Source: Escherichia phage T2
Length of the DNA stretch: 64,000 bases
Strand: one strand, 5' to 3'
Sequence record: NC_054931.1
Shown here: one piece after another, positions 1 to 64,000 of the stretch
How the letters are laid out: each line of letters starts with the position of its first letter
How positions within the stretch are numbered: position 1 is the stretch's first letter
Position numbers and translations under genes: made by a program
The notes under the pieces: model-generated
What the model was told of the DNA's origin: nothing
The model's input: the letters and a program-made list of their open reading frames with translations, nothing else
Databases searched by the model: none

Positions 1-11
1 AATTTTCCTTA

Positions 12-2189
12 TTAGGCCGCAAGGGCCTTCATAGTTTTAGCGATTTGAGAAACTTCATCATCACTTAAAGAGTTGCGATATCCGATGAAGTCGGAAACAA
101 TACGGAATTTCTTGGTAAACTCAGCAACCATTTTATCACTGTTTTTTGAAGCATTATTTGATAATACATCAAAAAGATTAGTTACTGTCCAGATGTCATG
201 ACCAATGGTATCTTTTCCACCATTAAAATATACACCCTGTAATGAACTAACCATATTAGCGAGTCGTGTATATTCTTCAGAAACTTCATCTACACTGAAG
301 TACTTCATCATAAAATCTAGCTCAGGATACTTGATAATTTTATCAATATATCGTTTAGCTGAACTTGAATAACCTACATACTTATCATAATCTACATCAT
401 CAAAAGCATCTACATATAAATCGCGTAGAGTTTCAAAAATACATTGGCACTGACCGAGTTCTTTTACCTTTTTCTGTAAAAGCGGACGAATAACATAAAA
501 TTCATTAATGCCAATAAGATTAGCCATACGAATCAAAATATTCATAGATGGATTACAAAGAGATGTAGTACCATCCATAGAGAAAATATCAGAACGATGC
601 ATATACGCTACATAACCAGTAATTTCATCTGCTTCTGACGTAAGTGTAAATAGTTCCTCTTTTTCCCAGCGCCCGTCTTTAATTTCAAACTTAAATGCTG
701 TAGCAGCTTTAGGACGAGGAGCTTTACTTTTAACTACCTTTGGAATATAGCTTTTAACTAAAGCTTCGATTTCTGACAAATAATGAATGTTAACTTCATC
801 ACTTTCAAACATTGCCATAATATCAGGAAGCAAATCAATCTGCGATTCTACTTCTGGGTTAATAAACAGAAGACGCTCATTGTGATGAATATTCAAAGTG
901 TTATTAAATTCACTATCATCTAACGCACGTGCTAATCCACGGACAATATTAACACGATTTTTAATATTATCAATAACAATATTAATTTTTGTTGTATTAA
1001 TACCAAACAGACGATAACTTGATGCAACGGCTGAAGTTTCATGACTTTGCTTAATGCGCTTCAGTCGAGGGTCAAGATTTACTTCATACACAACTCCTGC
1101 ATTGCATAACTTACTATCAGGTTCAAACATACTCTGCATCTTCTTATATGACAGATTTTTAGTCGTGAATTTGACTGAATTACTAATCATATAATCTCGA
1201 GCAGAATACCCCATCTTCATCAATTCACGATATGTGTGACGAGGAGATGTAGATTCTTTAAATCGTTTTACATCTTCATTAAATGCTTGCTCACTGAGTT
1301 CTTTAACTCGCTCAATAATATTTTTACGAGTACGATCATCAAGTGAAAGAGCCTCGCGAGATGGAGCAATATCAAGTGAACCCATTGGAAACTTAATGTA
1401 ATTCACTTCATTGCGAATGCTTAACCAGTTGCGGTCTCTAATAACACCATCAATAGGATAAACAATACCGCCATAGATAGCATATAATCCACCACGATCA
1501 GGCCAGTATCTTTCTGGATTTACGCCGTAATAATCATCAAAATCCGGAAAATAGTCAATTTCACGGTCAAGACTATTAATGATAGCCAAATCTTTGAACG
1601 GCCGCATGATATAAGAAACTTCATAAGCAAAGTTTCTAAAGTCTTTTTCTTCAACTGGAACTACGATTTCAATGCCAGTTTTATCATCTGGACCCATTTC
1701 TTTTACGAATGTAGGTTTAATCTGTGGGCCATCACCATCCATGTAAGCTACATAACCACGAATTTCACCTTTATGGTATGAAGTAATACTAAACGTATCA
1801 GTATAACTAAACGGAGATTTAGAACCTAAACCAAATCCACCAATGAAATCATTAGATTCAGCTTTAGATGAACTGAAGTATGAATTATACAGCCCAGGAG
1901 AATTATCATCACCCTGAATATCAAAATCACTCATACCCGGACCAAAATCTCGACAAACAAATCGCGGATCTAATCGTCCTGGAACTTGAATGATAAATTT
2001 TTCAGGATTTCCATTGAGAGCATGGGCATCAATCATGTTAGTAATCAATTCACGGACTACTGCGCGAATTTTGTTTGTATACAAATCAGATGACAGAATT
2101 TTAAATACTTTAGGAGATGCTGTGATGCTAAATGCTTTTGATTTAGAACCATTACCAAGAATTGTTTCTTTTTCAGTGGTGATAATCAT
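12..2189 (-). CDS. rIIA: rIIA protein (GHKL/HATPase-like N-terminal domain)
   Basis: 725-aa ORF; N-terminal ATPase-like motif [15 protein letters not shown]; length and position match T-even rIIA. Confidence 0.9.
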
Positions 2190-2199
2190 AATTTCCTCA

Positions 2200-2403
2200 T
2201 TAATTCATATTACGCTTAATAACTTCAGCAACTTCTAGTAATTCATCTTTAGTTGCGGTGTCGGATTGAATTTTATCTCTAATATCCTTAAAGCGGTTTT
2301 TAAATTCTTCGGCTTCTCCCATATCGAAAAAGCGTTGAATGATTCTATATTCTCGATGAACTGCTTTATCAAAAAGTTCTAAATTTACTCTATATGATTT
2401 CAT
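2200..2403 (-). CDS. hypothetical small protein between rIIA and topoisomerase gene
   Basis: 67-aa ORF, tightly packed upstream of rIIA, preceded by early promoter. Confidence 0.5.
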
Positions 2404-2428
2404 TTCAATATCCTCATTTGCCCAATTA

Positions 2429-2458
2429 ATTATACCACATCCTTGTGGTAAAGTAAAC
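2429..2458 (-). promoter_or_regulatory. T4-type early promoter (-35 GTTTAC, -10 TATAAT) for rIIA.1/rIIA
   Basis: plus strand shows attata (2429-2434), 18-bp spacer, gtaaac (2453-2458). Confidence 0.6.
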
Positions 2459-4278
2459 TACTGGCTCATCCATTCTTTACGAAGGTCAGCATTATCTCCC
2501 ATGAGCATTTCAAAAAGCTCTTTCCAGTTCTCAGGAAGTTTAACAACATCATATACTGGATTTTGAATCATTTCACGATATTCAGATTTTTCCAAAGAGC
2601 CAAGTCCTTTAATATAACGGATGCTATGTTTAGGTAGAGCATCTTTGGCACTCTCATATTCAGCGACTGTATAAAACCATTCTTGTTTTTTACCGACCTG
2701 AGCGATGATTACAGGAGTTTTGACAAAGCGAATTCGTCCTTGCTCAAACAATTCTGGCCAATTACTAAAAAATCCGAGCAGAGAAGGATAAATGCTTCCT
2801 AGACCATCATGGTCAGCATCAGTCATAATAGCAATATTATGATAATTCAAGTTTTCAGCTTTTTCACCAAGAACTAGACCAGTGATTGCGCAAATATCAA
2901 ATAGTTCTTTGTTTTTAAGCATATCGGCATATGACATACCCCAGCTATTAAGAACTTTACCACGCAATGGATAACCACCATGAAGTTCTTTATCACGAAC
3001 ATCAATAAGATATCCGATAGCAGAATCACCCTCAGTCAAGAAAAGAGTAGTATCAGCATCTTTACCACAAAGATTCGCTTTGATATGTTTATGAACCTTA
3101 GCTTTAGAAGCTTTTTTAGCTGCCTTTGTCTCTGCTGCTTTTTCCGCCGCCAATTTACGAGCTAATGCTGCTTCAATAATTGGCATTAAAATTGCTTCAT
3201 TATTTAGAATAGCGCGTGAAATCTTTTTAGCATCAAGTTGAATATGACTACGAATTTCACCAAAAGGAGAAGTAAGTCGTTCTTTAGTTTGAGAGTCAAA
3301 TCGCATGTTTTTCATATCGCGAACAAACATAACGATAGTCAAACATTCTTTAACACGTGCTTTAGTTACATCAATTTTGAATTTACGTTTGATTTGTGGA
3401 ATAAGGTCTTCACAAATATCATCCATAACACAGTCAATATGATGGCCACCATTCTTAGTATGAATGTTATTGACGTACGTCAACTGACGAAAACCATCCG
3501 GTGAACGACCAACCGCAATAGAACAATTTTCTTGTTCTTGAACAATAGCATGTTCATCATACTGTCGTGCATATTTCTTAAAATTGCCCTGAACCTTTTT
3601 ACCATTAAAGGTAAATTGAATATCAGGATAAACTACAGCAAGCGTCTGGAGACGATCAAGTGTAATGTCAAGATAAACTTGGGACAGCTCATTAGTTTCA
3701 AATGACATAAAATCAGGAATGAAAGTAACACGAGTTCCTTTCCATTTTCCAGGAATATCTTCCCATGATTTATTTTCCATGCCATTTGAACAACGAACTA
3801 CAATATTATTTTGACCATCGCCAGTTTCACCGACAAACATCACAGAAAAAATGTTTGTCAAACTAGAACCAACACCATTCATACCACCGGTGACGCGTTC
3901 TTTATCATCACCAAAGTTACCACCTGCTTTTGGAATAGTCCATGCAGCAACTGGACCAGGAATTTCTTCACCAGTAGGTGTTTTAACCATCGCTTGTGGA
4001 ATACCACGACCGTTATCTTCAACTGTTACTTGATTGTTTTTAATAGTAACATTAATTTTATTTGCTAATTTAAACTTAGTACGAATACCTTCATCTACTG
4101 AGTTATCGATAATTTCATCAATAAGCTTAACAAGACCAGGTACATACTGAACACTTTCCCATTTACCAAACAGAAAGCGCTCATGCATTTCATTAGCAGA
4201 AGAGCCAATATACATGCCACTACGCTTTTTGATGTGTTCAATATCGCTCAGAATTTTAATTTCATTCTTAATCATCAC
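2458..4278 (-). CDS. 39: DNA topoisomerase II large subunit (GyrB-like ATPase), gene 39 with gene-60-equivalent C-terminus in one continuous ORF
   Basis: 606-aa ORF; N-terminus KKRSGMYIGSS typical of GyrB family; no interruption. Confidence 0.9.
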   Translation of the reverse strand: MMIKNEIKILSDIEHIKKRSGMYIGSSANEMHERFLFGKWESVQYVPGLVKLIDEIIDNSVDEGIRTKFKLANKINVTIKNNQVTVEDNGRGIPQAMVKTPTGEEIPGPVAAWTIPKAGGNFGDDKERVTGGMNGVGSSLTNIFSVMFVGETGDGQNNIVVRCSNGMENKSWEDIPGKWKGTRVTFIPDFMSFETNELSQVYLDITLDRLQTLAVVYPDIQFTFNGKKVQGNFKKYARQYDEHAIVQEQENCSIAVGRSPDGFRQLTYVNNIHTKNGGHHIDCVMDDICEDLIPQIKRKFKIDVTKARVKECLTIVMFVRDMKNMRFDSQTKERLTSPFGEIRSHIQLDAKKISRAILNNEAILMPIIEAALARKLAAEKAAETKAAKKASKAKVHKHIKANLCGKDADTTLFLTEGDSAIGYLIDVRDKELHGGYPLRGKVLNSWGMSYADMLKNKELFDICAITGLVLGEKAENLNYHNIAIMTDADHDGLGSIYPSLLGFFSNWPELFEQGRIRFVKTPVIIAQVGKKQEWFYTVAEYESAKDALPKHSIRYIKGLGSLEKSEYREMIQNPVYDVVKLPENWKELFEMLMGDNADLRKEWMSQ

Positions 4279-4327
4279 TTATCCTCGTTTGGTTTCGGGA
4301 ATATTATACTCCAATAATCATAAAGCT

Positions 4328-4345
4328 AAAGGCCCGAAGGCCTTT
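4328..4345 (-). terminator. C(UUCG)G-type stable hairpin (terminator or RNA-stability element) upstream of gene 39
   Basis: aaaggcc-cgaa-ggccttt inverted repeat; loop reads UUCG on minus transcript. Confidence 0.45.
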
Positions 4346-4614
4346 TATTTAAAACGGATAGTCGAATCTTTGAAGAATAAACCAGAACATACTGTTCCTT
4401 CTACTTTCTGCCCGGTAGGTCCAATAGCACGAAATCCAGTATGCTGGAAATCATTTTCAGAGCAACCAAACCAATTATATCCAGTGATTTCAATATTAGT
4501 AAAACCACTTGAAGACAAAACTTTTGTTGCATTATCAGCATCAGTACATCCTACTAAAGACACTGCTAATACTAATGCTGCGATAGAACGATTAATATAT
4601 TTCATAATTTTCAC
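4345..4614 (-). CDS. putative lipoprotein
   Basis: 89-aa ORF with signal peptide and lipobox-like LVGC. Confidence 0.45.
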   Translation of the reverse strand: MKIMKYINRSIAALVLAVSLVGCTDADNATKVLSSSGFTNIEITGYNWFGCSENDFQHTGFRAIGPTGQKVEGTVCSGLFFKDSTIRFK

Positions 4615-4662
4615 TTAAATTTAATGGCTTGAAGAAGACTAATAATTCTCAAGCGACTTCTT

Positions 4663-4980
4663 TCATCTAACTGTAAAAGAAAGAGGGTCACCAGATTTCA
4701 TAGTAATAGTACATTCAAAATCAAAATCTTCGGAAACTTCTTTGAAGAAGTCAAATTCTTCATCATAAATTAGAACATTACTCTGACAACTATGAAGAAT
4801 TTTTCCATCATTTCCAGATGCTGTACTAATCATTGTAACATTATGACCTTTCATATCTTCAACGATAAATTCACTAGTCAATATTACAGCATTAATAGAA
4901 CTATTCCTATTACTAGCAGAAAGTAGATATTTCTGTTCTTCACCTTCACGAATGCAATATTTCTTACCGATTTTAAACAT
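4663..4980 (-). CDS. hypothetical protein
   Basis: 105-aa ORF in minus-strand gene train. Confidence 0.4.
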   Translation of the reverse strand: MFKIGKKYCIREGEEQKYLLSASNRNSSINAVILTSEFIVEDMKGHNVTMISTASGNDGKILHSCQSNVLIYDEEFDFFKEVSEDFDFECTITMKSGDPLSFTVR

Positions 4981-4982
4981 AA

Positions 4983-5159
4983 TTACCCTTTAAGTAAGTC
5001 GTAAAAACCACCATTCACATGCTTAGGAGCAGAAGGCCGACGAGTAGACAAACGATGACATTTAGGGCAAACATCATTTTCTCGTTCAGAAATCTTTTTA
5101 ATTTTTTCATATTCATGCCCGCAATCTTCGGATTGGCATTTATAATCATACATTGGCAT
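4983..5159 (-). CDS. small zinc-ribbon protein (58 aa, CxxC...CxxC), below ORF-track cutoff
   Basis: manual translation MPMYDYKCQSEDCGHEYEKIKKISERENDVCPKCHRL...; SD aagga before ATG at 5159. Confidence 0.45.
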   Translation of the reverse strand: MPMYDYKCQSEDCGHEYEKIKKISERENDVCPKCHRLSTRRPSAPKHVNGGFYDLLKG

Positions 5160-5161
5160 AA

Positions 5162-5587
5162 TTATTCCTTAAAGTGTGCTTTCAGCATTTGATACAAGGA
5201 CCATGCCTGTTCATTATTTTCAATAGTAACTTTCATTACTGGGAATTCTGTGAAATCTTCTATTTGTTCTTGCTCTTTCTCTTCCTGCTCTTGCTCTTCA
5301 ACTGCCTGATATGGATTTTCCACTTCATCAAAGAACCCAGCTTCGTTAGTAGAAAGCCAGATAAAGTTTTCGTCAAGGATATCACCGTGTGTTGCATATC
5401 CAACTGTGCCAGTAGATGTCACAATTTTAGTAGGACGCCAAAGATAATCAACATCTAAAATTTTAAAAGGATGCATACCTAAACGGCGTGCATAGATTCC
5501 GTTATCAGTATGGTCTTTAATAAAATTTTCTTGAGCTTGTTTATTTTTAAATTGATACCATTTATTAACTTCAAATTTAATAGCCAT
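5162..5587 (-). CDS. hypothetical acidic protein (141 aa; matches goF position and length in T4 order)
   Basis: ORF; Glu-rich segment [12 protein letters not shown]; assignment by position only. Confidence 0.35.
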
Positions 5588-5802
5588 TAATAAATTTCCT
5601 TCCAGTAAGTTGTGCCATCTTCAGTAATTTCACGAAATACACCGTAAATTGGTTGTTTATCACCGACTTTCTCATACACATAAACCGAAGTCAAGTGAGT
5701 AAACTTGATGGTGTGTTCCTTTTGAACTACTACCAAATCTGGATCGAATAATACATCTTCAAATTCATCATTAGTGCAGTTCTGAACAATTTTACGTTTC
5801 AT
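5587..5802 (-). CDS. hypothetical protein (71 aa; cef-like position)
   Basis: ORF with ATGA overlap to downstream gene. Confidence 0.35.
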
Positions 5803-5815
5803 TATAATTTCCTCA

Positions 5816-6085
5816 TTAATTGAACAGTGGAGCGATACGTTTCAGAAGAGTAGCAGCACCTTTAGCGAATTTTACATCATGAAAAACAGTTTCTTCTTCT
5901 GTAACAATTCGAACTTTAATATTTTCACAATCCCAATTTTTGCGAACAATCTTCAAAAGCTGCAGTAAATCTTTACATTCAGCAATATCGATAACACATC
6001 CACGAGAATCTTCCATTATCGCACGATAACCATAAGCCATACCATAATCGTTGAAAGATTGCTCGATGATAATTAAGTTTTCCAT
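5816..6085 (-). CDS. hypothetical protein
   Basis: ORF; likely ATG at 6085 with SD ggag inside a conserved leader shared with the gene at 51677. Confidence 0.4.
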   Translation of the reverse strand: MENLIIIEQSFNDYGMAYGYRAIMEDSRGCVIDIAECKDLLQLLKIVRKNWDCENIKVRIVTEEETVFHDVKFAKGAATLLKRIAPLFN

Positions 6086-6183
6086 TTTATTCTCCAAGTT
6101 GTTTTCTGTATCAGTAGTTGATATTGATATAGTACCATAATCAACTACTGATGTATATAGTTTTATGAAAAAATTTTTAAACT

Positions 6184-6675
6184 TTATGCATAGCGAGCTT
6201 TGCTATAGTGTTTAATCCAGCTTTCAGGAATGACTTTGTATGTTCCTAAAAATACCGCGTTATATAACTTAACGCCATCTTCTACCCATTGATCAGTAAT
6301 GTATGCACACATAGCGCGAGTACGGTTAACAACCCCTTCCTCACCTTCAGTAAATTCAAACTCATAAGGAGCAACGAACTTAATGGCCTGACCGAGTTTC
6401 CACTTAAAGTCTACACCTACATGCGAAGTATCAATCGTTTCAATTCCTTTAGCGGGAACAGCTTTCAAAAACGCAGGCTCAAGAAATTTCCATCGAACAT
6501 AACCAAACTGAGGTTTAGACATTCCATCTTTAGGAATGATACGCACTTTTACTTCAGAATCTTCATCTTTAACACCATGTTTAAGCTGAATGCTTACAAC
6601 TTCAACCAATTTTCCTGCTGCTTTAGAACGGGATTTATCAGATACACGAGCAATTTCACCGATATTAATATTCAT
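6184..6675 (-). CDS. motB: MotB-like protein (by length and position)
   Basis: 163-aa ORF immediately before dexA in transcription order. Confidence 0.4.
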   Translation of the reverse strand: MNINIGEIARVSDKSRSKAAGKLVEVVSIQLKHGVKDEDSEVKVRIIPKDGMSKPQFGYVRWKFLEPAFLKAVPAKGIETIDTSHVGVDFKWKLGQAIKFVAPYEFEFTEGEEGVVNRTRAMCAYITDQWVEDGVKLYNAVFLGTYKVIPESWIKHYSKARYA

Positions 6676-6821
6676 AATTATCTCTCACTTGTTAAAAAGA
6701 TTTTATACTCCGCGGGACCATTATACTCTGGTCCCAAGAGTTTGTAAACTTAATTTAATTCACTAAACGATGAATTCAACACGATAAATTTTCATTTTAT
6801 TATCCTCAGTAGCTATGGTGT

Positions 6822-6852
6822 TATAATACCACAACTAACCGAGGAAGTAAAC
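6822..6852 (-). promoter_or_regulatory. T4-type early promoter
   Basis: gtaaac at 6847-6852 with -10-like ttataata 18 bp away. Confidence 0.5.
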
Positions 6853-6858
6853 AACTTT

Positions 6859-7542
6859 TTATCGTTTTGTTGGAAGAGATAGAGGATCGCATTCTTCCTC
6901 TGATGGAGCATCTTCAAGACCCATAGCATATCGCAAAGCATACTTCATCATCAGGATGTCTTTCGCACAGTCATGAATAGAATCATGCGCAACGAATCCA
7001 TCTAAAGTTCCTTTTGGAAGAGGACACGTGGTCATATCACGAACAAGCAGAAGTGCTTCAATTCTGGTACGAATATCACGCTGATTCCAGAATTTACATG
7101 GTTCTAACTTAAATGTGTCAAGCTCATTCTCAGATACACCATTAAGGCGTTGAATATCACGAATGAGATCGACTAAAATTGGAAAATCAAATGACATTCC
7201 ACGACACCAGCCTTGAGATTTCCAAGGATCGATATTATGTGCATTGATGTAATCATTAAATTTTGCAATACCATCGATAGTGCTTACATCTTCATCTGAT
7301 GGTGCAATATTTTTTCGAGCTTCAGGAGATTGATTTTTCCACCATTCGATAGTGCTTTTAGTAAAAAGACGATGTCCTTTTTGGCTTTTTAAATCAAATT
7401 TGATTTTAATGCCACGTGAAACTAATTCATCGAATGTTTCAACGACTTCTGGATTAGGGTCAAAAGCAATTACAGCCAAATCAATAACAGCTGCTTTTTC
7501 ACCACTTCCCATTGTTTCAAAATCTATAATAAAATCAAACAT
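6859..7542 (-). CDS. dexA: exonuclease A (DEDDh 3'-5' exonuclease)
   Basis: 227-aa ORF; N-terminal FDFIIDFETMG exonuclease motif; length equals T4 DexA. Confidence 0.85.
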   Translation of the reverse strand: MFDFIIDFETMGSGEKAAVIDLAVIAFDPNPEVVETFDELVSRGIKIKFDLKSQKGHRLFTKSTIEWWKNQSPEARKNIAPSDEDVSTIDGIAKFNDYINAHNIDPWKSQGWCRGMSFDFPILVDLIRDIQRLNGVSENELDTFKLEPCKFWNQRDIRTRIEALLLVRDMTTCPLPKGTLDGFVAHDSIHDCAKDILMMKYALRYAMGLEDAPSEEECDPLSLPTKR

Positions 7543-7799
7543 TAAACTTTCCTCGCTAAATCGCGAATTTGACCTACAGTATAGTCTTGAATATAAACTT
7601 TATTAATAGGCTCATCAATAAATTTTGCCATAGATTCAATATCTTTTTGTATTTCTTCAAGACTGTATACTATCTTTAAAGCTTTTTCGCGAATAGTAAT
7701 ATTTTCAGGACCCTGATTTTCTTCAATGACAGCTTTAACATTTGTCATAAGAGATTTAAACTGGCACCAACTTAATTCAATCATTAATAATCGCCTCAT
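7542..7799 (-). CDS. hypothetical protein
   Basis: 85-aa ORF. Confidence 0.35.
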   Translation of the reverse strand: MRRLLMIELSWCQFKSLMTNVKAVIEENQGPENITIREKALKIVYSLEEIQKDIESMAKFIDEPINKVYIQDYTVGQIRDLARKV

Positions 7800-8037
7800 A
7801 AAGATAGCTAATTTCGCCTAAAACATAATCATTAATTGTAACAGTTTTCACTTCGCCACAAAAGAATTCTAACGCAATTAAATCTCGTTCAATTTCTTCT
7901 AATTGAAGCATCAACTTACTAGATTCAATTTTTACAGTTTCACGATTTTTACCATGAGCAATTTCATAAATTTCGCTTACTTTATCTTGAAGAAGATAAA
8001 ACTGATCTTTAGTTATTTCCACGAATAGCTTCCTCAA
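7777..8037 (-). CDS. hypothetical protein
   Basis: 86-aa ORF. Confidence 0.35.
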   Translation of the reverse strand: MRKLFVEITKDQFYLLQDKVSEIYEIAHGKNRETVKIESSKLMLQLEEIERDLIALEFFCGEVKTVTINDYVLGEISYLYEAIIND

Positions 8038-8043
8038 ATTTAA

Positions 8044-9363
8044 TCATACATAAAATACATCATAACGACCACGGGTAACACCAACATAAAGAAGTTGTTG
8101 AGCCAATTCAGCATCTGCATAATGAATACAAGGTGTATAAATGAAAGCACGGTCTACAGACATACCTTGCGCTTTATGGAATGTTGATGCAGGAAGTGCT
8201 TTCACTTTACTGAACTGTGATTTAGCATCCCAAAAATCACTCCATGGAGCTTTTCCACCTTTGTTCCAATTTTTATAAGTTTCTGCTGTTTTACCTAAAA
8301 ATAGGTTAAACTTATATAGTTCTTCATCAGATGAAATTATTTTAATCTTTTCACGATAATATTCATCATCGCCGTAAGTTTCTACTGTTAAATCCCAATG
8401 ACGAATTAAGTATTCTCCAGGAACACCACGAGCTTTAACAAACGTTGATGTATACTCTGCTTCTATAATACGAACTAATTGTCCGTTATTAAAAATAATT
8501 TCTGACACAGGCTTTCCATCAATTTTATATGTTTTAATTAATGGTTCCTGCATTACAATAATTTCACCAACAATAAAATCTTTATCAGTTTCAAAAATCT
8601 TTTTACGAATAATGCTATTTAACTTATCAACAGATTTATTCGTAAATGCCATTACGCGATTTTCAAACAAATCATCTAAAGATTTGACGATTGAAAAATA
8701 ATTTACCATAAAATCGCGTAAAGCGGTATCACCAGTAAATCCACGTACTCCATGCCCGTCAACAACTTTATCATAAATCCACTTACCGTTACGAACGTCA
8801 GTAGCTACATCAATAATAGGAGCATTACTGCGTTTAACTTCAGTGAGTTCACACTGATAAAAATCTTTGTGTGTAAAGAATGGACTGATATAAGCAGTAT
8901 TTTCTCCTGGGTCAACAGGTCTAATTTGCTTATTATCGCCTATTCCAATTATAGTACACCACGGCGGGATAGTTGAAAGCAGAATTTTAAATAGCTTTCT
9001 ATCATACATTGACACTTCATCGCAGATTAATACCCTGCATTTAGCTAAATCTGGTACTTCTTTTTGTTCAAAAAGAACGTTTTCTTCGTATGTTACTGGG
9101 TTAATTTTAAGAATACTATGAATAGTACTCGCTTCTTTCCATGATAGTTTTGAAAGAATCTTTTTAGCTGCATGAGTAGGAGCTGCTAAAATAATACCAG
9201 TTTCACCCGTAGATATTAAAGCTTCAATGATGAACTTAGTAAGAGTAGTCTTACCGGTACCAGCAGGTCCATTAATAGTTACATGATGTTTCTTTTCTTT
9301 AATAGCCTTCATAACAATGTTAAAGGCATTTTTTTGACCTTCGGTCAAATCATCAAATGTCAT
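8044..9363 (-). CDS. dda: Dda DNA helicase (SF1)
   Basis: 439-aa ORF; Walker A GPAGTGKTT; length equals T4 Dda. Confidence 0.9.
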   Translation of the reverse strand: MTFDDLTEGQKNAFNIVMKAIKEKKHHVTINGPAGTGKTTLTKFIIEALISTGETGIILAAPTHAAKKILSKLSWKEASTIHSILKINPVTYEENVLFEQKEVPDLAKCRVLICDEVSMYDRKLFKILLSTIPPWCTIIGIGDNKQIRPVDPGENTAYISPFFTHKDFYQCELTEVKRSNAPIIDVATDVRNGKWIYDKVVDGHGVRGFTGDTALRDFMVNYFSIVKSLDDLFENRVMAFTNKSVDKLNSIIRKKIFETDKDFIVGEIIVMQEPLIKTYKIDGKPVSEIIFNNGQLVRIIEAEYTSTFVKARGVPGEYLIRHWDLTVETYGDDEYYREKIKIISSDEELYKFNLFLGKTAETYKNWNKGGKAPWSDFWDAKSQFSKVKALPASTFHKAQGMSVDRAFIYTPCIHYADAELAQQLLYVGVTRGRYDVFYV

Positions 9364-9671
9364 CGTAAATTCCCTGCAATTGGTATACTAACAATACGCC
9401 CAGTATCTAAAATTCGCCGATATAATCTTTGTGTGTCTACATCAGGCTTAACATGTTTAACTTCTATTTTATTAAACCAAAACTTGCGTGGAGTCTCAAC
9501 TAATCTTGGAATTCCCTTACCTAAAGCTAGTTGATACTGCTCTTTAAGAGTGGTAAATACTTTATCAGCAATCTTCCATTCAAAAAATACAGCAGGACGA
9601 TGTTCATCAAGCGGAACTGGCGCCGTAAATCCGTCTTTGTCTCGGTAAACTATCGCATATACATAAACCAT
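9360..9671 (-). CDS. hypothetical protein
   Basis: 103-aa ORF overlapping dda start. Confidence 0.35.
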   Translation of the reverse strand: MVYVYAIVYRDKDGFTAPVPLDEHRPAVFFEWKIADKVFTTLKEQYQLALGKGIPRLVETPRKFWFNKIEVKHVKPDVDTQRLYRRILDTGRIVSIPIAGNLR

Positions 9672-9672
9672 A

Positions 9673-10428
9673 TTATCCTCGGATAAGTTTAAAAATTGAA
9701 CAATTTAGCGGATATCCTCTTTTCAGTTTAAGTTTATCAATAAAAGACAAGTTTTGATACCGCTCTACACCTTGAATAATTTTATCACACATATCATATT
9801 GCATTTCTGCTTCTGACAACTTTTTCACAGTTTTCCAATCCGAGCCTTTAAGAAGAACGTTCAATTTAACAACTTCAGCGCCTTCTGCTATACGAGAACC
9901 ATCAATACGAGCTTTAAGTGCTATAATTCTTAGCTTAATGTCAGAGGTCTGTTTTGATTTAGAAAGCTGAGAAATGTGTTCAATTCGGTTTTCACGTTTT
10001 TTCTGTATAGCTTTAATTTGATTATAAGTCTTTTTGATTTTAGCCCATTTCTTTTCATCTAAATTTAGTTTATGAACTTTTTTCGCAGATGAACGACCAA
10101 TTCGCAAAGCAAACAAATCACGTTTTTCAATTAACTCCTCTAAAGTATAATCAGAACGAAATGTATTATACTTTTTCTTTACTGCAATAACATTCCCTTT
10201 AATGTATCCAACGTTATTATCAAAACGTTCTAATGATAATTTCTCTCCTTCAATACGATTATCAAAAGGTTCTCCCGAGTAAGCGCAAACTTTTTGGTCT
10301 AAAATGTTCTTAATGTAATTGAAGTCTAAGTTAAAATCTTTAGAACGTCTTTTAGCAGATGCCTGAGTATGCTCTAAACGACGTTTAATTTTACGAATTT
10401 GATTATTAGACATATTATGCAGCTTCAT
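9673..10428 (-). CDS. Srd-like protein (candidate by position and size)
   Basis: 251-aa basic ORF between dda.1 and modA; partial HNH-like segment ERFDNNVGYIKGNV. Confidence 0.35.
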   Translation of the reverse strand: MKLHNMSNNQIRKIKRRLEHTQASAKRRSKDFNLDFNYIKNILDQKVCAYSGEPFDNRIEGEKLSLERFDNNVGYIKGNVIAVKKKYNTFRSDYTLEELIEKRDLFALRIGRSSAKKVHKLNLDEKKWAKIKKTYNQIKAIQKKRENRIEHISQLSKSKQTSDIKLRIIALKARIDGSRIAEGAEVVKLNVLLKGSDWKTVKKLSEAEMQYDMCDKIIQGVERYQNLSFIDKLKLKRGYPLNCSIFKLIRG

Positions 10429-10464
10429 ATTTTTCTCACATCTTACGGACGGTTAACTACTTAT

Positions 10465-10494
10465 ACTATAACATTTTTACTTTAACTTGTAAAC
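10465..10494 (-). promoter_or_regulatory. T4-type early promoter upstream of Srd-like gene
   Basis: gtaaac 10489-10494, 18-bp spacer, -10 TATAGT. Confidence 0.45.
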
Positions 10495-10506
10495 AACTTT
10501 ATGTAA

Positions 10507-10534
10507 AAATGCTTTAAAACTTTCGTGGTATAAT
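10507..10534 (+). promoter_or_regulatory. candidate MotA-dependent middle promoter on plus strand (antisense to modA)
   Basis: aaaTGCTTTA (10510-10516), 12-bp spacer, TATAAT (10529-10534) with TGg upstream. Confidence 0.3.
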
Positions 10535-10551
10535 GAATCTAAGTCCTTCCA

Positions 10552-11154
10552 TTATAGATTAAATCTTTCAAAATCAAGAGTATAGATAGTGTATGTTGAA
10601 CACTTTTTGTACTCATATCTATCTGCAATTCTAAATACACTTCCAGCTGGTATCATTACTTCTTGTTCATCTGAAACTAATTCCATATTACGATAACGAT
10701 GACTATCCGGAAACTTAAAGTTTGGATTGTATTCTTTACAGCGTAGAGCTTTTATAGCATACTCCTGGAAATTGAATACCATAGGAGCTTTGAATTCAAA
10801 AATAACTTGTGTGTTATACTCTAAACCGGAAGCAAAATGTAGAGCTATATTTTTATCATATGAAGCTGATACTACTTTATCAAATGTAATAATATCAATT
10901 CCTTGATTTAATAATTGTTTAGTCTCAACTGGAACACCTCTCCAAAGAGGTTTATCGTTTGGTTCCAAACGAGATTTGATTATTTCATTTAACCAAGTAT
11001 GGTCATCTGGTTTGTTGGTAATACAATGAATTAAAAGTTCAATTTCAGATAAATTAAACCCTTCAGAAAGTAATTCTTCACGAATAGAAGCACGCACCGA
11101 TGCATCCATTGATTTTATTTTAAAATCTTTTAGTTGCATTACTGAGTATTTCAT
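10552..11154 (-). CDS. modA: ModA-type mono-ADP-ribosyltransferase
   Basis: 200-aa ORF; R-S-E triad LWRG / SAS / EQE; length equals T4 ModA. Confidence 0.8.
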   Translation of the reverse strand: MKYSVMQLKDFKIKSMDASVRASIREELLSEGFNLSEIELLIHCITNKPDDHTWLNEIIKSRLEPNDKPLWRGVPVETKQLLNQGIDIITFDKVVSASYDKNIALHFASGLEYNTQVIFEFKAPMVFNFQEYAIKALRCKEYNPNFKFPDSHRYRNMELVSDEQEVMIPAGSVFRIADRYEYKKCSTYTIYTLDFERFNL

Positions 11155-11772
11155 TCAACTACCTCAATATCATAAACTTTAAGTGTTCCAAATGAATCGT
11201 GTAATTTTTCTTTTGAAATAGAAGTTATTCTATACTTTCCAATTGGAATCATCCATTCTTGTTCACGCACAATCATCATTAAGTTATCAGTACGCTCTGA
11301 ATCTAGCCCATCAGTATCTTCATACGTGTACTTAAACTCAGTATTAGGAGAAGAAAGTATAATATCGCATATGGTCAGAATAATTAAAAGCTTTATCAGT
11401 TTTTAAGCGAAATATTATTTCAGTGAAATACTCAACATAAGAAAAACCACATGCTGTGTGCAAACTGGTAGTAAATGAATCTACTCTGTTCGTTGAAAAC
11501 ACTTCTCCAACTTGTAAATCTTTAATAAGTTCTTTTGTTGATTTTGATATACCACGATATAACTGATAAGGTGATTTAGTTAAATGCTTTTTAATGATTT
11601 TATTCAATTGCCGATGAAGAGCTTCATTCTTTTTGGCTTCCATACATTGCCAAAGAACTGACTGTTCAAAGTCAGTAAATTTTTCACAAACCTTTTTATA
11701 CATATCATATTGAAAATCAACGCTTTCAGCTTTTATAGATAACTGTTCAACATCTGCAAGATTAATAATCAT
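11151..11772 (-). pseudogene. modB: ModB-like ADP-ribosyltransferase interrupted by a +1 frameshift
   Basis: N-terminal 142-aa ORF has LYRG and SFTTS; catalytic EQEWMIP lies in shifted frame ending in ATGA overlap with modA; span is 3n+1. Confidence 0.55.
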
Positions 11773-11798
11773 GATAGCCTCCGTATACTTCAGAAGCT

Positions 11799-11828
11799 AT
11801 CATATCATCGTTAGAAAGGAAAGTAAAC
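11799..11828 (-). promoter_or_regulatory. T4-type early promoter upstream of modB-like gene
   Basis: gtaaac 11823-11828 with -10 TATGAT-like 18 bp away; UP-like aaagttgtttac context. Confidence 0.5.
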
Positions 11829-11839
11829 AACTTTTTGAA

Positions 11840-12022
11840 TTATTTTGCCCAGGGAGCCCAGGGCGGAGGGTCAAGATGGTATGAAGCTAGTTCTTCTAGA
11901 AGAGCATCTGGGGCTTCAATTCCATAATTCTGTAATACTATACGGTACTCTTTCTTATAATCACTAGAATCATTCTGGATATTCGTAGAATGATTATCTT
12001 CTAACATCTCAAATAAATCCAT
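11840..12022 (-). CDS. hypothetical protein
   Basis: 60-aa ORF. Confidence 0.3.
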   Translation of the reverse strand: MDLFEMLEDNHSTNIQNDSSDYKKEYRIVLQNYGIEAPDALLEELASYHLDPPPWAPWAK

Positions 12023-12030
12023 ATTAATTC

Positions 12031-12501
12031 CTAGCGATAAAAACCAAAATGACGATTAGCTTCAGCAATCTTTCTTTCTTCTTCGGACATTCTCCAGCGT
12101 AGTCCAACATCAAAATGAGCCCAGACCATTTTAACAAATGCGTGTATGTCTTTAATATCTTCAATAATGAATGTTTTACTTTTCGAAGGTTGACTCACTA
12201 ATTTAACCTTATCATCTTCAAACAAGTCAAAAAGACCATATTCATGAGCTCTTTTATAGCCTTTAATAGTTAAAGCTTCAGAAGAAGAAAACGGTGAATC
12301 AGTATTTTGCAAAATATCTTCAGTATGCTTTATAATTAGAATAATATTTTCTGGATATTTTCTTTCTTTTATATCTTTAATTAAAAAATCCGGATTTTCT
12401 GCTAAAGGAATAATTAATGAGCATTTTTTATCAAGTGTATTTACTGATTTACCTTCTTTAGACATAAATTCTATTGAATAGTGTTTTGCTACTTCAATCA
12501 T
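12031..12501 (-). CDS. hypothetical protein
   Basis: 156-aa ORF. Confidence 0.4.
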
Positions 12502-12654
12502 GTGATTTCCTTTTGCCTACTAATGGACCGTCGGGAATTTTGTTTTCCTGGATATATTTCTCATTTTCTTCCATCATTTTACTGCCAATTTTAAGAAGCA
12601 AATCCAGTGCTTCATTTGCTTTTGCTTTAGCCTCTTCTAACGTCATATCTTTGT

Positions 12655-12855
12655 TCACGATTTATCCCCATAGATGTCTCTCATCAATTTAAGCGCTGAG
12701 CGTTCTAATTTCTTTTCTTTCTCAGCACTAATCATTGATTTCATCCATTCTTCCGATTCGTTCTGCATTTCTTTATTTGCTTGTTCAACCCAACCATCAA
12801 TGTACATTGAGTTTGGTCTATTGAACCATTCAAGTATTTTCTTCAGAACTTTCAT
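12655..12855 (-). CDS. hypothetical protein
   Basis: 66-aa ORF. Confidence 0.3.
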
Positions 12856-13327
12856 TTGTTTTGCCTAAAACAATAGTAGGATTATCATCAAATTCATGAA
12901 TTTTGAGTAAATTTGGATTTAAACTATTCCATACAGAAGAAATAAAGTATGATAAAGCATCTTCACTCACAATTATAAACTTATTTCCTTTATCTATTTT
13001 CCAACTATATACTGAATCATATGAATAGAAAGATAAAGGTTTATCATTATATTTTTCTGCGCTAACATTAATGTATTCTGATTTAATAAATGCTTCAATT
13101 GCTCTAAATGGAATATTTTGTACAGTTTCAATAATACCAATCTTTTTAAGTTTTATTTCAGCATCTTCTGGAACTGGCATTGAAACGAAATTTTTTACGA
13201 GATACATTGGGTCACAATAACCCTTATCAATCATTACAGCTACAGTAATTGGAACATCTTTAGCAAATGACATACTATTACTGCTAATATACATTTCAAA
13301 CAAAATCGCTTCCATAATTTTCCTCAA
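12830..13327 (-). CDS. hypothetical protein
   Basis: 165-aa ORF. Confidence 0.4.
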
Positions 13328-13656
13328 TCACAAGATGTAGATGAACAACTAGAATCACAAGAACTTCCACATGAATCACCTGCCCATACATGAACAGGAA
13401 CATTAGTATCATATGAATCAGAACTAGACTGTGTATTAGATGATGCAGTAGGTACTGACCAGCGCCAAGGATTTTTATAATATTCTTGGGCTTCTTCATA
13501 AGTCATAGTGACTGCTTCTACTGTTCCATCTCCCATATAAACATACTCAACTACAGTTAAAGGAAGGTAGTCATTTGAAATAGGAACTACACCTTCCCCA
13601 GGAGTCGTAGAGAAAAAATCCGTAAAGAAACTTTTAAACCAATTAAAGATAAACAT
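13324..13656 (-). CDS. hypothetical protein with Cys/Ser-rich C-terminal tail
   Basis: 110-aa ORF ending [19 protein letters not shown]. Confidence 0.4.
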
Positions 13657-13862
13657 TACAAAAAGCCTCTCTTGAATTCGACTTGCTTCTCGCCATAATC
13701 ATATCGAATTTCTGCATTAAATTCGACAGAACCATCTGCGTACATCATAAATGAATGCACAACAACTTCTGTAGACCATGGTTGTAGTTCATATTTCTTC
13801 ATTACATGCCGTGAAATGATAATATCTAAATCTTCATTTGGTTTAATCCAACGATTTAACAT
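13656..13862 (-). CDS. hypothetical protein
   Basis: 68-aa ORF. Confidence 0.3.
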   Translation of the reverse strand: MLNRWIKPNEDLDIIISRHVMKKYELQPWSTEVVVHSFMMYADGSVEFNAEIRYDYGEKQVEFKRGFL

Positions 13863-13959
13863 AGTGCTCTCCTCTATAAGATAATTCTATTATACTATAC
13901 TCATTTTGATATGTAAACTGCAAAAACGAAAAAATGAACCCCGAAGGATTCCTTAAATT

Positions 13960-14217
13960 TTAACCACCAATACCTGGAGTTGGCGTAACAGTCCAAAGAC
14001 CTTCATTTGCAGTAATCCAATCAGCACGCTGATTTTCTTCATATACTGTTGAATATGCTGCTTTTTCTGAATGAAATGTCTGATAATGAGCCCCAGAAAT
14101 TTTGTGAACATCAGAATAAAGAGGGAAAGCTACAGAAATTTCTTTACCCTGAATTGTACCACCGTCAACTGCTTGGTCAAATGTTTTAATATTAACATAA
14201 CCGCGAGTACTAGCCAT
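13960..14217 (-). CDS. soc: small outer capsid protein Soc
   Basis: 85-aa ORF starting MASTRGYVNIKTF with ISVAFPLYSDVHKISGAHYQTF as in Soc. Confidence 0.85.
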   Translation of the reverse strand: MASTRGYVNIKTFDQAVDGGTIQGKEISVAFPLYSDVHKISGAHYQTFHSEKAAYSTVYEENQRADWITANEGLWTVTPTPGIGG

Positions 14218-14233
14218 GTAATTCTCCTTTTAT

Positions 14234-14443
14234 TTAAATTACATGACTATTTATAATAAATTCTCGCGGAACGTTAAAATACCCAATTTTAGTTAATATA
14301 ACAACATCACCATTAATAATTACCGGAGAATAATCTTCTGGAGCATTAAATTTCCAATGGGCTCTAATATTATATCCATCAGAACCAAATGCTCGACTAG
14401 CCGGTCTCCCGGCTTTTTGCCATGCATAAAAATCAAATTTCAT
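14234..14443 (-). CDS. hypothetical small protein (soc.1-like position)
   Basis: 69-aa ORF. Confidence 0.35.
   Translation of the reverse strand: MKFDFYAWQKAGRPASRAFGSDGYNIRAHWKFNAPEDYSPVIINGDVVILTKIGYFNVPREFIINSHVI
14248..14255 (-). promoter_or_regulatory. late promoter TATAAATA upstream of soc
   Basis: plus strand tatttata about 30 nt upstream of soc ATG, followed by SD aaggag. Confidence 0.55.
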
Positions 14444-14634
14444 TTTGAATGCTCTATAATTAATTTTAAAGCTTCTTCACTGACAAAAATTTCGTCAGGA
14501 CCTTCTATAATTTCAACCATACGAAGTTGATTAGTTAAGAGCTCACACACGAGCTCTTTGTTATAATCTTTAAATAGCTGGTCAATACGTTTCTTATGGG
14601 CTTTCTTAAGCTGACGTTTATTTAAACGAGCCAT
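14440..14634 (-). CDS. hypothetical small protein (soc.2-like position)
   Basis: 64-aa ORF with ATGA overlaps. Confidence 0.35.
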   Translation of the reverse strand: MARLNKRQLKKAHKKRIDQLFKDYNKELVCELLTNQLRMVEIIEGPDEIFVSEEALKLIIEHSK

Positions 14635-15152
14635 TAATAGCCTCGGTCTTGACGAGCGAAGTTTTCGGCATTTTTCAGATAATAAAGTTTAAAGATTTCT
14701 TCAGCTGACATTCCAAGAGCAATGAATTTATTCATAAAAAAGTGAAACTGGTCAATCAGTTCAAATTTAATTTCAAGCTGATCTTCAGGAGATAAATCTT
14801 GAATTTTCTTGGATTGCATTTCAGAATAACGTTTCTTCCAAGGTTTCCATACAGCAGAAGCTTCTTTTTCACCATTACTCATACCACCAAGAGAAGTATA
14901 TAGCTCGCGAGTTTCGTCTGCGATATAATCGTCTTGGTTTCGCAGCCAAGCAAGAACTTCTCCTGCAGTTTCAAGTGAATCAGGATGACGATTTGTTTCT
15001 GGTTTATCATTAGCCAAACGAATCTGTAAATGCCGCTGCATATCAAGCATAACCTGCAGTGGGTCAATATTGTGCATAATATTCTCAGCATATGCACGAG
15101 TTGCTTTATCAACACCTTCGATCAAATGAGCGCATTCATTAAAGTGAGCCAT
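14634..15152 (-). CDS. 56: dCTP pyrophosphatase gp56 (MazG-like)
   Basis: ORF; start at MAHFNE gives 171 aa as in T4 gp56. Confidence 0.8.
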   Translation of the reverse strand: MAHFNECAHLIEGVDKATRAYAENIMHNIDPLQVMLDMQRHLQIRLANDKPETNRHPDSLETAGEVLAWLRNQDDYIADETRELYTSLGGMSNGEKEASAVWKPWKKRYSEMQSKKIQDLSPEDQLEIKFELIDQFHFFMNKFIALGMSAEEIFKLYYLKNAENFARQDRGY

Positions 15153-15212
15153 TATTTTTCCTTTCAATTCATTAATAAGTTAAATAATTATATCATTTGA
15201 ATATGTAAGCAA

Positions 15213-16001
<789 letters not shown>

Positions 16002-16005
16002 TCAT

Positions 16006-16551
16006 TTATTGCAGCAAAAATGAATTATACAATTCTTCATCATATGTATTTGATAATAATACTAACACGTTTTGTGATTTAGCATATTCATTAAACCTTG
16101 CTTGGATGGTTGGATTATCAGTAAATGATTCTCTTTTTGTCCATTTATTACGTGGATAATATCCGCATGGCAAAAAATCTAATATCATCAATGACACAGG
16201 GTTTTCAGTTTTTGTGTATTCTTTTAATTTCTCTTTATCTTCTAAATATATTCCAACCGAATCAATAGCTGTACCTCCACCAACTTGGTGTTTAATTTCA
16301 ATTATATGCTTTTTACCGTTGCGAGAAATAACAATATCAAATCTTCTAGTACGCTTTTTAGTTATAAAATTAGAGCAAAACAAATTATTTGATTTTTCAG
16401 TATCATCAATTAAAACCATTTTTTCTTGATAACTAACTGAACAATCAGTGAAATATTCTTTTACTTTATTAAGTATGAAATTTTCAACTACGGCAGATAT
16501 TTTATATGAATCTCCGTTTAAAGCCATTTCATGCACAATTTTATTAATCAT
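16006..16551 (-). CDS. hypothetical protein with PD-(D/E)xK nuclease-like motif, directly upstream of dam
   Basis: 181-aa ORF; RFDIVISRNGKKHIIEIKH (D83...E96-x-K98); SD gaggatga; 13-nt gap to dam. Confidence 0.4.
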   Translation of the reverse strand: MINKIVHEMALNGDSYKISAVVENFILNKVKEYFTDCSVSYQEKMVLIDDTEKSNNLFCSNFITKKRTRRFDIVISRNGKKHIIEIKHQVGGGTAIDSVGIYLEDKEKLKEYTKTENPVSLMILDFLPCGYYPRNKWTKRESFTDNPTIQARFNEYAKSQNVLVLLSNTYDEELYNSFLLQ

Positions 16552-16576
16552 TATATCATCCTCAGCAATTTATTTT

Positions 16577-16606
16577 ATAATACCACAACAAGCTGAGAAA
16601 GTAAAC
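16577..16606 (-). promoter_or_regulatory. T4-type early promoter for the 16006-16551 / dam / 56 transcription unit
   Basis: gtaaac 16601-16606, 18-bp spacer, -10 TATTAT. Confidence 0.5.
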
Positions 16607-16641
16607 AAATTTATGATAAATATTAATTTAAAGGAGGACAT

Positions 16642-16842
16642 ATGGTACAAAAATTAATGGCACTTGTTAATGCCATCAAAGGTAATAAAAAGCGTATAGC
16701 TTTTACTATTTCTGCTATGGTAGGAATTTTACTCTGGAACTTTATTTTATCACCTGTTGCAATTGCACATGGTATTAATATTCCAATAGTTACTCTTGAT
16801 ACATTCGTAGATTTAGCATTTGCTTTAGTTGGGTTAATTTAA
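16642..16842 (+). CDS. small hydrophobic membrane protein on the plus strand
   Basis: 66-aa ORF in an otherwise ORF-free gap; strong SD aggagg 5 nt before ATG; two predicted hydrophobic segments; convergent with gene 61. Confidence 0.45.
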   Translation: MVQKLMALVNAIKGNKKRIAFTISAMVGILLWNFILSPVAIAHGINIPIVTLDTFVDLAFALVGLI

Positions 16843-17867
16843 ATCTTAGCATATTTAGATAACCGCATTTTAGCCATCAACCCCTGGGCAATATTATTTT
16901 TCATATATTCCATAATTTGTTCATGGGATGCACCTTCCTTTCTAATCATATCATTAACATCTTTTGATTTCCAGGGAGATTTATCCCAAAACATAACCCT
17001 TTCTCCTGCATCAACTAATTTAGTCATTCGTTTGATAGTGTCAGGGTGACGAGGTTCATTATCTAAGACCCACACTCGTCTATCTTTAAATGGAACAATT
17101 TCTAGGTCTAATTGACCACCCGTAATAGCTATACCATTTTCAATAAAAAGTGAATCTATAGGTCCTTCTAGAACATATACATCACCATCTTTAACTCGTT
17201 CGACTCCATAGATTTTTGTTGCCTCAGGATAAGCTTTGATGGTGATATATTTTTGAGGAGCATCTTTCTTTAATGCACGTCCTTGAAAAGACTCAGCTTT
17301 TCCACTAGCATTATAAATTGGAATAACAAGACGAGGCTCAGGTATTTCCTTTTTATATGTTCCCGGTGCTATGCTATTAACCAATTTAGGCCATTCGGTT
17401 GTAAACCAAAGATATTTCCATTTATCCTTTGGAATACAACGAGCTTTTACATATTTTATAATTGGATTGTCTTCCGCCAGTTTATCTAATCTAACGCATG
17501 ACGGAAGAGATTTAATTATTTTCTTTTCAGGTTGTTTAGGAAGTTCTTTAGGTTTTTCTACTGGACGACTTTTACCTTTTTCTTTTCTTATTTCAAAGAT
17601 ATACTCACGATATAAATCAGGTTCAAACTCCTTTAAATATATTCCGATTGGTGCATGATAGTTACAGTTATAACAATGAATGTTTCCTTCATTATTATCA
17701 CCATAATACCATCCACGGGCTTTATTTTGGTCGGTTTTTGAATCTCCACACACTGGGCATCTAAACCGCAATTTAAAAGTTGAACTATTATTTACTTGTG
17801 TGAATTTAGGTAAATGAGCTAATGCACGATACGCAAACTCATTATCAATCCAAGGTATTGATGACAT
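16839..17867 (-). CDS. 61: DNA primase gp61
   Basis: 342-aa ORF; zinc ribbon CPVCGD...CYNC near N-terminus; length equals T4 gp61. Confidence 0.9.
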   Translation of the reverse strand: MSSIPWIDNEFAYRALAHLPKFTQVNNSSTFKLRFRCPVCGDSKTDQNKARGWYYGDNNEGNIHCYNCNYHAPIGIYLKEFEPDLYREYIFEIRKEKGKSRPVEKPKELPKQPEKKIIKSLPSCVRLDKLAEDNPIIKYVKARCIPKDKWKYLWFTTEWPKLVNSIAPGTYKKEIPEPRLVIPIYNASGKAESFQGRALKKDAPQKYITIKAYPEATKIYGVERVKDGDVYVLEGPIDSLFIENGIAITGGQLDLEIVPFKDRRVWVLDNEPRHPDTIKRMTKLVDAGERVMFWDKSPWKSKDVNDMIRKEGASHEQIMEYMKNNIAQGLMAKMRLSKYAKI

Positions 17868-18035
17868 TTTTACTCTTCTTTTTCTTTAGATTCCTCTTTT
17901 TTCTTTTTAGGAATCTGTTCAGGACCTTTATTTACTACAGCGCCTGACGTTGTTCCAGTAGAGATATTTTCAGGATTACCACCTGAATCTCCAGCGACCA
18001 TATCTTCTTTGATAAATTCTTTATATGTTTTCATA

Positions 18036-18392
18036 TTAACCTCTATTCATAAAAGCATTAAAAATTTGGTCATCAATAGATGGTGCAGTAATATTTTCTG
18101 TATCATTTAGCAAATCATTAATTTCATCAGATAGCATAACACATGTACCTTTATTTCCTGTAATTGTTACTGCACAATTACGAACGTTTTCTTTATTAAA
18201 TTTTAGGTTAATATTTTCGTAATGAAAATCCTTTAATGCTGAATATATTTTTAAAATAAAATTATCTTTTACTACAATAAACCCAACCTCACTATTAAAA
18301 CGTGGTTCATGGAAACTGTAATAAACCTTTTCATCTATAAAATCGTATGAAATTTTTTCCATTTTTAAATATGAAAATTCAGAACTATGCAT
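18036..18392 (-). CDS. hypothetical protein
   Basis: 118-aa ORF. Confidence 0.4.
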   Translation of the reverse strand: MHSSEFSYLKMEKISYDFIDEKVYYSFHEPRFNSEVGFIVVKDNFILKIYSALKDFHYENINLKFNKENVRNCAVTITGNKGTCVMLSDEINDLLNDTENITAPSIDDQIFNAFMNRG

Positions 18393-18420
18393 ACTAACCT
18401 CTAATTATTCACCTACCACT

Positions 18421-18699
18421 TCAGCGATGATTATTTTTATTATTAAAGTTTTTATCGCAATACAGAACATAATTATACTGCATTACACCACCAGACTTAA
18501 GCTGTTTTTGCACTTCAGCTTTCATTTCAGGACGATCACGCTCAACGATATTCATAATATCTGCTTCAATTTGGGTTTCAACTTCAGTCTGATCCGCAGT
18601 CATAGACCATTCACACAAATCTTTATCATAGCCTGCCATAGCAGGCTGAGCAGCACAAGAAGCTAAAGCAAAAATTGTAGCAAAGATAAATTTTTTCAT
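18421..18699 (-). CDS. sp: secreted protein, Spackle (Sp)-like by position
   Basis: start at MKKFIFATIFALA with SD gaggag; cleavable signal peptide; position between 61 and dmd. Confidence 0.45.
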   Translation of the reverse strand: MKKFIFATIFALASCAAQPAMAGYDKDLCEWSMTADQTEVETQIEADIMNIVERDRPEMKAEVQKQLKSGGVMQYNYVLYCDKNFNNKNNHR

Positions 18700-18728
18700 G
18701 ATTAATCTCCTCAGTAGTTTATGTTTAT

Positions 18729-18758
18729 ATAGTATCTCAATTTCCAATAAAAGTAAAC
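18729..18758 (-). promoter_or_regulatory. T4-type early promoter
   Basis: gtaaac 18753-18758 with -10 TACTAT-like 18 bp away. Confidence 0.4.
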
Positions 18759-18760
18759 AG

Positions 18761-19018
18761 TTATTTTAAAACTTTTGCGTAATCACATGTTACAAACTGT
18801 TTCTCTAGCTTAACGATCTTACGAAAGTATCTTTTGCATTGGCGAATCTGCCGCTTCGTAGGGCGAACAGCAAACTTAATAAATTCCACTCGACCAAATG
18901 GAGGACTTTCTTCTGCTGGAATATCTAACACCAATTCCCACGTATCTGCAATAAGTGCTTTGAATTGCGTATTTTTCCTGACGTTATACGGAGTAGGTTT
19001 AAATAAAACAATATGCAT
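18761..19018 (-). CDS. hypothetical protein
   Basis: ORF; likely start MHIVLFKP at 19018 with SD gaggat. Confidence 0.4.
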   Translation of the reverse strand: MHIVLFKPTPYNVRKNTQFKALIADTWELVLDIPAEESPPFGRVEFIKFAVRPTKRQIRQCKRYFRKIVKLEKQFVTCDYAKVLK

Positions 19019-19019
19019 A

Positions 19020-19202
19020 TTATCCTCGGCAATCCACTTCACACACTTTCTTATCATCAATGAAAGCTTTAACTAATGCTTTATTAACTTCAGCATATTG
19101 AGTAGTAGCCCATTGAACGTCATCTTTCATCATTGTGGTTTCTTTAGTAAACATGCTTTCATTCTTAAACCACCCCATAAAAACTACCTTTACCAATTCC
19201 AT
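19020..19202 (-). CDS. dmd: Dmd, antitoxin against host RnlA/LsoA RNases
   Basis: 60-aa ORF MELVKVVFMGWFKNESMF... matching recalled T4 Dmd length and sequence. Confidence 0.75.
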   Translation of the reverse strand: MELVKVVFMGWFKNESMFTKETTMMKDDVQWATTQYAEVNKALVKAFIDDKKVCEVDCRG

Positions 19203-19231
19203 AACAATCTCCTCATTTAACCAACAAGACT

Positions 19232-19261
19232 ACTATACCATAATCTTGTCAGCTTGTAAAC
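19232..19261 (-). promoter_or_regulatory. T4-type early promoter upstream of dmd
   Basis: gtaaac 19256-19261, 18-bp spacer, -10 TATAGT. Confidence 0.45.
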
Positions 19262-20688
19262 TAAAATTTTAATTCATTCGCCAAAGCATCTAACTGAGCT
19301 CGAGTGGATTCATTTCTTTGATAGCGATTCTGCTCAGCCTGAATCTGTTGTGAACCTGCTACTTCGTTCACTTCAGTTGGAGTAGAATCTTGTTCAATTT
19401 CTACCCATTTCTGATTTCCTTTTTGAACACCCATCAAAAACTTATTCCATTTGTTTTTATCACCATATCGTGATTTGATTTGCTTAATGAGTTGTTGTTC
19501 AGCAGCTGCTAGCTCCTCGGTTTCAATGACTGCAAGCATAAAATCGGCTGTTGCTGGAAGACCGGCAGATTCTGCAATATCGCTCATGTTAACATCGGAA
19601 GAGTCCCAAGCTTGTTTACCAACCTGTGCTGCAGTCCAAAGAACAGTTTCGGTTTCAACAGCCAGAGCACGCAATTCCTCTGCAATAGCTTTAACAGTTG
19701 TGTAACTATTTTCTGAATAAACTCTAATGCGGCAAGATTTACAAATACCTAGATAGTCGACAATAATGATTGTTGGAACAAAATTCTTTTTGAGCTTCAA
19801 TTCATTTAAAAGCGATCGAAATGTATTAGCATCTGCTCCACCGGTAGGATACTGTTTAACGATTAAACGACCGAGAGTAGATTTCTCACGCCATTTTTCC
19901 ATTTTTCCTTTATACTCAGCGTAAGAAATATGCCCATCATCAATGTCATCAAGAGAAACATCAAGCATATTAGCATCAATACGTTTAGCACAGACTTCTT
20001 CTGCCATTTCCATTGAAATGTAAAGAACATTATGTCCGAGCTGTAAATAATCTGCTGCCAATGAACACAATCCTAATGACTTACCGACGTTAACGCCAGC
20101 CATTAAAACGTTCAGTGTTCCAGTCTCAGCTCCGCCTTTAGTAATTTTGTTTAGAATTCTGAGTTTAAATGGAACCTTACGAGCTTTATTCATATAAGAT
20201 AGCCAACGTGCTTCGTAGTCATCCATCCAATCATGACCAACGTAGCTATCAAATGAAATTGATAATGCTTGGCGCATGATGTCAGGAATAGCACCAACAT
20301 CCGGCATTTTCTTATTTCGTTTTTCCGGAGGAAGCTCAGCATTAGTTTGAATTTCGATTATTTTAGACGTAGCATTAAACATCGCCCTTTGCTGAACATA
20401 TTTTTCTGTTTCTTTTACTAACCAGCTGTGGTCTTCCGGAGAATCAGCTAGTTTTGAAATAAGTGTTTTTACACCAGAATATTCTGTTTCAGTAAATGAA
20501 CTATTTTCTAATGCAACATTTAACGCATTAATAGATGGAACGCTATGGTACTCATTAACATGAGATTTAATTAATTTGAATGTATTTTTAGCTGGACCAC
20601 TTTCAAAATATTCTGAATCCATATATGGCCAAACTTTTGAAAAATAAGCTTGATCAAATATGAGATGAGAAAGAATAATTTCTACCAC
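19261..20688 (-). CDS. 41: replicative DNA helicase gp41 (DnaB-like)
   Basis: 475-aa ORF; Walker A GVNVGKS; length equals T4 gp41. Confidence 0.9.
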   Translation of the reverse strand: MVEIILSHLIFDQAYFSKVWPYMDSEYFESGPAKNTFKLIKSHVNEYHSVPSINALNVALENSSFTETEYSGVKTLISKLADSPEDHSWLVKETEKYVQQRAMFNATSKIIEIQTNAELPPEKRNKKMPDVGAIPDIMRQALSISFDSYVGHDWMDDYEARWLSYMNKARKVPFKLRILNKITKGGAETGTLNVLMAGVNVGKSLGLCSLAADYLQLGHNVLYISMEMAEEVCAKRIDANMLDVSLDDIDDGHISYAEYKGKMEKWREKSTLGRLIVKQYPTGGADANTFRSLLNELKLKKNFVPTIIIVDYLGICKSCRIRVYSENSYTTVKAIAEELRALAVETETVLWTAAQVGKQAWDSSDVNMSDIAESAGLPATADFMLAVIETEELAAAEQQLIKQIKSRYGDKNKWNKFLMGVQKGNQKWVEIEQDSTPTEVNEVAGSQQIQAEQNRYQRNESTRAQLDALANELKF

Positions 20689-20697
20689 ACTTACTCC

Positions 20698-21060
20698 TTA
20701 AAAGAATTTAAATTTTTTCTTTGACCTTTTATTAAATGCATCTTGTAATTGCATTGTAATACATTTTTCTACATGAGGAGCTAACTCAGCTTTTCTTTCT
20801 TGGTCAAGAACAGCAAAGTCCATTACAACCTTTCCATCAACCCAATCCAGTTTTGTTACATACACTATATGTGTAGAACCATCTTCTAGTTTAATGACAA
20901 TCTCCTGGATAACATTTTCCATAGCGGATTTAATTATCTTAAGAGACTCATTAAAAAGACGTTCTTTTCTTTCTTCTTCCCCCTCCGAAGAGGGGGATTC
21001 ATCGATAATTTCTAGATCTAAATCTAAATCATCTTTATTCATTAAATTCTTCCATATCAC
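20698..21060 (-). CDS. 40: gp40-like head-assembly protein (by position)
   Basis: 120-aa ORF between 41 and uvsX. Confidence 0.5.
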   Translation of the reverse strand: MIWKNLMNKDDLDLDLEIIDESPSSEGEEERKERLFNESLKIIKSAMENVIQEIVIKLEDGSTHIVYVTKLDWVDGKVVMDFAVLDQERKAELAPHVEKCITMQLQDAFNKRSKKKFKFF

Positions 21061-22216
21061 TTAACTGTTCGAGGTCAGTTTCTAAATCAGCTGCTGATTT
21101 ACTTTTACTTTCTGGAGATTTAAATTTTTCAACCTTTGAGTTAATCAATTCATCAACTTCAGCTTCAACAATTTCATTACTATCAATAGCACCTAACTGA
21201 TAAGCACGTTTAATAGCATCTCGGAATGGTTGATGCTTAAATAAAGGACCCCAGAATGTAGTGCAGTTAGTATCTTTTGCACGCCAAGATTTTTCTTCGC
21301 GAATCATCTCGCCGGTTTCTTCGTCAAGAAATTCACGAGCATACCAACCATTCTTAGGTTTTACCACGAATCCTAATTCTAGAGCCATATCTAACAATCC
21401 AGAATAAGGATCGATACCACCGTCAAATTTAACATCAATAAAAAATTTACTTTTTTCTTTAACGGTACGAGATTTTTCTACATTTAGAACAAATTGATAC
21501 CCCTGAAGATCAGAACCATCTTTAATCTGACGTTTACCGATAATGAATACAGTATCAGCCGAATACATTACGCCTGTACCACCTGTCATCACGGTTTTAC
21601 TAAACATTTCAATTGTTTCAATTGTATGGTTAACCGCAACACACGGAATATTTTTAATGCTAAAATAAGGAGTAACAATACGGAATAATGACTTCAGTGA
21701 TTTAGCACGAGTCATATCTGCCACAGATTTTTCATTCAAGGCATCTTCCGTTTCTTTCTTAGAAGCCATATTACCGATTGAGTCGATGAATACAATAACC
21801 TTTTCACCACGCTCAATAGCTTCAAGCTGGTTCACCATATCAATTTTCAGCTGTTCAACTGACTGAATTGGCGTATGAATTACTCGTTCCGGGTCAACTC
21901 CCATGGATCGCAAATAAGCTGGAGTAATACCAAATTCGCTATCATAGAATAGACAAACCGCGTCAGGATATTTGTTCAAATATGCCGCAACCATAGTCAA
22001 AGACATATTTGATTTAAAGTGTTTAGAAGGCCCTGCGAAAATAGTTAAACCAGACTGCATACCACCATCAATCGCACCAGAAATAGCAATATTAAGCATT
22101 GGGATTTTTGTACGGATTACATCCTTTTCATTAAAGAATTTAGATGTAGTCAGCTCAGCAGTCATTTTAGAAGTGGAAGCTTTAATCAAACGGGATTTTA
22201 AATCTGCAATAGACAT
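21035..22216 (-). CDS. uvsX: UvsX recombinase (RecA-like)
   Basis: 393-aa ORF; Walker A GPSKHFKS; extensive match to recalled UvsX sequence. Confidence 0.9.
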   Translation of the reverse strand: MSIADLKSRLIKASTSKMTAELTTSKFFNEKDVIRTKIPMLNIAISGAIDGGMQSGLTIFAGPSKHFKSNMSLTMVAAYLNKYPDAVCLFYDSEFGITPAYLRSMGVDPERVIHTPIQSVEQLKIDMVNQLEAIERGEKVIVFIDSIGNMASKKETEDALNEKSVADMTRAKSLKSLFRIVTPYFSIKNIPCVAVNHTIETIEMFSKTVMTGGTGVMYSADTVFIIGKRQIKDGSDLQGYQFVLNVEKSRTVKEKSKFFIDVKFDGGIDPYSGLLDMALELGFVVKPKNGWYAREFLDEETGEMIREEKSWRAKDTNCTTFWGPLFKHQPFRDAIKRAYQLGAIDSNEIVEAEVDELINSKVEKFKSPESKSKSAADLETDLEQLSDMEEFNE

Positions 22217-22293
22217 TCATTTTTTCCATAGGCATCATTATATTTTCCTCACTGGTTAAAGATAGAGTAATTATAACACAATAAATTTAGGCA

Positions 22294-23142
22294 TTAATCA
22301 ACTGCTATTGGATGAATAGCATTAAACTTATGAAATGCTTCTGATTTTTCTTTACGCGAAACACACATGCGAAGAACCTTTAATGACTCGTCTTCTTCAC
22401 CCAACGATTTTCGTTTTTCAATATTAGAAGTTTTCCAACGAGCTTGCTCTGGAAACTCTCTATTGATTTGCTCAAGCGCTCTATTATGTTTAGAATTACT
22501 GCGAATTGAACTGCACCCGCCAGGAGCTTGTGCTTTTCCAGATACAACTAGATATTTGAACAAGGCCAAATGCGGATAACCTTGATTAATTAAATTGAGA
22601 AATGCATACATATCTTCGCATAAATCAATTTTTCCATACCCAATTTGTTCTGTAGTAAGTTTTCCGAGGTCATACCATGTATTCGTGAATCCATATGAAT
22701 TTTCACGATAATTACCCCAAGATGAAGTAATTTTAAAAATAGGTAGACGAGCATGGCCATGATAATACCCACAATCCATGGCATCCTCAACATATTGAAT
22801 CAATTCATAGAACTGTTCACGAGTCAATTGATTGACTTTATCTACGCAACGACGATCATCTCTTTTTCGCATTGAACTCATACGAATAGTAGTATCATCG
22901 TCAATCATCCAGATTCGTTGACCTGCATACATATCAGTAATTGCTTTACGAGTACCGGCAATTCCGTTTACATCATCAGGAATAGTTATAATTTTAGCTC
23001 TAGACCCATAGGCGTCATAATAAGCTTTTTCTTCATGTTCACGTACTACGATATGAGGTTCATAATCAGTCGGAAACATATCAAGGGCAGAAACTGCCCC
23101 TACATGTTGATAGCTCGGAATTACGAATTGAATCATTTCCAC
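22294..23142 (-). CDS. GT-A-fold glycosyltransferase at the beta-glucosyltransferase locus
   Basis: 282-aa ORF; VIPSY N-terminus and DxD motif RIWMIDDDTTI; not the 351-aa T4 beta-gt. Confidence 0.5.
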   Translation of the reverse strand: MEMIQFVIPSYQHVGAVSALDMFPTDYEPHIVVREHEEKAYYDAYGSRAKIITIPDDVNGIAGTRKAITDMYAGQRIWMIDDDTTIRMSSMRKRDDRRCVDKVNQLTREQFYELIQYVEDAMDCGYYHGHARLPIFKITSSWGNYRENSYGFTNTWYDLGKLTTEQIGYGKIDLCEDMYAFLNLINQGYPHLALFKYLVVSGKAQAPGGCSSIRSNSKHNRALEQINREFPEQARWKTSNIEKRKSLGEEDESLKVLRMCVSRKEKSEAFHKFNAIHPIAVD

Positions 23143-23873
23143 TCACCGTTATAATCTTTTTTCACAATATGAGTTTCGCCAGTATTCCACCAATGATCAA
23201 CCAAGTAAAAATGACGAGAATATACATGAAGACTTCCAACATTCCATATAATAGAACCTGCTTTATACTGACGAGTTGAATCGCCTGCATTCAAATCAGA
23301 TACTAATTTATCTAGTACGTATTTTTGCCATGCATAATCATTACGGAATCCGAAGACCACGTCATTTGAGCGCATGCTTACTACTGCATTGACTTTCTTA
23401 TCACGAATCAGGTATTGTACTGTATTCGTGCACATGAAATCTGACATGCCGTCTTTGTTGTAGTCAAACTGCATAGATGGACGAGTATAAATCATGATAC
23501 CACGTCGAGAATCAGGATTTTGACCAAGTTCAGCTAAACACATGTCATATTGAGCATAGTTATCTTCTGACCAGATAGCCCAACCATAATTCGAGTTAAT
23601 TTCACCTTTAGAAGATGCTACTTGTTGCCAAATCTTCGGTGTTTCACCCGGAATATCTTTAACGAACAAGCTCTTAGATTTATACCATTCAAGTTCACGC
23701 TGAATGTATTCATCATTAAGAGCGCCAAAAATAAACGGTTCATCTGCTACAAATGATGCGCCAATAATTTCAATAGTTTTAACACCAGTTTTATCAACTA
23801 CGAAATCTTTTTCTTTTAATGCAAGCCCCAAATGAAGACGGATTTCTTCAACTGTCATAGAGTCACTAATCAT
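23133..23873 (-). CDS. 42: dCMP hydroxymethylase gp42
   Basis: 246-aa ORF; thymidylate-synthase-like fold signatures; length equals T4 gp42. Confidence 0.9.
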   Translation of the reverse strand: MISDSMTVEEIRLHLGLALKEKDFVVDKTGVKTIEIIGASFVADEPFIFGALNDEYIQRELEWYKSKSLFVKDIPGETPKIWQQVASSKGEINSNYGWAIWSEDNYAQYDMCLAELGQNPDSRRGIMIYTRPSMQFDYNKDGMSDFMCTNTVQYLIRDKKVNAVVSMRSNDVVFGFRNDYAWQKYVLDKLVSDLNAGDSTRQYKAGSIIWNVGSLHVYSRHFYLVDHWWNTGETHIVKKDYNGEWK

Positions 23874-23880
23874 TTAAACC

Positions 23881-24030
23881 TCAATTGATGCATTCATATT
23901 TAAATTGTAACAGTAATAAACCCCACCCTATGATAAGAGTTGGAATCATAGCAGGAACTGTTACGCTATAGTATATACTTATTATAACCATCAAGATTAA
24001 AAGCAACACTGCTATAATTTTGCTTTTCAT
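23881..24030 (-). CDS. small hydrophobic peptide translationally coupled to imm (49 aa, below cutoff)
   Basis: manual translation MKSKIIAVLLLILMVIISIYY...; ATGA overlap with imm stop. Confidence 0.3.
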   Translation of the reverse strand: MKSKIIAVLLLILMVIISIYYSVTVPAMIPTLIIGWGLLLLQFKYECIN

Positions 24031-24278
24031 TCTTTCTCTCTGATGATAATTACCTGATTTGGCTGCGCAGACTTTTTAGTTTCACCAGCAATTGACCAAA
24101 TAAATGTAATAAACCAACCAATAATTGACCAGTTAAACAGTAAAGATGTGAAAAAGATTCCTACTGTCGATTTTGACCCACGCATCAAGGCGATAAACCA
24201 TGGAAGCATGTATATAATAATAGCCAACACACCTGAAACTAAAACCATAAAAATTGAACCTGCTACTAAAGTTTCCAT
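24027..24278 (-). CDS. imm: Imm superinfection immunity membrane protein
   Basis: 83-aa ORF with two hydrophobic helices; length and position match T4 Imm. Confidence 0.8.
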   Translation of the reverse strand: METLVAGSIFMVLVSGVLAIIIYMLPWFIALMRGSKSTVGIFFTSLLFNWSIIGWFITFIWSIAGETKKSAQPNQVIIIREKE

Positions 24279-24285
24279 GTTTTCC

Positions 24286-24666
24286 TCACTTAGTCAAATT
24301 TTTTACACATGAATTATAAGAATTCACTACATACTCCATCGGAGCATTTTTACCGGTACGCCACTGGTAATTATTAGCCCAATTTGCCCAAAGCACGGCG
24401 CAGTAGTTTTCAATTTTTTCTTCGCGCGTAATTACATCCGAATTACGATATGCTTGAGCAGATTCATCTGGACGAATAGCCTCGTCAAAATTCGCCTGCA
24501 TTTGTTCTACTGTCTGTTTTGGAGCTTCTTTATAACACTTGACATTAGGATTATAAAATTTGCTTGAACAGTTTACAATTTTTCCTACATCAGACTGATT
24601 TACTACCTGTCCTTGAGCTACACAACCAGTAAGACCTAATGCAATAACCAAAATAGCGATTTTCAT
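24286..24666 (-). CDS. secreted protein (signal peptide)
   Basis: 126-aa ORF MKIAILVIALGLTGCVAQG, lipobox-like. Confidence 0.4.
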   Translation of the reverse strand: MKIAILVIALGLTGCVAQGQVVNQSDVGKIVNCSSKFYNPNVKCYKEAPKQTVEQMQANFDEAIRPDESAQAYRNSDVITREEKIENYCAVLWANWANNYQWRTGKNAPMEYVVNSYNSCVKNLTK

Positions 24667-24678
24667 AATAATTTCCTC

Positions 24679-24930
24679 TTAAAACTTAACAAATAACTTT
24701 AAAGCATCTTCAGTTTTAATTCCTTTTCTTACACCCATAACAGAAATTGGCTGTGACTGAAATTTTCCTTTACCATTATAAATTTCTAATCCAGTCACCA
24801 TTCCATTTTGTTCTATAATACCGTAAGTGTTACCTTCATTTTCAAATTCTTTAACTTTAAAAAGTTTATTCGCTTTTTCTGCGTTAACAACTTTTAAATT
24901 TTGAATAAAATTAGTTTGAATATTTTTCAT
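24679..24930 (-). CDS. hypothetical protein
   Basis: 83-aa ORF with strong SD ggaggaa. Confidence 0.4.
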   Translation of the reverse strand: MKNIQTNFIQNLKVVNAEKANKLFKVKEFENEGNTYGIIEQNGMVTGLEIYNGKGKFQSQPISVMGVRKGIKTEDALKLFVKF

Positions 24931-24958
24931 TTTGTGTTCCTCCGTAGTTGATAGTTGT

Positions 24959-24988
24959 ATAGTACCACAGAGGAACAGTCTTGTAAAC
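24959..24988 (-). promoter_or_regulatory. T4-type early promoter inside a repeated promoter/leader cassette
   Basis: gtaaac 24983-24988; about 45 bp shared with copy at 50262-50305. Confidence 0.55.
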
Positions 24989-25076
24989 AGTTTTGTGAAA
25001 AAATTTTTAATGAATTCAAAGGGTCCAGAATCATCTGTTTTTCATAAGTATAGATTTATATTACTTGTATGAAAAG

Positions 25077-25092
25077 GGGACCCGGAGGTCCC
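25077..25092 (-). terminator. GC hairpin after gene 43
   Basis: gggacc-cgga-ggtccc perfect inverted repeat flanked by A/T runs. Confidence 0.45.
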
Positions 25093-25105
25093 TAGATTTA
25101 TTCTA

Positions 25106-27802
25106 TCAGCCAAACAGGAAGTCTAACGAAGCTTTTTCCTCATAGTCCATACCTGCCGATTCACACATACCCGCAAGCGGTTTAACAAACGATTTTTGGA
25201 ACAAAGTTGAGTAGTCAATCCAAGATAGTACATCAGAACGAATTTCTTTTGGAAGTTCTGTACCCGATGGCCAAGCAATGCACTTATCACCAAACGGATT
25301 TCCTTCACGTAATGGAAGAACCATTACTTTATTTCCATCCAAAATTGGAGCTACACCCAGACCACTAACAGCTCGACGATAAGTTAGCACACCACGAATA
25401 TGGAACGGACATTTAAATCCTGGCCAACCTTTATCATCATATTTCGCTATATCGTTCGCAGTTTTTACTTCAGCAATAACTTTATAGTCAAGTTGACGAT
25501 ATTCTTTCTCGAAGTTCTTGTAATATTCTTGGACAGACTCTTCGCCTTCCTGAAGAATACGACGAATACTTTCTTCGAGTGCTTCTTGCACTGCTTTTGG
25601 TGTTGAACTCTGCTGAGTTTCCATACCCATGATTTTTAGATGCGGTTCAGCAAATCGCTTATCTTCCATATCATAAACGTTCAGAGCATAACGTTTTTTC
25701 GCTTTCCAAAATCCACCAACACCCTTTGAACCAAGCGGAGGGCAAGAAATAGCTTCACGGTCCATATGCATCAGATGCTCGCGGTTATTCATATAATCAC
25801 ATAACTCACGATATGCAACATCAATCATAGGTTCCATCTTTTTCTTACCAAACTGATTCATGAATTCAACCAAATCGTTCTGCTCTTTGAATCGGTCAAG
25901 ACCAACTTTTTCAATAACTTTATCTACACAAACATATACCGAATCAGTATCACCTGCTGCGATGAAATCTTCATCATTAGTTCCGCATACTTTATTCAGA
26001 TATTCATTAATTTTACGAGCAATCCACTGAATACCAACTTGACCAAAAATTGTGATAGCAGTAGCATTTCGTAAATCATAGTAACGGAAATGAATATTAC
26101 CAAGAGCACCATAAAGACTGTTAATAAGAATTTTACGGTTCAGCTGATTTGTATTAGCAAGTGTAGCTGCTTTTTCACATTCTTCAATCAGACTATTAAG
26201 AACAGATTCAGTATAATTCGATAGTTCATTTAAGAAATCATCAGTGAACTTAACATATCGTTCAACTTCTGGTTTAGTTGAACAAGACCCTGCGCCTTTC
26301 ATAATAATCTTTTTAATAGCTTCGGCATTCATTTCTTCAGCGAACATTTTCTTTTTCCAATCTTTACGCTGGAAAAATACTTTAGCGATTTCCTTTGGAA
26401 TGATACCTTCTTGATGCTTATCATACATCCATCCATTCGGAGAACAAGAATATTCATCACTTGGTTTAGGAGCTGTTCCTGCGATATATTCATGAATTGG
26501 ATGAACTTTAAACTGACCACGAATAGTTTCAGGACTAATGTTAACCTGGCGAATAATGCTCGGATACAGAGACGTCAAGTCAAAACTCATAATGTATCGA
26601 CGAGCAATTGGTTTAGGTTCAAATACAAATGCACCCGGAAAACTCTGTTTAACGTGCGAACCTTGTTGAGGAATAACCTTGTGTTCACCTTTCAATGAGT
26701 TAAAAATAATAGCATCCCAAGTTTTAATAGGACTCATTACACCAGAAAAAGGCATTTTAGCATAATAAGACATACTTAAAACTAGATCGATAAACCCACG
26801 AATTTTATCAATTGCTTGAACTGATTCTACGTCAATGATGTTATAACTAATGTATCGTTGATGATTAGTCTCACGAAGTTTATTAATAGGACCGTCGTAT
26901 GGTAATTTACCTTTTTTGGTTTCATGTTGAGCAACTGATTCCAAAGAGAATGACGGCAAATTAGTAAAAGCGAATTTCTTGTACAAATCTAAATAATCAA
27001 GAATAGATACGCCATCAATAGAATAAATTTCTTTGCTACCGTACATATTTTGAATTAGTTTAGATTTTACCCGACCGATTGGAGAGAAACGTTTCATACT
27101 GCGTTCACCCAGAATCATTTTAACGCGATTCATGATATACGGAACGTCAAACCCCTCAATATTCCAACCAGTAAAAATAGCAGGTCGTTTCTGTTCCCAG
27201 AGATTAATATATTCCATGAGCATATCACGCTCATTATCAAATGGCATATAAATTACTCGGTCAAGAATTTCTTGAGGAACTTCATCACCACCTTCACAGT
27301 CAAGCTTAGCAGCTAACTTTGCATCCCATTTTGATACTGAACCGTACATTGAATTCAAAAGGTCGAAAACATAAAAACGGTCGTCAATTGAATCATAATG
27401 AGTGATAGCATCAATTTCATATTCTGCTTTCATTGGGTCAGGAAATTTATCACCAGTAACCTCAATGTCACAGTTAGCTACACGAACAAATTTTCGGTCA
27501 TAAACAATTTCTGAACCATACGTATCACTGATATAAGCGAGTTTAAAATCGTTCATACCGAGAGCTTCGAGACCGATGTCTTCCATTCGCTTCATCCAAT
27601 CTCGAGCATCTTTCATTGATGGAAATTTTTGAGGAGCACAGTTTTTACCATAGATGTCTTTGTATTTTGACTCTTCCTTACAATGCCTAAACATAGTCGG
27701 AAGATATTCTACTTCACGAGTACGTTCCTTTCCGTTTTCATCAATATAACGTTCAATAATATTATTTCCGACTGTTTCGATAGAGATATAAAATTCTTTC
27801 AT
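25106..27802 (-). CDS. 43: DNA polymerase gp43 (family B, with 3'-5' exonuclease)
   Basis: 898-aa ORF; polymerase motifs including YGDTDS-type region (AGDTDSVY); length equals T4 gp43. Confidence 0.95.
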   Translation of the reverse strand: MKEFYISIETVGNNIIERYIDENGKERTREVEYLPTMFRHCKEESKYKDIYGKNCAPQKFPSMKDARDWMKRMEDIGLEALGMNDFKLAYISDTYGSEIVYDRKFVRVANCDIEVTGDKFPDPMKAEYEIDAITHYDSIDDRFYVFDLLNSMYGSVSKWDAKLAAKLDCEGGDEVPQEILDRVIYMPFDNERDMLMEYINLWEQKRPAIFTGWNIEGFDVPYIMNRVKMILGERSMKRFSPIGRVKSKLIQNMYGSKEIYSIDGVSILDYLDLYKKFAFTNLPSFSLESVAQHETKKGKLPYDGPINKLRETNHQRYISYNIIDVESVQAIDKIRGFIDLVLSMSYYAKMPFSGVMSPIKTWDAIIFNSLKGEHKVIPQQGSHVKQSFPGAFVFEPKPIARRYIMSFDLTSLYPSIIRQVNISPETIRGQFKVHPIHEYIAGTAPKPSDEYSCSPNGWMYDKHQEGIIPKEIAKVFFQRKDWKKKMFAEEMNAEAIKKIIMKGAGSCSTKPEVERYVKFTDDFLNELSNYTESVLNSLIEECEKAATLANTNQLNRKILINSLYGALGNIHFRYYDLRNATAITIFGQVGIQWIARKINEYLNKVCGTNDEDFIAAGDTDSVYVCVDKVIEKVGLDRFKEQNDLVEFMNQFGKKKMEPMIDVAYRELCDYMNNREHLMHMDREAISCPPLGSKGVGGFWKAKKRYALNVYDMEDKRFAEPHLKIMGMETQQSSTPKAVQEALEESIRRILQEGEESVQEYYKNFEKEYRQLDYKVIAEVKTANDIAKYDDKGWPGFKCPFHIRGVLTYRRAVSGLGVAPILDGNKVMVLPLREGNPFGDKCIAWPSGTELPKEIRSDVLSWIDYSTLFQKSFVKPLAGMCESAGMDYEEKASLDFLFG

Positions 27803-27845
27803 AGATATTCCTTAGTTTATAGCCCGAGTTATTAGGCTCTTGATA
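27803..27845 (-). promoter_or_regulatory. gene 43 translational operator (hairpin plus SD)
   Basis: minus-strand sequence GAGCCUAAUAACUCGGGCU...AAGGAAUAUCU-AUG upstream of gp43 start. Confidence 0.55.
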
Positions 27846-27860
27846 TATTATACTCCAAAT

Positions 27861-27878
27861 AAGGGGCCGAAGCCCCTT
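27861..27878 (-). terminator. C(UUCG)G hairpin between regA and gene 43
   Basis: aaggggc-cgaa-gcccctt inverted repeat. Confidence 0.45.
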
Positions 27879-27880
27879 GC

Positions 27881-28249
27881 TTAATTACCAATCGTATATT
27901 TAGGAACGAGTTTCCATTCATGTTTTTGTTTAAAAGAAATAACTCGGAAGTTATTAGTTAAATCTTTCATAAAAGTTCTTTGACCAGGAACGATTTCAAT
28001 TAGTCCCCAATCTTCTAATAGCCATGCAATCGAATCACGACGAACTTCATCTTCTTCTGTCATTTCAACTTGGCGACCATCCATACGAAGCATTTCTTTA
28101 AAATGAACGATATAGTATAGTCCTTTTTTCTGAAGAATATGACAGGACTGATACAGAACTTTATCTTTATTATTAGCAATTCCCATACGAGTCAAAGTTT
28201 CTTTTACTTTCAGAAAATCTTCAGGTTTTTTAAGAGTAATTTCAATCAT
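27881..28249 (-). CDS. regA: RegA translational repressor
   Basis: 122-aa ORF; length and position match T4 RegA. Confidence 0.85.
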   Translation of the reverse strand: MIEITLKKPEDFLKVKETLTRMGIANNKDKVLYQSCHILQKKGLYYIVHFKEMLRMDGRQVEMTEEDEVRRDSIAWLLEDWGLIEIVPGQRTFMKDLTNNFRVISFKQKHEWKLVPKYTIGN

Positions 28250-28250
28250 T

Positions 28251-28814
28251 TTACCATTCCAATGCTAGTTTTTTGAGTTGTTTCTGTTCTTTTACGTTCT
28301 TAGTCACTTCTTTCAAAAAATCATCCGTGACTAAACCTTTTAGTTCTTTTAATACTAAAGGAAGTTTTCCGTTTTTAGTAAGAATTGATTTATAGTTAAT
28401 TGCATCATTTGTATTAACTTGATACCGTTTAGCAAGTAACTTAATAATCAATACTTCGGTGGAATCTTCAACCAGTTTTGCCCATTTACCATATCTTTTA
28501 CCACGAGGAACTGCAGCCATCAGATAATTAAAATGGGCTTCATCACTTAAGCCTGATCCAATTAAATTCATAGCATATACAGCTGGCATGCACTCTGGAA
28601 ATTGTGATAATGCATTTTCGACCATGAATTTTGAATAATCTTTTTGAGCAATAGAGCATTTAGTTTTATTATTAATAGCTCCAATTATTTCAAAAAATTC
28701 ATTTTCGGCTTTTTCTTTAAAAGAATCAGCAGCGGATTGGACAGCTGTCCAATCTTTTGAATACCAAGCAACTTGATGCTCGTTTAATTGAATATCATCT
28801 TCAAATAAGCTCAT
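28251..28814 (-). CDS. 62: clamp loader small subunit gp62
   Basis: 187-aa ORF, position between regA and 44. Confidence 0.85.
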
Positions 28815-28815
28815 A

Positions 28816-29775
28816 TCACTTCCACTGCATTTCGCATGCTAATTGAATGAAAAGATAAGCTAAATGTAATTCAGTGTTAGCTGCAATACCATGATACTGA
28901 TTATTTTCACCAACAATTTCGTACATACGAATAATGCTCTGTGGAGTTACACGTGAATAGATTTCTTCGGCAAGTTTACCCACGAACCACGAATAATCAG
29001 CCGCGTATTTTGGTGCTAAAGCTCTGAGTTGTTTAACATCTTTATTTTTGAGAGACTCAAGAACATCATCAATAGCACCACGATCGTTAGTAACCAGTGA
29101 TAAAATACCAGCATCCAAAACACCTTTAGATGAATAACTATCGAGCTCGCCAATAGTTTTACGAAAATCAGGAAAATTCTTTTTAACCAAAGCTGCTACA
29201 ACTTTCATATCAGCTATAGCAATTCCTTCGTGCTTGCAGATTTCAGTCAATCGACGAATCATCTGCTTCATCATTTCAATTTTATCTTCATCAGTTGGTT
29301 GACCGAATGTAATAACTCGGCAGCGTGACTGAAGCGGTTTAATAATACCATCAATATTGTTAGCAGTAATAATAATACTACAGTTTGAACTATAAGCTTC
29401 CATAAAGGAACGAAGATGTCGCTGAGACTCTGCTAACCCTGAGCGGTCAAATTCATCAATAACGATTACTTTTTGACGACCATCAAATGAAGCGGCGCTG
29501 GCAAAATTAGTCAAAGGACCACGAACGAAATCAATTTTACAATCTGATCCATTCACAAACATCATATCAGCATTTACATCATGACACAATGCTTTTGCTA
29601 CAGTTGTTTTACCTGTTCCTGGAGAAGGAGAATGAAGAATAATATGTGGAATCTTACCTTTACTTGTAATAGATTTAAAGGTTTCTTTATCAAAGGCGGG
29701 AAGAATACATTCATCGATAGTAGATGGACGATATTTCTGTTCAAGAATGTGTTCTTTTTCATTTACGGTAATCAT
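28816..29775 (-). CDS. 44: clamp loader ATPase gp44 (AAA+)
   Basis: Walker [10 protein letters not shown], Walker B VIVIDEFD; start at MITVNEKEH gives 319 aa. Confidence 0.9.
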
Positions 29776-29809
29776 AATTTCCTCATTCAAATTTTAGTGT
29801 AAATTATAA

Positions 29810-29823
29810 AGGGCCGAAGCCCT
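29810..29823 (-). terminator. C(UUCG)G hairpin between genes 45 and 44
   Basis: agggc-cgaa-gccct inverted repeat. Confidence 0.4.
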
Positions 29824-29826
29824 CTA

Positions 29827-30513
29827 TTAAAAATCGTGGGTAGAATCAGCTTCAAGAGCTACTACATAATTCGCGTGTTCACCTTCAAATTTAGCAGCAC
29901 CTTGTTTACCTTTTGCCCAGAGCAGAAGTTTATAATTTCCTGGTTGCATTTTCATATTTGCCATATTGATAATGAAATTAAATGTATTTTCACCATCATA
30001 ATCACCAAGAGTCAAAGAATATTTAACACGGGTCAGAGCAGAATCTTCTACTTTATTAAAACCGTTAATTACGATTTTACCTTCTTTTACCGTGATAGCA
30101 ATTGTATCAATTTGCAGACCACGAGATACACGCAACAGTTGTTGAAGGTCTTCAGCTTTAATTTCAGTAACAACAGATGCTACCGGGAATGGAATTGGTT
30201 TATTAGGAGCAACTACTGTACTCGGATCGGCTGCTGGCCAAAAAATTGTTGAACGAGCATCAGCAATTTTAATATTTCCATCTTCTGACTGGGAAATTTC
30301 TGCATCATCATTAACTAGAGACAGAATACCGAGAAAACCGTTCAAATCGTAAATCGCTACATCAAAATCAATAACGTCAGAAATATTTGCTTCCGCATAA
30401 GTTGTACCATTAACTGCGCGAGTCATAATAAATTGACCGGATTTAAGCATAATACCAGAGTTAATAGTAGCGAAATTTTTAAGCAGAGCAGTAGTATCTT
30501 TAGACAGTTTCAT
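29827..30513 (-). CDS. 45: sliding clamp gp45
   Basis: 228-aa ORF; length and position match T4 gp45. Confidence 0.9.
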   Translation of the reverse strand: MKLSKDTTALLKNFATINSGIMLKSGQFIMTRAVNGTTYAEANISDVIDFDVAIYDLNGFLGILSLVNDDAEISQSEDGNIKIADARSTIFWPAADPSTVVAPNKPIPFPVASVVTEIKAEDLQQLLRVSRGLQIDTIAITVKEGKIVINGFNKVEDSALTRVKYSLTLGDYDGENTFNFIINMANMKMQPGNYKLLLWAKGKQGAAKFEGEHANYVVALEADSTHDF

Positions 30514-30568
30514 GTAATTTCCTTCAATTCAAATGAGATTTAATTTTATAACTAATTTAATAAAGCAA

Positions 30569-30958
30569 TTAACGATTAAAATCAGCCGCAATTGTTTCCG
30601 CAACAATTTGAGCAGCAACAATTAGACGTTCATCTGCATTACCGCAATAATCATCTTCAAGGCGTTCACCACATGAAGTCATAATAAATTTAGCACCGGC
30701 GTTTAGGGATTCTGTAGTATGTTTGCGCATTAGTTCAATCCATTTATTACTTACTTCACGATCGATAGCTTCATAATACGCATGACGAGCAGGTGCAGAT
30801 TTAATTTTGTTCTGAATAACTTCCATTGCGTTATCAGAAAGAGACAAAACCCATGCTCGACGAATTTTATTTTGGTTTTGTGGATTTGATTCAGAACGCA
30901 CGTGTTTTGGCTGAATATCTTTTACATCAACAGTATAATTCACAGTAATTTTAGTCAT
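30569..30958 (-). CDS. rpbA: RNA polymerase binding protein RpbA
   Basis: 129-aa ORF in rpbA position. Confidence 0.65.
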
Positions 30959-30967
30959 AATACACCT

Positions 30968-31156
30968 TTAGTCATAATAATCAGTAACAGTCCAAGCTTC
31001 ATTTCTATTGGACATTATTTTTGTATATTCTGCTTTAAATGCATTCCTAAGCATAGATTCAGTAACTATATGCTCTTCATTAGAAAAATTATTTCTCAGA
31101 ATATATCGTTTTATTTCAGGAATAGTTAATAGATGCTGTCCAGTTGAATATTCCAT
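30968..31156 (-). CDS. hypothetical protein
   Basis: 62-aa ORF. Confidence 0.35.
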   Translation of the reverse strand: MEYSTGQHLLTIPEIKRYILRNNFSNEEHIVTESMLRNAFKAEYTKIMSNRNEAWTVTDYYD

Positions 31157-31211
31157 GTTTTTCCTCCATAGAGATTATACTCTAATAAATTAAAGCATAA
31201 TCTCTTATAAA

Positions 31212-32894
31212 TTAAACCATTACAGTAAATCGACCAACTTTCTTCATTTGAAGATGCTGACCATATGCTTGCGGGTCATGGTCTCTATGCGAAATAACAA
31301 AAACATTAGTATTTTTTAAACTATCCAAAATAGTTGAAATAGCTTTTACACCTTCAACGTCGGTCGCTGAATCAAAAACTTCATCAAGAATTAGTGTGTT
31401 TATTTTAACACCTGAAACTTTTTCAGCAATATCACGCCAAGTAAATAAAAGAGCAATATCAATTCGTGCTTTTTCACCTTGACTGAATGAAGCATAACTA
31501 AAATCTTCGCGACCACGGGATTTAATTGTCTCATTAAATTCTTCATCTAATGTAAACACATAATCCGCTTCCATTATTTTAAGATAATGGTTAATCTGCT
31601 TATTAAATAATGGAATGTACTTTTTAATAATAGCACCTTTAATACCAGAATCTTTGAGCATATCAGTCAAAATTCCTCGGTGGTATTTTTCCATTACTAA
31701 ATTAGTTTTTGTCTTAACAATTTTATCAAGTTCTTCTTGAAGCAGTGCTATTTCATCAGCATGGTCAATAAACTCAGAAGATGCTTTTTCTATAGCCGCT
31801 TTAACTTTTTTAGCTTTATCTACTGCTGCGATCAAAGATTGCTTTTTATTGCGAATATCATTTGCCAACGACTGCTGGGTTTTAATATTATCTCGGTATT
31901 CATCAACAAGAACTTTTAAATTATCACGATGTGTTGAAAGCTGTTCAAAAGAATGCGTACATTCAGAAACTTTATCTTTAATTTTAGAAACAACTTTATC
32001 ACCGGAACTCAATTGTGACAAACAGGTTGGACATAATCCACCTTCGTGATACATATTAATGACTTTATTATACGAGTCAATTTTTGATTTAATTAAAACT
32101 GCTTCTTGACCGATTTTATTAAATGCATCAGTCGGGTCTTCGTCTAAAACAATATTAACTAATCTTTCATTAGCTTCTTCTATTTCCGATTTTAGCGTTC
32201 TAGCTTCTTTTGCCAAATCATCATACATATTTTGTAGACGAGTAAGGTTGTCACCAGTTAATTTTTTCTGGCGTTCAACGTTATCATTATATATTTTAAT
32301 TTGTTGGATAATACTATCTTTTTTAACATCAAGCACTTGGTTTTGTGAATTTAATTCACGTATTAGTGCTTTATTAAGCTTATCCATTTCAGCTAATGTT
32401 CCTACCTCAAGCAGGTCTTCCACAAGCTTTCTTCGTGCAGGGGTCGACAAACCCATGAAAGGGGTATACCCTGCTGTACCAAGGACAACAATCTGCTTGA
32501 AACTGGCATATGACATTCCGATAAGCTGTTCAAATTCTGCTTGGAAATCTTTACTGCTGGCAGATTCATTAAGACGTGTACCGTTAACGGTGATTTCGAA
32601 AACGTTTGGTTTTTGTCCTCTTTTGATATAGTACTTTTTCTCATCATATTCCATCCACAGTTCAACTAAAAGTTCTTTCTTATTTGTGCTGTTTATTAAT
32701 TGACCTTTCTTTACATCACGGAATGGCTTGCCAAAAAGCCCAAATGTGATGGCTTCTAACATAGTAGACTTACCACCGCCATTTCGTCCAGTAATAAGAG
32801 TTTTTTGAACCTTATCTAATTGAATGTCAACTCCATTTTGACCAACTGACATTATATTTTTATATTTTACTCTATTAAGTTTAAATGATTTCAT
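31212..32894 (-). CDS. 46: recombination nuclease subunit gp46 (Rad50/SbcC-like ATPase)
   Basis: 560-aa ORF; Walker A GRNGGGKST, coiled-coil centre, CPTC zinc hook, signature and Walker B LILDEVFD. Confidence 0.9.
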   Translation of the reverse strand: MKSFKLNRVKYKNIMSVGQNGVDIQLDKVQKTLITGRNGGGKSTMLEAITFGLFGKPFRDVKKGQLINSTNKKELLVELWMEYDEKKYYIKRGQKPNVFEITVNGTRLNESASSKDFQAEFEQLIGMSYASFKQIVVLGTAGYTPFMGLSTPARRKLVEDLLEVGTLAEMDKLNKALIRELNSQNQVLDVKKDSIIQQIKIYNDNVERQKKLTGDNLTRLQNMYDDLAKEARTLKSEIEEANERLVNIVLDEDPTDAFNKIGQEAVLIKSKIDSYNKVINMYHEGGLCPTCLSQLSSGDKVVSKIKDKVSECTHSFEQLSTHRDNLKVLVDEYRDNIKTQQSLANDIRNKKQSLIAAVDKAKKVKAAIEKASSEFIDHADEIALLQEELDKIVKTKTNLVMEKYHRGILTDMLKDSGIKGAIIKKYIPLFNKQINHYLKIMEADYVFTLDEEFNETIKSRGREDFSYASFSQGEKARIDIALLFTWRDIAEKVSGVKINTLILDEVFDSATDVEGVKAISTILDSLKNTNVFVISHRDHDPQAYGQHLQMKKVGRFTVMV

Positions 32895-32909
32895 TTTGTA
32901 TCCAATTGT

Positions 32910-33762
32910 TCACAATGAAGAAAATTCTTTAACTAAAGCCTGTAATGAAGCCTCTATTGGATATCCATTCTTAACTAACATTTTCCTAAACATCACATGT
33001 TTAGGACGATTATATGATATCCACAATTCATACAATTTATCTTTATTATCCCAATGATAGCCTTTTCGTCTAGATGCTATATGAGCTTTTCTAATCTCCG
33101 GATTTTTCCAACTAGCAGCTACTGAATTTGATATAGCTATTTTATATTCAGGTTGATAAAGCAGCACGAACAGCCTTTTGGTGTTTAATTTTATTTTCTT
33201 CGTTATTAAACCATTCCATTGAAGCCATTGAAATTTTTTGTTTTGTTTTAAAATTATTTAATCTTTCTTTGTTATCTTTCCTATTTTTTGCTACTGAAAA
33301 ATATTTTAATGCCCTTTCTCTAGCAGCATTTCTATTTTGTGGATTTGAATAATACTGTTGAAGCCTTTTTGATATTATGTCACTTACATCCTGTCTTATA
33401 AAACTATATTCAGCAGCTATTAAATCAACTTCGGCTAAAGATAAATTTTTATATGTTTTTCCTGACATCATTCTATTTAAAGCATTTAGCATTTTTCCAT
33501 TTTTACCTTTTGCTAATAAGAAATGTGCTTTGAAATGATTAAAATGACTTAAATTAACTAAATTCCATGTAGATTTTAAATATTCAGGAAATATTGATTT
33601 AGGAAGCACGTGGTGTGCTTCCGTTTTACCTGGAGTTTTAACAGTTGAATTCATAGAAATAAAATTAATGTAAGACTTGGCGTCTTCTTCACTCAACGCT
33701 AATTTTTCAACTAATTCCTTTATTAAAAATTCATCATTAATATCAAGTTTAAAATTCTTCAC
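32910..33762 (-). pseudogene. free-standing HNH homing endonuclease gene split by +1 frameshift
   Basis: 204-aa ORF with HH...N...H motif (EAHHVLPKS...WNLVNLSHFNHFKAH) plus overlapping 85-aa ORF carrying a repeat of the C-terminal motif; span is 3n+1. Confidence 0.5.
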
Positions 33763-34022
33763 AAAAGATTCCTTTTAATGTATCTTTTAGACCATTCTAT
33801 CATATCATCATAATCTAAAAAGTATTCATCAAATTCAGCCATGCAAACAACGCCTTGTGCTGTTTTTGATGTAATATAAATTATTCCAACATATCTAGAA
33901 TCTTCTTCGGTATAATCAATGTTTGCTATGAATTCATCATTAATGTCAAATGTCGAAAACTTCACAGTATGCATCCTTAATACAAGATACAGCCATATCT
34001 CGCAATGATTTAGGTGTGTCAT
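33759..34022 (-). CDS. hypothetical protein
   Basis: 87-aa ORF. Confidence 0.35.
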   Translation of the reverse strand: MTHLNHCEIWLYLVLRMHTVKFSTFDINDEFIANIDYTEEDSRYVGIIYITSKTAQGVVCMAEFDEYFLDYDDMIEWSKRYIKRNLL

Positions 34023-34209
34023 TATCTAAAATGTTGAAGTTAAAGGATACAGCCCAGTCAGTGCAGACCGTAACCTTTTTAATACAATTATCTTCAACCT
34101 CTAGCGGTTCAAACCAATATTCAATAATTTCTTTATGCCCAATATCATCTTTTACTTCACATTCAAAGTGCTGACTCATCATAACATTTTTAAATTCATC
34201 AAAAGTCAT
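33946..34209 (-). CDS. hypothetical protein
   Basis: 87-aa ORF. Confidence 0.35.
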   Translation of the reverse strand: MTFDEFKNVMMSQHFECEVKDDIGHKEIIEYWFEPLEVEDNCIKKVTVCTDWAVSFNFNILDNDTPKSLRDMAVSCIKDAYCEVFDI

Positions 34210-35225
34210 TGTGTTGCCTCTACATATAGCTGATTTGCATATTGAATAAGTGCTTCACGGTCAGAATCAGTGATGTCTGGAATTGCATTAATGTATTCTT
34301 CCATCAATGTCTGAAGCGATTGAACTTCAACTTCTTCACTGTCATCTGACTCGACAGAGTTATCAATCTTTGACACAACTCGTAATGAATGCACAACTTT
34401 CTCTAGTTCAGATTCGAACTTCGTCAGATTTTTGTCTACTTCAGTTACTATAACACGTACTGATAGATTTGTAAAATCTTTATAGTCAATTTTTCCTTTA
34501 AATGGATAATGAATTCTACGATGCCAGGTAGTATTGTTTGGAATAAATTCCATTCGTTCTGTTTCTGTATCAAACATCCAGAACCCACGAGGGTCATTCT
34601 CGTCACCTGCAGTTAGTGTCCATGGTGTCCCAATATATCTGACGTTTGCAGCCTCAGAAATAGTATGGAAGTGACCAGACCACACTTCTTTATAAGTCTT
34701 AAGGAAATCAGGTTCAAGACCATGAGATTTCATTCCTTTATAAAAATAAAATCCATTCAGTTCCCAGTGACCGACGCAAAAAGAAGCAGATGAAGTTTTG
34801 ATGTGTTCAAGAATTTCACCAGTATTTTCTTCGCACATCCAAGGAATCAAATCAATCAAACATCCGTCAAAATCTACTGTAGTAGGCTTATCATATACTT
34901 TAACATTAGGATATTTAGCCAAAAGCTCAGTAGAGGCATTTGGATGCATTACATTTTTATAGTGGAGATCGTGATTTCCTACAATAGTATGTAATGTAAT
35001 TCCAGCATCATCAAGCGTTTGAACTATTTCACGGGCGAACTCCATAGTTTTGTGTGTGATTGCTTTTCGCACATCAAAAATATCACCGTATTGAATCCAT
35101 GTAGTAATTCCATTTTTCTTAGAATATTCTATTGCTTGTTTAATTCCATCAATTTGAATACCGCGAATCCACTCATCATCAGCTTTAACGCCTAAATGCC
35201 AATCACCTAAATTTAAAATTTTCAT
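34206..35225 (-). CDS. 47: recombination nuclease subunit gp47 (Mre11/SbcD-like phosphoesterase)
   Basis: 339-aa ORF; metallophosphatase motifs DWHLG, GDIFD, GNHD. Confidence 0.9.
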   Translation of the reverse strand: MKILNLGDWHLGVKADDEWIRGIQIDGIKQAIEYSKKNGITTWIQYGDIFDVRKAITHKTMEFAREIVQTLDDAGITLHTIVGNHDLHYKNVMHPNASTELLAKYPNVKVYDKPTTVDFDGCLIDLIPWMCEENTGEILEHIKTSSASFCVGHWELNGFYFYKGMKSHGLEPDFLKTYKEVWSGHFHTISEAANVRYIGTPWTLTAGDENDPRGFWMFDTETERMEFIPNNTTWHRRIHYPFKGKIDYKDFTNLSVRVIVTEVDKNLTKFESELEKVVHSLRVVSKIDNSVESDDSEEVEVQSLQTLMEEYINAIPDITDSDREALIQYANQLYVEATQ

Positions 35226-35385
35226 ATATCAAGAACCGTCATTGAAATGCAAAATAAAATTATTGAAATAAATCCATCTGGAGTACTAAAGAACCCAATC
35301 CAACATGCTCTAGTGAATAGATAAAATGCAAGAAAAAGTATCACATATCCAAGAAATATCATTATATCAAACTCCGTATAAAGCT

Positions 35386-35403
35386 AAAGGGCCGAAGCCC
35401 TTT
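35386..35403 (-). terminator. C(UUCG)G hairpin after alpha-gt
   Basis: aaagggc-cgaa-gcccttt inverted repeat. Confidence 0.45.
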
Positions 35404-36604
35404 ATTTTGTAATAATGTCAAACTGTTCTTTAAAGCAGAAGCTTGAATCTTGATGCTGATACAAAAATTCATATGCTTTTTCACGTTCGCGGTCATAAAG
35501 AGTTCGGTCAGATGACAGTTCTTTAATACGCTCGAATGTTGATTCCATGTCATTTTCATCAAACCAAATGATACCGCTATCATGCGAGGTCAAAGGAGTA
35601 TTATCAACACGGAATTTTAAATTATCACCCGTTGATTTCCAGAAAACAGGAATTGTTCCACATGCACCAAGCTCGAGATGAGTATATTCTAAAGAACGTT
35701 GTAGATATTTTTTGTCCAACTTACTCAACTGATAACCAAATCCGGATTTACTCATGCGTTCAAGCATTTCGCTATTTACATAACGGTCAAGAATTTGCGT
35801 TGGTAAATTAGGAGCAATTTTAATTTGGTCTACTTGATGAAGACGATAATACTCGTATGGAATTCCTTTTTCTTTAATAGGAATGAACGCTGGAGAACGT
35901 TCCAGACCTTCCATAATAGTACTTAGTCCTGCAGGTTTAAGATGTTTTTCGTGAAAATCAAACATCTGATAAAAACCTTTCCATGTAGTCGTACGACCAA
36001 TCCAACGGTTGATATTCATGTTAATTTCAGAAACATCTTTCCAGTAGGTTGACCGAACCTTCGCAATATCCATAGGAGGCTGAAAGTTATATACTGTCGG
36101 CGCTTCTTCAATATCATCAAACAGAGAAACAGTTTCTGGATACCATTCTTTCATCAGAACTTTATTAAAATCACCATTATCAGAATGGCTAAAAATAACA
36201 TCAGCTCGACGAACAGTTTCTTCTAATCCCAAATTTCGACGCAAAGAAAGAGAAGAATGGTCATGTTGATAAACTACAACACGAACCGAAGGTTTAATGT
36301 TATCAATAATTTTTTTATAGTTATTAATAGTGTCTTCTTCAACTGAAGTAGCAGGAACTGAATTGATAATTAGAATATCACAATCATTTACCAGCTTAAG
36401 TGTTTTATCGTATTCTTTTGCCAATAAAACCGGAATTGAAAATGATTTATAATCATGCGCACAGTTACGAGTAAATGATTTATCTTTAGCATAAACCAAA
36501 GTTACTTCATGACCATTTTTAATAAACCAATCACGTTGCTCAAGAGAAAATTTAGTTACACCGCAACCTTCAAGACCTCGAGCCATAAAAATACATACTT
36601 TCAT
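35402..36604 (-). CDS. agt: DNA alpha-glucosyltransferase
   Basis: 400-aa ORF; length and position equal T4 alpha-gt. Confidence 0.8.
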   Translation of the reverse strand: MKVCIFMARGLEGCGVTKFSLEQRDWFIKNGHEVTLVYAKDKSFTRNCAHDYKSFSIPVLLAKEYDKTLKLVNDCDILIINSVPATSVEEDTINNYKKIIDNIKPSVRVVVYQHDHSSLSLRRNLGLEETVRRADVIFSHSDNGDFNKVLMKEWYPETVSLFDDIEEAPTVYNFQPPMDIAKVRSTYWKDVSEINMNINRWIGRTTTWKGFYQMFDFHEKHLKPAGLSTIMEGLERSPAFIPIKEKGIPYEYYRLHQVDQIKIAPNLPTQILDRYVNSEMLERMSKSGFGYQLSKLDKKYLQRSLEYTHLELGACGTIPVFWKSTGDNLKFRVDNTPLTSHDSGIIWFDENDMESTFERIKELSSDRTLYDREREKAYEFLYQHQDSSFCFKEQFDIITK

Positions 36605-36655
36605 TTAATATCCTCATTGTTTTGGTTTATTTTACCAAAAATTTATAAAGCAATA

Positions 36656-36673
36656 TAGGAGCCGAAGCTCCTA
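36656..36673 (-). terminator. C(UUCG)G hairpin upstream of alpha-gt
   Basis: taggagc-cgaa-gctccta inverted repeat. Confidence 0.4.
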
Positions 36674-36847
36674 TCCGCATAATACGCCATACAAAGGCTC
36701 ATTAGAGCTTCTAAATTTTATGCGCTTATATGTTATAGTTCCTTCTGCTTTAGCTTTATCATGAGACTCTTTAAAGCGTCTCATCATTTCCTCTTTAGAG
36801 GAACGAATTTTATTATAATCTATTTCAGAAGTCTGGATGTTCATCTT

Positions 36848-37054
36848 TCATAACTGCCACCATTTTTTAACTTGATAAGAATCAACCCACACTTTCATAT
36901 TAGGGTCTGCTCTTACAATAGGAGGATTAACTTCTTTAATTGAACTATCACGGTATTCTTTTTCAGAAATTTTCACACAAAGATGACCATTCAAAGATTC
37001 AGTAAATCCTGCATTAATTTTAAGACGCTTGAATTTTACGCGTGTAAGCATCAA
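36848..37054 (-). CDS. hypothetical protein
   Basis: 68-aa ORF. Confidence 0.3.
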   Translation of the reverse strand: MMLTRVKFKRLKINAGFTESLNGHLCVKISEKEYRDSSIKEVNPPIVRADPNMKVWVDSYQVKKWWQL

Positions 37055-37337
37055 TCATATCCTCAATCTGCGATCTAGTAGTCTTCCAAAGAATACTAAT
37101 GAGTTCATCTTTATATGGCTGTTTTAGAATATCCCGACTTTTCTTGATAGCATATTCGTATTGAGCAAAATTATTATTTTCAGCTGCAATCTGAGCGTGC
37201 TTATAAAGACGATTCAGTTCGCGTTTGTTTTTAGACAATAACTTATTTGCTTTTCTTTCTGCTTCAAGACGGTTCTTTTCTTCAATAGAAGAAATAAGCT
37301 TTTCCACTTCATCATTAATTTCGGGTTTATCAGTCAT
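37020..37337 (-). CDS. hypothetical protein
   Basis: 105-aa ORF. Confidence 0.35.
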   Translation of the reverse strand: MTDKPEINDEVEKLISSIEEKNRLEAERKANKLLSKNKRELNRLYKHAQIAAENNNFAQYEYAIKKSRDILKQPYKDELISILWKTTRSQIEDMIDAYTRKIQAS

Positions 37338-37338
37338 A

Positions 37339-37557
37339 TTATTTCTCTAATATAAAATAAAAATCATCATCTGTTAAATGATACCGATAGTTTAATTCTA
37401 CACCATTAGATTTAAAAGCGGTATCATACGGATTTTCTGGATCAATATCAATGTCAAGAGATAAAACTTCCCTGAGATACATTTTAAGTAAATAGGGAAT
37501 AGCTTCAACTTCAGGTATTTCTTCCAAGAATCCGGAGAGGTTAATCGTTAGCCTCAT
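37339..37557 (-). CDS. hypothetical protein
   Basis: 72-aa ORF. Confidence 0.35.
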
Positions 37558-38098
37558 ATAAAAAATCCAAACTAGGAGAATCGTCTACAACACTTTTCTT
37601 TTCAGCCCCCGGTGTTCTATAGGTTGATTCTTCGTAATGCGTCATTTTATCATAGATGTCTTGAATAAAAGTTTCATCTACTAACGCAACCATATCGTCG
37701 TCACGACTGTCATAGACATTGTGAACGAAGTAACTATATTTCTTTGCAACTTCCTTACGTTCTTTTTTAATACGTTGGACGAATGCATTAAAACAAGCTT
37801 GAGTTATATACGCATGTGGGTTTTTATATTTCGTTTCATCAAAATTGTGAAGCCCCTTAATAGAAGCTTCTATACCATCTGCAATCATTTCTTGTTTCCA
37901 AGACTGGGTGTATCCTGAAAAGTTGAAACGTTTAGATAAGCCTTCTGCAATAAGCATAATGGCTAATCCGATAGTATCATTTTGACGAACTACTTTATTT
38001 GGGTCTTTATTATTTGCTAATTCTGTTTTCCAATCAATAATAGCTTGTAAAAGCTCTTTATTGTTTACGTAATTATATTTAGGCTTAGTTTCTGACAT
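37541..38098 (-). CDS. 55: late-transcription sigma factor gp55
   Basis: ATG at 38098 with SD gaggtga gives 185 aa as in T4 gp55. Confidence 0.85.
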
Positions 38099-38180
38099 TT
38101 TCACCTCTTAGCTCAATTCATAGATCTATTATATCATAATATTTGAAGATCTATCTTAAAGCATAGAGGATGAATCAATT

Positions 38181-38396
38181 TCAAGAATTCATCAGCTTAG
38201 CCGCTCCAAGAGCTGCATCTAGTGAATCAAATTGGTCAACATATTCAATTAATTCACCGTAATTAGCGTATAACCACCATTGGCTAAATTCATACTCAAG
38301 GATGAATCCGTTTCCTTCAATTTGAATTAAACCAATGCCATTTGTATTTACTTCATATCCAGCAAGACGCAAATCGTTAATAAGAGCTTCGTTCAT
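38181..38396 (-). CDS. hypothetical protein
   Basis: 71-aa ORF. Confidence 0.35.
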   Translation of the reverse strand: MNEALINDLRLAGYEVNTNGIGLIQIEGNGFILEYEFSQWWLYANYGELIEYVDQFDSLDAALGAAKLMNS

Positions 38397-38398
38397 AA

Positions 38399-38725
38399 TT
38401 ATACCTTAGTAATTTTCAGGTCTGCAAATTTTTTCTTGCGTTGATTTTTCATGCGACGAATAGTTTTATCGGAAATTTCATGCTTTTGATAAGCTTTAGA
38501 TTCTACACCAAAAGCTTTAACATCAAATTCTGACAAGATATATTGAACCAACAATTCACGGACAGTATTGCGTCCAATCTTCTGATCATTCTGTTTCATC
38601 GTCTGATGAAGCTCTTTTTCCCATTTATCCAAAATTTGAGGAGTTACAATATCGCCTTTTTCTAACAAAGAAACTACTTTATCATATGCGTAAGAATTGA
38701 TGGCGTTTTTAATTTGAATAGTCAT
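38399..38725 (-). CDS. hypothetical protein
   Basis: 108-aa ORF. Confidence 0.35.
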   Translation of the reverse strand: MTIQIKNAINSYAYDKVVSLLEKGDIVTPQILDKWEKELHQTMKQNDQKIGRNTVRELLVQYILSEFDVKAFGVESKAYQKHEISDKTIRRMKNQRKKKFADLKITKV

Positions 38726-38763
38726 ACATTATCCTCAATTACGTTAAAATTTTATTATCCAAA

Positions 38764-38779
38764 AAGGGCCGAAGCCCTT
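38764..38779 (-). terminator. C(UUCG)G hairpin
   Basis: aagggc-cgaa-gccctt inverted repeat. Confidence 0.4.
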
Positions 38780-38978
38780 AGCTAAACTTTTTGGCACCCT
38801 TCCAGCCTTCATACATCATTGCGGCTGATATTAATATTGCTCCTGAGCAACTTGAATATTTGTGATTCCAAAACCAGTTTAGAAAAACTTCGTCATCAAT
38901 ACCTTGGGCTATCATATTTTCAAAGAACTGACGACGAGCTTCGGCAATTCGCTGCGATAATTTAGATTCAGGATTCAT
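38778..38978 (-). CDS. hypothetical protein
   Basis: 66-aa ORF. Confidence 0.3.
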   Translation of the reverse strand: MNPESKLSQRIAEARRQFFENMIAQGIDDEVFLNWFWNHKYSSCSGAILISAAMMYEGWKGAKKFS

Positions 38979-39194
38979 TTAAATTTCCCAATTTCCATTT
39001 TCATCAATAAATTTAATCCAGTCATTTACTGACCACTTGGTCGTATCACCCTTTGGAGTAACATTTAAAGTGTATAGCCCTTGCTTAAAAAGCATGCGTT
39101 TGATATTCATATTTTCCTCAGCTGTAACGATAACACTCGTTTGATTTACGTTTAGCAACTCGTTGAGAAGTATTATAATCAAAATCATCGTCAA
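38979..39194 (-). CDS. hypothetical protein
   Basis: 71-aa ORF. Confidence 0.3.
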   Translation of the reverse strand: MTMILIIILLNELLNVNQTSVIVTAEENMNIKRMLFKQGLYTLNVTPKGDTTKWSVNDWIKFIDENGNWEI

Positions 39195-39456
39195 TGTAAA
39201 CTGATTTTTTCAACTTTCTTACTTCACCGCGTAATTGACGATTTAGCTCATCTTTAACTTCTGAATCAATACCTTTCATTCTACGCCATTTATCTGAGCG
39301 AAAAATGTTTTCAACCATATCTTTATGACTTACACCATCAGGAGCTTTACGCTTTCCAAAATAGTCATAATCACGCACTTTTAAGTCTTTACGACGATAC
39401 GTTTTACCCATGGAGTTTAATTTCCTTAGCAACTGAACTAAATACAGCACGATCAC
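39118..39456 (-). CDS. hypothetical basic protein
   Basis: 112-aa ORF. Confidence 0.3.
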   Translation of the reverse strand: MIVLYLVQLLRKLNSMGKTYRRKDLKVRDYDYFGKRKAPDGVSHKDMVENIFRSDKWRRMKGIDSEVKDELNRQLRGEVRKLKKSVYIDDDFDYNTSQRVAKRKSNECYRYS

Positions 39457-39610
39457 AAATCATACGTTTGTTCCATTTAATCACAGTATAATGAACATCT
39501 AAATCATCGACTGCTGTAACGATAACGATATGTCCGTTAACACGATAATACTGGTCAATTTTAATCTCTTTATCAACCATATCAATTCCTCAAAGGTAAT
39601 TCATATGTTA

Positions 39611-39640
39611 ATAATACCATAGTTTGAACTTGTTGTAAAC
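39611..39640 (-). promoter_or_regulatory. T4-type early promoter
   Basis: gtaaac 39635-39640, -10 TATTAT, UP-like aaaatatttttcacaaagttgtttac context. Confidence 0.5.
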
Positions 39641-39738
39641 AACTTTGTGAAAAATATTTTAGGGAATGATAAGAAAGGAACGATAGCTTAGAATGGTAAT
39701 ATACAGAATGTGAGAAAGAAAGGCCCAGAGGGCCCGTC

Positions 39739-40047
39739 TTAATCTTCTATGATATCTCTATCATATCCAAGTGAAATGAGAGTTTCTTTGAAGTGTTTAA
39801 TGTTCTTTTGTCTAGAATCATTAATGAAAATGACTGGATAACGAATGTTAAGAGATGTGAATCCAGCGCGTTTAGCAAGAGATACAATCAGTGGACGATC
39901 ATACTCAATCTTACCATTATTTGTAAGAACTTTATAGAAAGTAAAAGGAGCATTGAGCTCCTTTAGAAGTTTTGTAACTGATTGACATCCAGGACAACGA
40001 CCTACTTCATCTGGAATTCCATAGACTTCAATCTTATTTTGTTTCAC
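39739..40047 (-). CDS. nrdH: NrdH-like glutaredoxin
   Basis: 102-aa ORF with CPGC redox motif. Confidence 0.7.
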   Translation of the reverse strand: MKQNKIEVYGIPDEVGRCPGCQSVTKLLKELNAPFTFYKVLTNNGKIEYDRPLIVSLAKRAGFTSLNIRYPVIFINDSRQKNIKHFKETLISLGYDRDIIED

Positions 40048-40049
40048 AA

Positions 40050-40262
40050 CTATTCCTTACTAAGAGCAGCATTCAGCTTGTTAGTAATTTTATCCAGGCG
40101 CTCATTGAACTCACTGGAAGATAAGCCCTTTTCTGGAGAAATTAAACTAATCACGAAAAATATAGCAATAAAAGGAATAAGGAAAATAGCTCCAACTGCC
40201 ATAAACAGAAAGAATGTTACAGTTGTAAGAAAATCAGCTAAACCTTTACGAAATTTATACAT
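40050..40262 (-). CDS. small membrane protein
   Basis: 70-aa ORF with a long hydrophobic segment. Confidence 0.35.
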   Translation of the reverse strand: MYKFRKGLADFLTTVTFFLFMAVGAIFLIPFIAIFFVISLISPEKGLSSSEFNERLDKITNKLNAALSKE

Positions 40263-40377
40263 ATTTTACCCTTAATTAATTAACCAAGCATTGATAAGCA
40301 CTAAACTATATTGGGAATAAAATTCTGGACCAAAATGAAAAATCATATCATTTATAGTATCCATAATGTAATTCAAT

Positions 40378-40848
40378 TTAATCATGTTTCCACACCCCAT
40401 CGGTATTTGACCAAAGTCGCTGATTATCTGATCCTCGCCACAGCTTTTTAGTCGGAAGATTTTTCTCATACTTCCCATCAATAATAACATCAACATATTT
40501 AAGCATTTCTAGTTGTTTAATATCTTCAAACTTATATCCTGTCCACAACCAAATGCTTTTATTGGGATAAAGATTTTTTACTGTTTGAACAATGCAATGA
40601 ATGACATCTCGATTATCCGGATAGAGAGGGTCTCCTCCAGTTATAGTCAATCCTTCTATATAATCATTATTCAAACATTCAATTAATTGTTCTAGTGTTT
40701 CACCAGTGAATGGAATACCATTTCTAGCATTCCATGTTGATTTATTATAACACCCTTCACATTTATGCAAACAACCTGTAACGAAAAGAACGACCCTGCA
40801 ACCAGGGCCATTCACAAAATCGCAAGGATAAAATCTATCATAATTCAT
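40378..40848 (-). CDS. nrdG: anaerobic ribonucleotide reductase activating protein NrdG (radical SAM)
   Basis: 156-aa ORF; CxxxCxxC cluster motif CLHKCEGC. Confidence 0.85.
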   Translation of the reverse strand: MNYDRFYPCDFVNGPGCRVVLFVTGCLHKCEGCYNKSTWNARNGIPFTGETLEQLIECLNNDYIEGLTITGGDPLYPDNRDVIHCIVQTVKNLYPNKSIWLWTGYKFEDIKQLEMLKYVDVIIDGKYEKNLPTKKLWRGSDNQRLWSNTDGVWKHD

Positions 40849-42662
40849 TGATGCTTAACCCTATGCATGATTTCTTTATTTTTGCCGAGATTAAATCCAC
40901 GTTCGTTCGGATTTCCCAAATAACCACACGTTCTTCTTATTGTGTTCATCTTTTTAGGATCAGTTTCTCCACAAATAGAACAAACAAATCCGTTTTCAGT
41001 AGGAGTCATTTCATGGGTACTTCCACATGTAAAACATTTATCTACCGGCATGTTAACACCAAAATAATCTAAATGTTGTGCAGCATAATCCCATACGGCC
41101 TCAAGACCCTTTAAGTTATTTTTCATATCAGGAAGTTCAACATAAGAAATGTGACCACCTGTCGCAATGAAATGATATGGCGCTTCACGAGAAATCTTTT
41201 CAAACGGAGTAATATTTTCTTCTACTGAAACATGGAAACTGTTAGTGTACCAGCCTTTATCGGTAACATCTTTTACGCTTCCATATTTTTCTGTATCGAG
41301 TTTACAGAAGCGATAACAAAGGTTTTCAGCAGGAGTAGAATATAAACTAAAAGCAAATCCGGTTCTTTCAGTCCACTGTTTAAGATGAGCATTCATTTTA
41401 GTTAAAATTTCTCGTCCAATATCACGACCGACAAGAATATTCAATTCGTGAATACCAATGTATCCTAAAGACACTGAACTTCTACCGTTTTTAAATAACT
41501 CAATTATGTCGTCATCAGGTTTAAGACGAACCCCGAATGCACCTTCTTGGTAAAGAATAGGAGCAACAGTAGCTTTAACTCCTTTTAAGGAACTAATTCT
41601 ACACATCAAAGCTTCAAAACATAAATCCATTCGTTCATTGAACAATTCAACAAATTTCTGTTCATTGAACTGTGTTCCAATATAAGAATCTAACGCGATG
41701 CGAGGAAGATTCAGTGTTACAACACCAAGATTATTACGTCCATCAAGAATTTCATTGCCAGTCGAATCTTTCCATACGCCCAAGAAACTACGGCAACCCA
41801 TTGGAGAAACAGGAACAGATGAACCAGTGATAGCTTTATTGTTCTTAGCTGAAATAATATCAGGATACATCCTTTTGCTTGCACACTCTAAAGCAAGCTG
41901 CTTAATATCATAGTTCGGATCGTCTTTATAAAGATTAACACCTTCTTCAACGAACATAACAAGCTTAGGGAAAATAGGAGTTATCCCATCACGGCCAAGA
42001 CCTTTAATGCGATTTTTCAGAATTGCTTTCTGAATCATTCGTTCAGTCCAGTCAGTTCCCGTACCAAATGTAATTGTTACAAAAGGCGTTTGTCCGTTTG
42101 AACTAAAGAGAGTATTTACTTCATATTCATAAGCTTGGAATGCATCGTATACGTCTTTTTCTGTTTTAGATTGAGCATAATTCAACGCATCAGCGATTTG
42201 CCATTTTTCTGCATCCTCAATATGTTTTGCATATGTGCGTTTAACATAAGGAGAAAGTACTTTATCTACATTGGCAAAAGTCGTTCCGCCGTATTGGTGA
42301 GAAGCAACCTGTGCAGTAATTTGTGCCATAATTGCAGTAGCAACGCCAATTGATTTAGGAGTTTCAATCTGTGCATTACCAAGCTTAAATCCGTTTTCAA
42401 GCATTCCTTTTAAATCTACTAAACAGCAATTAGTAAATGGAAGAGCAGGGGAATAATCAATATCATGGAAATGAATAATTCCGCTTTCATGCGCTTTCAT
42501 AATAAAAGACGGGACCATATTTTTGGCAATGTGTTTAGACACAATACCAGCCATAAGGTCCCGTTGAGTTGGAAAAACACGAGAATCTTTATTAGCATTC
42601 TCGTTTAAAAGGTCTTTATTAGTTTTATGAATCAATCCTTCAATTTCTTTTTCAATTGTCAT
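40845..42662 (-). CDS. nrdD: anaerobic ribonucleotide reductase NrdD, intronless
   Basis: 605-aa continuous ORF; C-terminal glycyl-radical motif RTCGYLG and zinc site CFTCGS...CSICG. Confidence 0.9.
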   Translation of the reverse strand: MTIEKEIEGLIHKTNKDLLNENANKDSRVFPTQRDLMAGIVSKHIAKNMVPSFIMKAHESGIIHFHDIDYSPALPFTNCCLVDLKGMLENGFKLGNAQIETPKSIGVATAIMAQITAQVASHQYGGTTFANVDKVLSPYVKRTYAKHIEDAEKWQIADALNYAQSKTEKDVYDAFQAYEYEVNTLFSSNGQTPFVTITFGTGTDWTERMIQKAILKNRIKGLGRDGITPIFPKLVMFVEEGVNLYKDDPNYDIKQLALECASKRMYPDIISAKNNKAITGSSVPVSPMGCRSFLGVWKDSTGNEILDGRNNLGVVTLNLPRIALDSYIGTQFNEQKFVELFNERMDLCFEALMCRISSLKGVKATVAPILYQEGAFGVRLKPDDDIIELFKNGRSSVSLGYIGIHELNILVGRDIGREILTKMNAHLKQWTERTGFAFSLYSTPAENLCYRFCKLDTEKYGSVKDVTDKGWYTNSFHVSVEENITPFEKISREAPYHFIATGGHISYVELPDMKNNLKGLEAVWDYAAQHLDYFGVNMPVDKCFTCGSTHEMTPTENGFVCSICGETDPKKMNTIRRTCGYLGNPNERGFNLGKNKEIMHRVKHQ

Positions 42663-43132
42663 TTTAAACTCTTTCTAAGCTGCTTCTTGAATGAAGCTAT
42701 TAACTGTGTTTTGGTGTCAGATTCATTATATTCAAATCCTCTTTGAAGCATCTCGGCCATCATTTCCTCTTTTCCTAAACGAGAAAATTCCTTTGATTTA
42801 TCTCCAACAAAGTTAGGGTGAATATTATTTTGGGTGTAATCGGATTTTAAGTAAGTAAGTAAATTTTCTAACCATTCAAGATAATCAACCCCTTGTCCCT
42901 TTAAGCCAGAACGATTAAATTTGTGCTTCATTTGACCTTCTGCGGCATTGCAGAGATTACAAAGCAATCCACGCACCTTTCCTGCTTTTGGTCCATTTAA
43001 TTCATGGTCATGGTCGAGGTGATTAGCTTGAACATCAGGATTTAGTTCTCGTTGGCAAATTAAGCATTTACCGTTTTGTGCATTATAAAATTTTTGTTTT
43101 TCTTCTTTGTATAATTTGCCAGTCAATAACAT
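42659..43132 (-). CDS. 49: endonuclease VII (Holliday junction resolvase) gp49
   Basis: 157-aa ORF matching recalled endo VII sequence (MLLTGKLYKEEKQKFY...HLDHDHELNGPKAGKVRGLLCNLCN). Confidence 0.95.
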   Translation of the reverse strand: MLLTGKLYKEEKQKFYNAQNGKCLICQRELNPDVQANHLDHDHELNGPKAGKVRGLLCNLCNAAEGQMKHKFNRSGLKGQGVDYLEWLENLLTYLKSDYTQNNIHPNFVGDKSKEFSRLGKEEMMAEMLQRGFEYNESDTKTQLIASFKKQLRKSLK

Positions 43133-43173
43133 AATAAACCCTTACCTTAAATAGATAAGGGTATTTATTATTT

Positions 43174-43659
43174 TCAAGTATTGTAAAACATTTGATGCAA
43201 TCGCTTATATTGCTGAATCATTCGGTCAGAAAAAGAAATTTGAGTTTCAAGCCATTCAATGTACTCTGCGGCAGCTTGCATTAAATTTCCTTCATAGCCA
43301 TCGTTATTTTCTTGTGCAGCTAATTTAGCTAATGCGTATGAAATACGTTCACCTTGAAAATCGGCTTTAGGCTTCTGAACAACTTGATTAGTTCGCTCTA
43401 CAACTTCTTCAATTTCGCCATTTTCGACTGATTCAGTATTCCACAAACACCAGTATGTAATTGGCTTATCGTAGATGTTAATAATCTTTCCATCAGAAAG
43501 TTCAATTTCAATAATTCCAGTATCAGGTTCTATATCATCTTCACATTCTTTTGCAAGTTCACGAACTTTAAAGACAGTACCTGCACTAAGTTCCGGCCAG
43601 TAATTACATAGCCCTGTATCAGCACGATTAATTCTAAACCACTTATCTACTGTAATCAT
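43174..43659 (-). CDS. pin: Pin-like protein (protease inhibitor) by position and length
   Basis: ATG at 43659 gives 161 aa, matching T4 Pin length. Confidence 0.45.
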   Translation of the reverse strand: MITVDKWFRINRADTGLCNYWPELSAGTVFKVRELAKECEDDIEPDTGIIEIELSDGKIINIYDKPITYWCLWNTESVENGEIEEVVERTNQVVQKPKADFQGERISYALAKLAAQENNDGYEGNLMQAAAEYIEWLETQISFSDRMIQQYKRLHQMFYNT

Positions 43660-43782
43660 GTCCCATCTCCATATCAATTAAGTCATTTATCGTTGGTTCA
43701 TTATATACTGTTTCTTCATCAGTGTAAACCGGTTCTTCCGGCTCTGGCTCTACAGTTTCCCATCTAGCCGCCCACCAAGGTT

Positions 43783-43965
43783 TTATAGCGTAATCCATTC
43801 TCGTACTGTCTGAGTTACTACACGTTCTCGAAGCTCAACCAGTTCAACGGTAGGAACTGCATAATACCAGTCAGAATGGTAAGAACCTGAGCGAGATTCA
43901 TTTACAGCCATGTACATTATGTTTTGGACTAAAATAAACACACTGACGATATTGGCATTTACCAT
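43783..43965 (-). CDS. hypothetical protein
   Basis: 60-aa ORF. Confidence 0.3.
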   Translation of the reverse strand: MVNANIVSVFILVQNIMYMAVNESRSGSYHSDWYYAVPTVELVELRERVVTQTVREWITL

Positions 43966-44101
43966 CTTGCACCCAGTCTTCTATTTCGATAGGTTTAAGA
44001 TAGTCGGAAAAATCGAAATCATAGTTTTCCGAAAATGCATCATGGTCTTCGATGATTTCGCTCAGAACTGCATCAACATCTAATTTATTTTCAATAGTCA
44101 T
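43898..44101 (-). CDS. hypothetical protein
   Basis: 67-aa ORF. Confidence 0.3.
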   Translation of the reverse strand: MTIENKLDVDAVLSEIIEDHDAFSENYDFDFSDYLKPIEIEDWVQDGKCQYRQCVYFSPKHNVHGCK

Positions 44102-44112
44102 TTTTTCACCAA

Positions 44113-44322
44113 TTAATTTCGCAATTTATTAAGTTCTTCATAATCAATCCAGGATTCTAATCCTGATGGCAAATCAGATTCAATTTCCCAAAGAAGTTCT
44201 TCAATTTTATGAAGACGATCTAATTCTTCAGCTGGAATAGTAACCATTGATGGAGTTCTTGATACACTAATATCGTAAATCATATTTACCCCAGTTTGAC
44301 CATACAATCGCCGTATTTCCAC
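44113..44322 (-). CDS. hypothetical protein
   Basis: 69-aa ORF. Confidence 0.3.
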   Translation of the reverse strand: MEIRRLYGQTGVNMIYDISVSRTPSMVTIPAEELDRLHKIEELLWEIESDLPSGLESWIDYEELNKLRN

Positions 44323-44501
44323 TTAGAAATAGACTTTTCACCGTTAGAATAATAAACTTCGAGTTTAGCACGATTATTTTTAATTTGAATAACCTTGGCT
44401 GTCATCAAAGTTCCATACCCATAGTAAACTGCAACTTCATCACCTACATATACCGCGCTTCCGCGGTAATCATGGATATAATCAGTTCCTTCGAGAATCA
44501 T
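44286..44501 (-). CDS. hypothetical protein
   Basis: 71-aa ORF. Confidence 0.3.
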   Translation of the reverse strand: MILEGTDYIHDYRGSAVYVGDEVAVYYGYGTLMTAKVIQIKNNRAKLEVYYSNGEKSISKWKYGDCMVKLG

Positions 44502-44761
44502 TTAAAGTATTCCCGCAATTGGTCAAATCCACCAATATGACTTCCATCAGGAGCAAATACCTGAGGCATTGTTAAGCCGATTTGAGTATCACGACCTAGT
44601 TTAGTCAGAAGCTCAGCAATTTTCTCATCGTCAAAAACACCTTTTTCCGGCATAATGTTGATAAATTCAAACGGCTGTTTCTTCACAGCCAAAAGACGTT
44701 TTGCATTATCGCAATACACACATTTATGGATGTTGCTATCATAACCATATACTTTAAACAT
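44498..44761 (-). CDS. nrdC: NrdC thioredoxin/glutaredoxin
   Basis: 87-aa ORF with CVYC redox motif; matches recalled T4 NrdC. Confidence 0.9.
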   Translation of the reverse strand: MFKVYGYDSNIHKCVYCDNAKRLLAVKKQPFEFINIMPEKGVFDDEKIAELLTKLGRDTQIGLTMPQVFAPDGSHIGGFDQLREYFK

Positions 44762-44762
44762 A

Positions 44763-45146
44763 TTATTCCTTAATTCCTAGTACTTGTTTAAAAGTCTCAT
44801 CGTAATCAAGACTTTGGCCCGTTTGTTCTTTATGTTTGTATATAATATCACTTACTTCTGATAGCATATTTTTATATGAACGAGTTAAAGCTGATTTAAG
44901 CACGCTGTATCTATCAGGAAATTTACCATGTTCATTATAATAAGCTATTGCTAATTCACGGACTGCCTTTTCAGCAGTCTCCATATATTCTTTACGCTTT
45001 GTCATTTTCTTCTCGGTCAAATCGGTGTTTACAATGGCGACATTTATAACGAAGATTACTAGTCTGCCAATGGACCAATTGCACCTGTTCAGTTCCACAT
45101 TCAGGGCAATTAGGAACGTTTTTAGAAGCCCTTTCGCGGCGTTCAA
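44763..45146 (-). CDS. hypothetical protein
   Basis: 127-aa ORF. Confidence 0.35.
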
Positions 45147-45296
45147 CCATGACCATTACAGAATCCCAATTAACAGGAGGGCTAATCATCGCAACCATGA
45201 ATCTTTCCACGCACTTTCAGATCGTCTTCTTCACCAGCCATAATAATTTTAATTACTGGAATTACTAGAAGCTGCAATATCTTCTAATAGACGCTT

Positions 45297-46223
45297 TCAT
45301 TTCAACACCTCAATAGCATTACGTAAACCATTTGCTTTGGCGGTTAAAGCCTTAAGAACTTTAGTATGCTCTTCAATTTGTTTTTCAACTTCAATCAAAC
45401 GAGCATTGAGATATTCACGTTCTTCTTTCATAGTATCATTCCCATGATTGGGTTTTGGTGCAGATTTAAATTCACTAGGGTCCTTTAACTTAATAACAAA
45501 TTTAGTTTCAAACAGTGAAAGACCATAATTCGTATTATCATCAAAGGATTTGACTACATCCATATCAGATAATAACACGCGCAAATTATAAGCCAAAGAA
45601 CTAATAGTTTCATTATGTTTATTAGCTTCGCGTGGTTTCATATACGGAAGATTTTTATATATCTCGTGCGGAGCACAAACAATAATTGACAATTCAAATT
45701 GTCCATTCTGGGACGATGGAGTGAATTTAGCCGTAACCCAGTCTTTTACATTCACATTAATAGTACGGTTATCACCATGACAAAACAGTCTACGAGAATG
45801 CTTAAAAAGCATATTCACGTTATTATTGAATTCGTGTGAAAATTCACTAGCAAATTTTTCTTTACTATCTTTAGAAAACCATTCTTCTAAATAAGTTCTT
45901 TTCACGTCGTTAATAATATTAAATGTAACAACACTAGCATTTGATACATTAGTCTCAATGTAGCTTGGATACATAAATTTTTTAACATTATTAACAGCTA
46001 TCACAGAAGATAGTAATCGGGAACGTTTGAACCACTCGAGCAAAGAACCAAGAGAATGTGAATACGCATTTTGTGTATCTTTACAAATATGGTTTTCCCA
46101 TCCAATATAATCTAAAAAATCACGAAGAATATTATTGATTACTGCTCTGTGTCCAATCTGATAATTACGGTGTTTAGTAATAAGACTGCCAAAATAATCA
46201 ATATAATGTTTACGAGTTTTCAT
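45297..46223 (-). CDS. hypothetical protein, MKTR-family paralog with coiled-coil C-terminus
   Basis: 308-aa ORF; shares N-terminal MKTR and C-terminal coiled-coil tail with ORF 47334-48356. Confidence 0.4.
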   Translation of the reverse strand: MKTRKHYIDYFGSLITKHRNYQIGHRAVINNILRDFLDYIGWENHICKDTQNAYSHSLGSLLEWFKRSRLLSSVIAVNNVKKFMYPSYIETNVSNASVVTFNIINDVKRTYLEEWFSKDSKEKFASEFSHEFNNNVNMLFKHSRRLFCHGDNRTINVNVKDWVTAKFTPSSQNGQFELSIIVCAPHEIYKNLPYMKPREANKHNETISSLAYNLRVLLSDMDVVKSFDDNTNYGLSLFETKFVIKLKDPSEFKSAPKPNHGNDTMKEEREYLNARLIEVEKQIEEHTKVLKALTAKANGLRNAIEVLK

Positions 46224-46277
46224 GTTCTTCTCACTTGGTTAATGATTTATACTCCGAGCCATCCTTGGCTTTAAATT

Positions 46278-46790
46278 TTACTTAATTAACTGTAAAGCTT
46301 GTTCAAGACGATCCAGGCGATTAACAGATTCTTCCCAAATCCTTTTAGCCTGCTCATATTCTTTCTGCGCTTTATTAGAAATTTCTAGAACTTCTTTATA
46401 AGCTTTTTCTAGTGCAATAACTTCTGGACGAATTTCTACCGGTTCAGGTGAATCGTCAAGACATTCCATTAGTTCCTCAAGGGTAGTTTCTTCTTTAGGA
46501 GTATTCACAATTTCATCACATTTTTGTTGGTAAATTTCTTTATCAGTCGGTGAGTACGCACACTTTACTTCACGAAGACTAACTACAATTTTATATCCTT
46601 CCCAACCGCATATATTCTTAAAAGGATATGTATGAATATTTTCTACTGTTTCCATACAAAGTAATGCGGTCTCTAATTGACGAGTTATAGTGCTAGCAAT
46701 TGAGAAAAATTTATTAATATTCTTTTGGTTAGTTTCTGGTGTAAAAAATTCATAATTCACAAAAAGCTGCTTTATTTTTATCAAGTTCAT
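46278..46790 (-). CDS. hypothetical protein
   Basis: 170-aa ORF. Confidence 0.35.
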   Translation of the reverse strand: MNLIKIKQLFVNYEFFTPETNQKNINKFFSIASTITRQLETALLCMETVENIHTYPFKNICGWEGYKIVVSLREVKCAYSPTDKEIYQQKCDEIVNTPKEETTLEELMECLDDSPEPVEIRPEVIALEKAYKEVLEISNKAQKEYEQAKRIWEESVNRLDRLEQALQLIK

Positions 46791-47217
46791 ATTCTTTTAT
46801 GATAATCATATCAGAAGCCAAAGGATGAATTTGACGATAATCACCATAACATAATTTAGAAGCTGATTTTAGAATTTGCTTCTTAAAAAGTCTGAAATTA
46901 CTAATCCAACGACGAGTAAAAATATTCTCAGGGTCTTCTTTGACATTAAGATGATAAGAATTAACATCACCGAACCAATTATATCCTACTACATCTTTGG
47001 TTCGTTTAATTTCTTTCCCAAAATTACCAAGAATATCCCGATTAACCAAATATGAAAGAAGACGAGACTCTTTAAAGGTTTTCTTGATAACATCTTTATC
47101 TACACGGCTAGAAATTTTACGAATTTCATGAATAAATTTAGCAGAAGAAACAATACCTGCATCAACACTATTGAGCCATTGATTGATAATAGAAAGAACA
47201 CTATTTTGGCCAAACAT
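46750..47217 (-). CDS. hypothetical protein
   Basis: 155-aa ORF; weak SD; overlapped upstream by a short hydrophobic ORF with strong SD. Confidence 0.35.
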   Translation of the reverse strand: MFGQNSVLSIINQWLNSVDAGIVSSAKFIHEIRKISSRVDKDVIKKTFKESRLLSYLVNRDILGNFGKEIKRTKDVVGYNWFGDVNSYHLNVKEDPENIFTRRWISNFRLFKKQILKSASKLCYGDYRQIHPLASDMIIIKEYELDKNKAAFCEL

Positions 47218-47304
47218 CGGTATAGCTTTATCATCAATACACTATTGAATGATTTGATATATTCGTTACGAGTCATAATAATCTCCTCAGTAGAAAGTAA
47301 GAAC

Positions 47305-47334
47305 ATTATACCACATCCTTGTGGCAAAGTAAAC
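47305..47334 (-). promoter_or_regulatory. T4-type early promoter (near-identical to the rIIA promoter copy)
   Basis: attataccacatccttgtggcaaagtaaac versus attataccacatccttgtggtaaagtaaac at 2429-2458. Confidence 0.55.
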
Positions 47335-48356
47335 TAGTTCAGTGCATTTAGTGCATTGTTCAGTTTAGAACGTTGCTTCGTGAGATTTTTGACTTTTTCT
47401 TGTGCTTTTTCTAGCATCTTTTCAGCTTCTAACACTTCATTAGTTGCTTTAACGAGTTCATCATCTACTGCCTTGATAGACTTCTCAATCGCATCCGCGT
47501 GCCATTTTTCAACAGGTTTAAGACTCGGATTTTCAATAGGAAGAAAATTCACTTTATTGAATTTCCATGCATCTTTATTACCTGAACTATACATCCAAAA
47601 TTTAGGATCGTTTGATAAGTAATTAGATAAATTTAAGTTATCTTGCACTTCCTGCTTTTTCTCTTGTACAACTTCGTCCTTTCTCAAAAAATCGTATTTA
47701 AATAAAACGACCATATCAAGTTCATACGTTGTTGTGCCTAATTTAAATCGTTCGAAATGCTGTGAAATCTTAGACTGAACACTAGCAACAACATCCATAT
47801 ACTTAAATGCTTCTATCAACTGTGATTTAAGGCATTCACAAATTGAAAGAGAATTTTTTGTATTAGGTTTAAAGCTAATTCGTGCAGTTCTATTATTTTC
47901 TTTTAATGGTCTTACTTCCATCTGAAGAGTATAACCATCAAATTTCAGATTCTTTAAGTTAATATCAGAACCTTTTAATCGACTAGCAGTCGACAAAATT
48001 TGCTTTAATTGTTTACGGAATAGAGCAATAAATCTCCATTCAAGACGATAATGATTTGGATTAAAAAATCCTGTTGATAAATCAACCTTACTCTGACCAA
48101 CGCCTTGAACAAATAGAGGATTTTTATAATCAATAGTTTTACAGAAATCAACGAGCTGCTCACGAGCAGTCATTTGTGTAATATACCCTGCTTCATTAAA
48201 ATTACGCACCCATTCACTGCTGTTCAGATGTTTAAAGGCGTGAATGGAACAATTAACTTTATTAAGGTCTAAATTATTTTCACACAAAAATGTCATAGCA
48301 TCACGAGTATAGCTGGCATTACGAACCATATCTTCAATTTGAGAACGAGTTTTCAT
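47334..48356 (-). CDS. hypothetical protein, MKTR-family paralog
   Basis: 340-aa ORF. Confidence 0.4.
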   Translation of the reverse strand: MKTRSQIEDMVRNASYTRDAMTFLCENNLDLNKVNCSIHAFKHLNSSEWVRNFNEAGYITQMTAREQLVDFCKTIDYKNPLFVQGVGQSKVDLSTGFFNPNHYRLEWRFIALFRKQLKQILSTASRLKGSDINLKNLKFDGYTLQMEVRPLKENNRTARISFKPNTKNSLSICECLKSQLIEAFKYMDVVASVQSKISQHFERFKLGTTTYELDMVVLFKYDFLRKDEVVQEKKQEVQDNLNLSNYLSNDPKFWMYSSGNKDAWKFNKVNFLPIENPSLKPVEKWHADAIEKSIKAVDDELVKATNEVLEAEKMLEKAQEKVKNLTKQRSKLNNALNALN

Positions 48357-48364
48357 GGTGTTCC

Positions 48365-48562
48365 TTAAGATTTAAGTAAATCAACAATTTTAATTAATTT
48401 TTCACGTTCAGATTTAGCTTTACTACTCAATCCAGATAGTCTAAAGATTTCATCGTCATATTGTTGAATAGAAATATTCAGCTCTTCAATCTGTTTATTA
48501 AAATAATCAATTTGTTCAGAATGTTTTTCGTTACTACGAACTGGTACAGGTTTTGTAGGCAA
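48365..48562 (-). CDS. hypothetical protein
   Basis: 65-aa ORF. Confidence 0.3.
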   Translation of the reverse strand: MPTKPVPVRSNEKHSEQIDYFNKQIEELNISIQQYDDEIFRLSGLSSKAKSEREKLIKIVDLLKS

Positions 48563-48649
48563 TTTAGTTGAACTGGATTCATTCGGGCGATAAATTAAAA
48601 TGCAATTTGAACCAATCGGGCATTTAGCACCAGATGAATATTCTAACGT

Positions 48650-49198
48650 TCAAGCTTCTTTTAAAACTTCAAAAGCTAAACAGAGATGATGCCCCATATT
48701 GACATAATCTGTAGAGCGAGCTCTGACGTAATAATCATCTCCACGAGTACTAAATTTAAAGCATTTAAGGTCTTCTGTATTATTAGTTTTAAAAATCATT
48801 TGTTTATCTAGACCTTTAGCTAATCGAGCGCCTAATGCTAATAATCGTCGTTGATTTTCCCACAAATCCGCAATCATTTGATCGAATGATAATTTCGGCA
48901 TTAGTCGGCCATAAAGGTCATATCCTTTATTATAATTACGAAGGATTTCACTCGCGTTAATACGAGACAATGCTCCAATTTTATTAAGGGCTTTCATGAT
49001 GCGATTAGATAAACTCATTCCAGACCCGTTTGTTCGCTGTAAATGTTTTTCTAATCCAAATCCAATATCAACTTTAAATTTATCTAAAATTTCAGCATGA
49101 ACATCTCTGTCAATAACATTCAAATCCAAAGTTGGGTTAAATCTATGAAAAAATTTATCTGGCTCTCCACGACGAAGTACAGTCCATTCATTCATCAT
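48650..49198 (-). CDS. hypothetical protein
   Basis: 182-aa ORF. Confidence 0.35.
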   Translation of the reverse strand: MMNEWTVLRRGEPDKFFHRFNPTLDLNVIDRDVHAEILDKFKVDIGFGLEKHLQRTNGSGMSLSNRIMKALNKIGALSRINASEILRNYNKGYDLYGRLMPKLSFDQMIADLWENQRRLLALGARLAKGLDKQMIFKTNNTEDLKCFKFSTRGDDYYVRARSTDYVNMGHHLCLAFEVLKEA

Positions 49199-49361
49199 TT
49201 TTTATTAACTAAAGATTTAATTACTGCATTGACATTATTAATTACTACTGACATATTTTCCTCACTCAATTTTACTAATTACGCGGAATAAGATTGAACA
49301 GACTATATAAGTACCACATATAGATTGAACTAATACCATTCCAAAGAACCAAACAATATTA

Positions 49362-49661
49362 TCAAACAATGTCTGTTTTACGTCGAAAGGACGTAAACTT
49401 ACAGTAATTATCGCCTTTTTCTATTGATGAATACATCTCTGGCGAAATATATTCGCTAAATCTATAACCGTCTTTGAGTTCATATACGGCAATAAACGAT
49501 AAACTAGACCCCTTTCCTTGAGTTCCTGTAAGGGTATTAACTACAGTAACATCATAATCTTTATAATGCATATAATCATTAATTGCGTAATAACCATATG
49601 CAATTACTATACATAAACAACATATCAATAAATTCAATCTTTTAATTATCAACTGTTTCAT
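49362..49661 (-). CDS. hypothetical membrane-anchored protein
   Basis: 99-aa ORF with N-terminal hydrophobic segment. Confidence 0.35.
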   Translation of the reverse strand: MKQLIIKRLNLLICCLCIVIAYGYYAINDYMHYKDYDVTVVNTLTGTQGKGSSLSFIAVYELKDGYRFSEYISPEMYSSIEKGDNYCKFTSFRRKTDIV

Positions 49662-49716
49662 AATAATCTCAATTAAAAGGGCTTAGAACCATTATACCAT
49701 CCTTGGTATAAAGCGG

Positions 49717-50244
49717 TTATGCGAGTACCGTCTTTAACCGTTCTTCAAACTTCCGAAGAGTATTTTGGCGTTCAGCTCTTTGCTTTTTGTAAGTTTCAAT
49801 ACGCTCTGAAATGAGAGTGTATCGTTCATTTACTGATTCTTTCATAAAATCAGGAATTTCACGAGAAGCTTTAATCTCGTCAAATTTATCAATAACAGCT
49901 TGCTCTTCAGCAATTAAGTTATCATACATCAAAATATCTTTCTTGATGAACTCAATATCTTCTTGAGTTACACGAGATAACTTAGATGCTTTATCCTTTT
50001 TGTACTGTTCGTTAGTATCACGAGACCAGTGTAATGTACGATTTTTATTCGTATTTTTGTAAATTTCTACAATACCAATCTCATCGATAATAACGATCCA
50101 ATTCCAACGGGATTTGTAAATTTGTCCTCCATCAACTGTGATTTCACCTCCGATTGAGATGTCATTAAAGAACTTGCTTTGTGCTTCAGATTTAAATTTA
50201 CCATCGTTGTAATTTACCAGGTTGAAAATATCTTTAGCGTTCAT
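49717..50244 (-). CDS. hypothetical protein
   Basis: ORF; track start lies inside promoter cassette, so ATG at 50244 (MNAKDIF) preferred. Confidence 0.4.
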   Translation of the reverse strand: MNAKDIFNLVNYNDGKFKSEAQSKFFNDISIGGEITVDGGQIYKSRWNWIVIIDEIGIVEIYKNTNKNRTLHWSRDTNEQYKKDKASKLSRVTQEDIEFIKKDILMYDNLIAEEQAVIDKFDEIKASREIPDFMKESVNERYTLISERIETYKKQRAERQNTLRKFEERLKTVLA

Positions 50245-50272
50245 TTTCTGTTCATCCGTAGTTGATAGTTGT

Positions 50273-50302
50273 ATAGTACCACAGAGGAACGGTCTTGTAA
50301 AC
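50273..50302 (-). promoter_or_regulatory. T4-type early promoter in repeated cassette
   Basis: gtaaac 50297-50302; cassette shared with 24943-24990. Confidence 0.55.
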
Positions 50303-50304
50303 AA

Positions 50305-50619
50305 CTAAAAGAAACTTCTTTCACAATTTTTTCCACTGAACCACGCGCTCACTGCTTTCTTAGTCTCAGGAGCAGTGTTATCCATAAACCATTCAAAGGC
50401 AGCCTTTTTATGATTCTGGAGGGCTTCTCGGGCTTTAATCTGCTCACGGTCTATTAACACTAACATATGAGCCTTTCTTGTCACCAGGGGCTTCTTATGA
50501 TTTTTTGAATATTCCCAATCATTTGTCCATCGCATCGTTGTTGCGAATTGAAATACAGCTTCTTTAATCTTAGTTTCGTAAATTTCACGAGCCTTTGAGT
50601 ATAACATCATTACCTCCAT
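50305..50619 (-). CDS. hypothetical protein
   Basis: 104-aa ORF. Confidence 0.35.
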   Translation of the reverse strand: MEVMMLYSKAREIYETKIKEAVFQFATTMRWTNDWEYSKNHKKPLVTRKAHMLVLIDREQIKAREALQNHKKAAFEWFMDNTAPETKKAVSAWFSGKNCERSFF

Positions 50620-50708
50620 TTACCAGTTTAATTCTAGTCATCTTTTTGATGGCAGTCCATATAATCTATTTCTGAACTGCCTTTTTGTCATAGAAGGCCT
50701 CTTATGAA

Positions 50709-51677
50709 TTATTTCAGAAGAGTAACCTCAGCGATTTCTTCCCAACCGTTTTTGTCGGTCATAATAAAGTCAGCAAGATAAAGAGCAGTACGCAGTGAAA
50801 CATTGCGTAAACGGTTAACATTGACTTTCATCCATGATAATGCTTTATAAGTTTCTTCATCAGAAAGACCGCGCTTTTGCATCATGTCAGTTGAAAGAAT
50901 AACATCTTCAACCCTGACCATAATTTCTTCATTAGTGTGAACACCCAAATCCAAATAAACTGAGCGGGACACTAATGCTTGTAAATGTGGAGCAAGTTTA
51001 GTACCACGGTCTAATTCGCGGTCAATGTCAACGTTTGTGATAAAAACAATCGTTCCTTTAAATTCAAACTCACGCTCAATGCCTTTTTCTTCTAAGTAAG
51101 AAGATGCAGTGCTCCAGCAGACTTTACGGGTCTCTCCAGTGTCCAGAGCAGCTTTCAGAAGATTAAGAATATCCATATCAGAGAAAACATCCACATCATC
51201 AATCAAAAGGACAGAATTCTCTTCACGATTATTCCAGAGCTGTTCATAAAGACCGATACCAGAGATTTTACCGTTAATGCTTTTATATTCAATGTATCCA
51301 ATATCATTTGCTTTATTTAAAGCTTTATCTAAAGAATACGTTTTACCAATACCTGCTGCTCCCGAGATAATTAATGAACGAATGTTTCCGTTAATAATAC
51401 CATTCGTCATCATTCCCATAACATTAAATCTTTTATTAATGCGGGTTTTCATATCTTCATATGATTCTTTAACTTCTTCAACTTTTACACCATCATATGA
51501 AATGTCTGATTTGTAAACCCAAACACCGCGACGTTTACCGTCAATTTCAACAAAAACTTTACCATCTCCTTGTGCATCTACCGGAGCATTATCTGGGAAC
51601 CATTCACCTAAGAGCTCAAAAGTTCCAGAGATTTCTTTACCGAAGTAGATACCCTTATTGATAGTTACAGTTTTCAT
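50709..51677 (-). CDS. AAA+-type ATPase with about 95-aa N-terminal extension
   Basis: Walker A ISGAAGIGKT, Walker B VLLIDDVD, sensor-1-like FITN; ATG at 51677 with SD ggag. Confidence 0.5.
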   Translation of the reverse strand: MKTVTINKGIYFGKEISGTFELLGEWFPDNAPVDAQGDGKVFVEIDGKRRGVWVYKSDISYDGVKVEEVKESYEDMKTRINKRFNVMGMMTNGIINGNIRSLIISGAAGIGKTYSLDKALNKANDIGYIEYKSINGKISGIGLYEQLWNNREENSVLLIDDVDVFSDMDILNLLKAALDTGETRKVCWSTASSYLEEKGIEREFEFKGTIVFITNVDIDRELDRGTKLAPHLQALVSRSVYLDLGVHTNEEIMVRVEDVILSTDMMQKRGLSDEETYKALSWMKVNVNRLRNVSLRTALYLADFIMTDKNGWEEIAEVTLLK

Positions 51678-51711
51678 TTTATTCTCCAAATCCGTATCAG
51701 TTGATAGTTGT

Positions 51712-51741
51712 ATAGTACCATAAAGCTTTATGCTTGTAAAC
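51712..51741 (-). promoter_or_regulatory. T4-type early promoter in repeated cassette
   Basis: gtaaac 51736-51741 with UP-like element; conserved leader ggagaataaaatg. Confidence 0.55.
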
Positions 51742-51770
51742 CATTTTGTGAAAAATTTTTGAAATAAAAA

Positions 51771-51791
51771 AGGGGACCTCTAGGGCCCCCT
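51771..51791 (-). terminator. GC hairpin flanked by A and T runs (bidirectional terminator-like)
   Basis: aggggacc-tctag-ggccccct followed by ttt on plus and preceded by aaaaaa. Confidence 0.45.
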
Positions 51792-51799
51792 TTATGCTT

Positions 51800-52285
51800 T
51801 TATTCCATTTCTATTATATGCATGCTCTTTTTGCTATCAAAATATATGTTTTTAACTGTTAACTCCGAATTAATTGGCAATAAAAACTCTCTTTCATAAT
51901 CCACCATACAAAGATTATCATAAAGCTTATTAAGCTTATTATCATCAGTCTGGCTAGATTCTTCAATTGCGATTAAATTTTCTAAAATTTCAATCATAGC
52001 AGTTGAATAGTCAAAAACGTTTGCATTTTTTAACACTATTAAAACATTAGTCATATAGCGTTCTGCTGCAAATGTTTCAGCTATATGAGATTCACTACTA
52101 AAGGAAGTTATTCTTTTAAATTTGATTCTCCTATTAACTTCAAACTTATAAGATAGTACTTCCTCTATTGTAAGTCCTCTAAAAAGTACGTCTTTAATCT
52201 CAAGTTTGTCTTTAATGTAATCATTAACACGCTTATGATTAAAATCATTAATTTTGTTGCCAAGGCATTTCATTAAAATATGCAT
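51800..52285 (-). CDS. ModA/ModB-family mono-ADP-ribosyltransferase-like protein (third copy)
   Basis: R41 (VLFRG), SFSS at 66-68, E-R-E at 136-138; spacing R-to-S 25 residues as in ModA; aligns with ModA and ModB-like ORFs. Confidence 0.6.
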   Translation of the reverse strand: MHILMKCLGNKINDFNHKRVNDYIKDKLEIKDVLFRGLTIEEVLSYKFEVNRRIKFKRITSFSSESHIAETFAAERYMTNVLIVLKNANVFDYSTAMIEILENLIAIEESSQTDDNKLNKLYDNLCMVDYEREFLLPINSELTVKNIYFDSKKSMHIIEME

Positions 52286-52332
52286 TGTGTTTCTCTTCAA
52301 TTTTTAAAGAACAATTAATTAACTACAAATAT

Positions 52333-52362
52333 ATTATAATATGCTTTATGATAGAAGTAAAC
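52333..52362 (-). promoter_or_regulatory. T4-type early promoter for the ADP-ribosyltransferase-like gene
   Basis: attata 52333-52338, 18-bp spacer, gtaaac 52357-52362, UP-like aaaaatttttcacaaagttgtttac. Confidence 0.55.
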
Positions 52363-52392
52363 AACTTTGTGAAAAAATTTTTGAAATAAAAG

Positions 52393-52410
52393 GGGAGCCC
52401 GAAGGCTCCC
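52393..52410 (-). terminator. C(UUCG)G hairpin terminator
   Basis: gggagcc-cgaa-ggctccc perfect repeat; minus transcript has U-run after stem. Confidence 0.5.
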
Positions 52411-52412
52411 TA

Positions 52413-53426
52413 TCATTTATAATAACTTCGGTGGTTTTCAAGATAAACCTTCTCAAGGAAGTCATCCCAGAAACCCATGTCTACTTTTTGCTGCATACCG
52501 TTCTTAGAAGCTTCAGTAGATGCTGCTTCTACTTGATCGACCACATCTTCCAAAAACTCTTGAACCGTTTTAAATGGATGTTTACCCAACTTCACGTCGA
52601 GAATAAATGGAGCGTCTTGAAGTGGATAAACCAAGTCACCAGTTTTGTAAATTTCCAATAGTTGAAGTCCACCACGACAAGCATGGCTCAGAGCTTTCCA
52701 GTCAATGCCTTCGTTGGCTTCGGCCTTACGGGCACGTTCACCATATTCAGCATCTAATTTGTTCAGTGACTGCTTAAGCTCAATAAGAGAAAGCGTTGTC
52801 TGATATTTACGACCCAATACAGTGTAGAACGTTTGTGGGCCTGTTTTCTCATGATTATGGAACACCCATTCACAGAATTCGTTTTCTGGAAGACGATGCT
52901 TAATATCTTCAACTTTAGTACGACGCTGCTTAATAGAACCATCTTCTTGGTAATCAACCCATTGCTCGGGGATTTGATTAACTACTTTCAATACATCACG
53001 TAATGCAGCCAAACGAGAACCCTTGACACCGTATTTAGAAGCTTGCTTACGGACATATCCTAAATATGATTTCATGTTAGTCGTATAAAAACGAGAACGG
53101 TTGTCTTGAATAAACTTCCACACATCAGGCAAATCAGATTTAACCACTAGTTCAGGTTGAGTGTGAAGCATATCTAACGCTACAGTTTCACCATCTGCTG
53201 CTAATTTAAAGAAATATTTAAGACTGTATAGTTCATGGTCAATATCATCTTTAGTGTTTTTAGATGATGTGTTGTTAGTGTTTTTGCTCATGTGCTCTTT
53301 GACATTTCCGATAAGAATATCGCGAGCAGGAGGAACAAAAATTTCTTTAAAATCTACATCAGATTCTGGGGTAGAAGTTCCATAAAGATGACTACCAAAA
53401 TAGCTTTTCATTACTGTTTTCATCAT
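52413..53426 (-). CDS. Pol-beta superfamily nucleotidyltransferase
   Basis: 337-aa ORF; N-terminal GS-x9-SDVD motif (YFGSHLYGTSTPESDVDF) and downstream acidic DDIDHE. Confidence 0.55.
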   Translation of the reverse strand: MMKTVMKSYFGSHLYGTSTPESDVDFKEIFVPPARDILIGNVKEHMSKNTNNTSSKNTKDDIDHELYSLKYFFKLAADGETVALDMLHTQPELVVKSDLPDVWKFIQDNRSRFYTTNMKSYLGYVRKQASKYGVKGSRLAALRDVLKVVNQIPEQWVDYQEDGSIKQRRTKVEDIKHRLPENEFCEWVFHNHEKTGPQTFYTVLGRKYQTTLSLIELKQSLNKLDAEYGERARKAEANEGIDWKALSHACRGGLQLLEIYKTGDLVYPLQDAPFILDVKLGKHPFKTVQEFLEDVVDQVEAASTEASKNGMQQKVDMGFWDDFLEKVYLENHRSYYK

Positions 53427-53872
53427 TCAGCCTTATATTCAATAACAGGACATACTTTAGCTTTACGAACTTTTAAAAATTCAACGATAATCGATTTCTT
53501 AGGTTGAATAGGAGGTAAACCTTTATACGCCCTATCAATATTTTCTACGTGTAAAGCATAATCCTTTTTCCATTTATAATCTTTATATTTTTCACGCAAA
53601 TGTGCAGGAATAACAAATGAACCGATAATAAGTAAAACAACCAAAAGCGCAAGTATAAATGCCGATGGAAGAAGAGTCCATAAACTACCGAAAATAAGCC
53701 AACGTTGTAGGCTTTCTGCACAAATAATTGTTAGCCCTACGAGTATAGCACACCCAAAAATAGAAACGAAAAATGTAGGAGGCAATAGACCAAAAATATG
53801 CGCATAGTGTCTTAGGTCGTTGCCATTCATCGTTAAACAGTTTGAATAATTTATAGTGCCAAGAGTTTTCAT
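53423..53872 (-). CDS. membrane protein (2 predicted TM helices) translationally coupled to the nucleotidyltransferase
   Basis: 149-aa ORF; hydrophobic stretches IFGLLPPTFFVSIFGCAILVGLTIICA and LIFGSLWTLLPSAFILALLVVLLIIGSFVI; 4-nt overlap with NTase start. Confidence 0.5.
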   Translation of the reverse strand: MKTLGTINYSNCLTMNGNDLRHYAHIFGLLPPTFFVSIFGCAILVGLTIICAESLQRWLIFGSLWTLLPSAFILALLVVLLIIGSFVIPAHLREKYKDYKWKKDYALHVENIDRAYKGLPPIQPKKSIIVEFLKVRKAKVCPVIEYKAE

Positions 53873-53884
53873 TAATAATCATAA

Positions 53885-54403
53885 TTATCCTTTCATTGAA
53901 GGCGTAACGGTTGTTAAATACTTAATCATAGCTTCAGCTTCTGATTTTGATAATGAAATTTCTCCATTGTTTTGACGAATAGAAATAAAATCCGGATGAC
54001 GGTCACCACCAGCTTTTAAAACACATATAAGTATCAACTTCGCCTTCAATATTTGAAATGATTGAAGCAGTTCCACATGAATGCGGTTTTTGATAAATCA
54101 ATACAGCTTTTCTTCCACCGTTTGACTGTTCATAGGCTTTTAATACATCAAGCAAATCAGTTCTTTTATCAATAGCTAAAATGTTATTTTCATCTTCAAT
54201 GTTAAATCCTTCGGATACTTCATAAAGCGTTACCCATAAATCACCAATGTCAAAACAGCATTTACTTTTCCACGGCTTTCAAGAGTATGACAAATTTTCT
54301 TGATTTCGTCATAACTCATTTTAATAATATCATCTCCTTGACTAAGGAAGATGTCATTTTTAAATTCAACACGAATTAAACCACTTCCACTTGAAATAAA
54401 CAT
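53885..54403 (-). pseudogene. fragmented ORF (three frame segments), probable decayed gene
   Basis: good SD and ATG at 54403, then two frame switches before terminal 63-aa ORF; no intact ORF of 60 aa or more in 54077-54558. Confidence 0.35.
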
Positions 54404-54558
54404 ATTTCCTCACTTTGAAATCATAGTTGGAATAACAGAATCAAGATAAGTCTTTAGTGCAATAGCTTCGTCTTTGTTTAATGTAATGATATGCGATCGA
54501 AAATCGTCAATTTGACGAATAGATACTACATCTCCCTCTTCATAGCATTTTGAAACAT

Positions 54559-54852
54559 TTAAAATAGTTTCATCATTCTGATTACAGGAGTTAGTAATAA
54601 TAGCATTACATTTTTAAACCATTTTAAATTATGTTTTCTTTTAGTAGAATCATAAAAATATTTAATGTTAGTTATAAAATTATCCCAATTATTAATTGAT
54701 AAGCACATTGACTCGCTTTTAATATTAAATCCTGGGCATGAAGAATAAAAATGAATTTTATGCTCATCATTAATGCTTACAATTTTATCAGTGTAAGCAT
54801 ATTCAATTTGGGTTAAACGAACAATTTCACTAGGCGTAATATAACATATCAT
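54559..54852 (-). CDS. hypothetical protein, possibly 3' part of a frameshifted gene starting near 54960
   Basis: 97-aa ORF; upstream in-frame-shifted segment MSESKRINMKRL... Confidence 0.3.
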   Translation of the reverse strand: MICYITPSEIVRLTQIEYAYTDKIVSINDEHKIHFYSSCPGFNIKSESMCLSINNWDNFITNIKYFYDSTKRKHNLKWFKNVMLLLLTPVIRMMKLF

Positions 54853-55294
54853 CTTCTTGCGTCAAACGATACATGTTATTTACTTTTTCGATCGCTAATT
54901 CACCAAAAAGCACACTATCTTCTAATACTAATCGTTTCATATTGATTCTCTTCGACTCACTCATAATTACATACTCCTCTGAATCATATCAATAATGTTA
55001 TTCACCAAATTATAAGTAAACATTGGGTAATTATATTGAATCATCACATACACAACAAACAAAACTTTCATTCTCTTCTCCTTGGCAGTTGACAAGATTA
55101 CTATACCATAACCTTGCCAACTTGTAAACCATTAAATGACGTTTTCGATAAAATTCTGAAGCTTTGTATGAGCATCAACCATGATTTTCATTTCTTCTTT
55201 GGCGAAAGCTATACCTCTTTCACGAGAAGAACATTCATAGTCAGAAACTGCATTAGCATATTCTTCAATTAGCTTCATTAAAAACATCTGTTTT

Positions 55295-55489
55295 TCAGTT
55301 TTCATTATTCCACCTAATCATTTCAAGATATTGAACTAACTTAGCTTTAGATTTATCCAAATCCCTTTTAGCTGCTTCTATACCGTCGTATGAATATCCT
55401 TCACAATGCTCAACTGCTAATTGATATGAATCTATTTCAATATCACGTGCTAATTTAATGATTTTTTCAAACTGTTCACGTGTTAGCAT
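55295..55489 (-). CDS. hypothetical protein
   Basis: 64-aa ORF. Confidence 0.3.
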   Translation of the reverse strand: MLTREQFEKIIKLARDIEIDSYQLAVEHCEGYSYDGIEAAKRDLDKSKAKLVQYLEMIRWNNEN

Positions 55490-55491
55490 AA

Positions 55492-55710
55492 TTAAACTCT
55501 CGTATTATGATCGATAATTTCATCAAGAAACATATCTAACGCTTCTAAAGCATTATCAACTTTAGCTTCAAGTTCTTCAATACCTGATAAGGCAAAGTTA
55601 ATGCGTTCCTCATCTGCTTTACGAATTAAAGCTACCAATTCCTTAATTTTATCCGCTTGTTCGATACTAATCATTATTCCACCACATATGAAAGAGAGAA
55701 TATTGCACAC
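55492..55710 (-). CDS. hypothetical protein
   Basis: 72-aa ORF. Confidence 0.3.
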
Positions 55711-55862
55711 GCCATGTGAGTTGCAACTTCATCACACATATTATAACGTTTCTTGAGAAGTTCTACAAGTTCTTCACTAGTAACTTCATCCATGTCGACG
55801 AAAAAATCACCATTAATGATGACGTAGATATTTCCTTCTTGATTAAGTGCTTCAATTTTCAT
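55674..55862 (-). CDS. hypothetical protein
   Basis: ATG at 55862 with SD gaggag (MKIEALN...); track start lies in promoter. Confidence 0.35.
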
Positions 55863-55890
55863 GATGTTCTCCTCTTTATCCGATAGTTGT

Positions 55891-55920
55891 ATAGTACCAC
55901 AGCTCAAACGGAAAGTAAAC
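55891..55920 (-). promoter_or_regulatory. T4-type early promoter in repeated cassette
   Basis: gtaaac 55915-55920; shares gatagttgtatagtaccaca with other cassettes. Confidence 0.5.
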
Positions 55921-55936
55921 CGGTAAAATGAAAAAA

Positions 55937-55952
55937 GTCTCCCGAAGGAGAC
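55937..55952 (-). terminator. C(UUCG)G hairpin
   Basis: gtctcc-cgaa-ggagac perfect inverted repeat preceded by A-run. Confidence 0.45.
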
Positions 55953-55957
55953 TAATG

Positions 55958-56344
55958 TTATTCGAGGGAAAGAAGATACTTACTCTGGTAAAACATTCCA
56001 GTAATATCATCTATCGTGCTTTGGATGGCTGGAGGCATTTCTTTATAAATGCTGTTAGATTGGTCTAGTATGCGATCAATCATTTTAATTGTGTCGGTAG
56101 GAAGTTTACTGGCATCTGGAATTGAAGGTGTGTATTTTCTACCAGAATACCCCAAATATTGCTCACAAAATTTATCAATCAAATCTGGCAACTCGGAAAA
56201 AATAAAATCGTATGCTTTGTGTCTAGCATAACTTTTAGTTTCAAAATGTGCAGAATGAAAATAAGCTTGTGCAGCCATTAATAAACCTAAGTATTCATCT
56301 GCCTTTGAAGGTTTTCCACTTTGTGAAAAGTCGCTGAATTTCAT
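55958..56344 (-). CDS. hypothetical protein (rI.-1 position)
   Basis: 128-aa ORF overlapping rI stop. Confidence 0.4.
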
Positions 56345-56634
56345 TCAGTCTCCAATTTAATTTTCATAATTCTAGCGTATGATTGTGCCATCTCCGCGCC
56401 TCGCTCTATACATTCAAAATCAGAAGAGCACGGGTCATTTTTATAGGTCGTTCTCATAAAACTATAGAATTGTTCAGACGATTCTACGCTTTTATTTTCA
56501 AAAAGTGTATAAACGTGCCTAATACCAGATTCCATAAATTTATCAAAATGAGGATCGACATTCGCTTCAATTGATGGAGATAAAACAAATGACAATCCTA
56601 GCATGGCAAATAGTACCGTTGCTTTTAAGGCCAT
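56341..56634 (-). CDS. rI: rI lysis-inhibition regulator (periplasmic, signal anchor)
   Basis: 97-aa ORF MALKATVLFAMLGLSFVLSPS... matching recalled T4 RI. Confidence 0.9.
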   Translation of the reverse strand: MALKATVLFAMLGLSFVLSPSIEANVDPHFDKFMESGIRHVYTLFENKSVESSEQFYSFMRTTYKNDPCSSDFECIERGAEMAQSYARIMKIKLETE

Positions 56635-56646
56635 AAAGGCCTCCTA

Positions 56647-56859
56647 TCATTTTTGTCCTGTATTTACTTTATGCCGATGCACGGCCTTAACTTTATCAAG
56701 GTATTTTTCAAAATTTCGCAATCTAGTATAGTCTGCCGGAGATTGGTTAAGTGATACTTCTCGACGCAAAGCTGAAATGATATTTCCAACTTCCCTACGA
56801 ATTTCATCTAATTGAAGCACAGTAAGATTGCGAAGTTGCTTTTCAGTTAATTGTAGCAT
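56647..56859 (-). CDS. hypothetical protein (rI.1 position)
   Basis: 70-aa ORF. Confidence 0.35.
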
Positions 56860-56901
56860 ATATACCCCTTTAGTTAGATAAACCTATTTATAACTTTTGC
56901 A

Positions 56902-57483
56902 CTAACCGAGCTTTTTAGTTAATTCATTCCAATGTTTTCTACACAAAGAAACATAAATTTCATCACCAATACAGATTTGATTACCTTCTTTAACTGGTGT
57001 TCCATCTTCCATTAATCGAGCTGTCATAATCGCTTTTTTACCGCAATGACAAACTGCCTTTAGTTCAATAAGTTTATCTGCAATCGCTAAAAGTTCTTTA
57101 GAACCTTCAAACAATTTTCCAGCGAAATCAGTCCTTAATCCATAAGCCATAACAGGAACATTATATGTATCAACAATTCGGCTCAATTGATGCACCTGTT
57201 CAGTTTTTAAAAACTGAGCTTCATCTACAAATACGCAATGAATATCTTTTTGTGCTTCAGCCCATTTATAGAACTCGAAAATATCCATATCATCTGTAAT
57301 AATATTCGCTTCCTGCTTAATTCCAATGCGAGAAACGACTTCACAGACAGAATCGCGAGTATCAATAGCAGGCTTAAGAACTAATACACTCATTCCACGT
57401 TCTTTATAATTATGTGCAGCAGTCAAAAGAGAAGCAGATTTTCCAGCATTCATTGCTGCATAAGTAAAAATTAAACTCGCCAT
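56902..57483 (-). CDS. tk: thymidine kinase
   Basis: 193-aa ORF; P-loop AAMNAGKS and C-terminal zinc motif CHCG...C; length equals T4 Tk. Confidence 0.9.
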   Translation of the reverse strand: MASLIFTYAAMNAGKSASLLTAAHNYKERGMSVLVLKPAIDTRDSVCEVVSRIGIKQEANIITDDMDIFEFYKWAEAQKDIHCVFVDEAQFLKTEQVHQLSRIVDTYNVPVMAYGLRTDFAGKLFEGSKELLAIADKLIELKAVCHCGKKAIMTARLMEDGTPVKEGNQICIGDEIYVSLCRKHWNELTKKLG

Positions 57484-57484
57484 T

Positions 57485-57673
57485 TTAGTCCTTAGTTAAA
57501 TTTTCTAAATATGTTTCTAAATCATTTTCAGCTTTATCGATAGATTTTACTAATTCGTAATATGTTTCGGCATCTCCATAATCAGAAGATAATTCAAAAG
57601 ACAAATCCTTTTCTAAACTAATAATTTCACCAACTAAAAATAATATTTCGTTCTTTTGTTCGCGAGTAATCAT
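57485..57673 (-). CDS. hypothetical protein
   Basis: 62-aa ORF. Confidence 0.3.
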   Translation of the reverse strand: MITREQKNEILFLVGEIISLEKDLSFELSSDYGDAETYYELVKSIDKAENDLETYLENLTKD

Positions 57674-57855
57674 AAGGAATTTATATAATTAATAAGTTCT
57701 TGTTCTTTATTATCGAATTCTTTAGAAAGTTCTTCGTACTCGTTTGCGCTAAAAGGACCGCATTCATTACAAACTTTTTCCAATTCACTATTTTTATCCA
57801 TAACTTCGTGGATAAGAGAAAAGAGTTTGTCTTTTTGTTCTTTGCTTAAACTCAT
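57670..57855 (-). CDS. hypothetical protein
   Basis: 61-aa ORF. Confidence 0.3.
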   Translation of the reverse strand: MSLSKEQKDKLFSLIHEVMDKNSELEKVCNECGPFSANEYEELSKEFDNKEQELINYINSL

Positions 57856-58021
57856 ATATTAATTTCCAGAAGTTTTAAAATAATTCGCTTTTGCTTAAAT
57901 ATTTCCACAGTTAAATGATCAGTATCTTTTTGACCAATTCCAATGGCAAAACCTTTATTAACAGCGAGTTCAATTAAATTATCAAGTTCACGTAACACTT
58001 CATATTGTAACTCAGAACTAT

Positions 58022-58234
58022 TCATTTCGGTTTACCTTCTTTAACGAAATCTGGATAAGGATAAAATCCCGAATAAAATCCTTCACCTTTATGATTGATG
58101 CATCCTTTATTAGAACAATAGCACCAATAATCGAAATCACAAACCATTTCATCGTTGCATAAAGCAAAAACAACCGGCCATTTACACTTTTCGCAGTGGG
58201 CATTTTTAAGAATACTAGTTTGGCTCATAACCAT
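58022..58234 (-). CDS. small cysteine-rich protein (putative zinc binding)
   Basis: 70-aa ORF with CEKCKW...CNDEMVCDFDYWCYCSNKGC. Confidence 0.35.
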   Translation of the reverse strand: MVMSQTSILKNAHCEKCKWPVVFALCNDEMVCDFDYWCYCSNKGCINHKGEGFYSGFYPYPDFVKEGKPK

Positions 58235-58452
58235 GTCACCTTTAAGCAGTATTCTTCTACATGCTGTTTACGACCTTTCTTATCAATAAAGGTATATTCA
58301 ACGAATGTTCCAATGTAGTCTTTATCTACATCATGTGGACTATTAATTGGGCATTTAGTACGACAAATGCGTTCCCATTGACGAATAATTACTGCCTTAT
58401 TATTTGGGTCATATGGATGTGGATAATGTATATTCATAATAATGGTTCCCAA
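58225..58452 (-). CDS. hypothetical protein
   Basis: 75-aa ORF. Confidence 0.3.
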   Translation of the reverse strand: MGTIIMNIHYPHPYDPNNKAVIIRQWERICRTKCPINSPHDVDKDYIGTFVEYTFIDKKGRKQHVEEYCLKVTWL

Positions 58453-58901
58453 TCAACAATCACAATTTCTAATTTAGAGGAATATGTATCTAAAATCCCC
58501 TCAATAATATCCCAGTTCCCTTTACCTATGCCTGCGCCAATCCTAGGCATATAGATTGTAGGTTTAATCAGTTTATTTTCACCAAACTCATTTAATTCTA
58601 ACATACAATTCATTAAAGCGGAATACTCAAAATTTGGCCCTGGTTGAAATTGAGTATAAAGATTAAAGCAGTAAGCTTTATGAGTCCTAAAGTATTTTTC
58701 ATAGACTGAGTAAGAACCGAGTTTAGTTACATCACCCCATTCAGTCTGTAATTTATCAGCTTCCAAAATTTTAGGGAAAGCTTTGGTTAATTGACCCGCT
58801 ACGCCTGAACCCATAGTATGAAAACAATTACATCCATGCGCAATATTTTTACCTTCAGCGAAAAGGGCGACAATATCGCCCTTGATATATTTTACAATCA
58901 T
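58434..58901 (-). CDS. macro-domain protein (ADP-ribose binding/hydrolase fold)
   Basis: 155-aa ORF; N-terminal GDIVALFAEGKNIAHGCNCFHTMGSGVAGQL and later glycine-rich IGAGIGKG typical of macro domains. Confidence 0.55.
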   Translation of the reverse strand: MIVKYIKGDIVALFAEGKNIAHGCNCFHTMGSGVAGQLTKAFPKILEADKLQTEWGDVTKLGSYSVYEKYFRTHKAYCFNLYTQFQPGPNFEYSALMNCMLELNEFGENKLIKPTIYMPRIGAGIGKGNWDIIEGILDTYSSKLEIVIVDWEPLL

Positions 58902-59245
58902 CTAGTACTCAATCCTCGATTATAAGAATCTACCAAACGGTCAACCATTGAATGACAAGCGGCTTTATCTTTCTCCTCCGCAACTGAACATTCTAAGGTA
59001 TTCCACTTTTTAGCATATCGTTTTAATAATGTATCGTTTTTGTATCTGCTTGATTTATCTCTTTCTCCGTCTTTATATGCATATATTAATTTCTGAGCAA
59101 ATTCCGCCTGGCATGCTTTATTTTTCCCACAATAATCTGCCGCAGTGCGGTTTACATATTCTCTAATTTCAGTATATGATGTATCTGCTGACGCAGAAGC
59201 AGAAAATGAAATTAATCCTATACATAAAACCAAAATTTTAGTCAT
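58898..59245 (-). CDS. secreted protein (signal peptide)
   Basis: 115-aa ORF MTKILVLCIGLISFSASASA. Confidence 0.4.
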   Translation of the reverse strand: MTKILVLCIGLISFSASASADTSYTEIREYVNRTAADYCGKNKACQAEFAQKLIYAYKDGERDKSSRYKNDTLLKRYAKKWNTLECSVAEEKDKAACHSMVDRLVDSYNRGLSTR

Positions 59246-59783
59246 TTACTATTTCCAAAAGTTTATTATTTTTAAGGTAATTAGCCTTTTCTAGGACTTC
59301 AGAAGCATATTTAGAACCTGCTTTAACATTCCATCCCGAATTATAAGAGGATATTGCTTTTCTTATATCGCCCTTATGTATATTTAACCAATAAGAAAGT
59401 TCAATGTACGCCCAGGAAGCTGAATTGGATCGTTTATTCAACATTCTTTTTATTTCAGCATCGGTCATATTATAACCAAGTTCCTTAACTCTTGCTCGCA
59501 TAGTAGGCAAATAATTTTGGAACATTCCGTAGGCGTGATGATTTGGTTTAGATTTTAAATTAACTCCGCCAGAGCTTTCTTGCCATAAAATGGCTGCCAT
59601 TATATGACCTAATCCGCTCTTGTGGATGTTTTTGTGTGTTTTATATTTTCCATCCTTAGAAAATTGTTCCCCGAATTGATACGCGTAACGCATGTTATCG
59701 AGTTGGACATTACTGAAAGTATGCTCGGAGCTATGTGCCATCATTGAAATGGCCAATAGACCAGCGAGTAGTGCTTTTCTCAT
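59238..59783 (-). CDS. periplasmic lytic transglycosylase-like protein
   Basis: 181-aa ORF; signal peptide; catalytic-glutamate motif AAILWQESSGG and GMFQ. Confidence 0.5.
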   Translation of the reverse strand: MRKALLAGLLAISMMAHSSEHTFSNVQLDNMRYAYQFGEQFSKDGKYKTHKNIHKSGLGHIMAAILWQESSGGVNLKSKPNHHAYGMFQNYLPTMRARVKELGYNMTDAEIKRMLNKRSNSASWAYIELSYWLNIHKGDIRKAISSYNSGWNVKAGSKYASEVLEKANYLKNNKLLEIVND

Positions 59784-59790
59784 GCTTACC

Positions 59791-60252
59791 TCATTGAGTT
59801 TTAATTACTGCTTTAGAAGCCTTTCCTGGTAAACGACGACTGTTAATAATTGCCATTCTACATTGAAGTGACGGGTCTTTGAACTTCGCATTAGGTTTAC
59901 AAACTGTAAATCCAAGCCAAAGATTTCCATCTGTGATTTCTAAACGTCCAGGACGATATTCAATTCCATCAATAAAATCCTCGTCAATGTCAGGACGCGG
60001 AGGCATACTCAGGAATTCATTAACTTCTAAAACATGGTCTTTTATTTTATGGAATAATTCAAAAACGTATGTCTCATCAATCTCCCGTTGAATTGCGCGA
60101 TCAAGAAGATGTTGAGAATATTTTAGATGAAACGATGAGACCCCTGCTGCTTTTGATGCCTCACGAATCTCATTGTTAATTTGACGAAACTCCGACTCAA
60201 AGTGACGACGAAGCTTATTTCGACGGATAAAAACTTCTGTATTGATAGTCAT
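59791..60252 (-). CDS. regB: RegB site-specific endoribonuclease
   Basis: 153-aa ORF; length and position equal T4 RegB; SD before ATG. Confidence 0.85.
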   Translation of the reverse strand: MTINTEVFIRRNKLRRHFESEFRQINNEIREASKAAGVSSFHLKYSQHLLDRAIQREIDETYVFELFHKIKDHVLEVNEFLSMPPRPDIDEDFIDGIEYRPGRLEITDGNLWLGFTVCKPNAKFKDPSLQCRMAIINSRRLPGKASKAVIKTQ

Positions 60253-60279
60253 GTTGTTCTCCTCTTAACTGATAGAAAA

Positions 60280-60309
60280 ATTATACCACAGTCAAGAGGA
60301 AAAGTAAAC
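60280..60309 (-). promoter_or_regulatory. T4-type early promoter upstream of regB
   Basis: attata 60280-60285, 18-bp spacer, gtaaac 60304-60309. Confidence 0.5.
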
Positions 60310-60311
60310 AG

Positions 60312-60632
60312 TTATTCTTTAAATCTAATCAATTTATTCATAGACTTTGAAACTTCTGCACGAACCTCATGTAGATTTTTGAGCTGTTCAAGACGCTGCG
60401 TATAGTAAGCAATTTCATCTTCTTCGAGACAGTCCTGCGAATCTTCTTTAAGATACCGTGCATAGTCCTGGAAAGCGTTACGGACTACTTCCTGGAAGTC
60501 ATCAAGACTTTGAATTTTCTTAGGAGCAACAGATACACGACGAGGTGCAGTATAATACTCATAACCAAACCCTGCGCTTAATTGATCCATTAGTATTTTT
60601 CCTCTGGTTGGAACACTGCACGACAAGCCCAC
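60312..60632 (-). CDS. hypothetical protein
   Basis: 106-aa ORF. Confidence 0.35.
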
Positions 60633-60850
60633 ATACTGGCTTCTTTGAGTTTCGTTTTAGCAATAGTTAACTGATCGAGGCTTTCAGCATAATTCTTCGC
60701 GAATTCACAGTCTTCACAATTATCTAGTGCTTCCCAGAATTCATCATATAAAGCATCAAAGATAAGTCCTAAACGAACTTCAGCGTCTTTGATAGCATTC
60801 ACTTTACCGATTTTCTCTTCAGTATGTGGTTTATCCCTTAATATCTTCAA
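60590..60850 (-). CDS. hypothetical protein
   Basis: 86-aa ORF. Confidence 0.3.
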
Positions 60851-61068
60851 TCATATTTGACTTCCTCACCAGTACATAAATCATATTCAACTAAACGAAT
60901 AGGTTCATGAATGCCATATCCCTGAACAGAAACTTCTGTCGTAGGATAAATTCCATCAATATCACCCATATTCCAGGCTTCATTAAATTGCTGTTCGCCT
61001 GAATTACTAAACCACTCGGCGAAAGCATTTATCACATCTTTAGAACCTTCAATAATTATCTTTGCCAT
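60847..61068 (-). CDS. hypothetical protein
   Basis: 73-aa ORF. Confidence 0.3.
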   Translation of the reverse strand: MAKIIIEGSKDVINAFAEWFSNSGEQQFNEAWNMGDIDGIYPTTEVSVQGYGIHEPIRLVEYDLCTGEEVKYD

Positions 61069-61430
61069 TACAAACTCTCGGTAAAGGTACGAGCGATAAC
61101 GTCGCGCTGCTGTTCCGGAGTCAGAGAGTTAAAGCGAACTGCATAACCGGATACACGGATGGTCAGCTGCGGATATTTTTCCGGATGCTTAACTGCATCT
61201 TCCAGAGTTTCACGACGCAGAACGTTAACGTTCAGGTGTTGACCACCTTCAATTTTAACTGTAGGTTGTGGCTCAATTTCAATTTCACGGGCATGCAAAC
61301 CATAGAAAATTTCTGGGTCTACAAAAGAGTCCTCTTTAAAGGTTTTAGAGACAATAATTCGTGCTTGAATACCATCTTCAAAATAAATAGTACCTTTATG
61401 TGTGCCTTCAAGAATTTGATATGCTTTCAT
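61068..61430 (-). CDS. autonomous glycyl-radical cofactor (GrcA/YfiD-like)
   Basis: 120-aa ORF; C-terminus [59 protein letters not shown] equals PFL/GrcA glycyl-radical domain. Confidence 0.85.
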
Positions 61431-61437
61431 ATAAACC

Positions 61438-61818
61438 TCAATTAGAAAATAAATTTATCCAAGATTGTTCTTTAATTAAAAATGGCTCAGAATCATATGC
61501 CATTAAACTGTGGGTAATTAATCCTTTAAAAGGTCCATCAATAAATTCCATGGTAAAATATGGAATTTTATTCATTAGCCGTGCATTAGGAGCAGTACAC
61601 AAAACTCTGCATCCTTTGAATACGCCTTTTTGTAATTTGTATTGCTTAGGATAAAATTCGCTTAAAATGTTATTTTTTGCCAAAATTTCAAAATGATTCA
61701 CCAATTTATTTTTAATAGTTTTTGGCGAAAAATAAAGATATTCGAAAAGCTGAGTGTCTGTCATCATTGCATTCCGATTACGAAAAACTGTGGACGAGTA
61801 ATACCACCAATACAACAT
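61438..61818 (-). CDS. hypothetical protein
   Basis: 126-aa ORF. Confidence 0.35.
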
Positions 61819-62299
61819 TTAATATTACAGCAGCAGTGTACAGTGTCAATATGGACACTATAAATCTTATCCATATCAGGAGATTTGACAGGCTCATCAA
61901 TTATATACAAAATTCGCGAAAGCGATAAACCTCTGAACTTGCTTCCTTTATTACCAATAACTGCGCACAGAATCAGTAAATAAACGAAAACGTATATCAT
62001 CATTAGAATAACGCGAAAATTCCTTTTTGATGTTATTTGCAGAAATTTTAGCGTAAGCTGAAGTATTAGAAAGAACAATAACTGTTCCGCCATCATACAA
62101 CCAATTAGCAGCAAAGTTAGTCACAGCAATTGATTTACCAGATTGACGTCCACCATCTAGTCGAAGTGTGCAATACTGTTTAAGTAAGTCTTCAAATGGC
62201 GGGATATTCGTTTTTACAAATTTCTTCTACTCTAGCATCAGAATGGTGTGTAAAAGCATTCATCAGGGATAGATAAGGACCAGTTAAAAATGTTCTCAT
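61764..62299 (-). pseudogene. P-loop NTPase-like gene disrupted by two frameshifts
   Basis: three frame segments: MRTFLTGPYL..., ...LDGGRQSGKS... (Walker A), ...ILYIIDEP... (Walker B); span 3n+2; first break near a T5/A5 homopolymer. Confidence 0.4.
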
Positions 62300-62439
62300 T
62301 TCTTCTCTCTAAATTTGGGCCATTCCATGGCGCATGAATTGTCCATTTCTGTATTTACCCATTACCGCGCTTGGGCTCGACATTATTACAGGTTGGCGGG
62401 AATCCCTCACAGAATCATGAGGTCCAGGTTGTTCCCATG

Positions 62440-62913
62440 TTATTTGAACGATTTAACGTACTGAATAGAACCTTTACTATTCACAAAGGCAATTTTACCA
62501 TTTTTGTTATACATGGTAGCAGTACGTTGATAGCCATAAGTTTGTTTACCAGATTGATAACCAACTAATGCGAAATTATCTTCACCCATTTTATTCTGTT
62601 TAGCGCGAATGCGTTCATGACCATGTGCCATAAGAACCTTAGCATCACCAGTTGCAATGGATCGACGAGTTTTTTCATCTTCAACTGTATTAACAAAGTC
62701 GTCAAATGAATCAAATTTAGCATGAGATTTATTATACAGTTTTCCATCTACTGCATAATTATATCCCTGTACATCCATCTCAACTTCTGTACCATCATCC
62801 AATACAGCAGTGATTTTCTGACCTTTTTTAAATTTCAAAAGATCAGTAAAAGATTCAGCAATAATTTGAGAATTAATAGCTGCTTCAGTAATAAATTCTT
62901 GATAGGTTTTCAT
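62440..62913 (-). CDS. head internal protein (IP) with capsid-targeting sequence
   Basis: 157-aa ORF starting MKTYQEFITE followed by second I-A-E site; matches IP capsid-targeting-sequence consensus. Confidence 0.65.
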   Translation of the reverse strand: MKTYQEFITEAAINSQIIAESFTDLLKFKKGQKITAVLDDGTEVEMDVQGYNYAVDGKLYNKSHAKFDSFDDFVNTVEDEKTRRSIATGDAKVLMAHGHERIRAKQNKMGEDNFALVGYQSGKQTYGYQRTATMYNKNGKIAFVNSKGSIQYVKSFK

Positions 62914-62966
62914 GTGTTTCCTTTAAATATTTTAATTAGTAATTGTCTATTCAAGTAACTGTGAAT

Positions 62967-62996
62967 ATACTATCACAATTCCAAGAGAAAGTAGAC
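62967..62996 (-). promoter_or_regulatory. early-promoter-like element upstream of IP gene (variant -35 GTCTAC)
   Basis: gtagac 62991-62996 with -10-like tagtat 18 bp away. Confidence 0.35.
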
Positions 62997-63000
62997 AATT

Positions 63001-63987
<987 letters not shown>

Positions 63988-64000
63988 TCACTCACAAACT

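Follow-up and report, generated by a model that had tools for sequence, protein, structure and literature searches.

Several internal proteins of T4-type phages have a described target, and these are the systems closest to the gene analyzed here. Each of Ip1, Ip2 and Ip3 blocks a GmrSD type IV enzyme of its own, without cross-protection, and the leader is all that they have in common (Silas et al. 2025, PMC12373910). IPI inhibits the GmrSD of CT596, and IPIII is needed on ECOR17 and is active from the cytoplasm without its leader. A further leader-bearing internal protein, Bas37_0260, blocks McrBC (HIDEN-SEQ preprint 10.1101/2025.11.20.689424) and shows that internal proteins can hit type IV enzymes beyond GmrSD. 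The statement of the original prediction that some internal proteins are anti-restriction factors is therefore better founded than could be known from the sequence alone.

In IPIII ten N-terminal residues are enough for packaging, with residues 4 and 7 as determinants of targeting and residues 8 and 10 as determinants of processing (PMC9026906). The prohead protease gp21 cuts after L/I-X-E, and in GenBank X04567.1 residues -10 to -1 of T4 IpII and IpIII are annotated as removed. At the internal-protein loci promoter-plus-stem–loop elements with T4-early-type promoters and AT-rich stems have been described (PMC2839356), and according to Arbiol et al. T-even genomes carry no ip genes outside these loci (PMC2839356). 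The PeSL cassettes of T4-type phages likewise combine a promoter, a stem–loop and a Shine–Dalgarno sequence beside a variable nonessential ORF and offer homology for exchange.

We analyzed a window of 64,000 nucleotides, i.e., the whole stretch of Escherichia phage T2 DNA presented here (NC_054931.1), in which an internal-protein gene had been predicted. Our reading, to which we assign a probability of roughly 0.6, is that this gene codes for a packaged, gp21-cut and injected anti-restriction protein and that it is carried on a mobile cassette. The features discussed below are collected in Table 1.

Table 1. Features of the ip4 locus and two further features of the T2 window (positions in the window)
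Feature	Position	Strand	Basis or remark
Gene 61.1, 54-aa early ORF	17870..18034	minus	Opens MKTYKEFIKE (T4: MKTFKEFIKE)
vs.8 pseudogene, conserved flank of the cassette site	61767..62410	minus	T4 Vs.8 alignment in three frames
Downstream cassette joint, 29 nt, ip4 stop to vs.8 start	62411..62439	minus	
ip4 CDS, 157-aa precursor, stop codon included	62440..62913	minus	ORF list; ATG start
Codons 21–157, conserved body predicted to be folded, mixed alpha/beta, basic	62443..62853	minus	
Codons 11–20, variable linker with second candidate gp21 site I18-A19-E20, then S21	62854..62883	minus	Conservation and AlphaFold
Codons 1–10, MKTYQEFITE, capsid-targeting sequence ending in the gp21 motif I-T-E	62884..62913	minus	9/10 versus T4 IPII/IPIII
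e–ip4 intergenic regulatory element, 87 nt	62914..63000	minus	Near-identity to T4, PST and SH7 e-proximal ip upstream regions
Shine–Dalgarno sequence AAAGGAAA, strong, ahead of ip4	62917-62924		
Predicted T4-early-type promoter: GTCTAC; extended -10 TGATAGTAT	62991-62996; 62967-62975		Alignment with T4 ip upstream regions
Nested inverted repeats	63000-62992 with 62949-62941; 62980-62973 with 62964-62957		
Gene e (lysozyme), conserved upstream flank	63001..63495	minus	96% identity to T4 e
nudE–e fused frame	63001-63987 (junction near 63533-63537)	minus	1-nt T-run deletion

The ip4 gene and its leader

The ORF that had been claimed to open with MKTYQEFITE is an exact minus-strand ORF, stop codon included, and is preceded by a strong Shine–Dalgarno sequence. 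Its product opens MKTYQEFITEAAINSQ, with MKTYQEFITE as the first ten residues, and six T2/SV76 records match the 1.7-kb stretch around the gene at 100% identity. The assignment as an internal-protein gene was confirmed as well. In the T2 record MH751506.1 the gene is labeled ip4 (protein AYD82724.1), the Pfam profile DUF7412 (PF24183, 158 positions) matches residues 1–157 of the protein with an E value of 5.7e-96 and 319 bits at a curated cut-off of 27, and PHROG 3155 ("internal virion protein") matches with an E value of 6e-102 and 339 bits. Ip4 of phage K3 (Q38388) is 99% identical to T2 Ip4, and there is no difference of substance between the gene in the window and Ip4 of the T-even phages (Q38388 of K3, AYD82724.1 of T2), which show 99–100% identity, equal length and the same site beside gene e. 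The ORF is ip4, one of the three internal-protein genes of T2. It is thus a named and already known gene, whose leader and locus plasticity have been described since the 1990s; the original description is reportedly the one by Repoila et al. from 1994. As is typical of T-even internal proteins, Ip4 is small and basic: the mature form would have 15.5–16.5 kDa and a pI of 9.1–9.3 (about 9.2), and other internal proteins have pI values of 8.9–9.6.

The first ten residues were said to be the packaging and cleavage signal of the T-even internal proteins, and the comparison with T4 bears this out. IPII and IPIII of T4 (translated from NC_000866) open MKTYQEFIAE, from which Ip4 differs at position 9 only, a position that is not a determinant, and Y4, F7, I8 and E10 are all kept. 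Ip4 has therefore the expected residues at the targeting positions 4 and 7, and the processing positions 8 and 10 belong to a gp21 motif, I8-T9-E10, followed by alanine. Over the approximately 128,000 six-frame codon positions about 1e-7 leader matches are expected by chance, with (1/20)^9 per position, and the likeness of the Ip4 leader is therefore not a chance one. Within the Ip4 family the leader residues M1, K2, F7 and E10 are conserved to at least 90%.

The second candidate gp21 site further downstream is conserved too. E20 is retained at a level of at least 90% despite the variable residues 11–19, distant homologues have LNES at the position of the E20 site, and one of them (P0017) contains no other L/I-X-E site. 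In the better AlphaFold model of Ip4 (pLDDT 85.8, pTM 0.80) residues 10–20 score less than 50, compared with values mostly above 90 in the body; this fits a flexible, protease-accessible linker or propeptide at residues 10–20. A comparable situation probably exists in T4 IPI, for which we infer the distal I-T-E at residue 19 to be the cut site, akin to the candidate I-A-E20 of Ip4. IPI* comprises 76 of the 95 IPI residues.

We consider it very probable that Ip4 is packaged and processed. The protein would be made as a 157-aa precursor, and its leader would take it into the prohead scaffolding core. There gp21 would cut after Glu10 (I-T-E/A), with a probable second cut behind the conserved Glu20 (I-A-E/S). 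In the literature searched we found no virion proteomics for T2 Ip4 and no direct evidence of its presence in virions or of its processing.

Cassettes between gene e and vs.8

The ip4 gene lies between e and vs.8 in one of the two known hyperplastic ip loci, behind the shared early-promoter/stem–loop element. The spacer between e and ip4 in T2 is almost identical to the spacer between e and ipIII in T4, and the identity includes the leader codons up to GAATTTATT, where it ends. The arrangement is like that of the PeSL cassettes, with promoter, stem–loop and Shine–Dalgarno sequence beside a variable gene, but at ip4 the homology reaches into the coding sequence through the codons of the targeting sequence. 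The intergenic element, whose predicted early promoter sits inside nested inverted repeats, corresponds to the promoter-plus-stem–loop elements reported from the ip loci (PMC2839356) and folds with -9.4 kcal/mol (z -2.4). The promoter is presumably active; a scan with the sigma-70 consensus did not flag it. Two TATAAATA motifs are located upstream of gene e, and no terminator-like site was found between e and ip4 on the minus strand. The late promoters of e probably drive late transcription of ip4 too, presumably by read-through.

At the junction of nudE and e we observed a deletion of one nucleotide in a T run (CTCTTTTAA to CTCTTTAA), which abolishes the stop codon of nudE, so that the NudE frame runs on into the lysozyme e via a 13-aa linker. 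The deletion is present in 0 of 512 matching records, six T2 records and T4 included; the probable cause is an error in sequencing the homopolymer or a mutation private to the source.

About six architectures of the locus were found across the phages compared. The order is vs.8–denV–ipII–ipIII–e in T4, vs.8 (pseudogene)–ip4–e in T2, vs.8–ip4–ipIII–e in Yersinia phage PST, vs.8–ip4–105-aa leader-bearing gene–e in Shigella phage SH7, vs.8–ip4–N-terminally truncated leaderless ipIII–105-aa gene–e in Escherichia phage VEc74, vs.8–ip4–denV–e in Yersinia phage PYps55T, and e–ip4–ipII-like in Klebsiella phage PKO111. At the joint on the vs.8 side the homology between T2 and T4 restarts 3–5 nt past the stop codon of ip4 (T2) or of denV (T4). 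A locus content different from T4, without a recognizable denV, had been predicted for T2, and this is what we find: ipII, ipIII and denV are missing without remnants. A tblastn search for denV across the whole window (E ≤ 1e-3) gave nothing, and there is no trace of ipII or ipIII or of their remnants within the window. T2 is classically more sensitive to UV than T4, in keeping with its lack of denV.

We considered whether the stretch of small ORFs at 62125-62440 could hold a remnant of denV, ipII or ipIII and rejected this, the stretch being the frameshifted 5′ part of vs.8. Residues 1–72, 73–155 and 154–219 of T4 Vs.8 align to T2 in three frames, which corresponds to two frameshifts; the start codon is GTG in T2 versus ATG in T4, and the gene is annotated as fragments in the T2 GenBank record. 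In T4 vs.8 is intact, and in PST, SH7, VEc74 and PYps55T it is shorter but open.

From these arrangements we infer that homologous recombination between the shared elements, leader codons included, swaps or deletes the bodies of internal proteins. The ip4 gene would then be a mobile cassette, with the shared promoter, stem–loop, ribosome-binding and targeting element on one side and the joint past the stop codon on the other, and these shared flanks would let recombination exchange internal-protein bodies at the ip4 site. The T2 locus looks like that of PST with ipIII deleted between two leader repeats. Because ip4 itself is strictly conserved (see below), the locus varies by the presence or absence of cassettes and not by drift of the Ip4 sequence.

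Two of the related phages show further peculiarities. In VEc74 the copy of ipIII (1928-2428) is devoid of the targeting sequence and of the first approximately 35 residues, opens with MSGPIDRETAPIERY and adjoins ip4 and the 105-aa leader-bearing gene (PHROG 3966). It has the look of a scar left by recombination during the shuffling of cassettes, and its product would be unpackaged if expressed. In PYps55T denV (1829-2245) is found between ip4 and e, across the ip cassette from where it lies in T4 next to vs.8, and denV therefore behaves as a mobile cassette here.

The claim that the window holds a single IP-type ORF has to be qualified. It is correct insofar as there is no other canonical ip gene in the window; ip7 (MKTFKEFINE) and ip5 (MKTFKEFATKTTITE) are situated at the 57B locus just outside it (5805-6440 of the MH751506.1-derived sequence). 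One of the two 57B-locus genes in the T2-like phage Bas37 inhibits McrBC (10.1101/2025.11.20.689424). The claim does not hold for the leader as such, with which gene 61.1 also opens in a variant form. This gene sits outside both internal-protein loci, keeps the four leader determinants (Y/F4, F7, I8, E10) and is identical to the ip leader codons at 25 of its first 30 nt. Moreover, residues 2–38 of 61.1 show 43% identity (E 1e-8) to residues 57–93 of gp23, a part which spans the L-T-E/A maturation site of gp23, and homologues of 61.1 are labeled "major capsid domain-containing" in some databases. Judged from these sequence likenesses, 61.1 may be an unrecognized gp21 substrate, a packaged peptide or a decoy.

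Selection and fold of the Ip4 body

The five Tequatrovirus copies of ip4 that we compared differ at 20 codons, and all of these differences are synonymous (20 synonymous and 0 amino-acid changes; dN = 0, dS 0.04–0.17). Between T2 and Klebsiella phage PKO111 dN/dS is 0.14; for comparison, the values are 0.05–0.09 for the neighboring vs.7 and 0.14 for ipIII (T4 versus PST), so that within Tequatrovirus ipIII evolves faster than ip4 with its ratio of 0. Ip4 is found in 469 phage records, in 289 of them at a protein identity of at least 99%, compared with 261 records for IPIII and 198 for IPII, and it is still 69% identical in T4-like phages of Klebsiella and Salmonella. In five T2 populations no slippage mutants were observed at an A6 run inside ip4 (10.1101/2025.10.21.683753). 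The gene is functional and under strict purifying selection.

The body behind the leader had been described as divergent, and the body-only BLASTP agrees with this. Beyond the first approximately 13 residues no significant similarity was detected to IPI, IPII or IPIII of T4 or to Ip5 or Ip7 of T2 (best E 0.04, six-sequence database). The Ip4 family itself is compact, with 14 clusters at 90% identity and all members at least 61% identical. Against 1.84 billion representative proteins the Ip4 profile gave 7 matches; those inspected have phage-type leader-like N-termini (e.g., MNFEQFLNES) or are fragments, and one of the 7 is a protein of 1,879 aa with eight short matched stretches. Concerning two distant homologues, the genomic context of P0015 on a 2.8-kb contig was uninformative, and P0016 has no relative among cultured phages. 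NCBIfam and PADLOC contained nothing significant for Ip4, and Pfam returned DUF7412 only.

Structural comparisons gave a similar picture. Ip4 of K3 (Q38388) was the sole match of the predicted structure among viral models, and a fold search with the first Ip4 model for likeness to IPI*, Ip2 or Ip3 gave no match. The only PDB entry below an E value of 0.001 in the sequence search, a designed Kelch-like repeat protein, was treated as spurious, each matched stretch being insignificant. We also considered an enzymatic reading based on the conserved His64 and His99 and rejected it; since these histidines of the close relatives are lost in the distant homologues, we see no enzymatic signature in Ip4. 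By sequence or by fold the body of Ip4 is not like that of IPI*, Ip2 or Ip3, and a shared mechanism is thus not supported by such a likeness. Body likeness does not define the class of GmrSD inhibitors, however, because Ip1, Ip2 and Ip3 are unrelated to one another.

Possible targets of Ip4

Among the internal proteins with a known target, IPIII (Ip3) of T4, the inhibitor of the two-gene GmrSD of ECOR17, has much in common with Ip4. Both are encoded at the same site directly downstream of e, with a nearly identical upstream element and targeting sequences that agree in nine of ten residues, and IPIII is basic, nonessential and packaged. Its body of 183 aa, in contrast, is unrelated to that of Ip4, which would have about 137–147 aa in the mature form. 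IPI of T4 shares with Ip4 the small size, the basic character, the targeting-type leader and the location in a hyperplastic ip locus, and it is processed by gp21 and injected with the DNA; it differs by its locus (57B–tRNA), its unrelated body and its known target. Bas37_0260, from the ipI locus and hence a different one, combines a packaging signal at its N terminus with an otherwise unique body, as does Ip4.

According to our main reading the basic, folded Ip4 of 15.5–16.5 kDa would stay in the head together with the DNA and would be injected into the next host. There its role would most likely be the stoichiometric inhibition of a host nuclease which attacks DNA with glucosyl-hydroxymethylcytosine, and the target would be a type IV restriction enzyme outside those tested so far. 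Of the enzymes for hydroxymethylcytosine and its glucosylation, T2 encodes gp42, a-gt and ggt. In records of Klebsiella phages we count 135 for Ip4, 137 for gp42 (dCMP hydroxymethylase) and 136 for a-gt (alpha-glucosyltransferase); these totals, taken per record, would agree with an occurrence of Ip4 in phages whose DNA has glucosyl-hydroxymethylcytosine, the substrate of GmrSD enzymes, but are confounded by shared ancestry. Weighing these points, we hold the type IV anti-restriction role itself to be tentative, with somewhat less than an even chance of being correct. In heterologous expression ip4-10 did not reproducibly inhibit the active GmrSD variants (PMC12373910, Suppl. Fig. 9), and T2, though it carries ip4, is restricted by GmrSD-ECOR21 and GmrSD-ECOR17 (PMC12373910). 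Because of the restriction by GmrSD-ECOR17, Ip4 does not replace Ip3 functionally. The absence of any amino-acid change in Ip4 also counts against the main reading, unlike as it is to the rapid divergence often expected of proteins in an arms race. In the literature searched we found no paper assigning a target or a function to Ip4.

These negative tests and the restriction of T2 by two GmrSDs could also be accommodated if Ip4 were packaged and injected but acted on a target that is not a type IV enzyme, e.g., another defense system or a conserved host process. A conserved target is suggested by the conservation of Ip4 (dN = 0, and 69% identity across genera with different hosts), and the co-packaged ADP-ribosyltransferase Alt, with roles in host takeover and against Mokosh, demonstrates that such roles are possible for packaged proteins. 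On the other hand, Ip1, Ip2, Ip3 and Bas37_0260, i.e., all leader-bearing small internal proteins with a known target, inhibit type IV enzymes, no enzymatic motif is kept in Ip4, and the family databases offer no family beyond DUF7412; this explanation is the main rival of our reading, but we regard it as unlikely. More pointedly, Ip4 might be not a GmrSD inhibitor but an injected neutralizer of a conserved enterobacterial factor or of an undescribed defense, a speculation, rather doubtful in our view, to which the role of 61.1 as gp21 substrate, packaged peptide or decoy would be added as a lesser possibility. If it were true, Ip4 would be the commonest first-strike effector of the T-even phages, and one with a new fold.

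A mainly structural part in the head, as counterion of the DNA or in core assembly and without a specific host target, would agree with the basic pI, with the approximately 300 copies of internal proteins per head, with the more frequent polyheads made by IPIII-deficient T4 (PMC9026906), and with the strong conservation and the high number of records of Ip4 among the internal proteins of the e locus. But ip4 is missing from T4 and from many relatives, with unrelated bodies at the same site, and is therefore not a required structural part; its body is modeled as a confidently folded globular domain, unlike a histone-like tail; and IPIII, which was formerly deemed structural, turned out to be a GmrSD inhibitor. 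A structural role appears distinctly improbable to us. The state of the locus, finally, with two frameshifts and a changed start codon in the neighboring vs.8 and with denV, ipII and ipIII lost from T2, could raise the suspicion that ip4 is a decaying or nonexpressed remnant. This is effectively refuted by the intact frame, the strong Shine–Dalgarno sequence, the conserved promoter element, the exclusively synonymous changes among the five phages, the 289 nearly identical records and the missing slippage mutants at the A6 run.

Host immunity meets the injected internal proteins before any other phage molecule, and wherever their target is known it is a type IV enzyme that they disarm. Among the sequenced T4-like phages, the classic phage T2 included, no internal protein of the e locus is as widespread as Ip4. 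Its target, once found, would probably reveal a further variant of restriction or defense and help to explain how therapeutic T-even phages differ in host range.
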